Source: Lytechinus pictus (Eukaryota). From it: a stretch of DNA of 64,000 nucleotides. The notes beneath the pieces were generated by a model that worked only from the letters and a program-made list of their open reading frames with translations, ran no database searches and was not told where the DNA came from. The DNA lies in NCBI RefSeq assembly GCF_037042905.1, contig NC_087250.1, forward strand, positions 24,306,001-24,370,000, in the 5' to 3' direction. Positions 1 to 64,000 of the stretch are shown here, one piece after another. The first letter of the stretch is position 1. The number at the start of each line of letters is the position of its first letter. Both the position numbers and the translations under genes were made by a program.

Positions 1-1505
1 AGACCTTTACAACTAAGAAGAGAACTGTCTGTTGACAAATACATGTTTTATCTTTTAACAAACAGAGATAGTCATCATCCTACTTTAGAAATTATTGAAC
101 CTTCCTGGTATACTGATAAATTTACTTGGAAATCAGGTCGTGGACCCTTTGTAGTCAGAGCATGTAAGCCAAATGAAGAGATCCAAATTGAACAACTAAG
201 CCAAAGAATATTACGAGAACCTTTTTGGTCATATGAAATACCTAGTATATCTTACTATATCCATAAGATTATCAATAAACAACGTAACTTAGTACAAGAT
301 ATGAAAAACTGTGTCTCAGAAAGGATACATACAAGATGGAAAGGTTACTTAAATATCTACACTGATGGATCAAAACAAGAAGACAAGAGAACCGGCTCTG
401 CTTTTTATATACCAGAACTGGATATTAAAAGATTCTATAGATTAAATTCTGTAAGTATAATGAGAGCCGAATTAACAGCAATAGTAATGGCACTTGATTG
501 GCTAGGAGATAACAGAGGTATGTCCGTGGTAATTTTTACAGATTCGTTGTCTGCTCTTCAAGCACTTGAAAGCAATCGTATACAAAACAATCTTATTGTT
601 GATATCTTGTATAAAATCAAAGTTTTACAATTATCAGATATTTATGTCAATTTTGAATGGATACCATCCCATTGTGGTATTCACGGGAACGATGTGGCAG
701 ACCTTTTAGCAAAAAAAGGAACATCAAAAGAACAAGTTGAATTAAACATTCCATATATCAAAGAGGAATGGAAAACCCACATGTCTTTGATTTATAAAGA
801 AATATGGCAGGCTCAATGGGTATCCTCATCTAAAGGAAGACATTTATTTAGCATCCAACCCAACGTGGCAGATACAATTGGTTATCAAGGTCTCATTCGG
901 TTTGAAGAGACTATGATACACCGTTTAAGACTCGGAAAATGTAAATTGAATTATTATCTGTATAAATTTAATCAACATGAAAATGGTCTATGTTCCCATT
1001 GTCAGGTTCCTGAGACAATAGAACATTTTTTACTACAATGTAAGAAATATGAAAGAGAAAGAAGAATTATGCAAAGAAGCCTGAAATTAAACAAGCCAAT
1101 ATCAGATCTGGCAACATTATTGGGAAGAAATGCAGATTATAAAGTCATCCTGAATTACGTGAAAAAACAAAGAGATTCGAATAAGAATATTCCACTGATC
1201 TCTCTCCATCTCTTTCTCTCTCTCTCTCATCCTTTTGTTCTGATGATTAGTGATAATTCTTAGACTACTAAAATTGAGCTTCGACCTAGCTTCTTATATA
1301 AGTTTGCATACTATGAAGTACAAAAACGCACATTTAATGGTGGTGGTAACTAATCATAATTATATTGCACCTCGCTATATGACAGGTCAGACTAGTCTAA
1401 CGCCGAGGACATTGATGCGGGAATTAAGCAACTAACTCGGAAACGACCTGGCGCAGATAATCTACCAGATTGAAGAGCGCCAACTTAACTCCAACACCAA
1501 CCAAC
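1..1505 (+). mobile_element. 3' part of an I-group (Nimb/I-like) non-LTR retrotransposon: RNase H, C-terminal CCHC motif, 3' UTR and (CCAA)n tail
   Basis: ORF 43-1263 has RNase H motifs IYTDGSK, AELTAI, IFTDSLSAL, WIPSHCGIHGNDVADLLAK, followed by CSHCQVPETIEHFLLQC. The element ends in ...gcgccaacttaactccaacaccaaccaac at ~1505. The 5' part is outside the window. Confidence 0.88.
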
Positions 1506-1632
1506 TTTGCTCATTCTCCTGAGGACGACAAGAACACACTTGTCGAAACGTCGAGATTGGGTGGTCCTTTTCAGGACCAACATCTGCCCAAGAAAGATAC
1601 ATGGTGTACCGTGAAACCTACTACACTATGAC
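1506..1632 (+). mobile_element. 3' end of a Penelope-like element pseudo-LTR (copy 1)
   Basis: Near-identical to 63826-63953, which is contiguous with the GIY-YIG ORF at 54964-55491 once nested insertions are removed; contains the hammerhead motif. Confidence 0.8.
1510..1561 (+). ncRNA. Minimal type I hammerhead ribozyme (Penelope-associated)
   Basis: Stem I ctcattctc/gagattggg; core CTGAGGA (1519-1525); stem II gacaag/cttgtc; GAAA; then CGTC, with palindromic ACGT in place of stem III. Predicted cleavage after 1552. Confidence 0.85.
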
Positions 1633-2999
1633 ATGAGAAATTACATATTTCTTTGCGAATCATGTTTTCAGACACTGTAGTCCACTCATAACTCACAGTC
1701 AAATGTTTTTGTGGAGCTCATTTTTCCCCATTCAATTTGTATGTAAAAGAGTATACAGGGATCCATGGGAGCTATTTTGAATATCAAGAAAAGAGATATT
1801 TTGTCTAAAATATGTTTTCAGACAGTATTTTACTCCTGCAGGACTATTACAGGCTTTTTATAGTAATAATTTTGTAGAAATAGTCTGCTTCGGCATATGG
1901 AATAAAATAATCACAAATGATTTATTAAATGCCGTAGAAATAAAAATTTAGATTTTAAAAGGAGTGTAGCTCTAAAAATTGAAAGGTAATGTCACACTCT
2001 TCGTCAGTGCCCATGATGTGACAAAAAAAAAAGTTCAAAATCCGTTTCTGAAACAGTCGTGAAAGGATGCTAATACATCAAGAAAGCATTGAGACATAGT
2101 ATGGTCTTTGTTTCATCAGGTTTAATACGAGCTTTAATCTGGCCATCGGGGCTAGTTTCTTCAGGTATCAATTTAAGAGTATAAATGCTTGACCAAACAG
2201 GTGATTTGTGTGTACAAGTGAATGTAAATAAGTCGGAGGACCAGGCTACGTGCCAATGCTTTCTTGCTGCATTACCATCTTTTCAATATTTCTGACACAA
2301 AAAGCACCCACGCAATTTTGAGGTCCTTGCTCTTCACATTTGTATACATACACTGTAATTTCAAAAACGCTTTTTACCATGTGAATCGCACAGTAGTTGT
2401 TTTAAACATTTAAAACAAGTGTTTGAAATATTAAACTACAAAGTTTAACTTCAAATATTTAAAAATCAATAATTTGAGCATGGTTGTTTAAGATTTTATT
2501 TAATCGGGATGTTTAAACCGTTTAAACAGCTACTGTGCGATTCGCATAGTAAACAGCGTTGTTTAAAGGACAAGTCCACCCCAACAAAAAGTTGATTTGA
2601 ATAAAAAAAGAAAAATCGAACAACTATAACACTGAAAATTTCATCAAAATCGGATGTAAAATAAGAAGGTTATGACATTTTAAAGTTTCGCTTAATTTCA
2701 CAAAACAGTCAAATGCACATCCTGGTCGGTATGCAAATGAGGAGAAGGATGGTGTCATCCACTCACTATTTCTTATGTATTTTATTACATGAAATATGAA
2801 ATATTATAATTTTCTCATTGTCAAGTGAAACAACTCCCTGAACATGTGGAATCAGCATTGTTTAATACTATATGGTTCAGTCAACTTCAAATATGTAAAA
2901 ATGAAATATTGTTTAATTCAAACAATAAAAACAATAGAAATACTCCGATCAGTACTTCATTAATCAGCACAGCTCCGCTGTATTTCTCCCAGTTTGTGA

Positions 3000-3257
<258 letters not shown>

Positions 3258-3800
3258 AAGAGGAAGTTGGTCTAGTAGATTGTATGCCAGGGGGGGGGGG
3301 GGCAGTCAAATGTATTGTTGTACACACGTGTGACCAAATTATTTCCAAACACCCCCTAAACGAGTGTTTCTCTGTGTGCAAAATAACCCCTTAAACAAGT
3401 TTTTCGCTGGTTTCTTTCACACAAGTTGTCACCAGAATATGACCCGGTCTGAACAAGTTTTGTCTACTTGCTAACAATAAGCTATAGACAAAACTATTTT
3501 CATGGGTATAGAATACCCCCCAGTAGAGGGTTAAAATCCAACAATCGGGAAGAACCCAAGCACTTTTCAGAAACGAGGAGAAATTAAAAAGCCCTGGGGT
3601 AAGAGCCTGGGGAAAAACATACCCTAAACACGTTTAACTAGTCTTTAAAAAAAAGCTTTGGAAAAAATACACTTAATACATTTGAACCCCGTGATTGACC
3701 AGTCTTTCAAAAACACCCCTTTTTGGTCACGCGTGTGTACAGCAATAGACTGCACCCCCCCCCCCTACCCGGGATTGTAGGACCATGTTCATATATTTAA

Positions 3801-4403
3801 AGGACAAGTCCACCCCAACAAAAACTTCATTTGAATAAAAAGAGAAAAATTCAACAAGCATAACACTGAAAATTTCATCAAAATCGGATGTAAAATAAGA
3901 AAGTTATGGCATTTTAAACTTTCGCTTCATTTCACAAAACAGTTATTTGCACATCTCGGTCGGTATGCAAATGAGGAACTGATGACATCACTCATTCACT
4001 ATTTCTTTTGTATTTTATTATATGAAATATGAAATATTTTTATTTTCTCGTCATTGTCATGTGAAATGAAGTTTCATTCCTCCCTGAACACATGGAATTT
4101 CATTATTTTAACATTTTGTGCTTCAGGCAAGGAGGTCCTAATCGTCAAATTCGTAAAAATTGAAATATTGTATAATTCAAACAATCAAAAAACAAAAGAA
4201 ATAATGAGTGAGTGACATCATCGACTCTCTCATTTGGATGTAACTGGCTCGTTCATATAACTATTTTGTGAAAAATAAGCGAAACTTTGAAATGTCATAA
4301 CTTTCTTATTTTATATCCGATTTTGATGGAATTTTCAGCATTGTGCTTGTCTGATTTTCCTCTATAGATTTAAATCAACATTTTTATGAGGTGGACTTGA
4401 CCT
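3801..4403. mobile_element. TTAA-site non-autonomous DNA transposon (Kolobok-like MITE)
   Basis: ttaa|AGGACAAGTCCACC...GGTGGACTTGACCT with long imperfect TIRs. Related copies at ~2567-2940, ~9300-9950, ~32720-33195 and 61723-62309. Confidence 0.75.
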
Positions 4404-4546
4404 TCAAATTCGGATAAAATTAAACAAACGCATTGCACCCGCTGGTCACGACAGGGGGTGTGAGGAAACGACTTTCTTGCATACAGGCTTTGGTTTAAAA
4501 AAGAGAGAGAAAAAACAAAAGTTAGATGGGAAAGGCCCTATCGGAA

Positions 4547-4720
4547 TACCTCAGTCACGTTTGCTCTACGGCGGCCGTACGGCCAGTCGAAAACAGCCGT
4601 TTTAATATTTTTTTATTTGCAATCGCTATTTAGGCTGATAGGTGGTTTGAATAAAAATGAATAAAACGGCCGCTTCCGACTCGCCGTACGGCCGCCGGAG
4701 AGCAAATGTGACTGAGGTAT
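4547..4720. mobile_element. Palindromic MITE
   Basis: TACCTCAGTCACGTTTGCTCTACGGCGGCCGTACGG and its near-perfect reverse complement. Related copy at ~53842-54003 and a fragment at ~8228. Confidence 0.7.
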
Positions 4721-7700
4721 AAATGTCACTAAAACAGTCCTATTCGTATTCGACCGGTTAATGGTATTGTGTTAGATCTCTTAAATTATTAAAAGCAAGA
4801 TTTTAAAACACCTTTGTTTCTTCACACTGACTATTTATGAATGCGTGTTAGTGAGGACCGCCTATCCCATTAGCTGTTGGACATTACAAATTATATGCTA
4901 TTGGGATAATGGTAATTTTAATAATAAATTAATAATGTTCAAAATTATTCTTGTAGAGCACATATCACTATACTAGGCACTTGGTGACTTGGATGTTATT
5001 ATGTACAACAGTTATCTAGTCTTATTAGTTTCAAACTTTTGACAATTTTGTATGAGTTTTTAATTTATTTTCTTGTCATCTTTACTTAAAGGTAAAACAA
5101 ATATATACTATGCTTTAAGTGCCTTTGAAGCGAAGAGCTAGCAAAATGGCTTTGTGTAAAGGGCAGTACTGCATATAATCATGACTTATCTAATTAGTTA
5201 TCATTTATATTTTGTATATGTTATATTAGGTGGAGGCCATTATTTCTGATAATTTGAATAATTATTTGAATAAAAAAGAAAATGAAGAAAATGGTGTATT
5301 ACAAAGTTGACGATGGCAGATTACACTGCAAAAAACACCGTTGTTGATTTAACACCAGCCTGGAATATGTTAAAAACACCAGTTAAGAATCAAACCGATA
5401 TTGGTTTGACTCTGATGAGTGTTGATTAAATGCCTATCTGGGGCCCGTTGCATAAAACTTTTTACCTGAGAAAACTCAGGTTGTTTTACCAGAGTTTTTG
5501 CCCTGTGTTAAAGTCAATGGCAGAAAGCAGACTAACCTTAGTTTTCAGTTTTACCACAGTTTTCTCAGGTAAAATTTTTTATGCAACAGGCCCCTGGTGT
5601 TAGGCTAAAGCCGAAGTGGTGACGTTTCAACACCTCTTTCAACACTTCTCTGGTGTTTTCCGATAAAGATACCGAGCTGGTGTTAAATCAACACCGTTTT
5701 CTTTTGCAGTGTGTATCTTGTGACTCTACAAGCATCGGATAGAGCAGTATAGTGGTTATAATAAGCATGCATGATCAGCAACGATACACTGGGAATTTTA
5801 CATGTAACATAGTTTAGCACCTTTCTGAACTGAAATGTGTATAGGTTGCACATAGCTCCAAGACGAGAATGGTACAAAGTTAAACCCTTTTTCCAGAGCT
5901 TGGTGTGAAATCCCGCCAATATGAGGGACAATATCTTGGCACTTAACATCGGTGTTACATATCTAGATATCGTGTCGGACATTTTTGTATTTATGTATGC
6001 AGGGCCTTTAAGAAAAACAGTGTTCAAAATCAGTGTGTAAATCAGACAAAACGATGATAATATTTCAAAAAGGTTGGGACGTTCGGGTATTTTTAAAAAC
6101 TACACTGCTTCACTACCCAAAATATAAATGCATACATGAAAAAAAAATGAATGTATATTTCTTCGGGAAAAAAATCATGCGTATTTTCATATTTTGAAAA
6201 AAAAAACACACACCAAAGATTACTGGATCACAACCTTATATTCAAACTTAGATTTCATGTATGGGTTCCAAGATATTCGGGCTGAAGGCAGTTATACGTC
6301 AATTATAATAGTTGTTTCGTAAGGCAGTGTTGTATTTCATGATAAAATATATATTATGTCAAGTGAGTAATGTGGAAAGTGTATGTTTTCTTTTGGCTTG
6401 TTATAAAAGGCCGTGTAAGCTGTGCGTTTCTGGTAAATTTCTATGTATGGGCAGCTGTAATGTGAAAAAAATTAAACCGCCTGGTATTAAAGAGAGTGTA
6501 AGCTCGCCAGGCGGCTAATTTATCCTACGGTTTCTTTCACAGTACAAAGCTAAAAGAAATTACACAAGTGATAGAGATCCATAAAAAAATACTGGATTAA
6601 ATATTGAAACAGATTTTAATCATCAGAGTGATATCAGATAATACAGGTAGTACGATGAAAAATGTTTAAAAGAAGGGGATAGAGGCAAAGAGAAAGAAAG
6701 AAAGGAGAAATAAAAAAAAAGACGGGGGAAGAGAGAGAGAGAGGGGGGATTACAAACAAATGAGCGGTTCAGGGCCCATTGGATGTTGACCGGGCGCCGA
6801 TTGAATGTTTAAATTAAGGGGGCCAAATTGATGTTTGAAATAGGGGGCGCCAAATTGATGATCGAATGGGAGGAGGCGCGAAATTGTTCGAACTGGGGGG
6901 CGCCAAAATGCGGCTGGATTAAAGTATCCCGTTTTTACGATATTGTACAAAAAACTATGTGAATCAGAGCTTAAACAAAAAATCCTTAAGTCAGTAAAAC
7001 GTTTTTGCTCGCGCTTTGGGGGTTACATAATGTTTCTTTTATTTTATCAAAAAGACGGTTAAAATTGGGACATCCCGATAGTCCGCGGGTCCGTTAGTCC
7101 GCAGGTCCGATAGTCCGATAGTCCGCGGGTCCGTTAGTGCGCGGGTCCGATAATAATAATCAAAGGTTTATATAGCGCACATATCTGTCGATGACACTCA
7201 AGGCGCACAATTAACAACTAGTCCGATAGTCCGCAGTGTGTGTAAAATTATGATCAGATATATCAAATGCTATCGAGAGGTCCAAAGATCAAATGATACG
7301 AGACCATGGCGTTCTATCAGGTGCAGATCCATGGGGGGGGGGGGGGGGGGGCGAGGGGCCTTACCTTATATAGAGATATGCCTATTTCCTTTAAGAATGG
7401 GTTGGGTTTACTGCGGAAAGCCATCAGCATGGTAATTTGTTAATTCGTCTATTGCCAATTAGTCCACTCAACACATGCCATGTTGGTCTACCCTCATTTA
7501 GTCTAATTCCATTCCGTCCTGCAACATTTCGTCAAACAATTTGGTCCAATAATCACCAATTCGACTATGATCATTTCGCCTCATAACCAATTGGCCTAAT
7601 ACCCACTCTCTTTTCATTCATTTGTTTGCCCAAATTAGATCAACTGGTAATTGTACTGAATGGCTAAATAAGACGAAATTGTGAATGGACGAAATGGCAA

Positions 7701-10700
7701 TTACACTGTTAGAAAATTTGTCCTTAAAATAAAAAGGGTTCCTGCAGCAGAGTCTCGAGAACGCCTGTAATCTTACCAGATTGCGTAATCTTACAGGAAA
7801 TTGGTATTTGGTGTATGGAACCTTTCAAATTTCCTTTAATAAAACACCCTTTTCCCCTTTTTAAACAGGCCTGTTCTGTTAAATTGCAGAAAAATTCCTG
7901 TTTTATGAATTTACAGAATGATTCTGTTATTGCTTTTTGCAAAATCTTCTTTCTTTTTTTTCTGTAAAATCTGTTTTTTTTTAACAGTGTAGACCATGTG
8001 TAAAGTGGACGAACTGATAGTAGACCAAATGAAAGTTGTCGATCGAGTTAATAATTGGACGAATTGGCATTATACCAATTGAAAATAAACCGTCAGGAAT
8101 ACCCCTCCTACCACCATGATCTCAAACTTAGAGCCGCTAGAAAAATGTATTTGGGAATTAAATCTAACATGACAATCACCTAAATTTCAAAGTTTCGTGA
8201 TATCAATGGTAATTTTTCACGTTGCTATACCTCGGTCACATTTGCTACGGCCGCCGTAGATAGTAGCATTTCTACGGTGAGTAGCATTCCCCCCCGCATT
8301 TCCCCGTAGGATACCATGGATACCACGCGAGACCAAACAAAAAAACGCGTAAAAAGAATGTCTTTTTCAAAATAGGGCCACTAGCGTACCTACGGGGGGG
8401 GGGGGGGGGGGGGCAGTCTCCCCCCTGACGAGTTTAAAAGACCTTTTTTGCCCCCCCCCCCATGAGGAGCTTGGAAACTTTTATCCCCCCCCCCCCCCCT
8501 GATGAACTTGCAGACCTTTTTTTTTTGCTTGTCAAATTTTTTTCTGGTACGAAATCCTTTTTTTTTTGGCGATTGAAGACCTTTTTTTTGCTTGTCATTT
8601 TTTTTTGGCGGACGGTTTTGCCCTCCCCCCCCCCCACGTGGAAAATCATAGGTACGCCACTGGATAGGGCACGTTACGTACGAAACATAATAAGGGTGTC
8701 AAAAACATTAAAATAATGTAATGGGGAAAAGTACATCCTCTAAAGAGCTACGTGTTTAGGGTCAAATTTACAAGGGTTTAAAAAAACAAGACTAAAATAA
8801 AGGATGTACTTTTTCCCCCAAGAGTCAACACTACGTGTTTAGGGTACGATTTACGCGAGACGTATAGGAGGTGGGCTGTACTAAACCTAATGATGTAGGT
8901 AAAGGTAAAACCGATGACCGATCGCGTCCGTGACAAAACAATACAAATATCGCTGTACTTGTTTAGGGGGTCGATTCAGGGAATACTTGGCAAGAGTATC
9001 GTTTTGTTTTCAATACTTGTTAAGGGTAGGGTTTTGCATTTTCAGAATATGGAAAATATTACGTGTTTAGGGTGCTTTTCGAGACCCCACTGGTCGCGCA
9101 TGGTATCCACTCGTCAATTGAAGTGCCCCCCCCCCCGGGCAACCAATGTAATTCAATTGACATTTAATTAAAATTAAGACCGTCTTTGCCTCCCCCCCTC
9201 CCCTTCTTGGCCCTTCTGGTCCCCTATGATGATCAAAAAGCCTTTGCTCTGAGGCATAATGCAAGTTATGATTTAATTTAATCAAATATTAGATGACTGT
9301 CCACCAACAAAAAATAGGTGATTTGAAAAAAAAACACCAAAAATCAAACAAGCATAACACTTTTATCAAAATCGGATGTAACATAAGAAAGTTATGACAT
9401 TTTAAACTTCTGCTCAATTTTACAAAATAGTCATCCTGATCGGTAAGCGAATAAGGGAAGCTGATCGCATCACCTATTCGTGGTTTATTTTCATTTTTTG
9501 TAAGAAATGGTTTAGGCCTATTAAACAAAAAATCGTTTGCGTCCCACTAAAGACCAAATTACAGATTTTCATCCAAAAAAGGAATTAGACCTGCATCGAA
9601 ATTACATGAAAACACAAAATAATCAAATACGGTCACATAGGCCTTTTTTTGTGTGAAATGTGAAATATTCAACATTTTTCATCATTGTCACAATGTGAAT
9701 CGAATCCGGAAAAACATGTGGATCATCGTTTGAACATTCTGTGGCTCAGACGAGTAGGTCACTATTGTCAAATCTGTAGAGACTGAAGAAAACATAATAG
9801 TGAGTTAGAGACCTTATTGACTGTTTCGTTTGTATTACTGAGTTGTGCACATAACTGTCTTCTGAAAAATAAGCAAAATTTTTGTAACATTTTATATCTA
9901 ATATTAATGAAATTATCATCGCTATGCTTGCATGATTTTTCTCTTTTGATACAAATCATTTTTTCTAGGGTGCCACATCCGCCTTATCATCCGATTCCTT
10001 TATATTTCTCTCTCTTCTTTTTTCATCATCTTCTTCCTCTTCCTTTTCTTTTTTTCACTCTCATCCCCTTCCCCCCTCTCTCTCTCTCGTTTTCCTGTTG
10101 CTCTTCTTGGGGGGGGGGGGGGGGGGCTTGGTGCTGTTGCCCCATTACCCAAGAGGGGGCACAAGACAAATGAATGAAATGAAAAAGAAAATGGTTAGGC
10201 CTATACTAAATTAATAATATTATATTGAAATCTATCATGAAATTATTTACAATATTGATTTAAGCAGGACTCCTTTATTATTATCATTACTGTTGGTAGC
10301 GATGATTTAGTATCCCTTTCTGTATGCTATTCTTTATACGCACCTCAATTTGCAATCAGTAGCAAATATTCTGTTGCGATTTTACAACGGGCAGATCTAT
10401 TTTAACTGTAGCAGATCATCAGATCATATTCATTGTCCAAAGAAGAAAATTATCAATCAATCATAAATTTGCAATTAATGTCAAGAATTTTTGTTGATAC
10501 AGGAACCGAAAACAGACATGCAATATTGATCTTGAATTTCTTGCAACGCCTCATTGGACTAGGCCTACTATTAATTTATACGAATAACAGATTTCCGTTC
10601 ATCATTTATATTTATTTTTCTATTCGATTAAACCCAATCATTATATCACTAATGAGATTTTTAAAAACACCTTGGCTTTCTACCAGGTTATAAAAAAAAC

Positions 10701-11295
10701 ATTCTGAATCGCAAAATTAATTTTCTCAACTTTTTAATCAAACTGGATTAGTTAAACGTAATATTCATTTTCAGTTCTTGTATACGGCATTAGAGGATGT
10801 ACACAATTCTAAGGATGTACACAATTAATTGAACACAAAATGTATCCACTTTTGAATTAGCACTGAAATAACATGGTAACATGCAATACTCAATTTTATT
10901 TTTTTAGTACTGCATTAGAAGTTATACAAGATCAGCTGCACATAGGTGGGTTATTTTCATTTTATTTTTTTTAATAAAAAAACAAACTATATATCTCTTA
11001 ACCTACATTCCTTTAAACTTACACGCGGAATTATATCCCCTATATACATGATATAATTTAAAATGAATAGGCATTATGACATATTCAAACTTTCATTGTT
11101 TTCTACAGCATTGTGATTAACATATACCTTCCTCCATAAACCAACTTTCAAGTTTCGGTTCAAAATAATCAATTACTTTCCCCACTTTCATCATCTTGGC
11201 AGATTTTGTTCAAAATATAGTGGAAACAAAAAATAGTATTGTACACAAAGGAAAATTCACAATTTTGGTCATGACTATTGTCATAATAAATCCTG

Positions 11296-11534
11296 CACTG
11301 TAAAAACTGTGGTGTTAAAACTGACACCAATTGGTGTTAATAGAGGACCACACCCTCAGGTGTTAAAATAACACCCTAGAGATTGAACATGACACCAAAG
11401 AGTGTAAATGTAACAACCATAGGTGTTGTAATAACACCTATAGGTGTAAAACTAACACCACAAATTTAACACCGGTGTAAAATAACTGGTGTGGTCCTCT
11501 ATTTACACCGGTTAACACCACAGTTTTTGCTGTG
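11296..11534. mobile_element. 239-bp CAC..GTG MITE with 2-bp TSD (CACTA/EnSpm-like)
   Basis: tg|CACTGTAAAAACTGTGGTGTTAA...TTAACACCACAGTTTTTGCTGTG|tg. Near-identical inverted copy at 12604-12842. Confidence 0.8.
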
Positions 11535-12044
11535 TGTAATTCATAATATATCCAAGAAAACCAATACGATTTGAATATTAAAGAAGATGTGAACCAATAA
11601 CACTATCTCGAGTCCTCAACTACTCATACCTGGCCAGCTTCCTGACCCATAATGCTAGTATAGGCTAATAATATAGACCCACTTGAATGATAACATGCCA
11701 ATTAAGTACTCAGTACATTATACCGCAATAATTGTGTTACCAAGCAAAAAAACAATACTTTTCCTCTCAAAACATTTTAGTTTCTCTATACAAATACAAT
11801 CATAGGTCAATTTATTCTCTGTAGTATATATCTGAAAACGTATATTTTAAGACTATGTATTTATAACACACAGCCAATGAGAGACCACACACAGTTCACT
11901 CCCCCTTTAAGTCTATAATACAACTTGTGTGAAATATATCAAAACCAAACATAGAAAAAAATTATCTTGACAGAAATCTTACCAAAAAGGCTGTTGCTAT
12001 TACAATGTTGCATTTTCCTTAAAAAAAACCTACATAGATTTATA

Positions 12045-15000
12045 TACTTATTGTACAAAATGTATCTTATAGTTTCAAAATGTTAAAATAATGCACTGTA
12101 AGTTTGTATTTCCACCAGATGAATATTTTCTTTCTTTGAAGTTTTAGTTTATAGCCTACATAGTAGTAACAATGCATGGAATTGTGAGAACAAAATATTT
12201 GTTTTGTCAAAACGTTGAGCACTGTACAAAAGAATGAAAATGATGACATTAGGAACGGTTTTAGTCAAGTAGTATCACGTCTTTAAGCCTTGTCAATACT
12301 TGGTAACATACAATCATAATAAAAAAGAAGAATATGAAACATATACTAAATGTACATAGGCCTATTATGAGAGCCCATGCATTCATAAGGTTAACATTAA
12401 GGCCAGCGTAATGATATGATACAAGAATAAGTACTGTAAAGCCTGTAATACTCATTGAATATTTACATTTTCACACATTAAAAATTAATATGCATTTCAG
12501 GCATAGTAACTTCATCACGTTCAACGTTGATATTTTGTTGTAAGTATTGCAAGTGCCTTTTTTTATGTTTAAATTTTGCGAATATTGACAGACTTTGACT
12601 GTACACAGCAAAAACTGTGGTGTTAACCGGTGTACACAGAGGACGACACCAGTTATTTTACACCGGTGTTAAATTGGTGGTGTTAGTTTTACACCTATAG
12701 GTGTTATCACAACACCTATGGTTGTTACATTTACACTCTTTGGTGTTATGTTCAATCTCTAGGGTGTTATTTTAACACCTCAGGGTGTGGTCCTCTATTA
12801 ACACCAATTGGTGTCAGTTTTAACACCACAGTTTTTACAGTGTAAAGATATCCATATCCATTAACAAAGGAAATTCAAAGTATAGTCATTATGAATATTG
12901 ATTCAAGTAGGGCTTTTATTACTCAGTGGCCATGCGAATTCATTCACCTTCTACGAAAAATATGTGTAATAAGAAAACAAAACATTCAAATCTAAATAAC
13001 TGTTGTACACATTAATGCTCTTATGAGCCCAAAAGAAAAGGCATAAAAAGCAACAAAAAGGCTGGAAAGGTTTATGTTTATCACAATAATCATTGAAAAC
13101 AACGCTTTATACAATATTCTTTTTGCATGCCCTGCGACTCTAATGACTGAAAGTTTTGTGAGAAGTCAACATTGCATATGGGTATAGGCCTCGTCCCTGT
13201 TGACAAACCTTATTTTTTTTTCGATTTTTTTACACCTAAATACTGGAATTCTGTGTAATTTTTCAAGTAAATGAAATGTCTTTGAATAATAATTGCCATA
13301 CATTAAGTTATCGACAAACATGTAATTACAATGTATACCATGGATGACGAAACGTCTTAAAATATAATCATGGAAGATTAATTATTCATTATGACTCTCT
13401 TTCAACATGATTCTTATTTCTCTTTCTGTATCAAGCCTGTTTTCAATATAAATGTTTCTATATGTATATATGTGCATAACAACATTCATCTGTTGCCGAT
13501 AAACATTCATACTACATACATGACATAGAACACAAGAATACTTAATATACAAAATTCTATAAAGAAAGTAAATCAAGATATTGATTAAATTAGTTTTGTT
13601 CGCTAAAATACTTAAGCCTAAAAGTCTGCTTAAATTCTGGAGTTGAAATACTGTATTTTCTTGCATCGAAGTTACTGCATATATATCTTATTCATGTTAA
13701 CAGGACCATGCTGAAAAACACGTATTAAAAGTACACATGCCTATTATGAGAAGGCTATGTATTCATAAGGTTAAACATTTAAGCCAGTGTAATGATATCA
13801 TACAAATAAAAGTACTGTTGGCCTATATATCAAATATTTACATTTTTACATATAAAAATGAATATGCATTTCAGGCATAACAGCTTCATCACGTTCAACG
13901 TTGATATTTTGTTGTAATTATTGCAAGTGACTTTTTTTCAAAATGTTTAAACTTTGCGAATATTGACAGACTTTGACTGTAAAAATATCCAGTGCCATTA
14001 ACAACGAAAATTTAAAGACAGTATAGTCATTATGAATATTGATTTAAATATGGCTCTTTTACTCAATGGCCATGCGAATTCATCCACCTTCGACGAAAAA
14101 AAAATGTGTAATGAGAAAAGAAAACATTTAAATCTGAATAACTGCTGTACGCATTAATGCTCTTATGAGCTCAAAAGAAAAGGCATAAAAAGCAACAATA
14201 AAGCTGAAATGATTTATGTCATCATAATAATCATTGAAAAAAAAAACGCTTTATACAATATTATTTTGTGCATGCCCTGCAACTCTCATTACTGAATGTT
14301 TGTGAGAAGTCACAATTGCATATGGATATAGGCCTCGTTCCTGTTGACAAACCTTATTATTATTTCGATTTTTTAAACACCTAAATACTGGAATTCAGTT
14401 TAATTTTTCAAGTGCATGAAATAGCCAGACATTATATTATTGAAAAAAAGAATGTTATTACAATGTATACCATGGTTGATGAAACGTCTTGAAAATAATC
14501 ATGAAAGATTCATAATTCATTATGATTTGCTTTCATTGTGATTCTTATTTCTCTTTCTGTATCAAGCCTTTTTTAAATAAAAATGTTTATAGATATGTAC
14601 ATAACATTAATCTGTTACCGAGATACATTCAGACAATATACATAGAACACAAGAATACTTAATATACAAAATCAATAGAGAAAGTAAATCAAGATATTGA
14701 TTAAATTAGTTTTGTTCGCTAAGATATAAGCCTAAAATTCTGCTTAAATTATGGATTTGAAATACTGCACTTTCTAGCATTGAAGATACTGCTCATATCT
14801 TATTCATGTTAACAGGACCATGCTAAAAAAAGAGTTTATCTGGACATTTTATCTTCTGTGAATATATTCATACACTATATAAACACTATAAAGGAAAATA
14901 TTGTACCCAATAGTGGGTAGAAAAGGAACATGCATGTTTGTTGGGTTTTTTTAACCCATTTTGGGCAATTTTAATGCTACATTGCGTAAAATTTACAAAA

Positions 15001-17285
15001 TATTTATATATCGTTTTACCCAACCAACATGCATATTCCCATTTTACCAAATATTTGGTAAACCATTTTTAGAGTGTAATAAATGAAGTAATGATATTGC
15101 ATCGCGTATAAAAATGTAAGTAACAGTTCGCTACACAAATCGCAGCTCCTTGTTCGTGTAGTTAATAAAAAACATGAGAAAGCAAGTGTAGCTTTTATGC
15201 TATTTTCTTTTTTTTTATTTAAACATATTCGGGGGCTCTACGTTTAAAAAAGACTAAAACCAAGTAATATAATTATGCTAGCATGTTAATTACTCTACTA
15301 TCATGCATTCATATAGAAGCAAATTATGTGTACACTTTTGGTAAAATATCTATTTACATATTAAAAGGATTATACTATATATGTGCATGTACTGCATAGA
15401 AGGTTATACATGTAAACTTATACGGACCAGTAATGAGTTTTAATTTGTAGTAGAAGAGCCTAAACAGAATTCATTCATTGGTAACAATGAGGAAAATGCA
15501 ATGTACTATATAGGACCTATAGATAACTAATATAAGCATGGCAGTTCTCAAATTGAAAATGTACTCGAATAACTCAGCGTTAATAATAGACACGCAAATT
15601 TTTCCTTCTTCAGTTATTCAATACAAGGTAAAAACTACAAAAATTTAGGCCCATAGAATTTACAGGCGGATCTTAGGCCTAATGGTTAAATGATAGTCAT
15701 ATTGAATGAAGGTATTTATACTGTGCCGTTTCTACTATGTAGAAATAGTCTGCATGTATTAACAGAAACACTGTCATAATATATTTAAGATGATTAGACA
15801 TATAGGCCCGCGTTAAATAATTTTCATAGCAACTTAACAATAATGTCTGTAAATTTCTATATCAAATGCCTTGAATGAAATGCTCGTATACATTATTAAT
15901 CTTATAACATTTAAAATATATATGAACAATTATAGTTTCCTGCGTTTTAATAAATTGAATAATAAGATATATATATACCAATCTTTTCAAAATTGATTAT
16001 CATAGAATACAGTTTACATTTTGATTATGTCAGAGGTATTAGAGCAAACGTCCATGAGACCATTATTAACCTTTGAAAAAAAAATCCTAAAATGTATTAT
16101 AACTTTGCAAGGAGATCAAAACAAGATTTTAACATCCTTTTACAGTACCACTGTTTTATCACTGAAATTCTTAAACTAGATACAGTTAATTCATATCTAA
16201 GTAAAATGTTTTACTCAAATTACCACAGTTTATATTTTGATTATGTCTGAGGTATTGGAGCAAATTTTCTAAATGTCCATTACACATGTTAGATCATTAT
16301 CAACCTTTGAAAAATCATAAAAACTATTTTAACTTTGCTAGGATATTATAAATGTATATACGGGCATGCCAATCGATGCAAGAACATATAACAACACTAT
16401 CCAAAACAAGATTTGTATATCCTTGTCCAGTTTTGGGCTTATTCTTTAAATAAATATGTGTACAGTTAATTCATGTTTAAGTAAAATATATTACGTAAAA
16501 ATGATGACTGATGGCTGTTGCAATTCATACATAGTTGCATTTTACACCAAAATACCCCTACATACAGTAATATACTTACTGTACAAAATGTATCTTATAG
16601 TTTCAACATGTTTAAATAATGCGCTAGATCAATGTAGCTTTTATTTCACTTATTTTATTTCTCACAAGCCCCCCCCCCCCCCCCGAAAAAAAAAAAAAAA
16701 AAAAAATACAACATGTAAACAATCTTCAAATATTGTGAGACCATACATGGTGAGACTGTTGAAACCCTATGTAGGCCTACTCTTTTTTTATTTATTTATT
16801 TACACATTTCCACGAGTTGAACATTTTTTCATTGAAGTTTTAGTTTACAGCCAAATAGTAATAACAATGTGACAATTAAGTTTAATGCAACATTTGAAAT
16901 GCATGGAAGTGTGAGAACAAAATATACGTTTTCTCAAAACGTTAAACACTTTGTACAATAAAAAAGATGTAAATGATGACATTCGGAACGGTTTTACTCA
17001 AGTAGCATCACGTCTTCAAGCCTTGTCAATACTTGTGGTAACATACAATTATAATAAAAAGAAGAATATGAAACACATACTAAATGTACACAGGCCTATT
17101 ATTATAGAGCCCATGTATTCGTAAGGTGAAACAATTAAGCCAGTGTAATGATATGATACAAAAATAAGTACTGTAGGCCTATATATCAAATATTTACATT
17201 TTCACACATTAAAAATGAATATGCATTTCAGGCTTATGAGCTTCATCACGTTCAACGTGGATATTTTGTTGTAAGTATTGCATGC
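12045..17285. repeat. Degenerate local direct duplications of an AT-rich ~1.1-kb unit (three partial copies)
   Basis: ~12350-13720 aligns with ~13730-14830, and ~12045-12555 aligns with ~16575-17285 (shared e.g. cttcatcacgttcaacgt.gatattttgttgtaa). Confidence 0.8.
12604..12842. mobile_element. 239-bp CAC..GTG MITE, TA TSD confirmed by an empty paralogous site
   Basis: gactgTA|CACAGC...CAGTG|TAaagatatcc versus the empty site gactgTAaaaatatcc at ~13975-13990. Confidence 0.85.
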
Positions 17286-17319
17286 AATAGGCCTACTGCA
17301 AATTGGCAAAATCCAATAT

Positions 17320-18200
17320 GGCATCCAAAATATTGAAATTACCCATGAAAATCATAAAATTGTCCACACATTGGCTATAAAGTATATGCAATCGTGCTGC
17401 CGGAGTGAATACTCTCTGAAAAAATGATTCTTGACAAAATATTTGTTTTCTTGATATTCAAAATGGCCGCCATAGACCCCTGTACAATATGAATGGAGAA
17501 AAATAATTTTCACAAAGGTGAGCACTAAAATGCAAGTATATGATGATATGAGTCAGTGAAGTAATGTCTGAAAAGATGATTGCTAACGATATTTGTTATG
17601 TCATGTATGTAATAAATCCTGTATTTTCATATTTAAAATGGCCTCCAAAAGCCCTATTATGGACAATGTGAATGGGGATAAAAAAAAAATCACAAGAGTG
17701 AGTACTAAAGTGCATTTTCTTACGATAAACAAATGGAATACTGACTAAAAACATATTGTTAACGAAATTTATTATTTAACATGCCATGTATACATTTTGT
17801 ATGTTTATATCTAAAATGGCCGCGAAGGGCCCTAAAATTATAATTTACCACGTTAGAGAGGACAAAAACAATCACAAGGTGAGCGCTAAAACGCATGTTT
17901 TTGTGATAGATTAGTGGAATGCTGCCTTCAAATATAATTTTCAATGAAATATATTATTAAGGTTTCGTGTTTGTGTTAAATATTGTGTTTTGACTTCCAA
18001 GATGGCCACTAAAGAGAATGACTGTATCATGTACAATCGATCTGGGAAACTAATTTTCACAGGAGTCAGCACCATAACATGCATATAATTGTGATCTAAG
18101 AGTAAAATATTGTCTGAAAACATAATTTCTAACAAGATATATCATTTATTCTGCCAGGTAGGTGATAAATAATGTATTTTGAAAGTCAAAATGGCAAAAG
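17320..18200. repeat. Degenerate ~175-190-bp tandem repeat (AARATGGC motif)
   Basis: The motif recurs at ~17460, 17635, 17813, 17999 and 18189. A related reverse-oriented stretch lies at ~1635-1840. Confidence 0.65.
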
Positions 18201-18572
18201 CATCTCGTTTTGCCACCCCCCCCCCTAATTCCGTAGGTGCAAAAAAATGTAATGTTACACAGAAATCAGCAAATTAACCAAACACAACATAAAATTTAGT
18301 TTTTACATCTATAATACAGTACAAAAAGAAACAAATTGTTCACGAGAACTGAGGTAGCTCCTGAACCAATCCAAGGCCTTCCCATAAATACCATAATGTG
18401 AAAATTTATATCATGGCTGATCGTGTCGAAGGCCTTGGAAAGGTCCAGGAATATACCAACAGTATGTAATGACTTATCGACGGCACATGCCACCTTATCA
18501 ATAAAAGAAAGTAAAGCATGAACAGTTGAATGTTTTTTTTTTGTTTTTTTCATGAAACCGAACTGAGATTCA

Positions 18573-18972
18573 CGCATACATTCGTAATTCCGAAGCTTCG
18601 TTATTCCGAAGGTTCGGATATTCCGAAGGTTCGCATTTCCGAAGGTTCGTTAGTCCGAAAACGAAATGAGGTTCGTAATTCCGAAGGTTCGATGGTCCGA
18701 AAACGAAATGAGGTTCGTTATTCCGAAGGTTCGTTAGTCCGAAAACTAAGTGATTAACGAACCTTATTTCGTTTTCGGATTAACGAACCTTATTTTGTTT
18801 TCGGATTATCAAACCTTCGGAATAACGAACCTTCGGAATAACGCCACAAATGTTCGGATTAACGAACCCTTTTACGTTTTCGGATTAACGAACATTGAGG
18901 TATAGGCAATTTACGTGTTTCGGAATTACGAACCTTCGCAATAAAGAACCTTCGGAATTACGAAGTGTAACC
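18573..18972. mobile_element. Foldback MITE of TTCCGAAGGTTCG repeats with 8-bp TSD
   Basis: GAGATTCA at 18565-18572 and 18973-18980; the internal repeats switch orientation at ~18755. Confidence 0.75.
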
Positions 18973-20495
18973 GAGATTCACATATTTGACAGTCGGTTAA
19001 AAATTTGATTAAGCGTGAGTACATTATCTTTTCTAGTAACTTTGAAAGGGAAGTGAGAAGTGAAATTGGACGATAGTTGCAAACTTCTCGTTACTCATCT
19101 TTTTTTTAAAGACGGGTATAACTTTTGCTACTTTCATATTACAAGGAACAACTCCATTTTACAATATATGTCAAAGGTGTGAGCATTTCATAAAGTACAT
19201 TTTTCAAAAGGAAATTTGCTATAATCACTACCAGGACTCTTATTACATTTCAAATTATTTACAATATCTTTATTTTCGTATTCAAGTATAGGGGCAAATA
19301 AAATAGATTGCTTATTAGGATTCTTTAAAAAGATGTATATATTCTTTATCAGCTCATGGCAGTGATTCATTGAGAGGTTAGTACCAATTTGAACAAAGTA
19401 ATGATTACACAACTCAGCTATTTCAGCAGGACCTTCGATTTCTGTGTGTGTGAGATTTCTTTTGTTGGTTCGGATTTTTTGTTTGATCGTAGGACCTTGT
19501 TTATCACCCTCCACGTACTCGAAAATATCATTCTTGTGTCTTGTTAAATTGATCAGAAAAATACATTTTTTTGGGGGCAAGACGTAAGGAAGTTGTCAGT
19601 AAATACGATATTTAATATATTTCACTTTAAATTTATCATTACCGGGCTGTTTCGTATATTTGCAAAAAAAAAAATGTTTTTACGGTTGATAGACTTAAGG
19701 AGATATTTAGAGATCCAGGTCTGGGGAGTCTAGTACTGTGGGGTGTTGCAAGATTCTTGTGATCAATTGCAAGTCAATTTTTGGTCCCTAAATCAATCAT
19801 AATCATGTCTTGCAGTTAATTGCAAATTAGTGATGGAATGCTATAATTTGCTCCTTGAAACAAAAAGTTTAATCTGATTTGGTACAACTAACGTTGATCT
19901 TTCAGTTGTATATTTGCGATCAATCGCAAATATATTCTTGCAACACCCCCCCCCCCCCCGGGGGGGGGGGGGCAATAAGAATATAATGCATAGTGGGTAT
20001 GTGCCGCGGAGGGGACCCCCATTTTTACATTCAAATTTCCGTTCCAAGGCATAGCATTTTGTTACCTCGGGCGAAGTTCGTGCAGGCTCCACTCCACTTC
20101 ACTACCGCTACACTACGCTCCACCTACCCGAACTTCGGAACGGTGAACCAATTCGGATATACCGAGTCACAAAGGTCGGATGGCAATCATGTTTATTGTA
20201 AAAATAAAAGAAAAATATTATAACGCGAAAGATTTCAAAATGTTTTGAAATCGGCCGTGAGTAATACGTGTGATACTGGCCCAAAATCACAATTTTTTAG
20301 GATAACCGGATGATGGACACGGAGTGAAATACGGGTGTATAGAGTAAGATATTAAGTCATTCATCTTTCTCGTTATATATATTTTTTTATTTTTTACGAT
20401 AAACATGATTGCCATCATACCTTTGTGACTCGGTATATCCGAATTGGTTCACTGTCCCGAAGTTCGGGTAGACCTGTGGAGCGTAGTGAAGCGGT

Positions 20496-20678
20496 TAGTC
20501 TACAAATGTAGACCCACATCTGCAGTGTGTGTGCCACAGCTGATTCAAGGAGTCTGCATAGCAGACTAGGTCTACTGTAGCTGCTGAAATGGCTCGCTTC
20601 GCTTGCCCTTTCAGGCTGGTTTGCGAAGCAAACCAGCAGCCCACTTCACGAGCCATTCAGAGTCTGCATAGCAGACTA
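20496..20678. mobile_element. Short TAGTCT..AGACTA element with 9-bp TSD
   Basis: Flanks tgaagcggt / tgtagcggt (one mismatch); same terminal hexamer as the 55512-63425 element. Confidence 0.65.
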
Positions 20679-20692
20679 TGTAGCGGTAGTGA

Positions 20693-21744
20693 CAGTGGCG
20701 TTCCGCGGGACACGGCATGGGGGGGGGGGCGGGGCACCAGCAAAAAATTTGAGTCACTTAATGAGCGCGCTGTTGCCTGGTATACTGACCTAATAGAGAC
20801 ATTTTAAAGACAGTGCCATTAAACGGATATATAGGTGTGTCACTGTCAAATAATGCGAGCGCGAAGCGCGGGCTGAAAATGTTTGATATTCAGACCTAGA
20901 AAGGGACATTATAAGCGTATTTTTATTATCATGTTACGTACCGGTCTCGCTTAACAAACAGTATGAGCACGAAGCACAAGCTGAAATTTTTGTATATATT
21001 GACCCCAAACAGGGACATTTTAAAGACTATCTTTTAGGAATCCATTAAGAGTACATATTTCACCATAGTCATCTAATGCGAGTGCCAAGCGCTTGCTGAT
21101 TTGATTAGAATTACATCTTAACACATGAATCACCTTTTTTGTAGTCATTGTAATCATGATTATCATACGCATCTCACTAATCAAATATTGCGAGCGCGAA
21201 GCGCGAGCTGAAAATACAGGAAATTCAGACCTGAAGAGGGGCATTCTACGGCTTGTTTGTAGGAATTCACTAAGACCATACGTATTTCACTAACCAACTG
21301 ATGCGAGCGCGGAGCGCGAGCTAAAAATTTTTGATATTCAGATTAAAAAAAAACCGGGACATTTTAAGAACTGATTTTAGGAATTCATGAAGAGCAGTCA
21401 TCTCACCAATCCTTTAATGCAAACGAAAGCACGGACAGGAAATTTTTAAAATTAAGACCTTAAAATATTTGATCTATTATATCTACTTATAATCTAGTTA
21501 AACTGAAAATGCGGGCATCAGGAACAATAAAGGCCCTGAGAAATTATGTTTCATAAAGTTATGAAAAAATGGTTTTTATGTAATACAGTAACGTAACATA
21601 ATTATAATATAACATTATAATTTCTTCTTTCCCACTGCGTTTCTTTTCCTTTCTCCATCCTTTATCCCTTTTTCCCCGTTTTTTTTGCCAGCCGATGGGG
21701 GGGGGGGGGGCACGTGCCCCCCCCCTCCCGTAGTTACGCCACTG
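20693..21744. mobile_element. hAT-like non-autonomous element with 8-bp TSD
   Basis: CAGTGGCG...CGCCACTG flanked by perfect GGTAGTGA at 20685-20692 and 21745-21752. Confidence 0.82.
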
Positions 21745-23759
21745 GGTAGTGAAGTGGAGTGGAACCTGCACGAACTTCGCTCGAGGTAAGCATTTTGTAT
21801 TATTGAGAAAAAGAACAAAGAAAGCCCCTCCAAAGCTTCGCTTATTTTCCGTTACGCTGTTACGGTCGCATTGATAAGCTACAATGAGTCGCAATTTTGG
21901 TGAAAAACGGCCGCAGAGCGCTGTCCGACTATCACCTCTGCGCTAGCGCACCCGGCGGCCGTGCCGGGCTATAGCTGCATGCACGTATGCCTGTTCCATA
22001 GGGATGCATATAATACGCACTCACATGCAGGCGACCCGCTCCAAGGACCCCCGTTTTCACAAACATTTGTAGTTCCGAAGCCCGTTCCGAGGACCCTCCT
22101 TTTTACAATAACCCCGCTCCAAGGCCCCTGTTTTTTGTCTCGCCCGCGGCACATACCTACTACTTTTTTGGTTGAGTAGGCCCCCGGGGGCAACACCCCT
22201 TAGGTGTCTTTTTATATGTGGAGCAGGACAACTTCTTAAGGGGAATTGTAGCGTTCTAAGTAGACATAGAAAGATCCAAGAATTTGTCAAAACAAATATC
22301 CGAGTCTTGAATGTTGTAAATGACGCTCCGCCACTGAATGATATTCCAGTCGATCTCAGTTAATCTCTCCCTAAGTCTATTTAAATATTCTTCTTAAAAG
22401 TTTCGAAAAATCATTGATGCAGATTTTTTGTTATCTCTGCGGGAAAAACAATTCATTGTTATCTCTGCCGATCTCAGTTAATCTTTCCCTAAGTCTACTT
22501 AATTTTTTTTTTTTTTTTTTTCGAACACTGATTGATGCAGATTTATCATCTCTGCCGAAAAACACCTCAACGAAAATAGGGAAATGGTCTGACAAATCAG
22601 ACACCAAAATGCCAGATGACGTATTAGATGAACTATTTACAAAAATATTATCTATCAAAGTTGACGACAAGTCTGTAATTCTAATTGGTTTGGTAATTGA
22701 GGGTATACAAAAGAGTTAGATAACATGACATTAAGAAATTCTTGACAAGAAGAAACAGTATTACAATGCATAAATCCAGATTGAAGTCTCCCATAAAAAA
22801 GACAATCTTGTTAAGAACGGGAAACGACAGTAAGTTTTGGACACTATCAAAAAACAAAAAAAAATTGAGTGTTACCTTTTGGGGGCCTGCATATTTCACC
22901 AACAACCATTTGTTTCTTGTCAGGCATTTTAATTTGAATAAAAATACATTCAATAACATCAGGCATTTTGTTTAGCTCTGTTAGTCTCTAACTTTTAAAT
23001 TATTAGATACGTAAAACCCGACCCCTTGCCCCTCTTGTATGTTCTCTGTTTGATAAAAGAAGGTAAACCCATCAAATAGAAACAAGAGTGTATTGAAAAT
23101 CATTCAGTTAGGCCTCAGATAAACCAACAACATAGTAACCATAATTGAGGTGATGAATAAAACAATGAAAGTGATCCACATTCTTATCGAGACTTCTCAC
23201 AGTACGGTGCACAAGGTATACCGATAACAGGGGCCGCGGAAACGGGAGGGGGGCTTCAGCCCCCCACTTTTTTCCAAAACCGTGTACAAAAACGCAAAAA
23301 TTACCATACGATTGTGATTTTTTGCATGGTCAGCCCCCCCCCTCACTTTGAAAACCGTTCCGCGGCCCTGGATGACGTCAACTGAAAGGTATCTAGAAGG
23401 GGGGGGGGGTACATGTAAACAAGAGTTGTAATGTGATTATTGCTAATGGTGTTTGTTACCAGCCTATGCGAGGGTACATCTTTGGAATCTAATTCTAAGT
23501 CAAGTATATAAAGATCGGGTATTTGGAGGTTTAAATTCGAGCAACCATCAAGAAGAAAAGACTGTGTAAGGCAGTAATAGTATAACGATATGCGATAAAA
23601 AGTGACTAACATAATTATAAACGCAGTAAAAAAGAATTGATTTCAAACCAAGAAGTAATAAGAATGGCAATTTCAAGCAGACACAAAGTACATGTAGAGA
23701 GAAAATACATTTCAAGACGCACTGACTGAACAATAGGCCCCCGGAAATAGGCCCACCTA

Positions 23760-23971
23760 AGTACCAATATTAGCGGACAAGTAGCTCACTGACGGTGTTA
23801 AGAAACGGGCGGGGCGCGCCGGCCCCAGCAGGCATAGATAATAATATAGATAATAAAACTAGCAAGGGTCGCCCACAATTCGATATCCAATTGGTCTCTT
23901 ATATTGTGACGTCATTTGACGTACTTTTTGAGTGACCGCGCTGCCCGGGATTGACTGCACAGCACTAAACT
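23760..23971 (+). promoter_or_regulatory. Candidate proximal promoter of the downstream calponin-family gene
   Basis: CCAAT (23764, 23887), GC box GGGCGGGG (23807-23814) and CRE TGACGTCA (23907-23914) cluster in apparently non-repetitive DNA. It would sit ~150 bp from the ATG if 23972-26531 were removed. Confidence 0.4.
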
Positions 23972-26531
23972 CAGTGGCGGATCCAGGGGGGTGGCGCAGG
24001 GGGCGCGCGCCCCCCCCCCCTAATATTTGAGCGGCGCCGAAGGCGCTGCTCAAAAAAAATAAAAGTAAAGTAAAAGAAAGAAAAGGCGCTGCTTGAAAAA
24101 ATAAAGGAAAGAAAAGAAAAGGCGCCGCTTAAAAAATTATACACTGATATAATATTAGCAACAGTAAGGAAAGACTATCCCCCAGCAAAGCACAATCTTA
24201 TCATCTTCCTTATCTTTTCTTTTAACTACCCTTTTCCCAACAACTTCGCCGGTTGAAAATAATCAGCAGTGCGCTGCCTGCATATAACTGGCGCCAACTG
24301 AATCAAGAATAATCAGCACCACCTTAATCTAAATCGGCGCCGGACAAGAATAATCAGCGCCATTTGGTTATAAATCGGCGCCAGTCGAGAAAAATCGGCA
24401 CTGCCAGAGTCTTAACCGGCGCCAATCAAGGATAATCAGCGCCACCTATATCTAAATCGGGGCTGGTCAAGAATAATCAGCGCCATCTGGTTATAATTCG
24501 GCGCTGCCTGAGTCTTAACCGGCGCCGATCAAGAATAATCAGCTCCACCTAAATCTAAATCGGCGCCGGACAAGAATGATCAGCACCACCTGGTTAAAAA
24601 TCGGCGCCAGTCAAGAATAATCGGCGCCTCCTGGTTCTAAATCGGCGCCAGTCAATTATGAATTGCCGCTGCCTGAATCTTACGTGACGTCGGTAAAAAT
24701 AATTAGCACTACTTGTTCTAAATCGGCGCCGGTCAAGAATGATCAGCGTCCCCTGGTTCCAGTAAATAGGCGCCGGTAGAATAATGAAGAAGGGCCTATT
24801 GCCAACCAAATCTAGATCGACGCCGGTCAAGAATGATCAGCGGCACCTGGTTATACATTTTATTGTTGAATGGTCATAACAAAGCTTATCGCATGCCCTT
24901 ACAGAGTGGACTGGGGCGGGGCAGTTGCCCACAGAATGACAGATGTCATGAAATCTTTGATTTATTAAAAAAATCCCAGAATCATACAAAAGCGTAGAGC
25001 AAATCCTTTAATTTAGATCTTATTTTCCAATGTTTAATTAAAAGAAGGTCAGTCACTTTTCTTCTTTACACATTCCACATTGTACCACCTCTATGGCCTT
25101 TAGTTTAAGACAGCTACTATAGTGTTTTATGAAGATGATTCGATATTTTAGCCCAAAACTTTGCTAAAACCCGTTGCTAGTACCAGGAGTGTATAATTAC
25201 GCAACCAGTCGTATATTGAGATTGAGCTACACAACTCGTTCTTTATTTAAAATCGTGCTTAAATTATCCGCTTCTCAGATTGGAATATAAAAATTTTCAG
25301 CTCGCGCTTCGCGCTCGCATCATTTCTGTAGCAAAACTCCATGCTTTTCATGATTAAATAGGTGAATAGAATGTCCCGTTTTCAGTTCTAAACGTCAAAA
25401 GAACTCCCGCCTCGATTTGCAATAATCTTTTGCTGGATATAACCTTGTTCTTTATTACAAACGTCCATTAAACTGTCATTTTTTCAGATCGAAATATCAA
25501 AATTTTAAGCTGGCGCTTCGCGCTCGCATCTATTTTTTTTTTTAGATACCCATCTTAATCATTGGTACCAAAAATGCATAGAATATCAAGGTTTCTGGTC
25601 AGAGTATAAAGAAATTTCAGCTCGGCACTCGCATTATCTGTGTAGTGAGATATGTATCCTCCTCATGAGTTACTACAAACAGTCCTAAACAGGCACCTTT
25701 TTCCTGTTTTCAGGTCAGTATACTAAAAAATTTCAGCTCGCGCTTCGCGCTCGCATTAATTTGTTGGTGAGATATGTGTTTCTATCTCATGAGTCATATA
25801 AATATATATATATATATATGCATATGTGTGTGTGTTTGTGTGAGTTTGTTTGTTTTGTGTGATATCGAGCGCCTTTGGAAAGTTGATTCATGATTTTGCC
25901 CCCCAAATCTTAAAAAAAGGATCGACGCCCCTGTGTGTATATATATATATACATATAGTAAAGAAAAACTTGTATCTCTATTAATATGCAAAGGTATTGG
26001 CCTCATCGCAATAAAAGGGTTAATACACGATATTTTGAAATCGCACAAAACATGCATAATTTGTGTTACTTTTTGCTTGTTTCTTTCTTTAATAAGTTTT
26101 TCAAACTCTCTCTATATATGTTGTAGAAAGATTATATGTTTAAATTGATGTATATTTTCTGTTATAATGAGATGTGTTTAAGTGGACTTCAGGGAATGGT
26201 CGTACGCAGGAAGGGGGGGGGGCACATTTGCGATATGCTGTTGTGAAAAACAATTTTTTTCCTTAACATTTCAGGAAAACTATGAAAAATGTGCAAATGT
26301 GAGATGTGCACCAAATTTTTGAGTCTTGCCCCCCCCCCGGAAATATTATCTGCGTGTGGTCATGCAAAATGGCATGACTGGAAATCCTACATTTTGAAAA
26401 GAGCATTTGACATGGTCAGACTTTACCCCTTTTTCAACATTTTATTTTATGGCGCCGTTGAAGTGCAAAAATATGTGCGCCGCTCGGCAGTGCGCCCCCC
26501 CCCCTTTCGCCAAAAGCTGGATCCGCCTATG
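23972..26531. mobile_element. Composite CA..TG element with 5-bp TSD (hAT5-like)
   Basis: CAGTGGCGGATCCAG...CTGGATCCGCCTATG flanked by AAACT on both sides. Its right ~1.3 kb recurs inverted at ~59817-61155. Confidence 0.6.
24270..24855. repeat. Degenerate ~37-40-bp minisatellite
   Basis: Repeats of approximately cggcgccagtcaagaataatcagcgccacctggttataaat, with no unique spacers. Confidence 0.8.
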
Positions 26532-26680
26532 AAACTACAGCTGGGAGCCGAGCGAACAGTTATCGTCACGCACACCCTCGGTATAACACACATCTCCACA
26601 CATCAACGGTACTGACTTGACCAGACAGACCTACATAATTATACTGAATCTAAATTCACAAAGAAGGAAGGAAAATCACC

Positions 26681-26725
26681 ATGGCAAGCCGACCAAGGGG
26701 ATATGGAATGAATGCTGATTTGACG
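26681..26725 (+). CDS. Calponin/transgelin-family gene (downstream copy), coding exon 1
   Basis: caccATGG Kozak context; MASRPRGYGMNADLT resembles the family N-terminus (MA.R.P.YG); donor gtaag; phase 0. Confidence 0.88.
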
Positions 26726-27390
26726 GTAAGCTATCATGACTGCATGTACTATGGGCGGTTTTCTGTTGTATTTTTTTTTTTTTTTTTCCCCGAAATTCTC
26801 AATAAAAATATAAAATGTACAAATGAACATATAAAAGCAAAGTATAAAAAAATAACAAATTAGAACAGATATATACAAAGAAACAACAATATGAGATAGA
26901 CATGAGAAATAGTGAAATCGGAAGGACATCCAGTTCAGTTCTGCCCATAGACAGTACTGTTCTTCCACGGGGTCCAATGATTAAAACACAAGTAATTAAG
27001 AAAATTATTACAAAAATCTCTTAGAACAAAAGGGGGAAATAGGGGACATGGGGGGAGGGGGTTCCAGTATCAAATTCAAAATACTCCATAGATCAGGGAG
27101 GAAGGCATTGAGCCTATGTAAGAAGACTTTGAGACTACAAGGGACCTTTAGATTTGCAGGGAGATTATTGAATTGATAAGCACCTCTGTACGAGAATGAA
27201 CGTTTACAATAATTTGTTTTAGGTTTTGCTCATATTAAATTTCCATGGGACCTGAGAGAATAATTATACTGGCTACTGGTATGTTGGAAAAATACTTTTA
27301 AATATTGAGGAGCAAGTTCATTTAAGGCCTTAAAGACCATTGTATTTAGATGACAACAACGTCTAGTTGATAATGTTTTCCAACCCAAAC

Positions 27391-27662
27391 CAGGGGCGGA
27401 TCCAGCTTTTTATAAAGGGGGGGGGGTTGGGGTGGTATGCGAGGGAGCGTAGCGACCGAGTCCAAGCGAGCGGAGCGAGCGAGGGGGGAGGGTGTGGGAG
27501 GGGGGTGTCCCCCCTCCCACAGTAGGGAAAATTTTTGAAAATCTGTGTGTGAAAATAAAATTACAAGTTTAAAAAAAAAGATAAGATTAAAAAAAATGGT
27601 CCCCGGATTTTTTTTTTGGGGGGGTTGCAACCCCCCCAACCCCCCCTCTAGATCCGCTTCTG
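27391..27662. mobile_element. CAGGGGCGGATC MITE with 5-bp TSD interrupting LINE ORF2
   Basis: caaac|CAGGGGCGGATCC...GATCCGCTTCTG|caaac. Confidence 0.75.
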
Positions 27663-30600
27663 CAAACAAACACGTAACTCACGTATAAGACACGCGACTG
27701 TATGAACTTATTCCTAATATACTTCTGCATGCTCTGTTTTGAAGTTTCTGCAATGGCTCGATGTATTTTGCACACGCTGAACCATATACTATATCACCAT
27801 AGTCAAATATAGGGAGGATAATGGCATTGTACACAATTTTCAAATTTTTCTGATCAATATAGTGACGCAGTCGGGCTAATAAACGTATGAGTTTGCTTAT
27901 TCTAAAACATATATATTCGATATGCAAATTCCACTTTAAACTGGGATCTAACAACATGCCAAGATATTTGGTTGATTCCACTTGTTTTATATGTATTCCA
28001 TTTACATTCAAGTTCAACCTATTACATTTACCAATCATTTTTCCAGAGCCAAATAGCATACATACTGTTTTATCACAGTAAAGACTTAGTTTGGAATCAC
28101 ACAACCAGGTGTTTATTCTTTTCAGCTCAGAATTCAGTTGGGTTTCAATAGTTGTTACATTTTTATGGGAGAAATAGACTACCGTGTCATCAGCATATAG
28201 GTGAATAGAGCAATTTTTAATACGATGTACGATATCATCAGTGTAAATTAGGAACAAAAGCGGACCCAGTATAGATCCTTGAGGGACACCGTAGTTTATA
28301 TCGGAGTCCGCAGAAGTAGGTGAGTTAAATTGGGTATATATACGACGACCCTTTAGATAACTTGAAAACCAAGATAAGCAAACAGAAGATACACCAATAT
28401 TAGATAATTTCTTTAAAATAATATCAGGATCCACAGTATCAAACGCTTTGCGTAAGTCTATAAAGACCGCACCAGTGTACAGACCGTGGTCCATTGCATT
28501 CAGCCAAGCATCGGTAACTTTGACGAGTGTTGTAATAGTCGAGTGATTTTTCCTAAATCCTGACTGGGCTTTAGACAATACATTGTGACATTTCAAATAT
28601 TCTGTTAATTGTATCTGAACGAGTTTCTCGAGGATTTTGGAAACAGAAGGTAATATGGATATCGGCCTGTAGTTGTTAGGTGACTTTTTGTCACCCGATT
28701 TATGAATTGGTACAATTTTTGATTTCTTCCATCTTGTAGGAAACACGTGTTCAGATAATGATCTATTAAAAATGAGTGTGAGAGATGGTATAATAGTAGG
28801 CGTTGCCATTTTTCACATCATTAAAGAGATATCACCAACACCAGTTGATTTTTTATTATTCAACCCCAAAATTATCTTCTGAACATCATCCTCGGTAACT
28901 GGATTAAATTCAAAACACGATTGTAGAGGGCTATTGTTAACATAGTCAGAATCTGCACGATTATTCGTTGCAGTTGGAATGGCAGAAGCCAGTTCAGAAC
29001 CAACATTAGCAAAGAAATTGTTGAAGTTTGTAGCTAACAAATAATCATTATTATCTTCAGTAGCACCGTTTTTACATGATTTTTTAGAAGGCAATAAAGG
29101 TTTGAGTACAGTCCAGACATTCTTGCTTGAAGTAGTGGAAATATTTTGTAATTGCTTTGAGAAATTAGCCTTTTTTGCTTTCCTACACATTTTGGTAACC
29201 AAATTTCTTGTTTTACGATACATGTTCATAACACTTTCGTCACTGTTCTTTGATGCTTTCTTTTTCAATTCATTTCGTTTCGTCATCGTTTTCTTAATAT
29301 CTGCATTTAGCCAAGGAGCGGGTTGGTGACGAATGCGTTTCTTTTTAATTGGGGCAAACTCATTTATAGAATCCATCAAAAAAGATTCCCATAAATTAAC
29401 AGCATCGTCAATGGTTCTAGAAGCACTTATTTCATTCCAAGAAAGTTTGGACAAATGACTATGAAAAGATTCTAGATTCACGTACTTAAGATTTCTATAG
29501 TTGATTGTATTAGGAATATGATTAGATCTAAAGTTCAAAATCCAAAAGCACAAGTCATGGTCACTTAACCCGAGACTGATTACACCATGAGATTTAATAT
29601 TCTCAACTGCGTTTGTGAGCATGTGACCTATTAAGCTCCTAGTATTGTGAGTGACCCGAGTATAAAGATCACAATTTATCTGTTGCATTGAATACAAATT
29701 ATTTATTTCTTCGTAACGCTTCATAACATTTGACTTGAAACTCTTACTTATATCAAAGTTTACATCACCCATCACAATGATATTTAAGTGAAAAGCATCC
29801 GCAAACGAAAGGACATGTTCATACTTATCTAAAATATCAGCTTTACTGTCTGGTGGGCGATACCATGAAATGAATAGGAATGGAGTGGAGAACTTAGGTC
29901 GCACTTTAATTAATAAGAGTTCAAGCGGGTCAAGAACTTGTGAATTTACTAATTCATGCGATATTGAACATTTAATGTAAATAGCAACACCGCCCCCATT
30001 ACGATTACGGTCTTTACGTATTAGTTCAGTCCTGTATACGAAGTTCATTATCATGAATTGACTCATCTAGAAGAGTTTCATTAAGTGCTAGGATATTTAT
30101 GTCGTTATCATGCAATAAAACTCGAATTTCATCAATATTTCTGTATAGACTGCGAATATTAAGGTGTGCACATTTAAAACCATGATTATCAAAATCGGAA
30201 AACTTCATAGTCTGACTTCATAGTCTGAACCGAGTTAGAAAGGCCCACATTTATTTGACTTTTTTGTAGAGTCACAACTTTTTTATGCTTGTAACTTGTA
30301 TATATATTTGATTGAAAATCTGCAAAAGGTAAGTATTGAAATATGCACTTTGTGCATTCCCAATTTGGGAATTCATGGTTAATATCATCATATAGCTCAT
30401 TTTTAACTCCTGCGCACGATGAGTGCATCCAAACACGACAATGTGTACATTGTAGTCCTCTTTGATTGTTTTTAACTGGTTTATCACAAGAAACACAAGG
30501 GTATTGTATAGTCATAACATTAATATGATAAACTGGATATGTTCAGGGAAAGACAAAATTCAAAGTATACAAAAGTATACTGAAACGAAAGGTATAACAG

Positions 30601-31090
30601 AAGATGCAATAAATGGGGAAATTGCAGCTATACTTTTTAAAGAATATGTACATAATAGTAAACTAACATAGGGTTTGAGACAAATATGGTAATCAACTAT
30701 TAACAAATCACTAAAAAAAGTGAAAAACAGGCATAAAAGAATGGGGGTATGGAATGTTTTCAATTAAAATAAGGTGTAAAAAGTCAAGTTTAAAATATTA
30801 CGAGAGAGAGGTAGATCGCAGACCTCCCAGGGGAGATATCAAAATCATATAACGTATCGTTCACCTCAGTTTTCGTGCTTCTTCAACAGAACTAATAACT
30901 TTTCTGATGGATTTTCCGTTTGTTGCTGGTATCTTGTGACCACGCTGCAGATATCTTTGGTGATATTCGAGCTTCTTTCAATATCTCGTAGTTGGATGAG
31001 GTTAAGTCTTCCGCAATGGATATACCGGAGTTTTTCAGTCGGCGCCTCACTGCCATTATCATGATTATGGATTGTCTCGCTCGGTACGTC

Positions 31091-31558
31091 TATGGCGCGC
31101 CATTTGTTTCATAAAGGCGATAAACTCAGTTTATCGCCGAAAAACCTAGTATAGTTTATCAATCGAAAAACCTAGTTTTTCAATTGAAAAACTAAGTTTT
31201 TCGCCGATAAACTTAGTTTTTCGCCGATAAACTAAGTTTATCACTTGAAAAACTAAGATTATCAAGAAAAACTAAGTTTATCGCCGAAAAACTTAGTTTT
31301 TCATTGAAAAACTTAGTTTATCGGTGAAAAACGAAAAACTAAGTTTTTCGGCGATAAACTTAGTTTTTCTTGATAAACTTAGTTTTTCTTGATAAACTTA
31401 GTTTTTCAAGTGATAAACTTAGTTTATCGGCGAAAAACTAAGTTTATCGGTAAAAAACTTAGTTTTTCAATTGAAAAACTAGGTTTTTCGATTGATAAAC
31501 TAGGTTTTTCGGCGATAAACTGAGTTTATCGCCTTTATGAAACAGATGGCGCGCCATA
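31091..31558. mobile_element. 468-bp foldback MITE with TATG..CATA ends and ~6-bp TSD (IS3EU-like) interrupting LINE ORF1
   Basis: TATGGCGCGCCAT termini, internal AAAAACTAAGTTT repeats, flanks tacgtc/ttcgtc. Removal restores ...IVKFATYRARQ... in ORF1. Confidence 0.8.
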
Positions 31559-34200
31559 TTCGTCGCAAATTTCACGATGATCGGGCGATGATGGGTTTTT
31601 TTTTCGTTTGGCTTCCGACGCGATCGTGGCCCATGATGTCGGCGTTGACGTCGACTGTGAAGGTGCTTGTCTTTGTCTATCCGGCGTTGAATTTGCTGTA
31701 GACTGCGATGTTCCACTCGCTGGATCTCTCTTCTGGATCGGTCCGATGCGGTGGCTACGGTCGATGTCGTCGACGCGCAGGTCAATGCCGAGCTTTTCTT
31801 TGGCAACTTGAAGCATGATCTCATCCGTGTTTTCACCTTTGATTTCGGGTATACCAAATACTCTTACACAATTTCTCCTCGAGTACTGTTCGGCATCCTT
31901 TGCTTTATTTTGCAGTCGAGTAATCGATTCCTCTTGACTTTCAAGACGTTTCACAAGGTTTGCAATTTTTGTATCTTTGTTTCCATTTTCGATCTCAAGT
32001 GCAGTGATTTTGGATTCGTTTGCCTCCGCTAGTGTAGACACTCTGTTGAGTGATCTTTCTTAAGTTCTTGAAGTTCTTCTCTGATTGCTTTTCTCACTGC
32101 TTTCTTTATCGTTTCCAAAAGCACCTTATTGTCGTTTGGGATCACATATACTCAAACATGGACAAGATGTTTCACTTGCCGGTTGTGACTGCCGCGTTTG
32201 TTTTGTGCCAGCATTTCTCGTCACTTTCTTTTCAGAGGTGCCACGATCTTGCCCTTCCATTGAGAAAGTTTGGCAGAGGGGTGCAGCAAACAATAGACAG
32301 GGGTACGGGCTTTTTCCAGTACACGAAGAGTTGACCAGTCGATTAATCCGTCATGGGCTGAGAGGCACAGTGGCTAAAGATTTCGATGAACGGTTTGAGA
32401 GCAATATTCAGCCCGTTACTGCCCGGTTTGAGTGAAAGACATCACCGTGTATTGGTTTCCAGATGGCTGGTGCCAAATTGGGTTAACTTTTCAATAAGTA
32501 AAGTCAGCAAAATTATATACGAGAAACTCACATTTCACTCCTGGGGGTCCACATTACACAGCTGATCCGAAACTGTTCACATATTCACGATGATTTTGAA
32601 AATAACATGCAAAAAGTTTACAATTCCGATGAGGTTTATGCAATAAGTGTTTCACGTAACAACCGTTACCGAATTGCTGTTCATTTCAATTTCAGCGAAA
32701 TTACATATGTACCGGTATTAAAGGACAAGTTCACCCCAGCAGAGAGTTGATTTGAATAAAAAGAGAAAAATCCAACAAGCATAACACTGAAATTTTCATC
32801 AAAATCGGATGTAAAATAAGAAAGTTATTACATTTTAATTTTTCGCTTAATTTCACAAAACAGTTACATACACATCCTGGTCGGTATGCAAATGAGGAGA
32901 CCGATGACGTCATCCACTCACTATTTCATTTGTATTTCATTAAATGAAATATATTCTATTTTTTCTCATTGTCAAGTGCATTAACGATTAATTCCTCCCT
33001 GAACATGTGGAATTAGCATTGTTTACTACTATATGGTTCAGTCAAGTTGGTCCTTATTATCAAATTTGTAAGAATTGAAATATTGTATAATTCAAACAAT
33101 AAAAAAAAAAAGAGAAAAAGTGAAGGGCGTCATCGTCTGTCTCATTTGCATGTCACTGATCATGAGTAGTGCATATCACTGTTTTTTGTGAAAAATATTG
33201 AAACCACGTGTTCTAAGGTAATGCTAAACTAAAATGAGACCTGCCTGAAATAGTGACGTAATGTCTAGTCGACCTATGATATATACTTTGGGCCGTAAAT
33301 GTCGATTTTGCGGCAATGTTTTCCCCATCAACAAGCTTTATTTAAACCACGTGTCCTAAAATCATGTTAACCTAAAATTTGGCCTGCCTGAAATAATGAC
33401 GTAATCTCGACCTATGATATATATACTTTGGGCCGTATATCTTGGATATTATGTCGATTCATATATCCATAAAGAAAATAAATCGAGTTAGTGTTATGTA
33501 TATCATGAGTTATCACATTGAATCAAGAAATTATGCTTTTTAAGGAAGGATAAGGAAATGATTTGCTATATATATTTCATTTGTTTATGCCAACGGGTCA
33601 TAATGAAGTTAAGTTACCGACAAATACAAACAAATAAATACAAATTAAAAACATGTCTTCTTTGAATACGATAGAAACATTCTATTCGACGAAATATGCC
33701 ATTAAAGCGAATTTTAAACAAATTTCATATTGTGAAAAGGTCGCGATAGGTCTTTGATATTCAAATTTATATTACTTATAATAACTTGCGTAAAGTTATG
33801 AGGGAAACGGAGAATGAAGGCTTGATTTGGTGCAAATAATTATTGGAGTTTTGTCCAAGCGAGTAAAAAATAATTTTACTAAAAATTTTAAGTCGATGAA
33901 ATAGAACTAAATCGATTAGATTTATTTAAAGAAATCAGATGGAAAGTTTAATGTTATTGTTTAAATACATTTTTAAGGGGGTGGACTGTCAATTATAATG
34001 TGAAATATAAGTACATCTCAATGATTTAACAAAAAATGCCACTTTTGTGGACATATGGATATAGGGTTTAGCCGGAGTTATAACCCCCCCCCCCCCCCGA
34101 TCCGGTAATCATTGCGCCAAAAATACGTAAATGACCATGTGCGAAAGTTTTTTTTTCTTCTTCTTGTTTGGTGTATGTGCATTGACCTCGAGGTCTCTAA

Positions 34201-34601
34201 TACCCCTTTCATAAACCCATTAAAACCTATCCTCCAATTAGCCGCCTAAGAGTAATGCGAATAATTCAATAAAAATTGCGTTCACAAACTCCAAAAATTA
34301 TCCGCATTATTTTTACGGCCGCCCGTCCTGAAAAAGGTGGATAATCGTCATGACAACTGGGACACGCCCCCTCCGATGCGGTTGTGTTGGAAAATGGTGA
34401 CCTTGTGACCGCACCATGGCAATTATCCGCATTATTTGGAAATACGTTCATAAACTCAAAATCTTGTCCCGATGCTGCTATTATGCGGATAATAGAAGCA
34501 TCAGAATAATGCGGATAACTCTTGTCCTCCTCTGATTTTACGACCAAATTATGCTGCTATTAGCCGCATAATTGGGTTTTATTGGGTTTATGAAAGGGGT
34601 A
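34201..34601. mobile_element. PIF/Harbinger-like MITE
   Basis: taa|TACCCCTTTCATAAACCCA...TGGGTTTATGAAAGGGGTA|taa. Confidence 0.78.
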
Positions 34602-35086
34602 TAAGGTCTATGATATGTGTGTTTTTTTTTATCACCGCTATGGCAGTGCAGTGGTATTGATTTTATTCATCTGCCCGTGAAAGCTCAATCACACACATAC
34701 ACACTATCCCCCTTACACACTCACACAATCGCCTGCGGAGCCTCTTCGATGATCCCCACTGCGCGATTGATCTCTAGGGTGTTTAATCTTTGGGTGAATA
34801 TGTAAGAATGGGAGAGTGTTAATGACAATTTTTACACCAGATCAATTTTTTATTTGCAATTATTTGCAATAGCAGATAAACTTCTTCTCACCAACCAATC
34901 ATCGGCTGGACAATCCCTGTATAGGTCCATGCTTAAATACCGACGCAAAATGCACATTATTGCTTTCCATTTGGACTTGGTTATTGTAATACCTATACAT
35001 TCCTTTCTCCTTTAGGGTTGTCACACAGCTCGACATTATAACAAGCTAGTACATGCATGTCGAGGCAACGAATATGTGACCAAGTA

Positions 35087-35326
35087 CACTGTAAAAACTG
35101 TTTGTGTTAAAACTGACACCAGTTGGTGCTAATAGAGGACCACACCATGAGGTGTTAAAATTACACCCTAGAGATTGACCATAATACCAGACAGTGTAAA
35201 TGTAACAACCAATGGTGTTGTAGTAACACCTATAGGTGTTCAAACTAACCCTGTCAATTTACACCGGAGTAAAATGACTGATGTGGTCCTCTATGTACAC
35301 CAGTTAACACCCTAGTTTTTGTTGTG
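35087..35326. mobile_element. CAC..GTG MITE (family of 11296-11534)
   Basis: CACTGTAAAAACTG...TTTTTGTTGTG, aligning along its length to 11296-11534. Confidence 0.8.
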
Positions 35327-35770
35327 TTAACAATGGCGTAATGATCGTTTTGAGGGAACAGCGTTCTTGGGAGTAAAAGCTTGTATTGTCCTGTCCTCCA
35401 TTTTTTTCTCAAAAAATTACCATTGTGGATCTTATCCCTTTTGCAAGCAAACTAAAATGGATCTAATCACGTTTGAATAAAAAAAGTGATTTTCCTTTAC
35501 CAATTCACGTTTTAATTGGAATTTCACATTTTCTTTGATATCATCAGAGGGACTTAAATCTATACGTTTTGAGAAAAAAAAACAATATTTATGAAAATGG
35601 ATCTAACCTATTTTAACAAATGCGTTCTTCAGAAGGGTTTGTAGGCAAAACGGGGTTAGATCCACTTCCAGAAAATATTTTTTTTTAATTCTCCCATATT
35701 GCAATATTCTTATGCTTTCTTTGATCGTTTTGCTTCGTCTAAACAAACTTAATATTAGCGCTGTCCATTT

Positions 35771-35788
35771 CAGGGGCCGCGGCCCCTG
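35771..35788. mobile_element. 18-bp collapsed MITE (fused TIRs) with 5-bp TSD
   Basis: cattt|CAGGGGCCGCGGCCCCTG|cattt; same termini as the MITE at ~23228-23370. Confidence 0.7.
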
Positions 35789-35867
35789 CATTTTACGAGT
35801 GAAATGAAAGTAACACGACATAGTCAACCGTATATGCCTCCCCCTTATGTCATATGTATTTGTACAG

Positions 35868-36040
35868 GATAAGAAGGATGCTAAGTTTGATCCAGACTTG
35901 GCGACCGAGGCGTTTGAATGGATTGCTGCTGTACTTGAAACGGGACCGCCCGAATCACAAGAATTGGCGAGCTCAGTTGGACCTGTAATCGCTGAAAAGG
36001 ATGTCCATGTGCCTCTCAAAGATGGCGTCGTTCTTTGTCA
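35868..36040 (+). CDS. Calponin/transgelin-family gene, coding exon 2 (N-terminal half of CH domain)
   Basis: tttgtacag acceptor; DKKDAKFDPDLATEAFEWIAAVL...LKDGVVLC; gtaagt donor; 173 nt, phase 0 to 2. Confidence 0.93.
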
Positions 36041-36166
36041 GTAAGTTTTATTTTTTTCTGTTTTAGACCTATACCGATTATCAGGATACTGAATAGTATC
36101 AGATCAGTAAGACGAAGGCATATTTCGTTTCGCAATGCGGTGTGTCGAGGAGAGTGTGTCAAAGTA

Positions 36167-36407
36167 CACAGCAAAAACTGTGGTGTTAAACGGTGTACAT
36201 AGAGGACCACACCATGGTTATTTTACACCGGTGTTAAATTGGCAGTGTTAGTTTAACACCTATAGGTATTGTCACAACACATTTGGTTGTTACATTTACA
36301 CTAATTGGTGTTATGTTTCATCTCTAGGGTGTAATTTTAACACCTCATGGTGTGGTCCTCTATTAGCACCAACTAGTGTCAGTTTTAACACCACAGTTCT
36401 TACAGTG
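36167..36407. mobile_element. CAC..GTG MITE, inverted relative to 35087-35326
   Basis: ta|CACAGCAAAAACTGTGG...TTCTTACAGTG|ta. Confidence 0.8.
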
Positions 36408-38701
36408 TAGGAAAAATAACACAAAAGGCAAGTATTGCAATTGCTTGCCTATTTAAAGGTCCCAAGACATGCTGCACAATACCGTCTGAGTCTTTTTTTT
36501 TTCACCAAATGATTACCTGGTGGGTTTAAGGACGCTTCACTGTTAAAATGAAATCCATGTAATTTCCACCAAATTTTGCACAGAATTACTTTAGCACCTA
36601 TATATTCCAAATATGCAACAACAAAAAGAATGCCATGGGTTCATGTGCTTTGAAGTTCACCTATTTGAAAGGTGTCGAGAAATACGGAATTAATACAATT
36701 TTGCATTTTTAGACCCCATGAGATCACAAAGTTTAAATGAGTTTAAACCTCTATTACTCGGTCAAAAGCCATCCTAATTTCACAATATTTTACATTATAG
36801 TTCAGGATTATATACTTAAAATGAGGAATCAAGACATATTGCTATTCGTTAGCTTTTTAAAGAGAAGCAGCACCTTCATTTTCGAAAATGAGATGTGAAA
36901 TGCGACAAAAAGATATATGCAAGATTCAAAATTCATATAACAAATTTAAACAGTTCAATTAATTATGCACTTTATTCAAAATCATCCCGTTTTCACAAAA
37001 TTTTGCATGGTTGAAGAGAAAAGTACACGAAAGAGGTGTGAACATAAAAAATTGGGGGTTCATCTGCTTGTTTTCAAACTATCAGCAGTTTTGTTGGAGC
37101 TATTGCGTCTTTAAAAACACAAAAAAACTCGTCAAGGCGTGTATTTACTAAAGAGACATTTTACATCACTATCCCATTTTATCTAATTCGAGGTCATATT
37201 TGTCATACTTCGCAGCACTGCTCAGTAAAGTAGACTTATTGTGAAGAGGTACAGGCGTTTCAAAAAGCTGAGGCATTGATTATTTTCATCTAATAGCTTC
37301 GTAAAATAACACAATACCATCAAGACTTGCAGTTGAATTGCAGCTCTCGCCTCAGCCTCCTCCCCCACTTTCAAAACCGTTCCGTGGCCCCTGAAATATG
37401 CATCATAATGGCGCGGTTCCAGTTTTCACCACGGGGGGGGGGGGGGGGGGGGGGGGCAAAAGAGACTTTCATTGTCATTTCCCCAGAGCAGCCGCTCAAG
37501 CTGATTTATGTTGGTTTCTTTGAAGGGGGTAGTTCTTACAGTTACTTCTTACAGCTTTATTCTTATAAAGTAAAAAAAAAAAAAGGTACACGCAGCGCGA
37601 GCTCATTTATGATATTTAGTCCATAAAACAGACATTTTATAGAGGATTTTTTAAACATTAATTTGTAAAGCGAACACAATAAATATAGCTCTATGTCCGA
37701 GCTGAAATATGCTTTGTATATTATCTTAAATAATATGTATATTTTGAAGCTTCATTTTAGCCTATTGAGCAAGAAATGTATTTCGTCGAACGGGCAAGTC
37801 AAGCGTAAAGCGCGAGCAAAAATTTTATATAGTAACATGAAAGATTTTTTGCATTTTCTAAGTTTTATTCACACGTTTTCCTCTTATTATCCCTTTTTTT
37901 TTCTCCCCCCCTCCCCTTCCCTTTTTGTTAGTTTTTCTTTCTTTCCCTCTTTTTCCTTTATTAAGGACCGCCGATGGGGGGGGGGGGGCTGCGACCACTT
38001 CGGGCCCCAGGATTCGCCTATTATAATTTCAATATTTTTTTTTTCATTTTCTTGCATTTGTCTGGAGTATGCTAAGCACCGCCTCCTTAAACTTCATAAG
38101 ATCTATCGGTCTTCATACAATACCACCTCAGAACGTTTAAAAAAAAAATTTGACAAAGCAGTAACGATGACCGTTTGAATGGTGTGGTATTGTATGAAGA
38201 TTTGTGTTGCCAATTTTAGCAATGGTACATAATAATGGCAACTGGTAAGTTGCATGACATTGTGAATCGTTGTGCTTATTTCGGCCTCCCAGGCGTATAT
38301 CAGTTTGAGGCAACAGACATATAGCATTCTTTTCATAAATTTCTACAAACAGCCCTTTAAATTCCCCTTTCTTACAGGTACTTTTATCAAAAATTCAGGT
38401 CACACCTTGCGCTGGCTTTGTTTATCAAACGTATGCATCATATTCATGATTATACAGGGTGTTTCCAAAAAAAAAGGTAACCAAACTTCAAAGGTCAGCT
38501 AAATAAAAAATAATTATTCTTGTAATTGCTATTCTACATAATAAAGTAACTCATCAACCTTAATTTGACACCTTCTTTGTGTCATATCTATCACGGTCAC
38601 AAAGTTATGGTCTATCGAAGGCAAAAGGTACAAAACCCACTTTTTCCAAGTTTTGGGTTTTACTGTACGTGCACGAAACCCACCTTGTAAGGTCTTTGTT
38701 T

Positions 38702-41700
38702 TATGAGGCGCCGAATGTACCAATATTATATAGAACAATTATTTGTTATATAATCATTATTTATTAAATAATAACTATTATTTATATATAATTTACATTT
38801 TATTTGTAAATAACTACTATTATATAAAATATCATTTCTAATTATTTATATATAATTCCAAGTAATACTTCATTATTTGTAAATAATAATAGTTCGACAT
38901 TCCATTATTTATAAATAATGATTATTTGTTTTTCATTATTTATAAATAATGATTATTTGTTTTTCATTATTTATAAATAATGATTATTTGTTTTTCATTA
39001 TTTACAAATAATGATTATTTGTTTTTCATTATTTATAAATAATGATTATTTGTTTTTCATTTTTTATAAATAATGATTATTTGTTTTTCATTATTTACAA
39101 ATAATGATTATTTGTTTTTCATTATTTATAAATAATGATTATTTGTTTTTCATTATTCATAAATAATGATTATTTGTTTTTCATTATTTATAAATAATGA
39201 TTATTTGTTTTTCATTATTTATAAATAATGATTATTTGTTTTTATATTATTTATAAATAATGACACTACATACTTCATTATCTATAAACAATTGCAATTC
39301 GTTTTTCCGTTATTTATAAATAAGTTTTCTATTATTTATAGATAATAATTATTTATTATCAATGCCAGTGCACATTTCTTTATTTATAAATAATTTGTTG
39401 AGTTTTCCATTATTTATAAATAATGATTATTTGTTAAATAATGAAAACGTCTACTTCATTATTTATAAATAATTTTTTCGAGTGCACCATTATTCTCATT
39501 ATTTATAAATAATCATTATTTAATGTTCGAGTTTTCCATTATTTATAAATAAAGATTATTTGTTAAATAATGAAATATCTACTTCATTATTTATAAATAA
39601 TAATTTAGTTTCAATATCCCATTATTTATAAATAATCATTATTTATAAACAATTTTTACAGTTTGCCATTATATACAAATAATCATTATTTATATACAAA
39701 TAACCATTATTTATTAAATAATGCCATTATTTATTAAATAATGGAAAACTCGCTATAACATGCAAATGTGGGACCGCCCATGATATGAATATTCATGATG
39801 CGATTTCCTTTTTCGTGATTTTTCTTCACAAATTTTTGTCCATTTCCTCTTCATAATGACATTTCTTGAAGCAATTTTCTAGGGATATGGTCTGATTGTA
39901 ATATTCTTCATTTTCTATATAACTTCGTCTTCGTAGAAATATCAAAAAGTGTAATTGTATACGATTTTTCCAACAGTTCACAATCCCCATAGGCGCGCGT
40001 GTATCGTAGGGACAACCGGTGAATCGACGGAGTGCTCTTCATCGAAATACTACGTTGGTTGGAATTTAGCCCGAATCCTCGATGGAAGTCGATCAAGTGC
40101 ATATGAGCTGAGAGAGTGAAATATCAGTGTATATGTACAGGCCCTTCTACTTTTTATAAATATTTCTTGTTGCTTTTTTTGTTAAGTTAATTTTTCCTGG
40201 TGTAGAGATAAGTTTCAGTTCTAATAATGCACTTCAAATACATTTTGGAGTGTCTGTTTGAGGCGTTTGGGGCGATTTCACCCTGGCCCCAAAATGCTCG
40301 CAACGACAATACGGGGGCATGATGACCCCTAATTTTTTAAAAACTTATTTTTCAATTGAAAATTATCACAAAATTCACCAAAAGTGTGCACGAAAGCCTT
40401 CGTATTTCACTTTTAAAACTCCCAAAATTGCCCAAATGACAAGCTTGGTCGCTTCGCTGTGTCGCTTTCAACCTGAGAACGTTTACGCGTCTGCTTCCCC
40501 CCCCCCCCCTCCTCCGAAAGAAATTCTGTATACGGCCATGCTCTAAAAGAGCCTGGCACATTGATTTATGTATACTTTCATTTTCATTATTTTTATCTCA
40601 TTATCAACATGGCCTTACGCATAATTTTTTCCAAGGGGGCCGGGGCCGGAGCATGACGCGCGTAAACTTTCTCAAAAAAATCTTGAAAGCGAGACAGCCA
40701 CGGGACCAAGCCCAAATGACAAGCTTGGTCGCTTCGCTGTCTCGCTTTCAACTTGAGAACGTTTACGCGCGTCTGCCCCCACCCCCCGAAAGAAATTCTG
40801 TGAACGGCCATGCTCAAAAGAGCATATGGCACATTGATTTATATGTACTTTTCATTTTTATTATTTTTTTCACATTATCATCATGGCCTTACACAGAATT
40901 TTTACCGGGGGGGGGGGGGGAGCAGCTAGGACGCGCGTAAAGTTTCTCAAAAAAATCTTGAAAGCGAGACAGCGACGCGACCAAGCTCAAATGACAAGCT
41001 TGGTCGCTTCGCTTTTACAAGATTTTTATGAAAAAGTTTACACGCGTCCTGCTCCCCCCACCCCCCCCCCCCCCGGAAAAAAATTATGCGTAAGGCCATG
41101 ATGATAATGAGATAAAAATAATGAAAATGAAGTATACATAAATCAATGTGCCAGGCTCTTTAGAGCATGGCCGTATACAGACTTTCTTTCGGAGGAGGGG
41201 GGGGGGGGGGAAGCAGACGCGTAAACTTTCTCAAGATGAAAGCGACACAGCGAAGCGACCAAGCTTGTCATTTGGGCACTTTTTGGAGTTTTAAAAGTGA
41301 AATACGAAGGCTTTCGTGCACACTTTTGGTGAATTTTGTGATAATTTTCAATAGAAAAATAAGTTTTTTTTAAATGAGGGGTCATCATGCCCCCGTATTG
41401 TCGTTGCGAGCATTTTGGGGCGAGGGTGAAATCGCCCCAAACGCCTCAAACAGACACTCCAAAATGTATTTGAAGTGCATTATTAGAACTGAAACTTATC
41501 TCTACACCAGGAAAAATTAACTTAACAAAAAAAGCAACAAGAAATATTTATAAAAAGTAGAAGGGCCTGTACAAGTACACTGATATTTCACTCTCTCAGC
41601 TCATATGCACTTGATCGACTTCCATCGAGGATTCGGGCTAAATTCCGCCCGCCACTTCCGGGGACCAACCAACGTAGTATTTCGATGAAGAGCACTCCGT

Positions 41701-43046
41701 CGATTCACCGGTTGTCCCTACGATACACGCGCGCCTATGGGGATTGTGAACTGTAGGAAAAATCGTATACAATTACACTTTTTGATATTTCTACGAAGAC
41801 GAAGTTATATAGAAAATGAAGAATATTACAATCAGACCATATCCCTAGAAAATTGCTTCAAGAAATGTCATTATGAAGAGGAAATGGACAAAAATTTGTG
41901 AAGAAAAATCACGAAAAAGGAAATCGCATCATGAATATTCATATCATGGGCGGTCCCACATTTGCATGTTATAGCGAGTTTTCCATTATTTAATAAATAA
42001 TGGTTATTTGTATATAAATAATGATTATTTGTATATAATGGCAAACTGTAAAAATTGTTTATAAATAATGATTATTTATAAATAATGGGATATTGAAACT
42101 AAATTATAATTTATAAATAATGAAGTAGATATTTCATTATTTAACCAATAATCTTTATTTATAAATAATGGAAAACTCGAACATTAAATAATGATTATTT
42201 ATAAATAAATGAGAATAATGGTGCACTCGAAAAAATTATTTATAAATAATGAAGTAGACGTTTTCATTATTTAACAAATAATCATTATTTATAAATAATG
42301 GAAAACTCAACAAATTATTTATAAATAAAGAAATGTGCACTGGCATTGATAATAAATAATTATTATTTTTGAATAATAGAAAACTAAATAAATAAACTAA
42401 TAAATAACGGAAAAACGAATTGCAATTATTTATAAATAATGAAGTATGTAGTGTCATTATTTATAAATAATGAAGTAGGTAGTGTCATTATTTATAAATA
42501 ATATAAAAACAAATAATCATTATTTATAAATAATGAAAAACAAATAATCATTATTTATAAATAATGAAAAACAAATAATCATTATTTATAAATAATGAAA
42601 AACAAATAATCATTATTTATAAATAATGAAAAACAAATAATCATTATTTGTAAATAATGAAAAACAAATAATCATTATTTATAAATAATGAAAAACAAAT
42701 AATCATTATTTATAAATAATGAAAAACAAATAATCATTATTTGTAAATAATGAAAAACAAATAATCATTATTTATAAATAATGAAAAACAAATAATCATT
42801 ATTTATAAATAATGAAAAACAAATAATCATTATTTATAAATAATGGAATGTCGAACTATTATTATTTACAAATAATGAAGTATTACTTGGAATTATATAT
42901 AAATAATTAGAAATTATATTTTATATAATAGTAGTTATTTACAAATAAAATGTAAATTATATATAAATAATAGTTATTATTTAATAAATAATGATTATAT
43001 AACAAATAATTGTTCTATATAATATTGGTACATTCGGCGCCTCATA
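38702..43046. mobile_element. 4.3-kb foldback element with ~2-kb inverted arms
   Basis: TATGAGGCGCCGAATGTACC...GGTACATTCGGCGCCTCATA. Arms ~38702-40685 and ~41017-43046 are near-identical reverse complements, flanked by TGTTT on both sides. Confidence 0.92.
38903..39262. repeat. 31-bp tandem repeat in the left foldback arm (~11 copies)
   Basis: Unit cattatttataaataatgattatttgttttt contains the perfect 18-bp palindrome CATTATTTATAAATAATG. Mirror array at ~42505-42845. Confidence 0.92.
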
Positions 43047-43850
43047 TGTTTCATCAGATTTCCCTTTCGATTTTCAGTGAAATACAATCCCCTTTGTTAA
43101 CATTTTTGTGTGAGTTTCTGGCATTTACATATGAACTGTCTATCTTTAATCTCTGATGAACACGTCGTTCACCATTAACTTTTGCACAGATACTCTTGAA
43201 CATTTTCACAGTACCTCATAGTCGATGCTGCATATCTTGCATTGCTTTTCTATAAAACCACTACAGGATTGTGACTAAAAACATGTATTTTATGCTAAAC
43301 AAGTGCCTGCAAATCAGGATGTGCTGGACCAAAATTAAAGCTAGACACCAGTTTTGTAACATTTATTCGCAAAATGTTTTAAGGGTAACATTTCACTGAA
43401 ATTTGCTGTGAAAATCTCTGTTGAAACCAAAACCAAAACCCCAAACTTGGAAAAAGTGGGTTTTGTACCTTTCGCCTTCGATGGACCATAACTTTATGAC
43501 TCGTGACAATAATTTGTGACCCAAATAAGGTGTCAGATGAGTTACTCAAATATATAGAATAGAAATCCCAAGAATAAATCATGCATTCTTGATATACCTG
43601 ACTTCTGAATTTCGGTTACCTTTTAAAAAAAATACACCCTGTATGTTAGTGCTCGGTTTATTGATAAAATCAGCTTGCGCTATGCGCTTGCATATTTTTT
43701 TGTGAAACTGTAACATATTCTACCAATATTAATTCTCACAAATAGTCCGTAAAATGTCCCGTTTCATGTCATCAATTAAGAAAAGTCATCTCTCGCTTTG
43801 CGCTGGTATTATTTATGTAGTTCTAAGGAATCTTATAAGACAGTACTTAA

Positions 43851-44439
43851 AGGGGAAAGAAACCTTTGGATCACGTAGGCTTGTGACGGAACAGAAAAAT
43901 CAAAGAATAAGAACAAAGAAAGTTTGAGAAAAACCAGACAAATAATGAGAAACTTATGAGCATTTGAATATTGCAATCACTAATGCTATGGAGATCCTCC
44001 CATTGTCAATGCAACAAGGATGTGTGATGTCACATGTGGACAACTTTCCCTTTGATGGACTATAAAATACCCCCCAAATGTCTATTTTTGCTTTTTCTTA
44101 TGGTGGTACAAACTCTTTATCCATAATGTGTTCTTTAATAATCTGTACTACATGCCCTCATATAGAAAGAACACATGATCAACTGATATATGTGATAAAA
44201 GAGGCAATTTAAGTGAAATATATATATACTAAAGTAATGGAGAGAGTTGTTCACAAGTGACATCACACATCTTTGTTGCATTGCCAATTGGAGGATCTCC
44301 ATAGCATTAGTGATCGCTATATTCAAATGCTCATAACTTTCGCATTATTTGTCCGATTTTTCTCAAACTTTCGTTGACCTGTTTCTTTGATTTTTCTGTT
44401 TTCACACAAGCTATCTTGTTCAAAAGGTTTCATTCTCCT
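43851..44439. mobile_element. TTAA-site palindromic MITE (Kolobok-like)
   Basis: ttaa|AGGGGAAAGAAACCTTT...AAAGGTTTCATTCTCCT|ttaa with long inverted arms. Confidence 0.75.
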
Positions 44440-44685
44440 TTAAACTTGAATCTCTATAGGACTCGCTCGAGCAGCCGTTCGAAGAAAAATGTGACTAGTT
44501 TTTCAGTCCTTTCTCTTATTGGACAAATCTGGTTCCGCCCCTGACTACATTTATGTTGTACAAAAAGATTTGAGATATCCATTTCATCTCAAAGTCAAGA
44601 TTACCAGTCGTGTCTTAATGCAACATGCGAGCAGATGTGTGAAATGACCCCTTCATTATACTTTTAAATGATTTTTTAAATGCAG

Positions 44686-44752
44686 TTTAATCAACGTTAT
44701 CAGGCCGGGGTCAGTGAAACAAATCAACTCCTCTAAGATGGCTTTTAAACAG
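44686..44752 (+). CDS. Calponin/transgelin-family gene, coding exon 3
   Basis: tgcag acceptor; (H)LINVIRPGSVKQINSSKMAFKQ; gtaagt donor; 67 nt, phase 2 to 0, fits exon 2. Absent from the ORF track. Confidence 0.92.
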
Positions 44753-45143
44753 GTAAGTACGTTATTTTGTTACTAATACTTGAGTATTCGAGTTATCCCA
44801 AGTGTCTAATCGGGATCCGCCGATTATTCGAACAGTGTAAATTTTGCTAATCGATTACCGATCGGCGGCAAGCCATCTGAACCATTCGATCAATCGGTGT
44901 TTACTCCCAGGCCTATTATTTACAAATAATGTGCACAGTATAATAATAATTTTGTGGTTAATAGCAATTTCGTGACATCAAATTCATTTGGTGTCTTTGC
45001 TGTATTCTAAATGAAGATAAAATTGTTCTCAGAATACCAATTCGGAGAGATTTTAAAGGTATTTTATCTCACTGATTTTAACAGAGATAAACTATTTTAT
45101 TTTACCTGAGATAAAATGGATATCAGAATACCATAGGGTTAGG

Positions 45144-45333
45144 GTTAGGCGTTGTGGCGTGCGCCTGTCATCCAAGCTGTGGGGAAGTTACAAATTGATG
45201 CAGAGGTTCGAAGTTCGAGCCCTGGTCACATCTTTCAGATGGTTACGTTAAAGGTCGGTCCCAGACGTAAATAATCATATCTGATTGATACACGTCTGAC
45301 AAAACTCAAATACACACACACACACACACACAC
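45144..45333 (+). mobile_element. Candidate SINE: 7SL(Alu-domain)-like head, Pol III B box, Deu-like segment, (CA)n tail
   Basis: GGCGTTGTGGCGTGCGCCTGTCATCCAAGCTGTGGGGA resembles the 7SL 5' end; GTTCGAGCC at 45213-45221; TCTTTCAGATGGTTACGTTAAAGGTCGGTCCC at 45231-45262; (AC)n at 45312-45333. Confidence 0.7.
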
Positions 45334-45559
45334 CACCCCAGGTGCTAAAATGGTTGAGTTTGCATTGTTACATCACACCTTTCATGACCAGAAGGAAATA
45401 AACGCTTTTTTGTTGAAGCAAGGTGACAGGAACATGCCGTCTGTTAGTGTAAAAGGAAAACATTGAATTGTATTCACTTACCTGTTTGGAGTTTTACTAA
45501 AATGAGTTTTACTAAAATCTGAAGAAGAAAAAACTTTGCGAGGCCTTAAGTCACCGGGG

Positions 45560-46968
45560 GTACTTCGATTTGGGTTAAACGGGGATGTGCGGCTGGAGGC
45601 TCAAAACCCATACCTTTATTATTTAAAAGTCATTTTGGCAAAAAGGGTACCCATAGTTAGGGAGTTTCATCTAAAAAGTGGCGATTCATCCAACAGATAT
45701 CTTTCATTTTTCCTTTAAAAAACGCGTTTTGTTTTCGCTTTCCCCGTACGTATTGTGCTTTTGACTCGCAGTAACCTCGCCTTTTAGAAAGTCTTAATTT
45801 AGCCTAAGTTGCGATCATCCGTGTGATTCTTTGTTCAGAAGTATGTTCCTGCAAACGCTGTTCTGGTTCCTGGTCGTGTTAATTATCACATTATAAAGTT
45901 TAAAGTGCATAAAATGAGTTTTGTTTCTATTTAAAGACAATTTGTTGCATTTGAACCAAGTAGACAGTTTACATAATTCATCATTTAAAGTAGATACTAC
46001 AATTTCAAGTTTTGGGTGAGAATAAAAAATATTGGTATCATCTGCAAATAGGATAAAAGATAATAAGGGGGAAGTTTTCGATATATCATTGACGTATAAT
46101 AGGAAAATTAGCGGCCCCAAAATTGACCCCTGCGGCACACCACATTCAACAGTTTTAAAGGTTGAATCTATTTCATTAAATGTAACATATTGTTGTCTAT
46201 ATTTGATAAATAATATTGTTTGTTTGTTTGTTTTATTTTCGTATATAAAACAACAGATACAAAGTACTTCGATTTGGGTTGAACGGGGATGTGCGGCTGG
46301 AGGCTCAAAACCCATACCTTTATTATTTAAAAGTCATTTTGGCAAAAAGGGTACCCATAGTTAGGGAGTTTCATCTAAAAAGTGGCCATTCATCCAACAG
46401 ATATCTTTCAATTTCCATTAAAAAACGCGTTTTGTTTTCGCTTTCCCCGTACGTGTTGTGTTTTTGACTCGCAGTAACCTCGCCTTTTAGAAAGTCTTAA
46501 TTTAGCCTAAGTTGCGATCATCCGTGTGATTCTTTGTTCAGAAGTATGTTCCTGCAAACGCTGTTCTGGTTCCTGGTCGTGTTAATTATCACATTATAAA
46601 GTTTAAAGTGCATAAAATGAGTTTTGTTTCTATTTAAAGACAATTTGTTGCATTTGAACCAAGTAGACAGTTTGCATAATTCATCATTTAAAGTAGATAC
46701 TATATACAATTTCAAGTTTTGGGTGAGAATAAAAAATATTGGTATCATCTGCAAATAGGATAAAAGATAATAAGGGGGAAGTTTTCGATATATCATTGAC
46801 GTATAATAGGAAAATTAGCAGCCCCAAAATTGACCCCTGCGGCACACCACATTCAACAGTTTTAAAGGTTGAATCTATTTCATTAAATGTAACATATTGT
46901 TGTCTATTTGATAAATAATCTTGTTTGTTTGTTTTATTTCCGTATATAAAACAACAGATACAAAGTAC
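45560..46968. repeat. 704-bp tandem duplication carrying a - strand Crack-like RT fragment
   Basis: Units start GTACTTCGATTTGGG at 45560 and 46264, with GTAC microhomology at 45560/46264/46965. Each encodes GVPQGSILG..LFADDTN on the - strand. Confidence 0.9.
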
Positions 46969-47059
46969 ATAAAATACATATAACATGAGATGATGAGGTC
47001 AATGTTAAGATACAATAATAAAAGGTGAGAAATAAAATAAATTATACGGCTGATAGTCC

Positions 47060-50000
47060 ATATTCAGCTGCAATAATGCATTGCTGCTGGTCTTCCATGG
47101 AGCCAGTTTACTTGAAAAAGGGATATGATTACCATAAAGTAAAGGAAGTTGACCATCAGATATAGAAGTGAAATCATTAAAAACAAAGAAAAATCATATA
47201 ACCTACACCTACCCCCCTCCCCCTCCCCCGGTGCAAATCAGTGATTTAACTTTATTTAGTACAGATATATTTCAAAAATGTATTTTAAAGGAATTGAAAG
47301 TGGTGACATTACGCACGCACATAGGAATTCTGTTTAATTCAGAGGCAGCTCGGTGAGAGAAAGATCTTTTTTTACTATTTGTTCTAGGTCTGGGTAAACA
47401 TACATTATTTGAATTTCTAAGAGGGTAAGGAGTAGCTTTTGTATGAAACACATTTTTAATATATTCAGTGGACATGTTGTTACTAATCTTATACATGAAT
47501 AATATTAAGTGAGTATACTGTCTCTTTTGAATAGTGTCCCAACCCAGAATAGAATGAATTTGAGAGGTTGAAGTGTGTGAACAGGTGGTCAATTTTCAAA
47601 ATTATTCTTCCAGCTCTATTTTGAATTTTTTGAAGTTGGTCAAGTAAAGATTTGTTTGCAGATTGATAGATAATGTCACCATAATCAAAATGAGGTAAAA
47701 TTATTGAGTTATATATTAACTTTAATTCTTTAGCCGTGCAATATAACCATTCATTCTCGCCAGTTTTTTTACATAAATAATTTACGCGATAGTCCCACTT
47801 CATGTTTTCATCCACAAAGACACCTAGATACTTAAAGCTATTCACTTGAGTCAGTAAATGACAGTCAATTTTTAGTTGTAAATGCTGTGATCTTTTAAGC
47901 ATTTTAGGTGTTCCAATCTACATGCTTATAGTTTTATCATAGTTTATTTTCAAATTATTCCTGTTCATACAGGCAGATAGACTTTCCAGTTCCGTATTAA
48001 GGACGAGTTCGATAACTCTAATATCGTTATGTGAGAAATATACTGCGACGTCAGCATGAAGGTGTACGGTGCACTCTTTAAATACAGAAAATTATATCAT
48101 CAATAAATGAAAAGAACAATAAGGGTCCAAGGAGAGATCCCTGGGGTACTCCCTTAAATGACACTTTCTTCTGATAAAATTCCATTAATGGATGTACGTA
48201 TTCTTCTATTAGTCAAATAACTTTTGAACCAATGCAATTCATCACCAGATATACCAGTATTTTTAAGTTTGGATAAGAGAATTGCATGATCGACCAGGTC
48301 GAAAGCCTTTTGAAGGTATATCATGATTACGATATATTGCACAAACCTCGTCCGACCAGTTCTGGTGGAGGCATCTGCATCATCCACCGTTCAACGGTCA
48401 AAGTGAGTCTTCAAGACTACAGCAACTTTCAGTCATTCGAGTTGATGGACTTCACCATTCGTACTAATGGTGCATCGGTGTTTCGTGTCTTTGCCATCTA
48501 CAGACCACCTCCATCATCAAAGAACAAACTAAGTTTTTCTTTGTTCTTGAAGGAATTTTCGTCACTTATGGAATCTGTAGCAATAGTTGACAACATTCCA
48601 CTTTTAGTTGGTGACTTCAACATACATGTAGATGACCGCAACGATAAAGATGCTACCACTTTCCTCAATACATTGGATGAGGCTGGTTTTCAGCAGCATG
48701 TTATGTATTCCACACATAGAGCGGGGCATACGCTAGATCTGCTGATAACCAGAAGGGTCGACGAAGTGGTCCCTGCGATTGATTCCATTAGGGGTCTTCC
48801 TTCTGATCATGACTGTATATGGTGCACTATTAACTTGGAACGCCCGCCCGCCACCAAGAAGCTTGTCACTTGCAGGAAGTTTCGTGATATCAATATGGAC
48901 TTATTTAAGTCAGACATTCTGACATCTTCTCTTACATCTTCGCTCTCATCGTGTTCTTCTGAAGCAGTTCTACAGTACAATTGTGTGCTGAAGGAACTGT
49001 TGGATAAGCACGCACAAATTCAATCATCTGTTGTGTCCTTAAGACCACGGGCTCCTTGGTACAACGACTCCATTCGACAGGCTAAGCGAGTTAAACGCCG
49101 TGCAGAGAGAAAGATGATGAAATCAGGCCTAGAGATCCACAGGCAGATATACCAACAACTCTGCAAGACCTACAATGACGCACTTACAGAGTCAAAATCA
49201 CAGTTTCTGTCAGCTGAAGTTGTAGAGTGTGACACAAAACAACTTTTCAAGTTCGTCCAAAAGCTGTCTTCCCCCGAGCGAGCTTCTGTGCTCCCCGATC
49301 GAGATTCAGATGAGTCACTAGCACATGACTTTGGTGAGTTCTTCGAGAGGAAAATTCATAAAATTATTGAAGGATTTGACCAAGTTCCATGTCAATTAGG
49401 GGAAATTCCTGGATGTGATAGTGAGTTTTCCTCGTTTGAGCCGGTATCTGAAAACCAGGTTAGAAAAGTGATCGGTGTCATGACTTCCAAATATTGCCAG
49501 CTGGATCCTCTTCCAACATGGTTGGTTAAAGGGTGTTTGGGTGAATTGGTACCAGTTATCACATCCATCGTAAACGGCTCGCTGTCTTCTGGGAGTGTTC
49601 CTGACAGCTTTAAGGTCGCTCAAGTAGTTCCCCTGCTGAAGAAACGTGGTTTGGATCCTAATGATCTTCGGAACTATAGACCTGTGTCCAACCAAATGTT
49701 TCTTGCAAAAGTTCTTGAAAGAGTTGCGAGCTTCCAGTTGAAAGCGTATCTAGAAAATAACTGCTTGTTTCCCATAATGCAGTCGGCCTATCGTTCGTTC
49801 CACTCAGCGGAAACAGCGCTCGTGAAAGTAATGAACGATCTCTTACTGGCTGTTGACAAGGGTAATGAGGCGATATTGGTTCTACTAGATTACAGTGCTG
49901 CCTTTGATACCATTGACCATGGAAATTTGATCTCCATCCTTGAATGTAGATATGGTATCAATGGTGTTGCTCAACAGTGGCTGGTTTCCTACTTAGAAAA

Positions 50001-50660
50001 TCGGAGACAGAGGGTCAAAGTTAACAACGCTATCTCAAAGACTTTTCCTCTCTCACAGGGAATCCCTCAGGGCTCCGTCATTGGTCCTTTGGCGTTTGCA
50101 TTGTACACCGGTCCTCTATCGCAGGTCATTAGCGCACATGAAGGAATCAAGCACAAAACCCAACATGGTCAAGCCCCTTCTTGTATTACCGACCTTCTCT
50201 CATCCAGGATCCCGACAACCTCCATTCGACTCCGATCTTCCACACATCTTCATCTGCAACTGGCCCAAGGACCCAGAGCTCGGACAAGGTATGGGAACCG
50301 AGCATTTAGTGTTGTTGCTCCAAAGCTTTGGAATGACCTTCCCATAGAATTGAGGGATGCCCCGTCATTCGAATCATTCAAAGCTTCTCTCAAAACTTCC
50401 CTTTACAATTCTTCCTTTAAGTTTTAAGTTAATTTTGTCAATATCAAACGATTATTCCTAATTTATTTCTTGTTTGTTTATGTGTGTTATACTGTTCAAT
50501 GTTATTGATGTATGCTATTTAATCGTTTTGTAAAGCGCTTAGAAACACCATGTATTAAGCGCTATATAAATACAATGTATTATTATTATTATTATATAAA
50601 AATAGCCCCTGTATACTGCCCATTGTCCGTATAATGAAACCAGTCATCCGTAACCTTTAG
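47060..50660 (-). mobile_element. Degenerate 5'-truncated Crack-like LINE split by an L2 insertion
   Basis: - strand LKVTDDWFHYTDNGQYTGAIFI (~50597-50660) continues as YLQKAFDLVDH at <=48320, then FKYLGV and PRPRTNSKKRSFS. Confidence 0.85.
48320..50595 (+). mobile_element. 5'-truncated L2 LINE with in-frame internal RT deletion
   Basis: APE motifs (IYRPP, VGDFNIH, GHTLDL, SDH); RT to GIPQGSVIGP, then a jump to HGQAP with no YADD; L2-type 3' end gtaaagcgctt...aagcgctatataaat and (TAT)n tail. Confidence 0.9.
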
Positions 50661-52821
50661 TCCGGCGGCCCAGGAGATTTATTAAACCGAAAGCCGGACA
50701 AGCAAATGACCCCGTAGCTGGATGGCATGGACCCTGAAGTTACAAAAATGCATTGCTGCCGGGTTCTATCCGTGGTCTTCCCTCCGAAATGACGTAATAT
50801 ATGACGTCACTACAAAATGGCCCTATTTCACAATTTTTTTGACATTCTACACATTACATGAAGTCAAGGGAGAATATCTCAACCAAACCATGCTTATTTG
50901 TTTGAAACTTTCAAAATATGTTGTTCATATAGTGCACAAGAGATATGCAAAGTTTCACGAACAGAAATTATTGTTTACATATGCAAATTACGTAATGAAA
51001 TTTGCATATCATTAGTTTGGGAGATTTCTTGTTTCAAAAATTGTCGAAAGTCGATTCAGAAATTTATTTTCTTTTTTAGTGTACTTTATTTGATATATTT
51101 CCTCTCAAGCATAATATCATTCTCTCCAACTATATCTATACTTTTTGAAAAATATATGTCGGTAATTGGAAATGACATTATAGACTGTGATTTCAGCCCT
51201 CTTTTCAATATGATGCGCACATAGAAATCGTGCGTTGTGGGCCTATATTTTCACCATATAGCTGAGGTGTGCGAACGATATGCCTACATTATTGATGTTT
51301 CATGCTATTAAATCTTCCAAACAACATATTTTCATCTTCATTATGTCTCTGCTGATAAATAAATCATTTCAGCAAAGATTGATTGCCCACTGGGCAGTCT
51401 ATAGGCTACGTTTTCAGCCCAGTTTTCAACAACGAACCTACACCATGTGTAACTGCATCGTTGTAGTCGAGTCGGATAAGGAGGTTCTTCTGTACCATCA
51501 AAATATTTTTCACTCAAATTTTTGTATTTGCCTGAAGTGTCTAGTTAATGAATCTTGATGTTCCCTTTGCAAAATCGTGTCCAACGGGGTTTAAAATTGA
51601 TATCTTTGGCGGCCCTCTTGGACTTTAATGAAAGTAAATTATTTTCATACTTTATTGCACAGAGTCTGACAATGGGTCAATGTTAAATGAATACGCATTT
51701 CACTATGATTTGGATAGTAGAAATCGGTTGAAATTGTTTTCTGAATAGTCCGGTTAATATATTATGAAAAAAAAAAAGAATTCATCAAAAAAAAAAAATT
51801 AAACCACAATAATCATGTGCATTGTCATCTATCTGTTTGATCTTGCATCGCCTTTGTTGATGTGCCTAACATGCAGAAATGCATGTAACGTGCTTAGCGA
51901 TCGATAGAAAAGGTATGTATTACTTGTATCATGTGTATGAGGGTAAAAGGCGTTTTCTACACAAAGCAACTTTTATAATAATGAAATCTCTTGAAAAAGA
52001 TAGAGGATCGAGGCATTGATCTGCGTTTTCATTCTGCATGCAATTACTCTCGGGCACCTTAAAGCATAGTCCCACAAGAGCCAGTAGAAGGTTACATACC
52101 ACACCCTTAGCCGTAGCTTGACTATAATAGTCAAGCTACGGATAAGGGTATTTATGATATCGTGCTTTTCGGAGCCCCAATGTGGAAAATTTTGTTTTGG
52201 GGATGTATTTTGTACGTATGGAACGCCATACGAATCACAAACAATTAACACACAGTGGCGTTCAGAAAATTATTATTTAGCTTTCATACCGATGATACCA
52301 TCCACAATTTTCTTTTTTGTCTATTTCGCTAATACGTTTTGAGGCCGCTACCCTAGTCAAGCACTGCTTATAGTAGCGGTCTCCAGCATTTTTTTTTTTT
52401 TTGTCTACTCAACAAAGTACAACTTATAATATTGCAAAATAATACTATCTATATACATTTTTGCAAATGAATGATTATTTGTATTTTTTTTTGTAAAAAG
52501 AAATGTATCACTATTTTTTTTCTTTATGTTGTACATTATGTTTGTTAATTATTTCTGTTGGAAAAATGCTGAAATAAAATCAAATCAAATAACAAGGCTT
52601 TTGTTGTTGTTGTTGTTACTAGAATATGACAATTATGAGTTTCATTCCACAAAGTTTTCGCAACTTTCAAAATTTGCGAAATGAAAATGGATTTATTTGA
52701 AATTAATCCGCAAATCCTGGCAAATTATAGCCCATGTGATACAGTGCTGCCCCCAGAATTAAACACAACACCTTAAATAATATATGCACTATGAAATATG
52801 ACAACTCGTTTTCCTTTGCAG

Positions 52822-52926
52822 ATGGAAAATATTGGGAACTTTTTGGGAGGATGCGAAAACCTAGGAATATCCAAGGTGGAGCTATTTCAAACTGTGGACT
52901 TATACGAGGCAAACAACATCCCACAG
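52822..52926 (+). CDS. Calponin/transgelin-family gene, coding exon 4
   Basis: ttcctttgcag acceptor; MENIGNFLGGCENLGISKVELFQTVDLYEANNIPQ (hallmark FQTVDLYE); gtaatt donor; 105 nt, phase 0 to 0. Absent from the ORF track. Confidence 0.95.
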
Positions 52927-54963
52927 GTAATTATACTTCAGTTTAAAAAGAAATTCCAGTAGTTGCAGTAAACACTGATTTCATGAGAACGTGGGACAGT
53001 GTATAATTATTGCTTTGAATGGGTGATTTCAAGTACGGTGTTGGAGTTCGGTGTTCGGTGTTGGTGTTGAGAGCGTGAAAAGGCTGCTGAACCGAGCCCC
53101 AACACCGAGCTGAGTTCAGAGGAGCGATACCGATCGCGTTATCGATATCCTATGACGTCACGCCTCTGCGCTGCTGATCATCTCAACTTTACGCGAGAAA
53201 TTCTCGACGACGAAAGTGAAATCGGGAAAATGCTATGCCTTGGAACGGAAATTTGAGTGTAAAAATGTGGGTATTTCGCAGCACATACCCACTATGCATA
53301 ATATACTGAGTGCCCCCCTCCCCCGGGGTTAAGTCGTGCTCGCCTTCTGTTCGTGAACTACAGTTCATCAACACCAACACCGAACATGAAATCACGATTT
53401 CCCCAATCCCTGGGGGTTGGTGTTGGTGAATAGGGATATTGCACGTAGATCGTCAACACCAGCTTTAATGCTCGGTTCAGCAGACGACATTCAACACAAG
53501 AGCTCAACACAAACTGCCGGAAATACGTCATACATGTATTTTCCGAGGTCAATCCCAACACCAGCGTGATTTCAAGTACGGTGTTGTAGCTGGTGTTGGT
53601 GTTGTCCCAACACCAACACCAGATTTCAACACCGTACTTGAAATCACCAATTGTCGTGCCCGACGCTCTCCCCGAATCCTGTGCTTATTTGCTGATTTCT
53701 CAGCAATTACACAATTTCTTCCAGAATCCTTTGGCACATACGTTTTATTTATACAAACAGACACTTTGGTGGTCATTTCATTGGATTCTGTACGAACTCA
53801 TTTTGATATCGTTACCAAAACTAGCATTTACCTTTAACAAATACCATGGTCACATTTGTTCTACGGCGGCCGTACGGCGAGTTGAAAACAGCCGTTTTAA
53901 CATTTTTTTGTCAAACTACATATAGGTGGTTTGAATCAAAATTAATAAAACGGCTGTATTCGACTCGCCGTACGGCCGCCGTAGAACAAATGTGACCATG
54001 GTATTAAGCTAGGCTTATTTAAATTGATGTGTACGATAGCAATGATCCCATGAAGGAAGTCACTCGATGTTGAGGTTAAAAGGACAAAGGCCAAGATCAC
54101 AGTGACATGTTTTCATCGTACCCTTCTGAAGTCCACTCGATAACTTTAGTTTAACTTAACCTAGGCTCATAATTTGGTGTGTATGAATCCCAGAAAGCCT
54201 ATTGATTTTGAGGTCAAAAGGTCAAAATCACAGTGACATGTTTTTCTTTTTTTTTTTATCTTACCATTCTGAAGTACTTGTTAATGCGATAACTTTAGTT
54301 TAACTTAACCTACAGGCTCATATATTTTGTTGTGTATGATACTAGCGCAGATACCAGCAATTCTATCGATTTTGAGGTCAGACATCCAAGGTGAAGTGCC
54401 ACCTTTCACTTTTCTTGCTTGACCAAAGGCAATAACTCCATGTTTTATGTTACAGGCGGGTGCATTATGTGCTCGCCTTAGCGACACTCTTTTTTAAACA
54501 AATAACATATTTCATCAATGGTGAGAGATCCAAGGAGTCCACTTGGCCGGCGCCAGTTGGTGCCAGTTCGCGCCAATGCTAAGCGGCTTTTGCGCCTCGT
54601 GCCGCCAATAAGGTTAAGTGTTTATGGCGCCGTTATGGCGCCACTACGCACCAGTTGAGAGGCAGTTTGAGACACTGCACGCCACAAGGAACCTTATTGG
54701 CGACAATAGACGCCACAATCGCTTTGCAGTGGCGCGACTGACACTAACTGTCGCCGGCTCAGTGCACTCAGTGAAATTCTGCCTTGCTGACAGATTCCTG
54801 ATCGGAGTAAAGCAAACCCACTTCAAGACTTAGCAGATGATGTCATCTTTGCGATTTGGAAGTGAATTTGCTTTTATTCCTACATTGGAGGCTGAATTTA
54901 GAATGAATTATCATCGACTTGTCGAGATTGCGAGATAGGCCCGACTTTAACCTGACATAATGA

Positions 54964-55511
54964 AACGCTGAGCTTCCCCCCTCGCGGAACCCTCATGCAG
55001 GACAACCCAAGGCGAGAGTCGTTCTTCTATATCTGGGAGCAGCCTCTCACAAGATTCAGAGGATTTTGAGAGAAGCCGACATTGAGGTTCGTCATAGTTC
55101 CTCAAATAAGCTTCAATCTGCCCTCACTACCCATAAGGACAAGCGCAACTCCAAGGACCTCCCTGGAGTTTACCGAATTCCTTGTGAATGCGGTAAAGTT
55201 TACATCGGAGAGACGGGTCGTTCCTTTAACACTCGGATTAAGGAACACAAGGCCCATGGTAGGAGAGACGAGAGGGACAAATCTGCAATCATCGATCATG
55301 CCCATACGCATGATCACCTGATTCTTTGGGATGAGAGTAGACTGGTCACCCGTGTCCCCTACTGGCATCAGCGGAGAGTCAGAGAAGCGTTGGAGATTGA
55401 GGAACATAACACTGTTCCTCAAGACAGCGGCCTCCAACTCAGCAATATCTGGCTTACCGTTCTAGACAAAGAGGCTAATTTGCCTAATTAGCCTACCCGG
55501 ACGTTCCACAC
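54964..55511 (+). mobile_element. Penelope-like element, 5'-truncated: linker plus GIY-YIG endonuclease
   Basis: Frame open from 54964: ...VVLLYLGAASHKIQRILREADIEV...GVYRIPCECGKVYIGETGRSFNTRIKEH...SAIIDH...REALEI; stop at 55491. Confidence 0.9.
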
Positions 55512-56305
55512 TAGTCTAGTTCTAGACGATATTAAACGAATTTGTTTTCACCGATATATACGTTCTATTCCGTGCGTACGCCCCGCCGAGTGTGCGCGCA
55601 AAACCGAGAACCTGTACTCCGAGAAAAATATCGTCTAGAACAGTTGCTCAGCGGTGACGTCAGAGGTCAAAGGTCAACGGACGAGTGCTCATGAATATGC
55701 ATGAGTTACTTGTCAATCTCGCTGCGCCGAACCGTTGTTTACGTTTTGCACTCGTTATTTGCATACATTGTGCACGTGGGATTGATGTAGTATATCTATG
55801 CAGGGACGTGAGCGTCCGTGATCTATGTGATGTAAATACATGTACATGTATCATACGACAGTTTGAGATAGTTCATTACTTTTAAGGCTACAAATAGAAA
55901 TTTCATTGTTGGGAAATTACTGTTACATGCATAATAGTTATTTCACTCTATGTGCATATCTTGGTTAAATCTGTGGGTATGATGTTACCATCATGATATA
56001 TGAAAGAAGGTGCTAATGTACCAAATTTCAAACTTCAAAACAATACAGACTATAGTTTTTCCACTTTACTCAGATGGAATAATTAATGTACATGTTTGAA
56101 TGATATATTTTATATTCTTCTTCATCTACACATGTAATTACATAAAGGCATTTTGTCTTAGTATGGGTATTGAAAATTCAGACTCATACATGTAATTAAA
56201 CTCTCATTCTTGTGAATGGATCACATCACGTACGGTACATTTTACTGTGGGCACTTGTAAATATATCATTTTCAAAGTCTTCTTCACATATTTCACTGTC
56301 AAAGA

Positions 56306-58491
56306 CATGGGTGTCGATCACGGGGGGGGGGGGGGGGATGGGGGGATATATCCCCCCCCTAATATTTCAAGTGGGGGATGGCCTGTATTATCATCCCCCC
56401 AATAATTTAGGGTAGAAAAATTATAATAATGATGATGAAAAATGAAAAAGTATGATCATGATAATTATAGTGATGATTATAGTATGCCATCAATCAGTTT
56501 GTTTCCGTCGCAATGTGTGTATGTTGTTATTAAATAAAAACATTATTTTCCAGGACTTTAAAACAGATGGGTGGAGGTTCAAGATGACAAAAATTTAAAT
56601 GTTTATGTAAGTTTTAACACATGACATAAAAGGACCCCGACGAACTAAAAACAACTTTTGTTGATAGGGTGTTCTATCCCACCAGGTAGTGGTGAATAAA
56701 TACATTTTAATAAATCAATTAATTCAAAAGGGTGGAAAAATAAACGGGAGTAAAAGGGTGGCAAGATAAACAGGGAAAACCCCATGGACGTAAATCCCAG
56801 AGGGATAAATTTTGAAAAAGTACAAATAACTTTTCTCAGATTTACCCCTCCCACATCCAAGTGCATGATGTTTGTTCCATTTAATCTACAACCCTTTTGA
56901 ATATCACTTCCTTTTTGTTATGTAAAATAAGTAAATCGCCAGGGATCGCCGCTCATAAAAAGTTATTTGCAATGAGGTCTGACATGAGGCGAAAGATTTT
57001 CGGACATTATTGAGACTACCTGAAATAGATGTTGTTCTATTTCACCCTTTTTCTTATTCATTCCCAGAAAATTCAGAGAAAAAGAAAAATACCTTTGCGT
57101 TTCTATAGAGTATAGGCTTATCACTTCATTTATTTGCCTGGTTATACACACTTTACCGATGTATGTCATGTTAGTATATTAAGTTCGGCATTCAGTAAAC
57201 CTTTGAACAAGAAAATATACCAAAAGCAAGATGTGCACAAAACGAAAGTCACCCCTACTTGTATATCCAAATACCTTGACTTGAACCATGGACCTAGTAG
57301 GTCCATGCTTGAACGATAACTTTTGGTCAATAATATTTTGCAGGAGAGCATCGATGTCCTCATTATCTATCTATGTGGAAATGAGGTGCCTATAGTCATG
57401 AAAGAGTGAGCCCACATCAAATGCAAAAATTTCACTTTAAAAAAGTCATAATATATAGTCGTTTGGTGATCAGTAGCTCATATATGGTGCCTTTGTTGTA
57501 TGCGGTTGGATGTAATTGATATTAAAACATTTTATCATGTGACCCCATCAGATACCTCTCATGAAAATATTGAGGTTCAGTGAGCTCAATATAATATGAT
57601 CATATTTTTACAAATGTTTTAATAAGTGAAATCAATTGATGGTTTCAGAAAGAATAATCATTCATTCTCTCTAAAGCGGATATGAGGATATGAACATCGG
57701 ATGGTTTTTTTTTCATGTTATTCTTGTTATTGTTATGGACTTGAATAACTAAACTTGATTATTTTTTTCTTATTTTGGCAAAAAGAAATATTTTTTGAGT
57801 TTGGAAAAGGATGGCAGTTTTACATTCTATATGAGCACACTCATGCGGTACGTAAATTTCATTGTAACACATAATGTATATTAGCTGATATTACACACTG
57901 ATCATGCTGATGGTTCAAGAAAATGTTGGAGAAATATCATGACATGACAGTTGAGTTTTGATTGTTTTAATGTTTGTTTTTGTTTCATGCACTTATAAAG
58001 TATTTAAAACATGTTAAAATCCAGGGTTAAAATCGTCTAAGGAATGACGGTAAGCCCGATGGCACACGAGAAGCCACACAGTTTGTAATTTGTGCTAATC
58101 TTATATTTTTTGTCCGAATGTGCATTTTATCATCATGCATTAAGAAGAAAAAAGATATTGCCAGTCGGGTTAGATTTAAGAGAGAAGTTGTATACATTAT
58201 GCTCAATAAACATATCACTTTGTACATGGTCCAGACATTTTTTGTCATTTTTCTTTCGTATGGGTTTATAATAAGCTTACTTGTAACACAAATTGAATTT
58301 AAAAAAAAATTATATAAGTAAAGTACACTGCAACAATTAAGCAATTTCCAAGAACACCATGCATATCAACCACTCTCAAATGTCCTAACTTGTGAATTTA
58401 GTGGGGGTAATGTTGAAAGATCCCCATCCACAAGAACATTTGTGTCAATCACCCCCCCCCCCCCAACCAAGAATACCGATCGACACCCATG
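56306..58491. mobile_element. Nested CATGGGTGTCGATC-ended element (hAT-like)
   Basis: 14-bp TIR CATGGGTGTCGATC/GATCGACACCCATG; degenerate 8-bp flanks gtcaaaga/ggcagaga. Confidence 0.6.
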
Positions 58492-59816
58492 GGCAGAGAG
58501 TATGACAAAAAGGGTTGAGAAGTACATGTACTTTGTACAGATTAGTACAGAGCTGTGAAAGGGATAAGGAAAACAGAATAAAAATCATTATTGATTTTTA
58601 AAAGTAGATTAATCTCACAAATGCGGATTTTGATGCGTGCATCAGATTTTGGAAGAAAATCTTTGCAATTGTCCTTAGAACTTTTAGTTTATTTATTTAC
58701 TTTACATGGACATATAGATAATGCGTACAATTATTTTTTGTTGTTCAGCTACATTATTATCTAGCTACAGGTAGCCAGGAAATGATATTGCCAATGATGT
58801 ACACGAAGCCTCTTCGATAAAGACCCTGACCGGTGTAAAAACAATCATATATTAAAATAAAGGTAATGATTCTTCCAATAGTTAAAAATATTAAATAAAA
58901 ATCAAAGAAACTACTCCTCCAAAGTACGCTTCGATTGAGCACCCCCATGTCGCCTGGAAATGATGACGTCACGTTGTGTCAGGAGGGTTGTGATTCTGTA
59001 GGTTTGTGTACAAAAGCATTGGGTATTTTCTTCCATTTCCATGTTATGAATCCATTTTTTTTTCGTTTTCAGATGAAAATGGCACTCAAAATTATTCACT
59101 GTTCAAATTGTTGTAAACCTACAACTATTCACTACCTTTTTTGTGATTTCTTTGTTTGGCTCTTATTGGGCCTAAATTGCTATGTCAGGAAAAGTTATTA
59201 TACATAATCTAAATGCAGATAGAATTGAAATTTGCGCCAAGTAAGCAGGAAATAAATATGGCAAAAACTAGTTCAAAACTGTAGATTTCATAATTTCAAG
59301 CTTGTGGGTAAAAATATATGTGATATCCCTCTGTGATAGAAGTGAAGAGAATGAAATGCGTTATCTGGAAAGCAAAAAAATCACCCTGTTTTTCTGTGTA
59401 CAAACCTATGGAATCACAACGCTTCTTACACAACGTGACGTCACGGTCTCGAGGCAGGTGAAAAGCACAATAAAGCCTATTTTCTAAGCGGGGTTCGAAG
59501 GCCGATAATTGGAATATTCTTAAGCAAATTACTCAGCTGGGAAGCGGTGAAAATTAATATAGCATACCTTGCTGTATTTAGTAGCTTATAAGCTTTCGAT
59601 TGGTATATAATTTATCAATTTCATTTCGGGTCCGGTCTGGATCTATAAATAAACTTGAAGGCACATTTTCTCATTACCTTTGAAGTACAGTATTTATGAA
59701 ATATATTTTTTGCAGCCATTATGAAAGAGCGTTATGTTCAGATCTACATGTACCTTGCCAGTTAATTAAATTGCTAGTAACTATTCGTTTGCAGTGTAAC
59801 TTTTACATGTAGTTTG

Positions 59817-60603
59817 CATAGGCGGATCCAGCTTTTGGCGAAAGGGGGGGGGGGGGGCACCGCCGAGCGGCGCACATATTTTTGCACCATAAAAGAAAAT
59901 GTTGAAAAAGGGGTAAAGTCTGACCCTGTCAAATGCTCTTTTCAAAATGTAGGATTTCCAGTCATGCCATTTTGCATGACCACACGCAGATAATATTTCC
60001 GGGGGGGGGGGGGGGGGGGCAAAACTCGAACATATTTTTGAAAAATAAAAATAAAAACGATAGAGTAAACGGACCGAGCTGCTCATGCGGCGATTATTTT
60101 TTTTATAAAGTGTAATAAAAGTATTTGGTACACATCTCACATTTGCACATTTTTCATAGTTTTCATGAAATGTTAAGGGAAAAAATGTGTTTTCACAACA
60201 ACTGATCGGGAATTTGCCCCCCCCCCTTCCCCCTTGCTGCGTACGACCATTCCCTGAAATCCACTTAAACATATATCATTACAACATAAAATATACATGA
60301 ATTTAGACATATAATCTTTCTTAGACATATATAGAGAGAGATTGAAAAACTTATTAAAGAAAGAAACAAGCAAAAAGTAACACAAATTATGCATGTTATG
60401 TGCGATTTCAAAATCTCGTGTCCCAACCCTTTTATTGCGATGAGGCCAATACTTGTGTATATTAATTGAGATGCAATTTTTTTTACTATATATACACAGG
60501 GGCGTCGATCCTTTTTTTCACATTGGGGGGGGGGGGGGCAAAATCATAAATCAACTTTCCAACGGCGCTCGATCACACAAAACAAACAAACTCACACACA
60601 CTC

Positions 60604-60637
<34 letters not shown>

Positions 60638-61155
60638 CTGAAATTTTTTAGTAAACTGACCTGAAAATAGGAAAAAGGTGCCTTTTAAAGACTGTTTGTA
60701 GTAACTCATGAGGAGAATACATATCTCACTACACAGATAATGCGAGTGCCGAGGGCGAGCTGAAATTTCTTTATATTCTGACCAGAAAGCTTGATATCCT
60801 CTGCATTTTGGTACCTATGATTAAGATGGGTATCTAAAAAAGACAAAACATGCGAGCGCAAAGCGCGAGCTTAAAATTTCGATCTGAAAAAAAAATGACA
60901 GTTTAATGGACGTTTTTAATAAAGAACAAGATTATATCCAACAAAAGATTATTGCAAATCGAAGCGGGACTTCTTTTGAGGTTTAGAACTGAGAACGGGA
61001 CATTCTATTCACCTATTTAATCATGAAAAGTATGGGGTTTTGCTACAGAAATGGTGCGAGCGCGAAGCGCGTGCTGAAAATTTTTGTATTCCAATCTGAA
61101 AAGCGGACAATTTGAGCACGATTTTAAACAAAGAACGAGTCGTGTAGCTCAATAT
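59817..61155. repeat. Inverted copy of ~25215-26531
   Basis: Colinear reverse-complement match starting CATAGGCGGATCCAGCTTTTGGCG and including the (TA)n tract. Confidence 0.85.
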
Positions 61156-61722
61156 CGCTTGCTGATTTCTGTGTAACATTACCATCTTATTTTATTTTTG
61201 TACATGCGGAATTATTGGAGGAGGGGGGGGGGGGGGGGGCAAAACGATATGTTTGCCCCCCCCCCCAATTATTTCTATTGGTGGGGCGAAGGACTATCTT
61301 GGCCCCCTGACGAGCTTGAAAAAAAAGCCTTTTTTGCCCCCTGACGAGCTTGAAGACCTTTTTTTTGTTTTGCTTGTCAATTTTTTTTCCAGGTACGAAG
61401 TCCTTTATTTGTGATTGAAGACTTTTTTTTTGCTTGTCAATTTTTTTGGCGGACGGTTTTGCCCCCCCCCCCTGTGGAAAATTCCAGGTACGCCACTGTT
61501 TAAAGTGCTATACTGTACGTACAAATATGACCGACTTGTGAGTTTTGTTTTGGTCATGGTTCTTTAGGATTTTTTTGTTCCAGAGAGAGTTTACTCAGTC
61601 AACTTCAATAAATGCAAAAGGGAGACAATTACTGTATTCTTGTTCTACTGCAAATTCCAATTATTGTTTGGTCAGCCATATTATGAAAGAACAGTACATT
61701 TCAGATCAAACTTGCCAATTAA

Positions 61723-62309
61723 AGGACAAGTCCACCCCAACAAACTGACTTGAATAGATAAAGAAAAATCAAACAAACATAACTCTGAAAATTTCATCAA
61801 AATTGGATGTAAAATAAGAAAGTTATAACAATTTCAAGTTTCGCTTAATTTTTCAAAACAGTTATATGCACATCTTAGTCAGCATGCAAATGAGGGGACC
61901 GATGACATCATTCACTTACTATTTCTTTTGTATTTTATTTTATGAAATATTTTGATTTTCTCGTCATTGTCTGTTAAAAAAGTTTCATTCCTCCCTGAAC
62001 ACATGTAATTCCATTATTCTAACATTTTGTGGTTCGAGCAAAGGGGCACTAATATTATCGAATTCGTAAAAATTGAAATATTGTATTATTCAAACAAAAA
62101 CAAAAGAAATAGTGAGTGAGTGACATCATCGTCTCTCTCATTTGCATATCACCGAGTTGAGTATAGAACTGTTTTGTGAAAAATAAGCCAAATTTTAAAA
62201 TGTCGTAACTCTCTTATTTTACATCCGGTTTTGATGAAATTTTCACCATTATTCAAGTTTGATTTGTCTCTATTTATTCAAATCATTTTTTCTGGGGTGG
62301 ACTTGACCT
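61723..62309. mobile_element. TTAA-site MITE (family of 3801-4403)
   Basis: ttaa|AGGACAAGTCCACCCCA...TGGGGTGGACTTGACCT|ttaa. Confidence 0.82.
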
Positions 62310-63693
62310 TTAATGACTTTGACATTATTTTCCTGCTATATATTACTGTCATGCGAACAAAAGAAGCAATTCTGTGGAACAAGTTTATGAGGAAATGTGT
62401 AAAATTGTCATTGTCATTTTACATGTGGAAATATAGAATTTCTTGCTTTTTAAGTGACTCCATTTAGGAAACTTGGGGCCATGTGACTTCAATTAAACTG
62501 GCATCATGAAGAAATTACATAATTAACCCAAATCAAGGGGAGTGTCAATTTTGAAGGATATAAAGTTGCTACCCTCTTTCCATATACATGTATACCCAGT
62601 AGGTATATTCAAGAAGACATCGTGGCCTCGGAGGAAACTTTCGAGAGCTTTGTTCTGTTGGATCTTCAAAGTCGTTGTTCCCAACTGTTTGGACATATGC
62701 AGGATGGAATCTCTGATAGAATGACGTTAATTACCCGTCGCCATCACACCATATATGAAAAAAACGAAGATATATGTGATCAAGACTTGTCTGATTTGGT
62801 AAACACGCAAGAAACTGAATTTGGAAACCGCGCGCTGTATAATTATGTATAGGCCTACAGTACACAATACAACCAGGGAGTTGGGAGTCTCCCTGATACA
62901 ACATCACGGCAGACGGTACAGTACACAAGTCTATGGCTAATGTTGTGCTGATTTGTGCGATCCGATTGATTATGTGTGTGTGTGTATTGTATATGTAATC
63001 TATATACGATAGTCTACGCTCAAAAACCTTATTGTAGGTATCAGGGGAAACATACACGATCCGATTCATTTATGATGTTTTTGTGTGTTTAATTTGATTT
63101 CTTTTATAAATTATTTACAACAAAAAGTCCTTTCTTAGGTAATTAATATTCATTTTATCGGTAGATCACACCATATTTCTCAACCCAGTAATCTTCCCTG
63201 CTGTTAACAAAGACTAGCGGCTGAACGGGAGGCGTGTCCACTTTTAACGACTTTCCCTCAAAAATCTGAGGGAGTGACGTCACCGCTGAGCAACTGTTCT
63301 AGACGATATTTTTCTCGGAGTACAGGTTCTCGGTTTTGCGCGCACACTCGGCGGGGCGTACGCACGGAATAGAACGTATATATCGGTGAAAACAAATTCG
63401 TTTAATATCGTCTAGAACTAGACTAGTTCCACACACGTGTGAGCACTGCAGTGCGTGGGCGGAAGTGGTGACTTTTGTCATTCATGCTAATCCTAGCGGG
63501 AATGATAACTGACAGCATTTCCGGTCATCGCTGGTTTTGCGCGCCCAATTTTGTGTGTTGTCACCCACGTCCGCATAAGTGGATGTCATGTGACTTTTCT
63601 AACCAATCAGAGACATGTACCCTGCGAGATACCGTGCATACGGCACTTCGACAGAGTATATAAGGCCTGCTTTTACAAACTTTGCTCATTCTC

Positions 63694-63825
63694 TGACAGG
63701 TCAGACTAGTCTATAACGCCGAGGACATTGATGCGGGAATTAAGCAACTAACTCGGAAACGACCTGGCGCAGATAATCTACCAGATTGAAGAGCGCCAAC
63801 TTAACTCCAACACCAACCAACCAAC
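63694..63825 (+). mobile_element. 132-bp 3' stub of the same I-group LINE, with 14-bp TSD
   Basis: Matches 1380-1505; flanked by CTTTGCTCATTCTC at 63680-63693 and 63826-63839. Confidence 0.85.
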
Positions 63826-63830
63826 CTTTG

Positions 63831-63882
63831 CTCATTCTCCTGAGGACGACAAGAACACAGTTGTCGAAACGTCGAGATTGGG
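63831..63882 (+). ncRNA. Minimal type I hammerhead ribozyme (copy 2)
   Basis: CTGAGGA 63840-63846, stem II gacaa/ttgtc, GAAACGTC 63866-63873, stem I as in copy 1. Confidence 0.85.
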
Positions 63883-64000
63883 TGGTCCTTTTCAGGACCA
63901 ACATCTGCCCAAGAAAGATACATGGTGTACCGTGAAACCTACTACACTATGACATCATATATGATGAGAAATTACATATTTCTTTACGAATCATGTTTTC

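Follow-up and report, generated by a model that had tools for sequence, protein, structure and literature searches.

SINEs derived from 7SL RNA are extremely rare as independent lineages, and in the passages of PMC7245038 and PMC13023118 that treat their distribution, they are reported only from supraprimates, from one hagfish family, and from one shrew-mole family. According to the part of PMC13023118 that deals with their structure, all described 7SL SINEs keep the 5' and the 3' ends of 7SL around a central deletion of ~183 nt. A uniform rearranged or chimeric structure is the criterion given in the relevant text of PMC7245038 for separating a SINE from 7SL retro-pseudogenes, and the formal definition of SINEBase, as worded in the corresponding section of PMC3531059, requires an interspersed element of <1 kb to be present in at least 100 copies and to share, over a stretch of at least 60 nt, 60% identity or more with tRNA, 5S, or 7SL RNA. 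As far as the available text of PMC12199147 goes, a 5' Alu domain of 46 nt associates with SRP9/14 and is able to promote retrotransposition, and Alu depends on it to retrotranspose. Another group of SINEs is recognized by the Deu domain, of which the Nin-DC domain is stated to be a part, and echinoderms are among the phyla listed with Deu and Nin domains.

The DNA analyzed here, which we call the window, is a stretch of 64 kb in which an earlier note had placed a candidate SINE with a 7SL-like head and a Deu-like body at positions 45144 to 45333. We found such an element there, but positions 45144 to 45147 belong to the flank, and the real limits are 45148 and 45333 on the plus strand. Its parts are the following.

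45148-45333, plus strand: the SINE copy as a whole, recognized by sequence inspection; one slightly 5'-truncated member of a high-copy family.
45148-45188, plus strand: 7SL RNA-derived head, corresponding to element nt 5 to 45, with the sequence GGCGTTGTGGCGTGCGCCTGTCATCCAAGCTGTGGGGAAGT; helix 3, U-turn, and helix 4 of the 5' part of the SRP Alu domain.
45189-45224, plus strand: linker, origin unassigned; a 7-bp tandem duplication, GGTTCGA (45205-45211), then AGTTCGAGCCC.
45213-45222, plus strand: B-box-like motif GTTCGAGCCC, recognized by sequence inspection.
45225-45262, plus strand: 5' block of a domain of Deu/Nin-DC type, judged by eye, with the sequence GTCACATCTTTCAGATGGTTACGTTAAAGGTCGGTCCC and the pattern GTCAC.TCTTTC.GATGG..ACGTTAAAGGTCGGTCCC.
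45230-45262, plus strand: body stretch ATCTTTCAGATGGTTACGTTAAAGGTCGGTCCC, recognized by sequence inspection.
45262-45298, plus strand: 3' stem-loop with an outer stem of 7 bp (CAGACGU/ACGUCUG) and an inner stem of 6 bp.
45299-45333, plus strand: terminal ACAAAACTCAAAT, then the (CA)n tail (CA run at 45312-45333, as had been described earlier), seen in the sequence and in aligned copies.

The element is about 170 nt long, plus the tail. The copy in the window lacks the first 4 nt (ACTG) and carries UGUCAU in place of the family form UGUAAU in its U-turn. Compared to a consensus-like copy, L005, it shows five substitutions, including the one in the U-turn, while the stretch of the 3' hairpin is identical. 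This copy sits inside a segment of at least 3.2 kb, a duplicate of which lies 63.6 kb upstream with 99.3 to 99.6% identity. Since it is 5'-truncated, has a mutated U-turn, and was subsequently copied as part of a duplicated segment, the window copy is probably inert and a passenger of that duplication. It is the only member of the family within the 64-kb window and no clear target-site duplication was seen around it, both as the earlier note had said. The copy is preceded by a telomere-like TAGGGTTAGGGTTA; GGGTTA was found at most 4 nt from a head three times, which amounts to two independent events, and since we estimate that ~1 such event would occur by chance, we draw no significance from it.

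The genome encodes the sperm protein family Bindin (PF02084) in two pieces on contig 13 (236.7 and 53.1 bits), and none was found in 14 control genomes. This identifies the host as an echinoderm, and most likely as a sea urchin, in line with the invertebrate host assumed earlier. Its 7SL RNA scores as Metazoa_SRP, and a search of the assembly for mitochondrial COX1 gave no match.

We then compared the head with the 7SL genes of the same genome. Seven full-length genes were recovered with RF00017 (272 to 283 bits), three each on contigs 10 and 1 and one on contig 12, and the sub-threshold matches of 32 to 35 bits in the same genome-wide scan were copies of the SINE. Nucleotides 1 to 31 of the SINE match the contig-12 gene without a difference (31/31) and the other genes, the contig-10 gene included, at 30 of 31 positions. 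Over nt 1 to 46, we counted 38 to 42 matches in 47 to 49 columns with these genes, and the first 60 nt are 72 to 78% identical to them. The A-box region (7SL nt 6 to 15, human numbering) is the same in the SINE and in its host's 7SL. Judged from these alignments, the head is a copy of the first ~45 nt of the host's 7SL RNA, so the comparison with these genes that had been proposed earlier came out in favor of a 7SL origin. The SINE and the contig-12 gene also have in common T3 and GGAAGT, in contrast to C and GGAGGT in the remaining genes, and when mapped onto the pairs of the SRP model, this difference is a two-sided change in a single helix-2 pair. The shared state points to a contig-12-like 7SL gene as the probable source of the head.

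The resemblance of the head to the 5' domain of SRP RNA, claimed from inspection in the earlier note, was also found with the Rfam model. The head of L005 (1497-1546) aligned to positions 1 to 44 of RF00017 (Metazoa_SRP) with 31.2 bits and an E value of 2e-7, and a consensus-like head thus does score significantly on the model, a point on which the candidate could have failed. The window head alone (45144-45193) reached 19.0 bits (E value of 6.9e-4, model positions 1 to 49). The match emerges only when the 50-nt head is scanned by itself or in the genome-wide RF00017 scan: no family was matched in the whole-window Rfam scan at the gathering score, and the SRP match was not listed in a scan of 45050-45450 at E<=10. 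The head scores far below the 70 bits of the Rfam gathering threshold, which is expected of a sequence covering 45 of the 299 model positions. On the SRP model, the head of L005 has all three pairs of helix 2 and all three of helix 4, the CCUGUAAUCC turn is in place, and helix 3 contains one non-standard pair, which is also found in the genome's 7SL genes; the pairing pattern noted earlier is thus preserved in helices 2 to 4 and the turn. Minimum free energy folds of the head were no better than those of shuffled sequences (z of +0.57 for the SINE and +0.24 for real 7SL), and the method was uninformative whether applied to the head, to nt 1 to 94, or to the entire element (z of -0.55 to +1.0). 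Because the thermodynamic folds match shuffles, it is only the compatibility with the Rfam model that argues for an Alu-like fold.

A DNA search of the 812-Mb assembly with the element returned 1352 first-look candidates; scoring of 40 of these gave 94 to 100% identity, and nearly all of the 40 share one start base. The 19-mer GGGAAGTTACAAATTGATG, which spans the junction between 7SL and non-7SL sequence, has 1020 exact matches in the genome, the head 23-mer GTTGTGGCGTGCGCCTGTAATCC has 851, including the seven genuine 7SL genes, and the body motif TTTCGGATGNNNACGTTAAA has 1139, whereas the reversed-pattern control gave 0 in each case. The junction word was found on both strands of chromosome-scale contigs, followed by the Deu body and the (CA)n tail and surrounded by varied flanks. 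The family is therefore dispersed, with >1000 copies, some of which stand in short tandem arrays, and the idea that the window might hold a single-copy sequence is contradicted by the junction and body-motif counts. As exact words persist in roughly half of the copies at a divergence of ~3%, we estimate the size of the young family to be of the order of two thousand copies.

Evaluation of a positional sample, made of the first 30 places of the body motif along contig 1, revealed a head of 7SL type in 27 loci; one locus was cut within the head, two were 5'-truncated, and an alternative head on the same body was found in none of the 30. In an alignment of 30 copies, most had ACTG (often AACTG) before GGCG, so that the full 5' end common to the family is (A)ACTGGGCG, which the window copy has lost, and a CA run of variable length ended all 30. 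The 24 full-length copies of the sample have a median identity of 97.3% to the reference copies (range, 87 to 100%), and three older copies (82 to 87% identity) show the same architecture unchanged; the family is young and recently amplified. It comprises two subfamilies, which differ in the presence or absence of the 7-bp tandem duplication GGTTCGA and in having AGCTGTGG versus AGCTATGTGG. Eight of the 30 sampled loci belong to the form with the duplication, as does the window copy, and 22 to the single form. What had appeared as a long subfamily in one locus, L056, proved to be a nested, unrelated repeat of ~163 bp (566 candidates).

Target-site duplications are present but short. Across 38 copies, the two flanks matched over a mean of 2.42 nt, versus 1.11 nt in mismatched-flank controls, and the observed mean was reached by 0 of 200 shuffles. 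Under a strict boundary rule, duplications of at least 5 nt were found in 2 of the 38 copies, and several more flank matches run into the first A or AC of the element or into its CA tail. We did not find TTTT inside the element. With about 170 nt plus a tail, >1000 dispersed copies, and 72 to 78% identity to its own 7SL over 60 nt, the family falls within the SINEBase definition, and the same chimeric structure repeated in many copies sets it apart from 7SL retro-pseudogenes, as in SINE1 elements. The copy-number check proposed earlier thus yielded a high-copy SINE with a shared 5' end: its head is 7SL-derived, the chimera is uniform across its dispersed copies, its target duplications are short, and its amplification is recent.

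We also analyzed the body of the element, the start of which had been described earlier as Deu-like. It opens with GTCACGTCTTTCGGATGGTGACGTTAAAGGTCGGTCCC, and the same opening block is found in the printed Nin-DC rows Lottia_Nin, Lsa_Nin_1, and Nla_Nin (PMC4758252, supplement file 4) and in the Deu-domain row of BivaMD-SINE1 (PMC4824008, supplement file 2). In comparisons made by eye, the 5' block is identical to Nla_Nin in 26 of 33 columns and to a BivaMD-SINE1 Deu row in about 30 of 43. Two weaker colinear blocks (ACGTAAA... and ...CTG.CAAAA.T) were seen by eye downstream, and the published "variable region" is missing. By this visual comparison, the body resembles a shortened domain of Deu/Nin-DC type, which agrees with the earlier description. 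A search for tRNA-headed relatives with Nin-DC domains, using TTTCGGATGRGACNNNAAA, gave 15 matches, ten of which share one word; the four that were examined belong to a 98%-identical repeat that we read, without a family search, as retrotransposon-like coding sequence and not as SINEs.

At the 3' end, the element can form a two-step hairpin (CAGACGT...ACGTCTG), which is followed by ACAAAACUCAAAUA(CA)n. In the L005 copy, the hairpin has a predicted energy of -13 kcal/mol (z of -2.88), and 1 of 200 shuffles was as good. The hairpin is a candidate recognition site for the reverse transcriptase of a partner LINE, and a hairpin followed by (CA)n is the layout that would be expected for a stringent LINE enzyme. 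BLAST over the window and 95 loci (~350 kb) revealed no LINE sharing the tail, only SINE copies and one truncated copy, and a genome search for the hairpin word beyond the context of the SINE body had a single match, a 5'-truncated SINE in non-coding DNA. The LINE fragments within the window do not share the tail of the SINE.

The similarity to 7SL falls sharply from 100% to background at ~nt 46, and this favors a fusion, in which the head most likely arose when the 5' end of 7SL was joined to a Deu-type SINE that already existed. It is rather improbable that the whole first ~100 nt descend instead from 7SL nt 1 to 100, in which case the B box would have developed from the 7SL B-box region, as in Alu, and selection would have conserved no more than the first 45 nt. 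Such descent would account for the MAFFT alignment, in which SINE and 7SL are colinear over 100 nt with few gaps and 66 to 70% identity, GAGCCCTG or GAATCCTG standing opposite 7SL GAGTCCTG and GATGGTGA opposite TATGGCGA, and for the alignment of the SINE B box to the region of the human 7SL B box (76-86, as given in the passage of PMC7245038 on this motif). When the rest of the element was locally aligned to the rest of 7SL, 32 to 63 of 1000 shuffles were as good with the contig-10 gene, which leans toward descent, but 53 to 293 of 1000 were as good with the contig-12 gene, and colinear global tests of nt 47 to 103 against 7SL nt 45 to 100 were not significant (243 to 1205 of 2000 shuffles as good). 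Uniform descent explains such a step, from 100% identity over nt 1 to 31 to near-random sequence past nt 46, less well than a fusion does. When the sequence past the head was aligned to the final 60 nt of 7SL, 958 to 996 of 1000 shuffles scored as high, which leaves no 7SL 3' part. Since there is no significant 7SL similarity past nt ~46 or to the 3' end, the element appears to carry only the 5' Alu-domain piece of 7SL, and the two 7SL termini kept around a ~183-nt central deletion, a feature of SINE1, are not seen in it. Far less credible is a tRNA-derived head of an ordinary SINE2, its 7SL likeness being due to chance or to convergence on the A box. The linker does contain the B-box-like GGTTCGAGCCC, which we take to fit the B-box consensus, and heads from tRNA or 5S are the rule in Deu/Nin SINEs; however, the 31/31 match to a 7SL gene of the same genome and the SRP model E value of 2e-7 argue otherwise, ARAGORN found no tRNA gene in the whole window, and the Rfam tRNA model at E<=10 had no match on 45050-45450 or on L005 nt 39 to 94. 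Of the tRNA-like part reported earlier, the B-box-like motif stands and the tRNA itself does not: with none detected in nt 39 to 94 or in the whole copy, "tRNA-like" describes a promoter motif only, the head is not recognizably similar to a tRNA, and neither program offered a better full match to one. We give hardly any credence to fragments of 7SL pseudogenes, human Alu contamination, or an assembly artifact, as 1020 places, spread over both strands, have an identical chimeric junction, with Deu body and (CA)n tail and in differing flanks, and as the head matches the 7SL genes of this very genome, which depart from the Rfam metazoan consensus at several positions.

Whether the family has already been cataloged bears on its novelty and not on its biology. 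It may already be in Repbase as a tRNA SINE whose head origin went unrecognized, possibly under a SINE2-x_SP name such as that of the DeuSINE SINE2-3_SP or of an element related to it; we consider this possible but unlikely, and it would leave the biology unchanged while removing the claim to a new family. A Deu/Nin SINE is already known from a sea urchin, and the portion of PMC3747384 that tabulates sea-urchin SINEs lists SURF1/SINE2-4c_SP, the DeuSINE SINE2-3_SP (partner CR1Y_SP), and SINE2-8_SP, all with "tRNA" heads; moreover, a young family of >1000 copies would be hard for curators to overlook. On the other hand, a Repbase curator wrote in 2020, in the relevant part of PMC7245038, that well-defined SINE1 families occur only in Euarchontoglires and in the new hagfish family, and the authors of SINEBase stated in 2026, in the corresponding text of PMC13023118, that none are known beyond supraprimates and hagfish. 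Full-text searches for literature linking 7SL, SINE, and sea urchin, echinoderm, or invertebrate found no such report, and an Alu-like 5' end would presumably be caught by routine screening against Repbase. We conclude that the family is a real 7SL-derived SINE which, as a variant, is probably new and first seen here in an invertebrate.

Taken together, positions 45148-45333 very probably hold a copy of a composite sea-urchin SINE that is built and propagated as follows. The element starts with ~45 nt from the 5' end of its host's own 7SL, a piece that includes the 7SL A-box region and makes up the Alu domain's 5' half, with helices 2, 3, and 4 and the UGUAAU turn; it continues with ~35 nt of unassigned origin that contain a canonical-looking B box, and then with a shortened domain of Deu/Nin-DC type, a hairpin, and the (CA)n tail. 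Template switching or recombination could have joined the 7SL fragment to the older Deu-type SINE. Neither the 30-locus sample nor the search for relatives with TTTCGGATGRGACNNNAAA turned up a tRNA head on the same body that could be the parent in this scenario. We propose that transcription is by RNA polymerase III, with the A box of the 7SL part and the downstream B box as its promoter, and that the 5' piece of the RNA folds like the 5' part of the SRP Alu domain and binds SRP9/14, which would bring the RNA to ribosomes translating the partner LINE. The LINE reverse transcriptase would then recognize the 3' hairpin and (CA)n, and the RNA of the element would be copied into new sites by target-primed reverse transcription.

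A more far-reaching reading, which we put forward only tentatively, is that this is an uncataloged and independently born echinoderm 7SL SINE, the first in any invertebrate, which keeps only the ~46-nt SRP9/14-binding domain and depends on a stringent LINE, neither L1 nor RTE, that recognizes the hairpin and (CA)n. If so, the minimal 5' Alu domain would be a portable module able to enhance retroposition, via ribosome docking, by LINE machineries of very different kinds, and evolution would have found it repeatedly across deuterostomes. Each new 7SL lineage has been used to ask why 7SL yields such successful SINEs, and an echinoderm family would extend 7SL SINEs to invertebrates and to another LINE partnership. 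Since it keeps roughly the minimal 5' domain and lacks the 3' half, the element would be a natural test of SRP9/14 docking at the ribosome as a general way to hijack LINEs, and sea-urchin embryos are experimentally tractable for testing this idea.

The sea-urchin element resembles Alu and B1, the other SINE1 families of Euarchontoglires, and the shrew-mole Urop in its 7SL-derived 5' end, its A-box region, and its high copy number, as well as in a 5' Alu-domain fold (here in the sense of compatibility with the model), presumed transcription by polymerase III, and LINE-dependent retroposition. By the published accounts consulted, Alu, B1, and Urop have both 7SL ends and poly(A) and use L1, whereas the sea-urchin element has kept ~45 nt from the 5' side of 7SL and nothing from the 3' side, and it differs further in its Deu-type body, hairpin, (CA)n tail, and echinoderm host. 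The hagfish SINE1-1_EBu (Kojima 2020, PMC7245038) is similar in having, as portrayed in the relevant text, an independent 7SL head outside mammals and a tail other than poly(A), which implies a stringent LINE partner. Its copy number is similar (2363, as given in the pertinent lines of PMC13023118), and the part of PMC7245038 on its origin proposes it to be a chimera of 7SL RNA and an older SINE, a view parallel to the fusion favored here. SINE1-1_EBu is described in the same accounts as having both 5' and 3' regions of 7SL, a bipartite RTE-derived tail with (AAC)n, and a body from RTE 5' UTRs; the sea-urchin element, in contrast, lacks a 7SL 3' region and combines a body of Deu/Nin-DC type with (CA)n.

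Compared by eye with printed rows of the DeuSINE/Nin-DC superfamily, the body of the element opens with their conserved block GTCACG..TCTTTCGGATG..AC.TTAAA....GGTCCC. Published members have tRNA- or 5S rRNA-derived heads, whereas this element has a 7SL head and a domain that, by eye, is shortened. The sea-urchin DeuSINE SINE2-3_SP could be compared by its published description only, which, in the table of PMC3747384, gives a "tRNA" head and CR1Y_SP as the partner. The tree-shrew Tu types and GarnAlu, as presented in the passages of PMC7245038 devoted to them, likewise have a composite promoter region in which 7SL is combined with sequence of other origin; these are mammalian fusions of complete 7SL-derived monomers with tRNA-derived SINEs, whereas here 45 nt of 7SL are present and the B box is the only tRNA-like trait. 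Finally, the head can be likened, by description, to the 46-nt minimal Alu domain (Moldovan, Yin, and Moran 2025; available text of PMC12199147), which has a similar length and the same 5' position. The minimal Alu domain is, in that text, an engineered fragment of human Alu mobilized by L1 in HeLa cells, and its counterpart here is part of a natural sea-urchin element for which SRP9/14 binding is predicted.

The window copy of the SINE (45148-45333, plus strand) belongs to a duplicated segment (window 43567-46968; minimum length, 3.2 kb) whose twin, 99.3 to 99.6% identical, is located 63.6 kb upstream in the same assembly, at G000:C6:24286017-24289212 (locus L002). The CA run differs in length between the SINE copy in the window and its counterpart in the twin, and a piece of ∼570 to 710 bp is repeated again within the duplicated segment (window 45560-46130 and 46264-46968). 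A telomere-like stretch, TAGGGTTAGGGTTA, stands immediately 5' of the truncated start of the window copy, at window 45134-45147. Genome-wide, GGGTTA was found at most 4 nt from a SINE head in only 3 cases, corresponding to 2 independent events, and its frequency near the head is about that expected by chance.

Elsewhere in the genome, some copies of the family form short head-to-tail arrays or recur at a regular spacing, and the SINE has therefore seeded or joined tandem repeats.

Arrayed or regularly spaced SINE copies
G000:C2:17634282-17634680, array with a spacing of 171 to 176 bp
L039 1500-1875, array of two 190-bp units
G000:C1:22736738-22744400, four copies recurring every ∼2.53 kb

SINE copies are also associated with other repeats. 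A ∼120-bp tandem satellite, whose units contain GGGTCTGGAGGAAAGACTACGCTATA, was found at locus L063 (1680-2100) and flanking loci L019 and L027, and was the target of several independent SINE insertions. At L063, one SINE copy is 5'-truncated, and a full copy has inserted directly after its CA tail. Another SINE copy harbors a separate dispersed repeat of ∼163 bp (L056 1330-1493), which is MITE-like, has 566 first-look candidates genome-wide (81 to 85% identity among the scored copies), and in some cases occurs as inverted pairs.

The window itself contains LINE remains with reverse-transcriptase (RVT_1; 131.6, 61.4, and 54 bits) and endonuclease (Exo_endo_phos; ∼22 to 26 bits) domains, together with a GIY-YIG endonuclease ORF (23.9 bits) that we read as Penelope-like. 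The tail of the SINE was common to none of these elements.

LINE remains and GIY-YIG ORF in the window
27679-30066, minus strand
45815-46333, minus strand
48277-50427, plus strand
54964-55491, plus strand

A dispersed repeat, 98% identical between loci L092 to L095 (contigs 2, 5, 8, and 12), happens to include TTTCGGATGGGACCGAAAA, which is borne by at least 10 of its copies. We read this repeat as coding and retrotransposon-like. The sperm Bindin gene, recovered in two pieces at G000:C13:14344741-14346105 (PF02084; 53.1 and 236.7 bits), was used solely to place the host among echinoids.

Every one of the three 7SL genes on contig 10 is accompanied by an older copy of the SINE family (81 to 92% identity), which has the same orientation as the gene and ends ∼36 bp upstream of its start; at L031, there are two copies, arranged in tandem with a unit of ∼413 bp.

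SINE copies in the contig 10 7SL cluster
L031 877-1047
L031 1290-1460
L035 1294-1464
L036 1315-1464

Just 3' of the T-run terminator of the 7SL gene at L031, we observed a perfect T-arm-like hairpin, CCTGGTTCGAGTCCAGG (1806-1845), in which ARAGORN called no tRNA. The 7SL genes of contigs 1 and 12 have no such adjoining SINE copy. The copies next to the contig 10 genes could bear on the evolution of the 7SL promoter or on gene conversion involving the 7SL gene and the SINE head.

Follow-up and report, generated by a model that had tools for sequence, protein, structure and literature searches.

The window, a 64,000-nt stretch of Lytechinus pictus genomic DNA (NC_087250.1, positions 24,306,001 to 24,370,000, forward strand), holds parts of two sister copies of a Penelope-type element, each interrupted by an I-group LINE; features are on the plus strand unless indicated otherwise. 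At the left edge lies the 3′ part of a 5′-truncated LINE (1–1505), comprising the end of ORF2 (RNase H and a C-terminal Cys/His motif), the 3′ UTR and a (CCAA)n tail. It is followed by the remainder of the pLTR of duplicate 1 (1505–1629), with an Inr-like motif, a predicted minimal hammerhead (core 1519–1552) and the Penelope 3′ end. The total length of this LINE, annotated in a first pass as at least 1.5 kb, is 2.49 kb; it starts 984 bp upstream of the window, and the end of the Penelope ORF, the pLTR, a TATA box and a 3-bp TSD stand 5′ of it. In duplicate 2 the 3′ end of the Penelope ORF, encoding the GIY-YIG endonuclease (54964–55491), is split from its pLTR by a 7.9-kb insertion (55512–63425, no strand assigned), which has perfect terminal inverted repeats (TIRs) of ~150 bp and a TSD of 7–9 bp and is private to this duplicate. 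A different 7.6-kb TIR insertion is present in duplicate 1, upstream of the window. The upstream part of the second pLTR (63427–63679, CCAAT motif at 63603–63607) contains a TATA box (63657–63664) that fits TATAWAWR, the first base of the TSD being the 24th from its first T. Within the left copy of the 14-bp TSD (63680–63693), position 63688 is an Inr-like A; its distance from the first T of the TATA box is 31 nt. The LINE is here a 132-bp 3′ stub (63694–63825) with a conserved stem-loop (arms 63765–63770 and 63793–63798) and a (CCAA)n tail. The right copy of the TSD (63826–63839) provides the 5′ strand of stem I of the predicted minimal type-I hammerhead (63840–63882); the tail region of the Penelope 3′ end (63883–63950) and flanking sequence common to duplicate 1 follow. 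The central part of the window includes a 4.3-kb palindromic region (38702–43046) built of internal repeats.

The two TSD copies are an exact direct repeat flanking the stub, and the identical LINE 3′ end meets the same pLTR base at 1505 and at the stub, as the first-pass annotation had it. The two loci are a tandem duplicate in the assembly, ~62–64 kb apart, with 0.12–0.69% substitutions in long blocks; this may be a true tandem duplication or two haplotypes assembled in tandem. The proposal that the duplication junction was formed by recombination through the LINE 3′ UTR is refuted, since the ORF end, pLTR, TATA box and 3-bp TSD are found upstream of the long copy and the duplication continues for more than 25 kb upstream of the window. 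Nor can a single precise deletion account for the stub: it has 11 extra target bases at its 5′ junction, and the tails differ by 5 nt, which is no multiple of the 4-nt repeat. Dating of the pair was uninformative (LINE 0.32% to its nearest copy, flanks 0.12–0.69%), and both duplicates carry other private insertions. The two LINE copies most likely arrived by separate insertions, one into each sister copy of a single Penelope locus. For this pair alone, a single insertion before the duplication, followed by two different deletions and a change of the tail, is unlikely: the loci are indeed sister copies, and the divergence of LINE and flanks does not separate the timing, but three separate changes would be required in loci that each have private insertions of their own. 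Seven inferred insertion events on ~100 pLTR sites, described below, moreover make a double hit on the same or a sister copy not unlikely (~0.2), and four other pLTR loci would remain.

The target element was characterised from its 2826-bp tandem unit, which has a single 858-aa frame with an RT plus a GIY-YIG domain at the C terminus (the RT was matched on the tandem-unit frame and the GIY-YIG domain on the window copy). The ATG of this frame lies ~160 nt below the pLTR TATA box, and the order within the pLTR is CCAAT, TATA, Inr-like motif and minimal hammerhead. By its RT and GIY-YIG frame, tandem unit and minimal hammerhead in the pLTR, it is a Penelope-like element (PMC4209133). The hammerhead call rests on the minimal architecture given there: CUGANGA and GAAA cores, an extra base before stem II (the extra-base reading of the same text was used to assign G10.1–C11.1), a palindromic minimal stem III and a stem I were all found, and self-cleavage is predicted only. 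The core spans 63840–63873, with predicted cleavage after 63873, 48 nt below the LINE tail, and in the predicted fold the stem I strand within the TSD pairs with 63874–63882, in keeping with the earlier claim that the insertion kept the ribozyme intact downstream. An Rfam scan returned no hammerhead model at E<=10. The Penelope of D. virilis has a TATA-less internal promoter, according to PMC2377424; its pLTR architecture therefore cannot be borrowed for the present element with its CCAAT/TATA/Inr layout.

The probable RNA start of the element was placed from the 5′ boundaries of its copies. Of 72 Penelope copies that diverge from the reference on their upstream side, 57 have this boundary at the Inr, 5–9 nt above the core of the ribozyme, and two have it 12–16 nt above the core; the tally was made by hand with four LINE rows set aside, and ~30 of the 57 share one upstream sequence and are non-independent. 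Because these boundaries cluster at the Inr, the LINE junction is not the 5′ end of Penelope RNA, which we infer to lie 7–8 nt below the junction. Two runs of raw RNA reads showed a cluster of loose ends where the Inr lies (L048:1508), with 89 and 65 reads. The cluster is not a start-site mapping and is compatible with Penelope copies starting there; the runs are unstranded, mostly 90–95% alike to the window copy, and consist for the most part of fragments that lie within other transcripts. With promoter activity the reads are no more than compatible, and a search of sequencing runs listed no match recorded as RNA. The ~30 short copies (e.g., G000:C8:28097790) share one inverted-head junction at the Inr and are likely a subfamily that is non-autonomous and carries two oppositely oriented hammerhead halves.

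The LINE has I-group non-LTR architecture. In ORF2 (analysed in L148) APE is followed by RT and then by RNase H (Pfam PF03372/PF14529, PF00078 and PF00075); in the 560-aa ORF1, which gave no Pfam match at 1e-3, three Cys/His motifs were recognised by eye. Nimb is a tentative lead for the clade; no clade-named references occurred among the 120 listed homologues. Copies have (CCAA)n tails, range from ~50 bp to 5.9 kb, are 5′-truncated and carry TSDs of mostly 0–14 bp; some keep uninterrupted ORF2 frames. A tail-proximal motif was used for a census, which gave 99 genomic LINE 3′ ends; flanks were tabulated for 100 rows (the 99 and one more copy), and three duplicate rows were dropped. A second anchor search added seven copies, five of them without 3′ ends, including L181, the 5′ part of L090; no TATA was found at the two further tailed copies. 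The conserved 3′ stem-loop marks a hot spot of 5′ truncation: 16 of the 100 tabulated ends start within a 5-nt span at its base, leaving stubs of ~70 bp. The window stub had been said to begin at the base of a caggtc/gacctg plus ccgag/ctcgg stem; the arms are present and are unused in the minimum-energy fold of the stub, and only two of the 100 ends begin within 5 nt of its start, so the coincidence is unsupported. The full-length 5′ ends (L114, L128, L148 and L182) fall into two subfamilies with different short tandem repeats before a shared core; these repeats could buffer the loss of terminal bases if an outside promoter starts transcription. Promoter capture was sought as shared 5′ extras among the full-length copies, and none was common to them. 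At one locus (L123; G000:C18, ~3.308 Mb) the LINE's own tail is interrupted by an inserted SINE-like repeat, which has a tail of (CA)n. Between two tandem LINEs on C8 (~19.371 Mb, L074), the 5′ end of the inner LINE bears ~100 bp of foreign sequence, including what we take, from a translated motif, to be a sense histone H4 coding fragment; this suggests template jumping onto a cellular mRNA.

Six of the 99 LINE 3′ ends meet the same base of the Penelope pLTR, at loci on four contigs (the two window loci, C6:21.1 Mb, C8:19.4 Mb, C56 and C13:2.7 Mb). The site exists in 95 exact empty copies genome-wide, with 220 matches to its downstream part, and the chance expectation for six coincident junctions is 2e-5 to 2e-4. 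The six insertions vary in length (132 bp to full length), TSD (3, 14, 7, 3, 8 and 0 bp), tail phase and subfamily. In a tree of 50 copies of at least 380 bp, in which most forks are weakly supported, the six Penelope-site rows need five label changes, of which at least three are forced by well-supported branches. Independent insertion at a preferred site, rather than descent as one clade, is thus supported by the sequence relationships, as the first-pass annotation had suggested as one of its options. At C8 two full-length LINEs stand in tandem, and the outer one has its own 5–7-bp TSD at the same distance from the TATA box; it would represent a second hit on this locus after the hammerhead had been displaced downstream. 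The LINE is not restricted to Penelope: of the 100 ends tabulated, 92 are at no Penelope hammerhead site. Flanks at most of the other copies are unrelated and show no long junction consensus; the targeting is therefore partial, and a junction sequence shared by 6 of 99 ends is not specificity of the R1/Tx1/R2 type. The cue also differs from the one proposed: the determinant appears to lie upstream, at the TATA box, and not in the ribozyme.

The position relative to the TATA box is the finding that goes beyond repeated insertion. In the pLTR the junction lies 24–25 nt below the first T of the box and 7–8 nt above the probable start site. In a second Penelope family (L119) it lies 23 nt below a TATA-like box. 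In a Gypsy-type LTR (L125) it is 24 nt below the TATA, with a TSD of 0, as verified against empty LTRs; at L121, where the promoter of a third Penelope is fused to unrelated DNA, the distance is again 24 nt. An offset of 25 was found at a TIR-repeat end (L090/L181) and verified against an empty end. Offsets of 23–25 in fixed orientation are thus common to four repeat targets that are unrelated to one another; they hold for a minority of copies, and the bases between TATA and junction vary among the targets. Where a target was identified it was a Penelope pLTR, a Gypsy-type LTR or a TIR-repeat end; none of these identified targets is a Pol III gene.

Enrichment was also found outside this Penelope. 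After removal of its seven rows and three rearranged ones, 87 sites remained, of which eight have TATAWAD 21–27 nt upstream, whereas 0.95 would be expected from these flanks (P=5e-6, for an interval picked after inspection of the flank data). In a permutation scanning all 7-nt intervals, 0 of 2000 runs reached eight, and no TATAWAD was found in the opposite orientation at the same 87 sites. A TSD was called automatically in 31 of the 87, and some 5′ ends were made by later insertions. Among 17 junctions resolved after the interval had been fixed, three match (L090, L152 and L148; P=8e-4), these junctions being placed by hand and the TATA near L148 having been noticed beforehand; the TATA segment of L148 is single-copy, which leaves no empty site for comparison. 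Full-length copies are TATA-proximal in 6 of 12 cases versus 0 of 16 in sister I-group families (Fisher P=0.002; 20 full-length sister copies fetched, 16 resolvable, TATA sought within 70 nt of the 5′ junction). TATA matches in AT-rich DNA with no other promoter evidence were recorded at L089, L118, L135, L142 and L149; about one of the eight matches is expected by chance.

The LINE probably inserts in a position-specific manner at Pol II TATA promoters, 23–25 bases below the box and in sense orientation. About 3.9 million TATAWAD sites are expected genome-wide; the motif is so common that it cannot by itself explain the pile-up on ~100 pLTRs, and a working promoter is the likelier cue. We infer that the targeted TATA boxes are such promoters. 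Sense-oriented insertion by target-primed reverse transcription requires the first nick to be made on the template strand, and the Pol II open complex extends from −9 to +2. The initiation complex would open or bend the promoter, and the LINE endonuclease would nick the template strand there, close to the upstream limit that the TATA box sets for the open complex, 7–8 nt above the start (taken as the Inr 7–8 nt below the junction). A second break 0–14 nt downstream (−8 to +6) would give TSDs of 0–14 bp, the variable position of the second-strand break producing the variable TSD. That the upstream edge of the Pol II bubble is set relative to the TATA box is stated in PMC5055313. A more specific version, in which the LINE is tethered to the pre-initiation complex (TBP/TFIIB), makes its nick in the template strand at the bubble's upstream edge, brings its own 5′ end under the captured TATA promoter and disables that of a rival (Penelope or Gypsy), is advanced only as a tentative possibility; it would be the Pol II equivalent of targeting by Ty3 and TRE5, passive use of already opened DNA being the alternative to tethering. 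Being a TATA promoter present in many copies, in which insertions are likely tolerated, the pLTR would be hit most often; the hammerhead is likely a bystander and its link to the LINE incidental. The preference is partial: it holds for roughly one copy in six, the others (about five of six) having no TATA link and inserting without a long consensus.

A LINE protein could instead recognise the DNA itself, over a long stretch of sequence or a shape that reaches to the TATA ~23 bp upstream, making the transcription machinery unnecessary, much as R2 recognises its target at a distance. The fixed offset would follow, and so would the matches at L090 (the TIR-repeat end), L149 and L152, which lie in DNA without shown promoter function. 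We nevertheless regard direct recognition as improbable: there are millions of TATAWAD sites, yet seven inferred events fall on ~100 pLTRs, the TATA-to-junction bases differ among targets, and there is no long junction consensus. A third Penelope family, which shares the CTTTGCTCATT motif and likewise has a TATA box, gave no clean hit at 62 empty sites (0/62 versus 6/101; Fisher P=0.08). Its escape despite CTTTGCTCATT counts against recognition of the junction sequence; it also needs explaining under insertion at TATA promoters, for example by lower promoter activity.

It is similarly doubtful that the pLTR is a Penelope-specific hot spot, at which the element's own GIY-YIG endonuclease or the hammerhead hairpin makes nicks that the LINE uses. 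In its favour, two Penelope families have the junction 13–14 nt above CUGANGA; the LINE site is also where a few Penelope copies end; and the protein of Poseidon nicks its own pLTR DNA in vitro, as reported in PMC11167929. A LINE of a sister family is also found in this Penelope, the only one among 20 fetched (L216; G000:C3:15461800-15470900): it is full-length, antisense and inserted in hammerhead stem II of a TATA-less copy, and it hints at a general fragility. Against such a hot spot, the same offset occurs in the Gypsy-type LTR and the TIR repeat, neither of which has a hammerhead; the probable second hit at C8 and the hit at L121 had non-hammerhead DNA downstream; and the enrichment at 8 of 87 sites leaves out this Penelope family altogether. 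RNA chimeras, formed when an RT passes the 5′ end of a Penelope RNA and switches to the LINE 3′ end, or by ribozyme-terminated LINE read-through RNA that homes to pLTRs by homology, are highly improbable: the 3′ junction is identical among copies, and the RT appears to pick up foreign RNA (the presumed H4 fragment on the inner C8 copy), but Penelope 5′ ends cluster at the Inr, 7–8 nt below the junction, the copies at the site are polyphyletic with differing tails, which argues against a single donor, and the non-Penelope TATA insertions are left unexplained.

Insertion of the LINE at TATA promoters has its nearest parallels at Pol III genes, where targeting via the transcription machinery is already known in yeast and amoebae. 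According to PMC5911963, ORF1 of Dictyostelium TRE5-A binds TBP, Brf1 and Bdp1, NLTR-A lands 2–6 bp upstream of tRNA coding sequences and has an RNase H, and yeast Ty3 inserts at the region of transcription initiation, its position being set by TBP-containing TFIIIB. TRE5-A and NLTR-A are likewise APE-type non-LTR elements with a set promoter distance and a fixed orientation, but they are listed as L1-group and have Pol III targets, whereas the present LINE belongs to the I group, inserts in sense orientation at Pol II-type TATA/Inr sites and does so for about one copy in six. Ty3 differs in being an LTR element with an integrase and near-strict targeting of Pol III promoters. The Drosophila I factor has a broad, weak promoter preference, 100–200 bp upstream of the TSS (PMC10018349), in contrast to the near single-base, TATA-tied position found here. 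R1, Tx1, R2 and Utopia, whose specificity is sometimes weak and whose known targets include transposons (PMC4640811), are alike in inserting repeatedly at one base of a multicopy target; their targets share a junction sequence, whereas those described here have an upstream TATA offset in common and differ at the junction. A literature search, for which most subscription papers and Repbase Reports were outside coverage, gave no report of a LINE that inserts into Penelope pLTRs or that keeps a constant spacing from a Pol II TATA box above it. If the reading of TATA promoters is correct, a LINE that follows Pol II TATA geometry to 2–3 bases extends the strategy known from Pol III genes to animals and to Pol II, its insertions would mark transposon promoters that are open in the germline, and one element may be able to silence or hijack the promoter of another. 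The TATA offset offers a testable handle on site choice by APE-type LINEs, and the copies with uninterrupted ORF2 make the family assayable.

Further loci were noted in the course of the tabulation. At L158/L193 (G000:C7, ~48.665 Mb) a TATA-like box of non-canonical sequence stands 23 nt above the LINE junction and an Inr-like A occupies position 32, which matches the geometry of the Penelope site; this locus was not counted as a hit. The upstream flank of L125 (G000:C19, ~1.496 Mb, minus strand) contains a 413-aa stop-to-stop frame followed by an acidic repeat, and a motif in this frame presumably resembles those of cytidine deaminases. At L091 (G000:C3, ~81.654 Mb) the LINE is placed 21–23 nt below a (TA)n box, with a CpG-rich leader and an ATG-initiated frame downstream; the target is possibly the promoter of a host or transposon gene.
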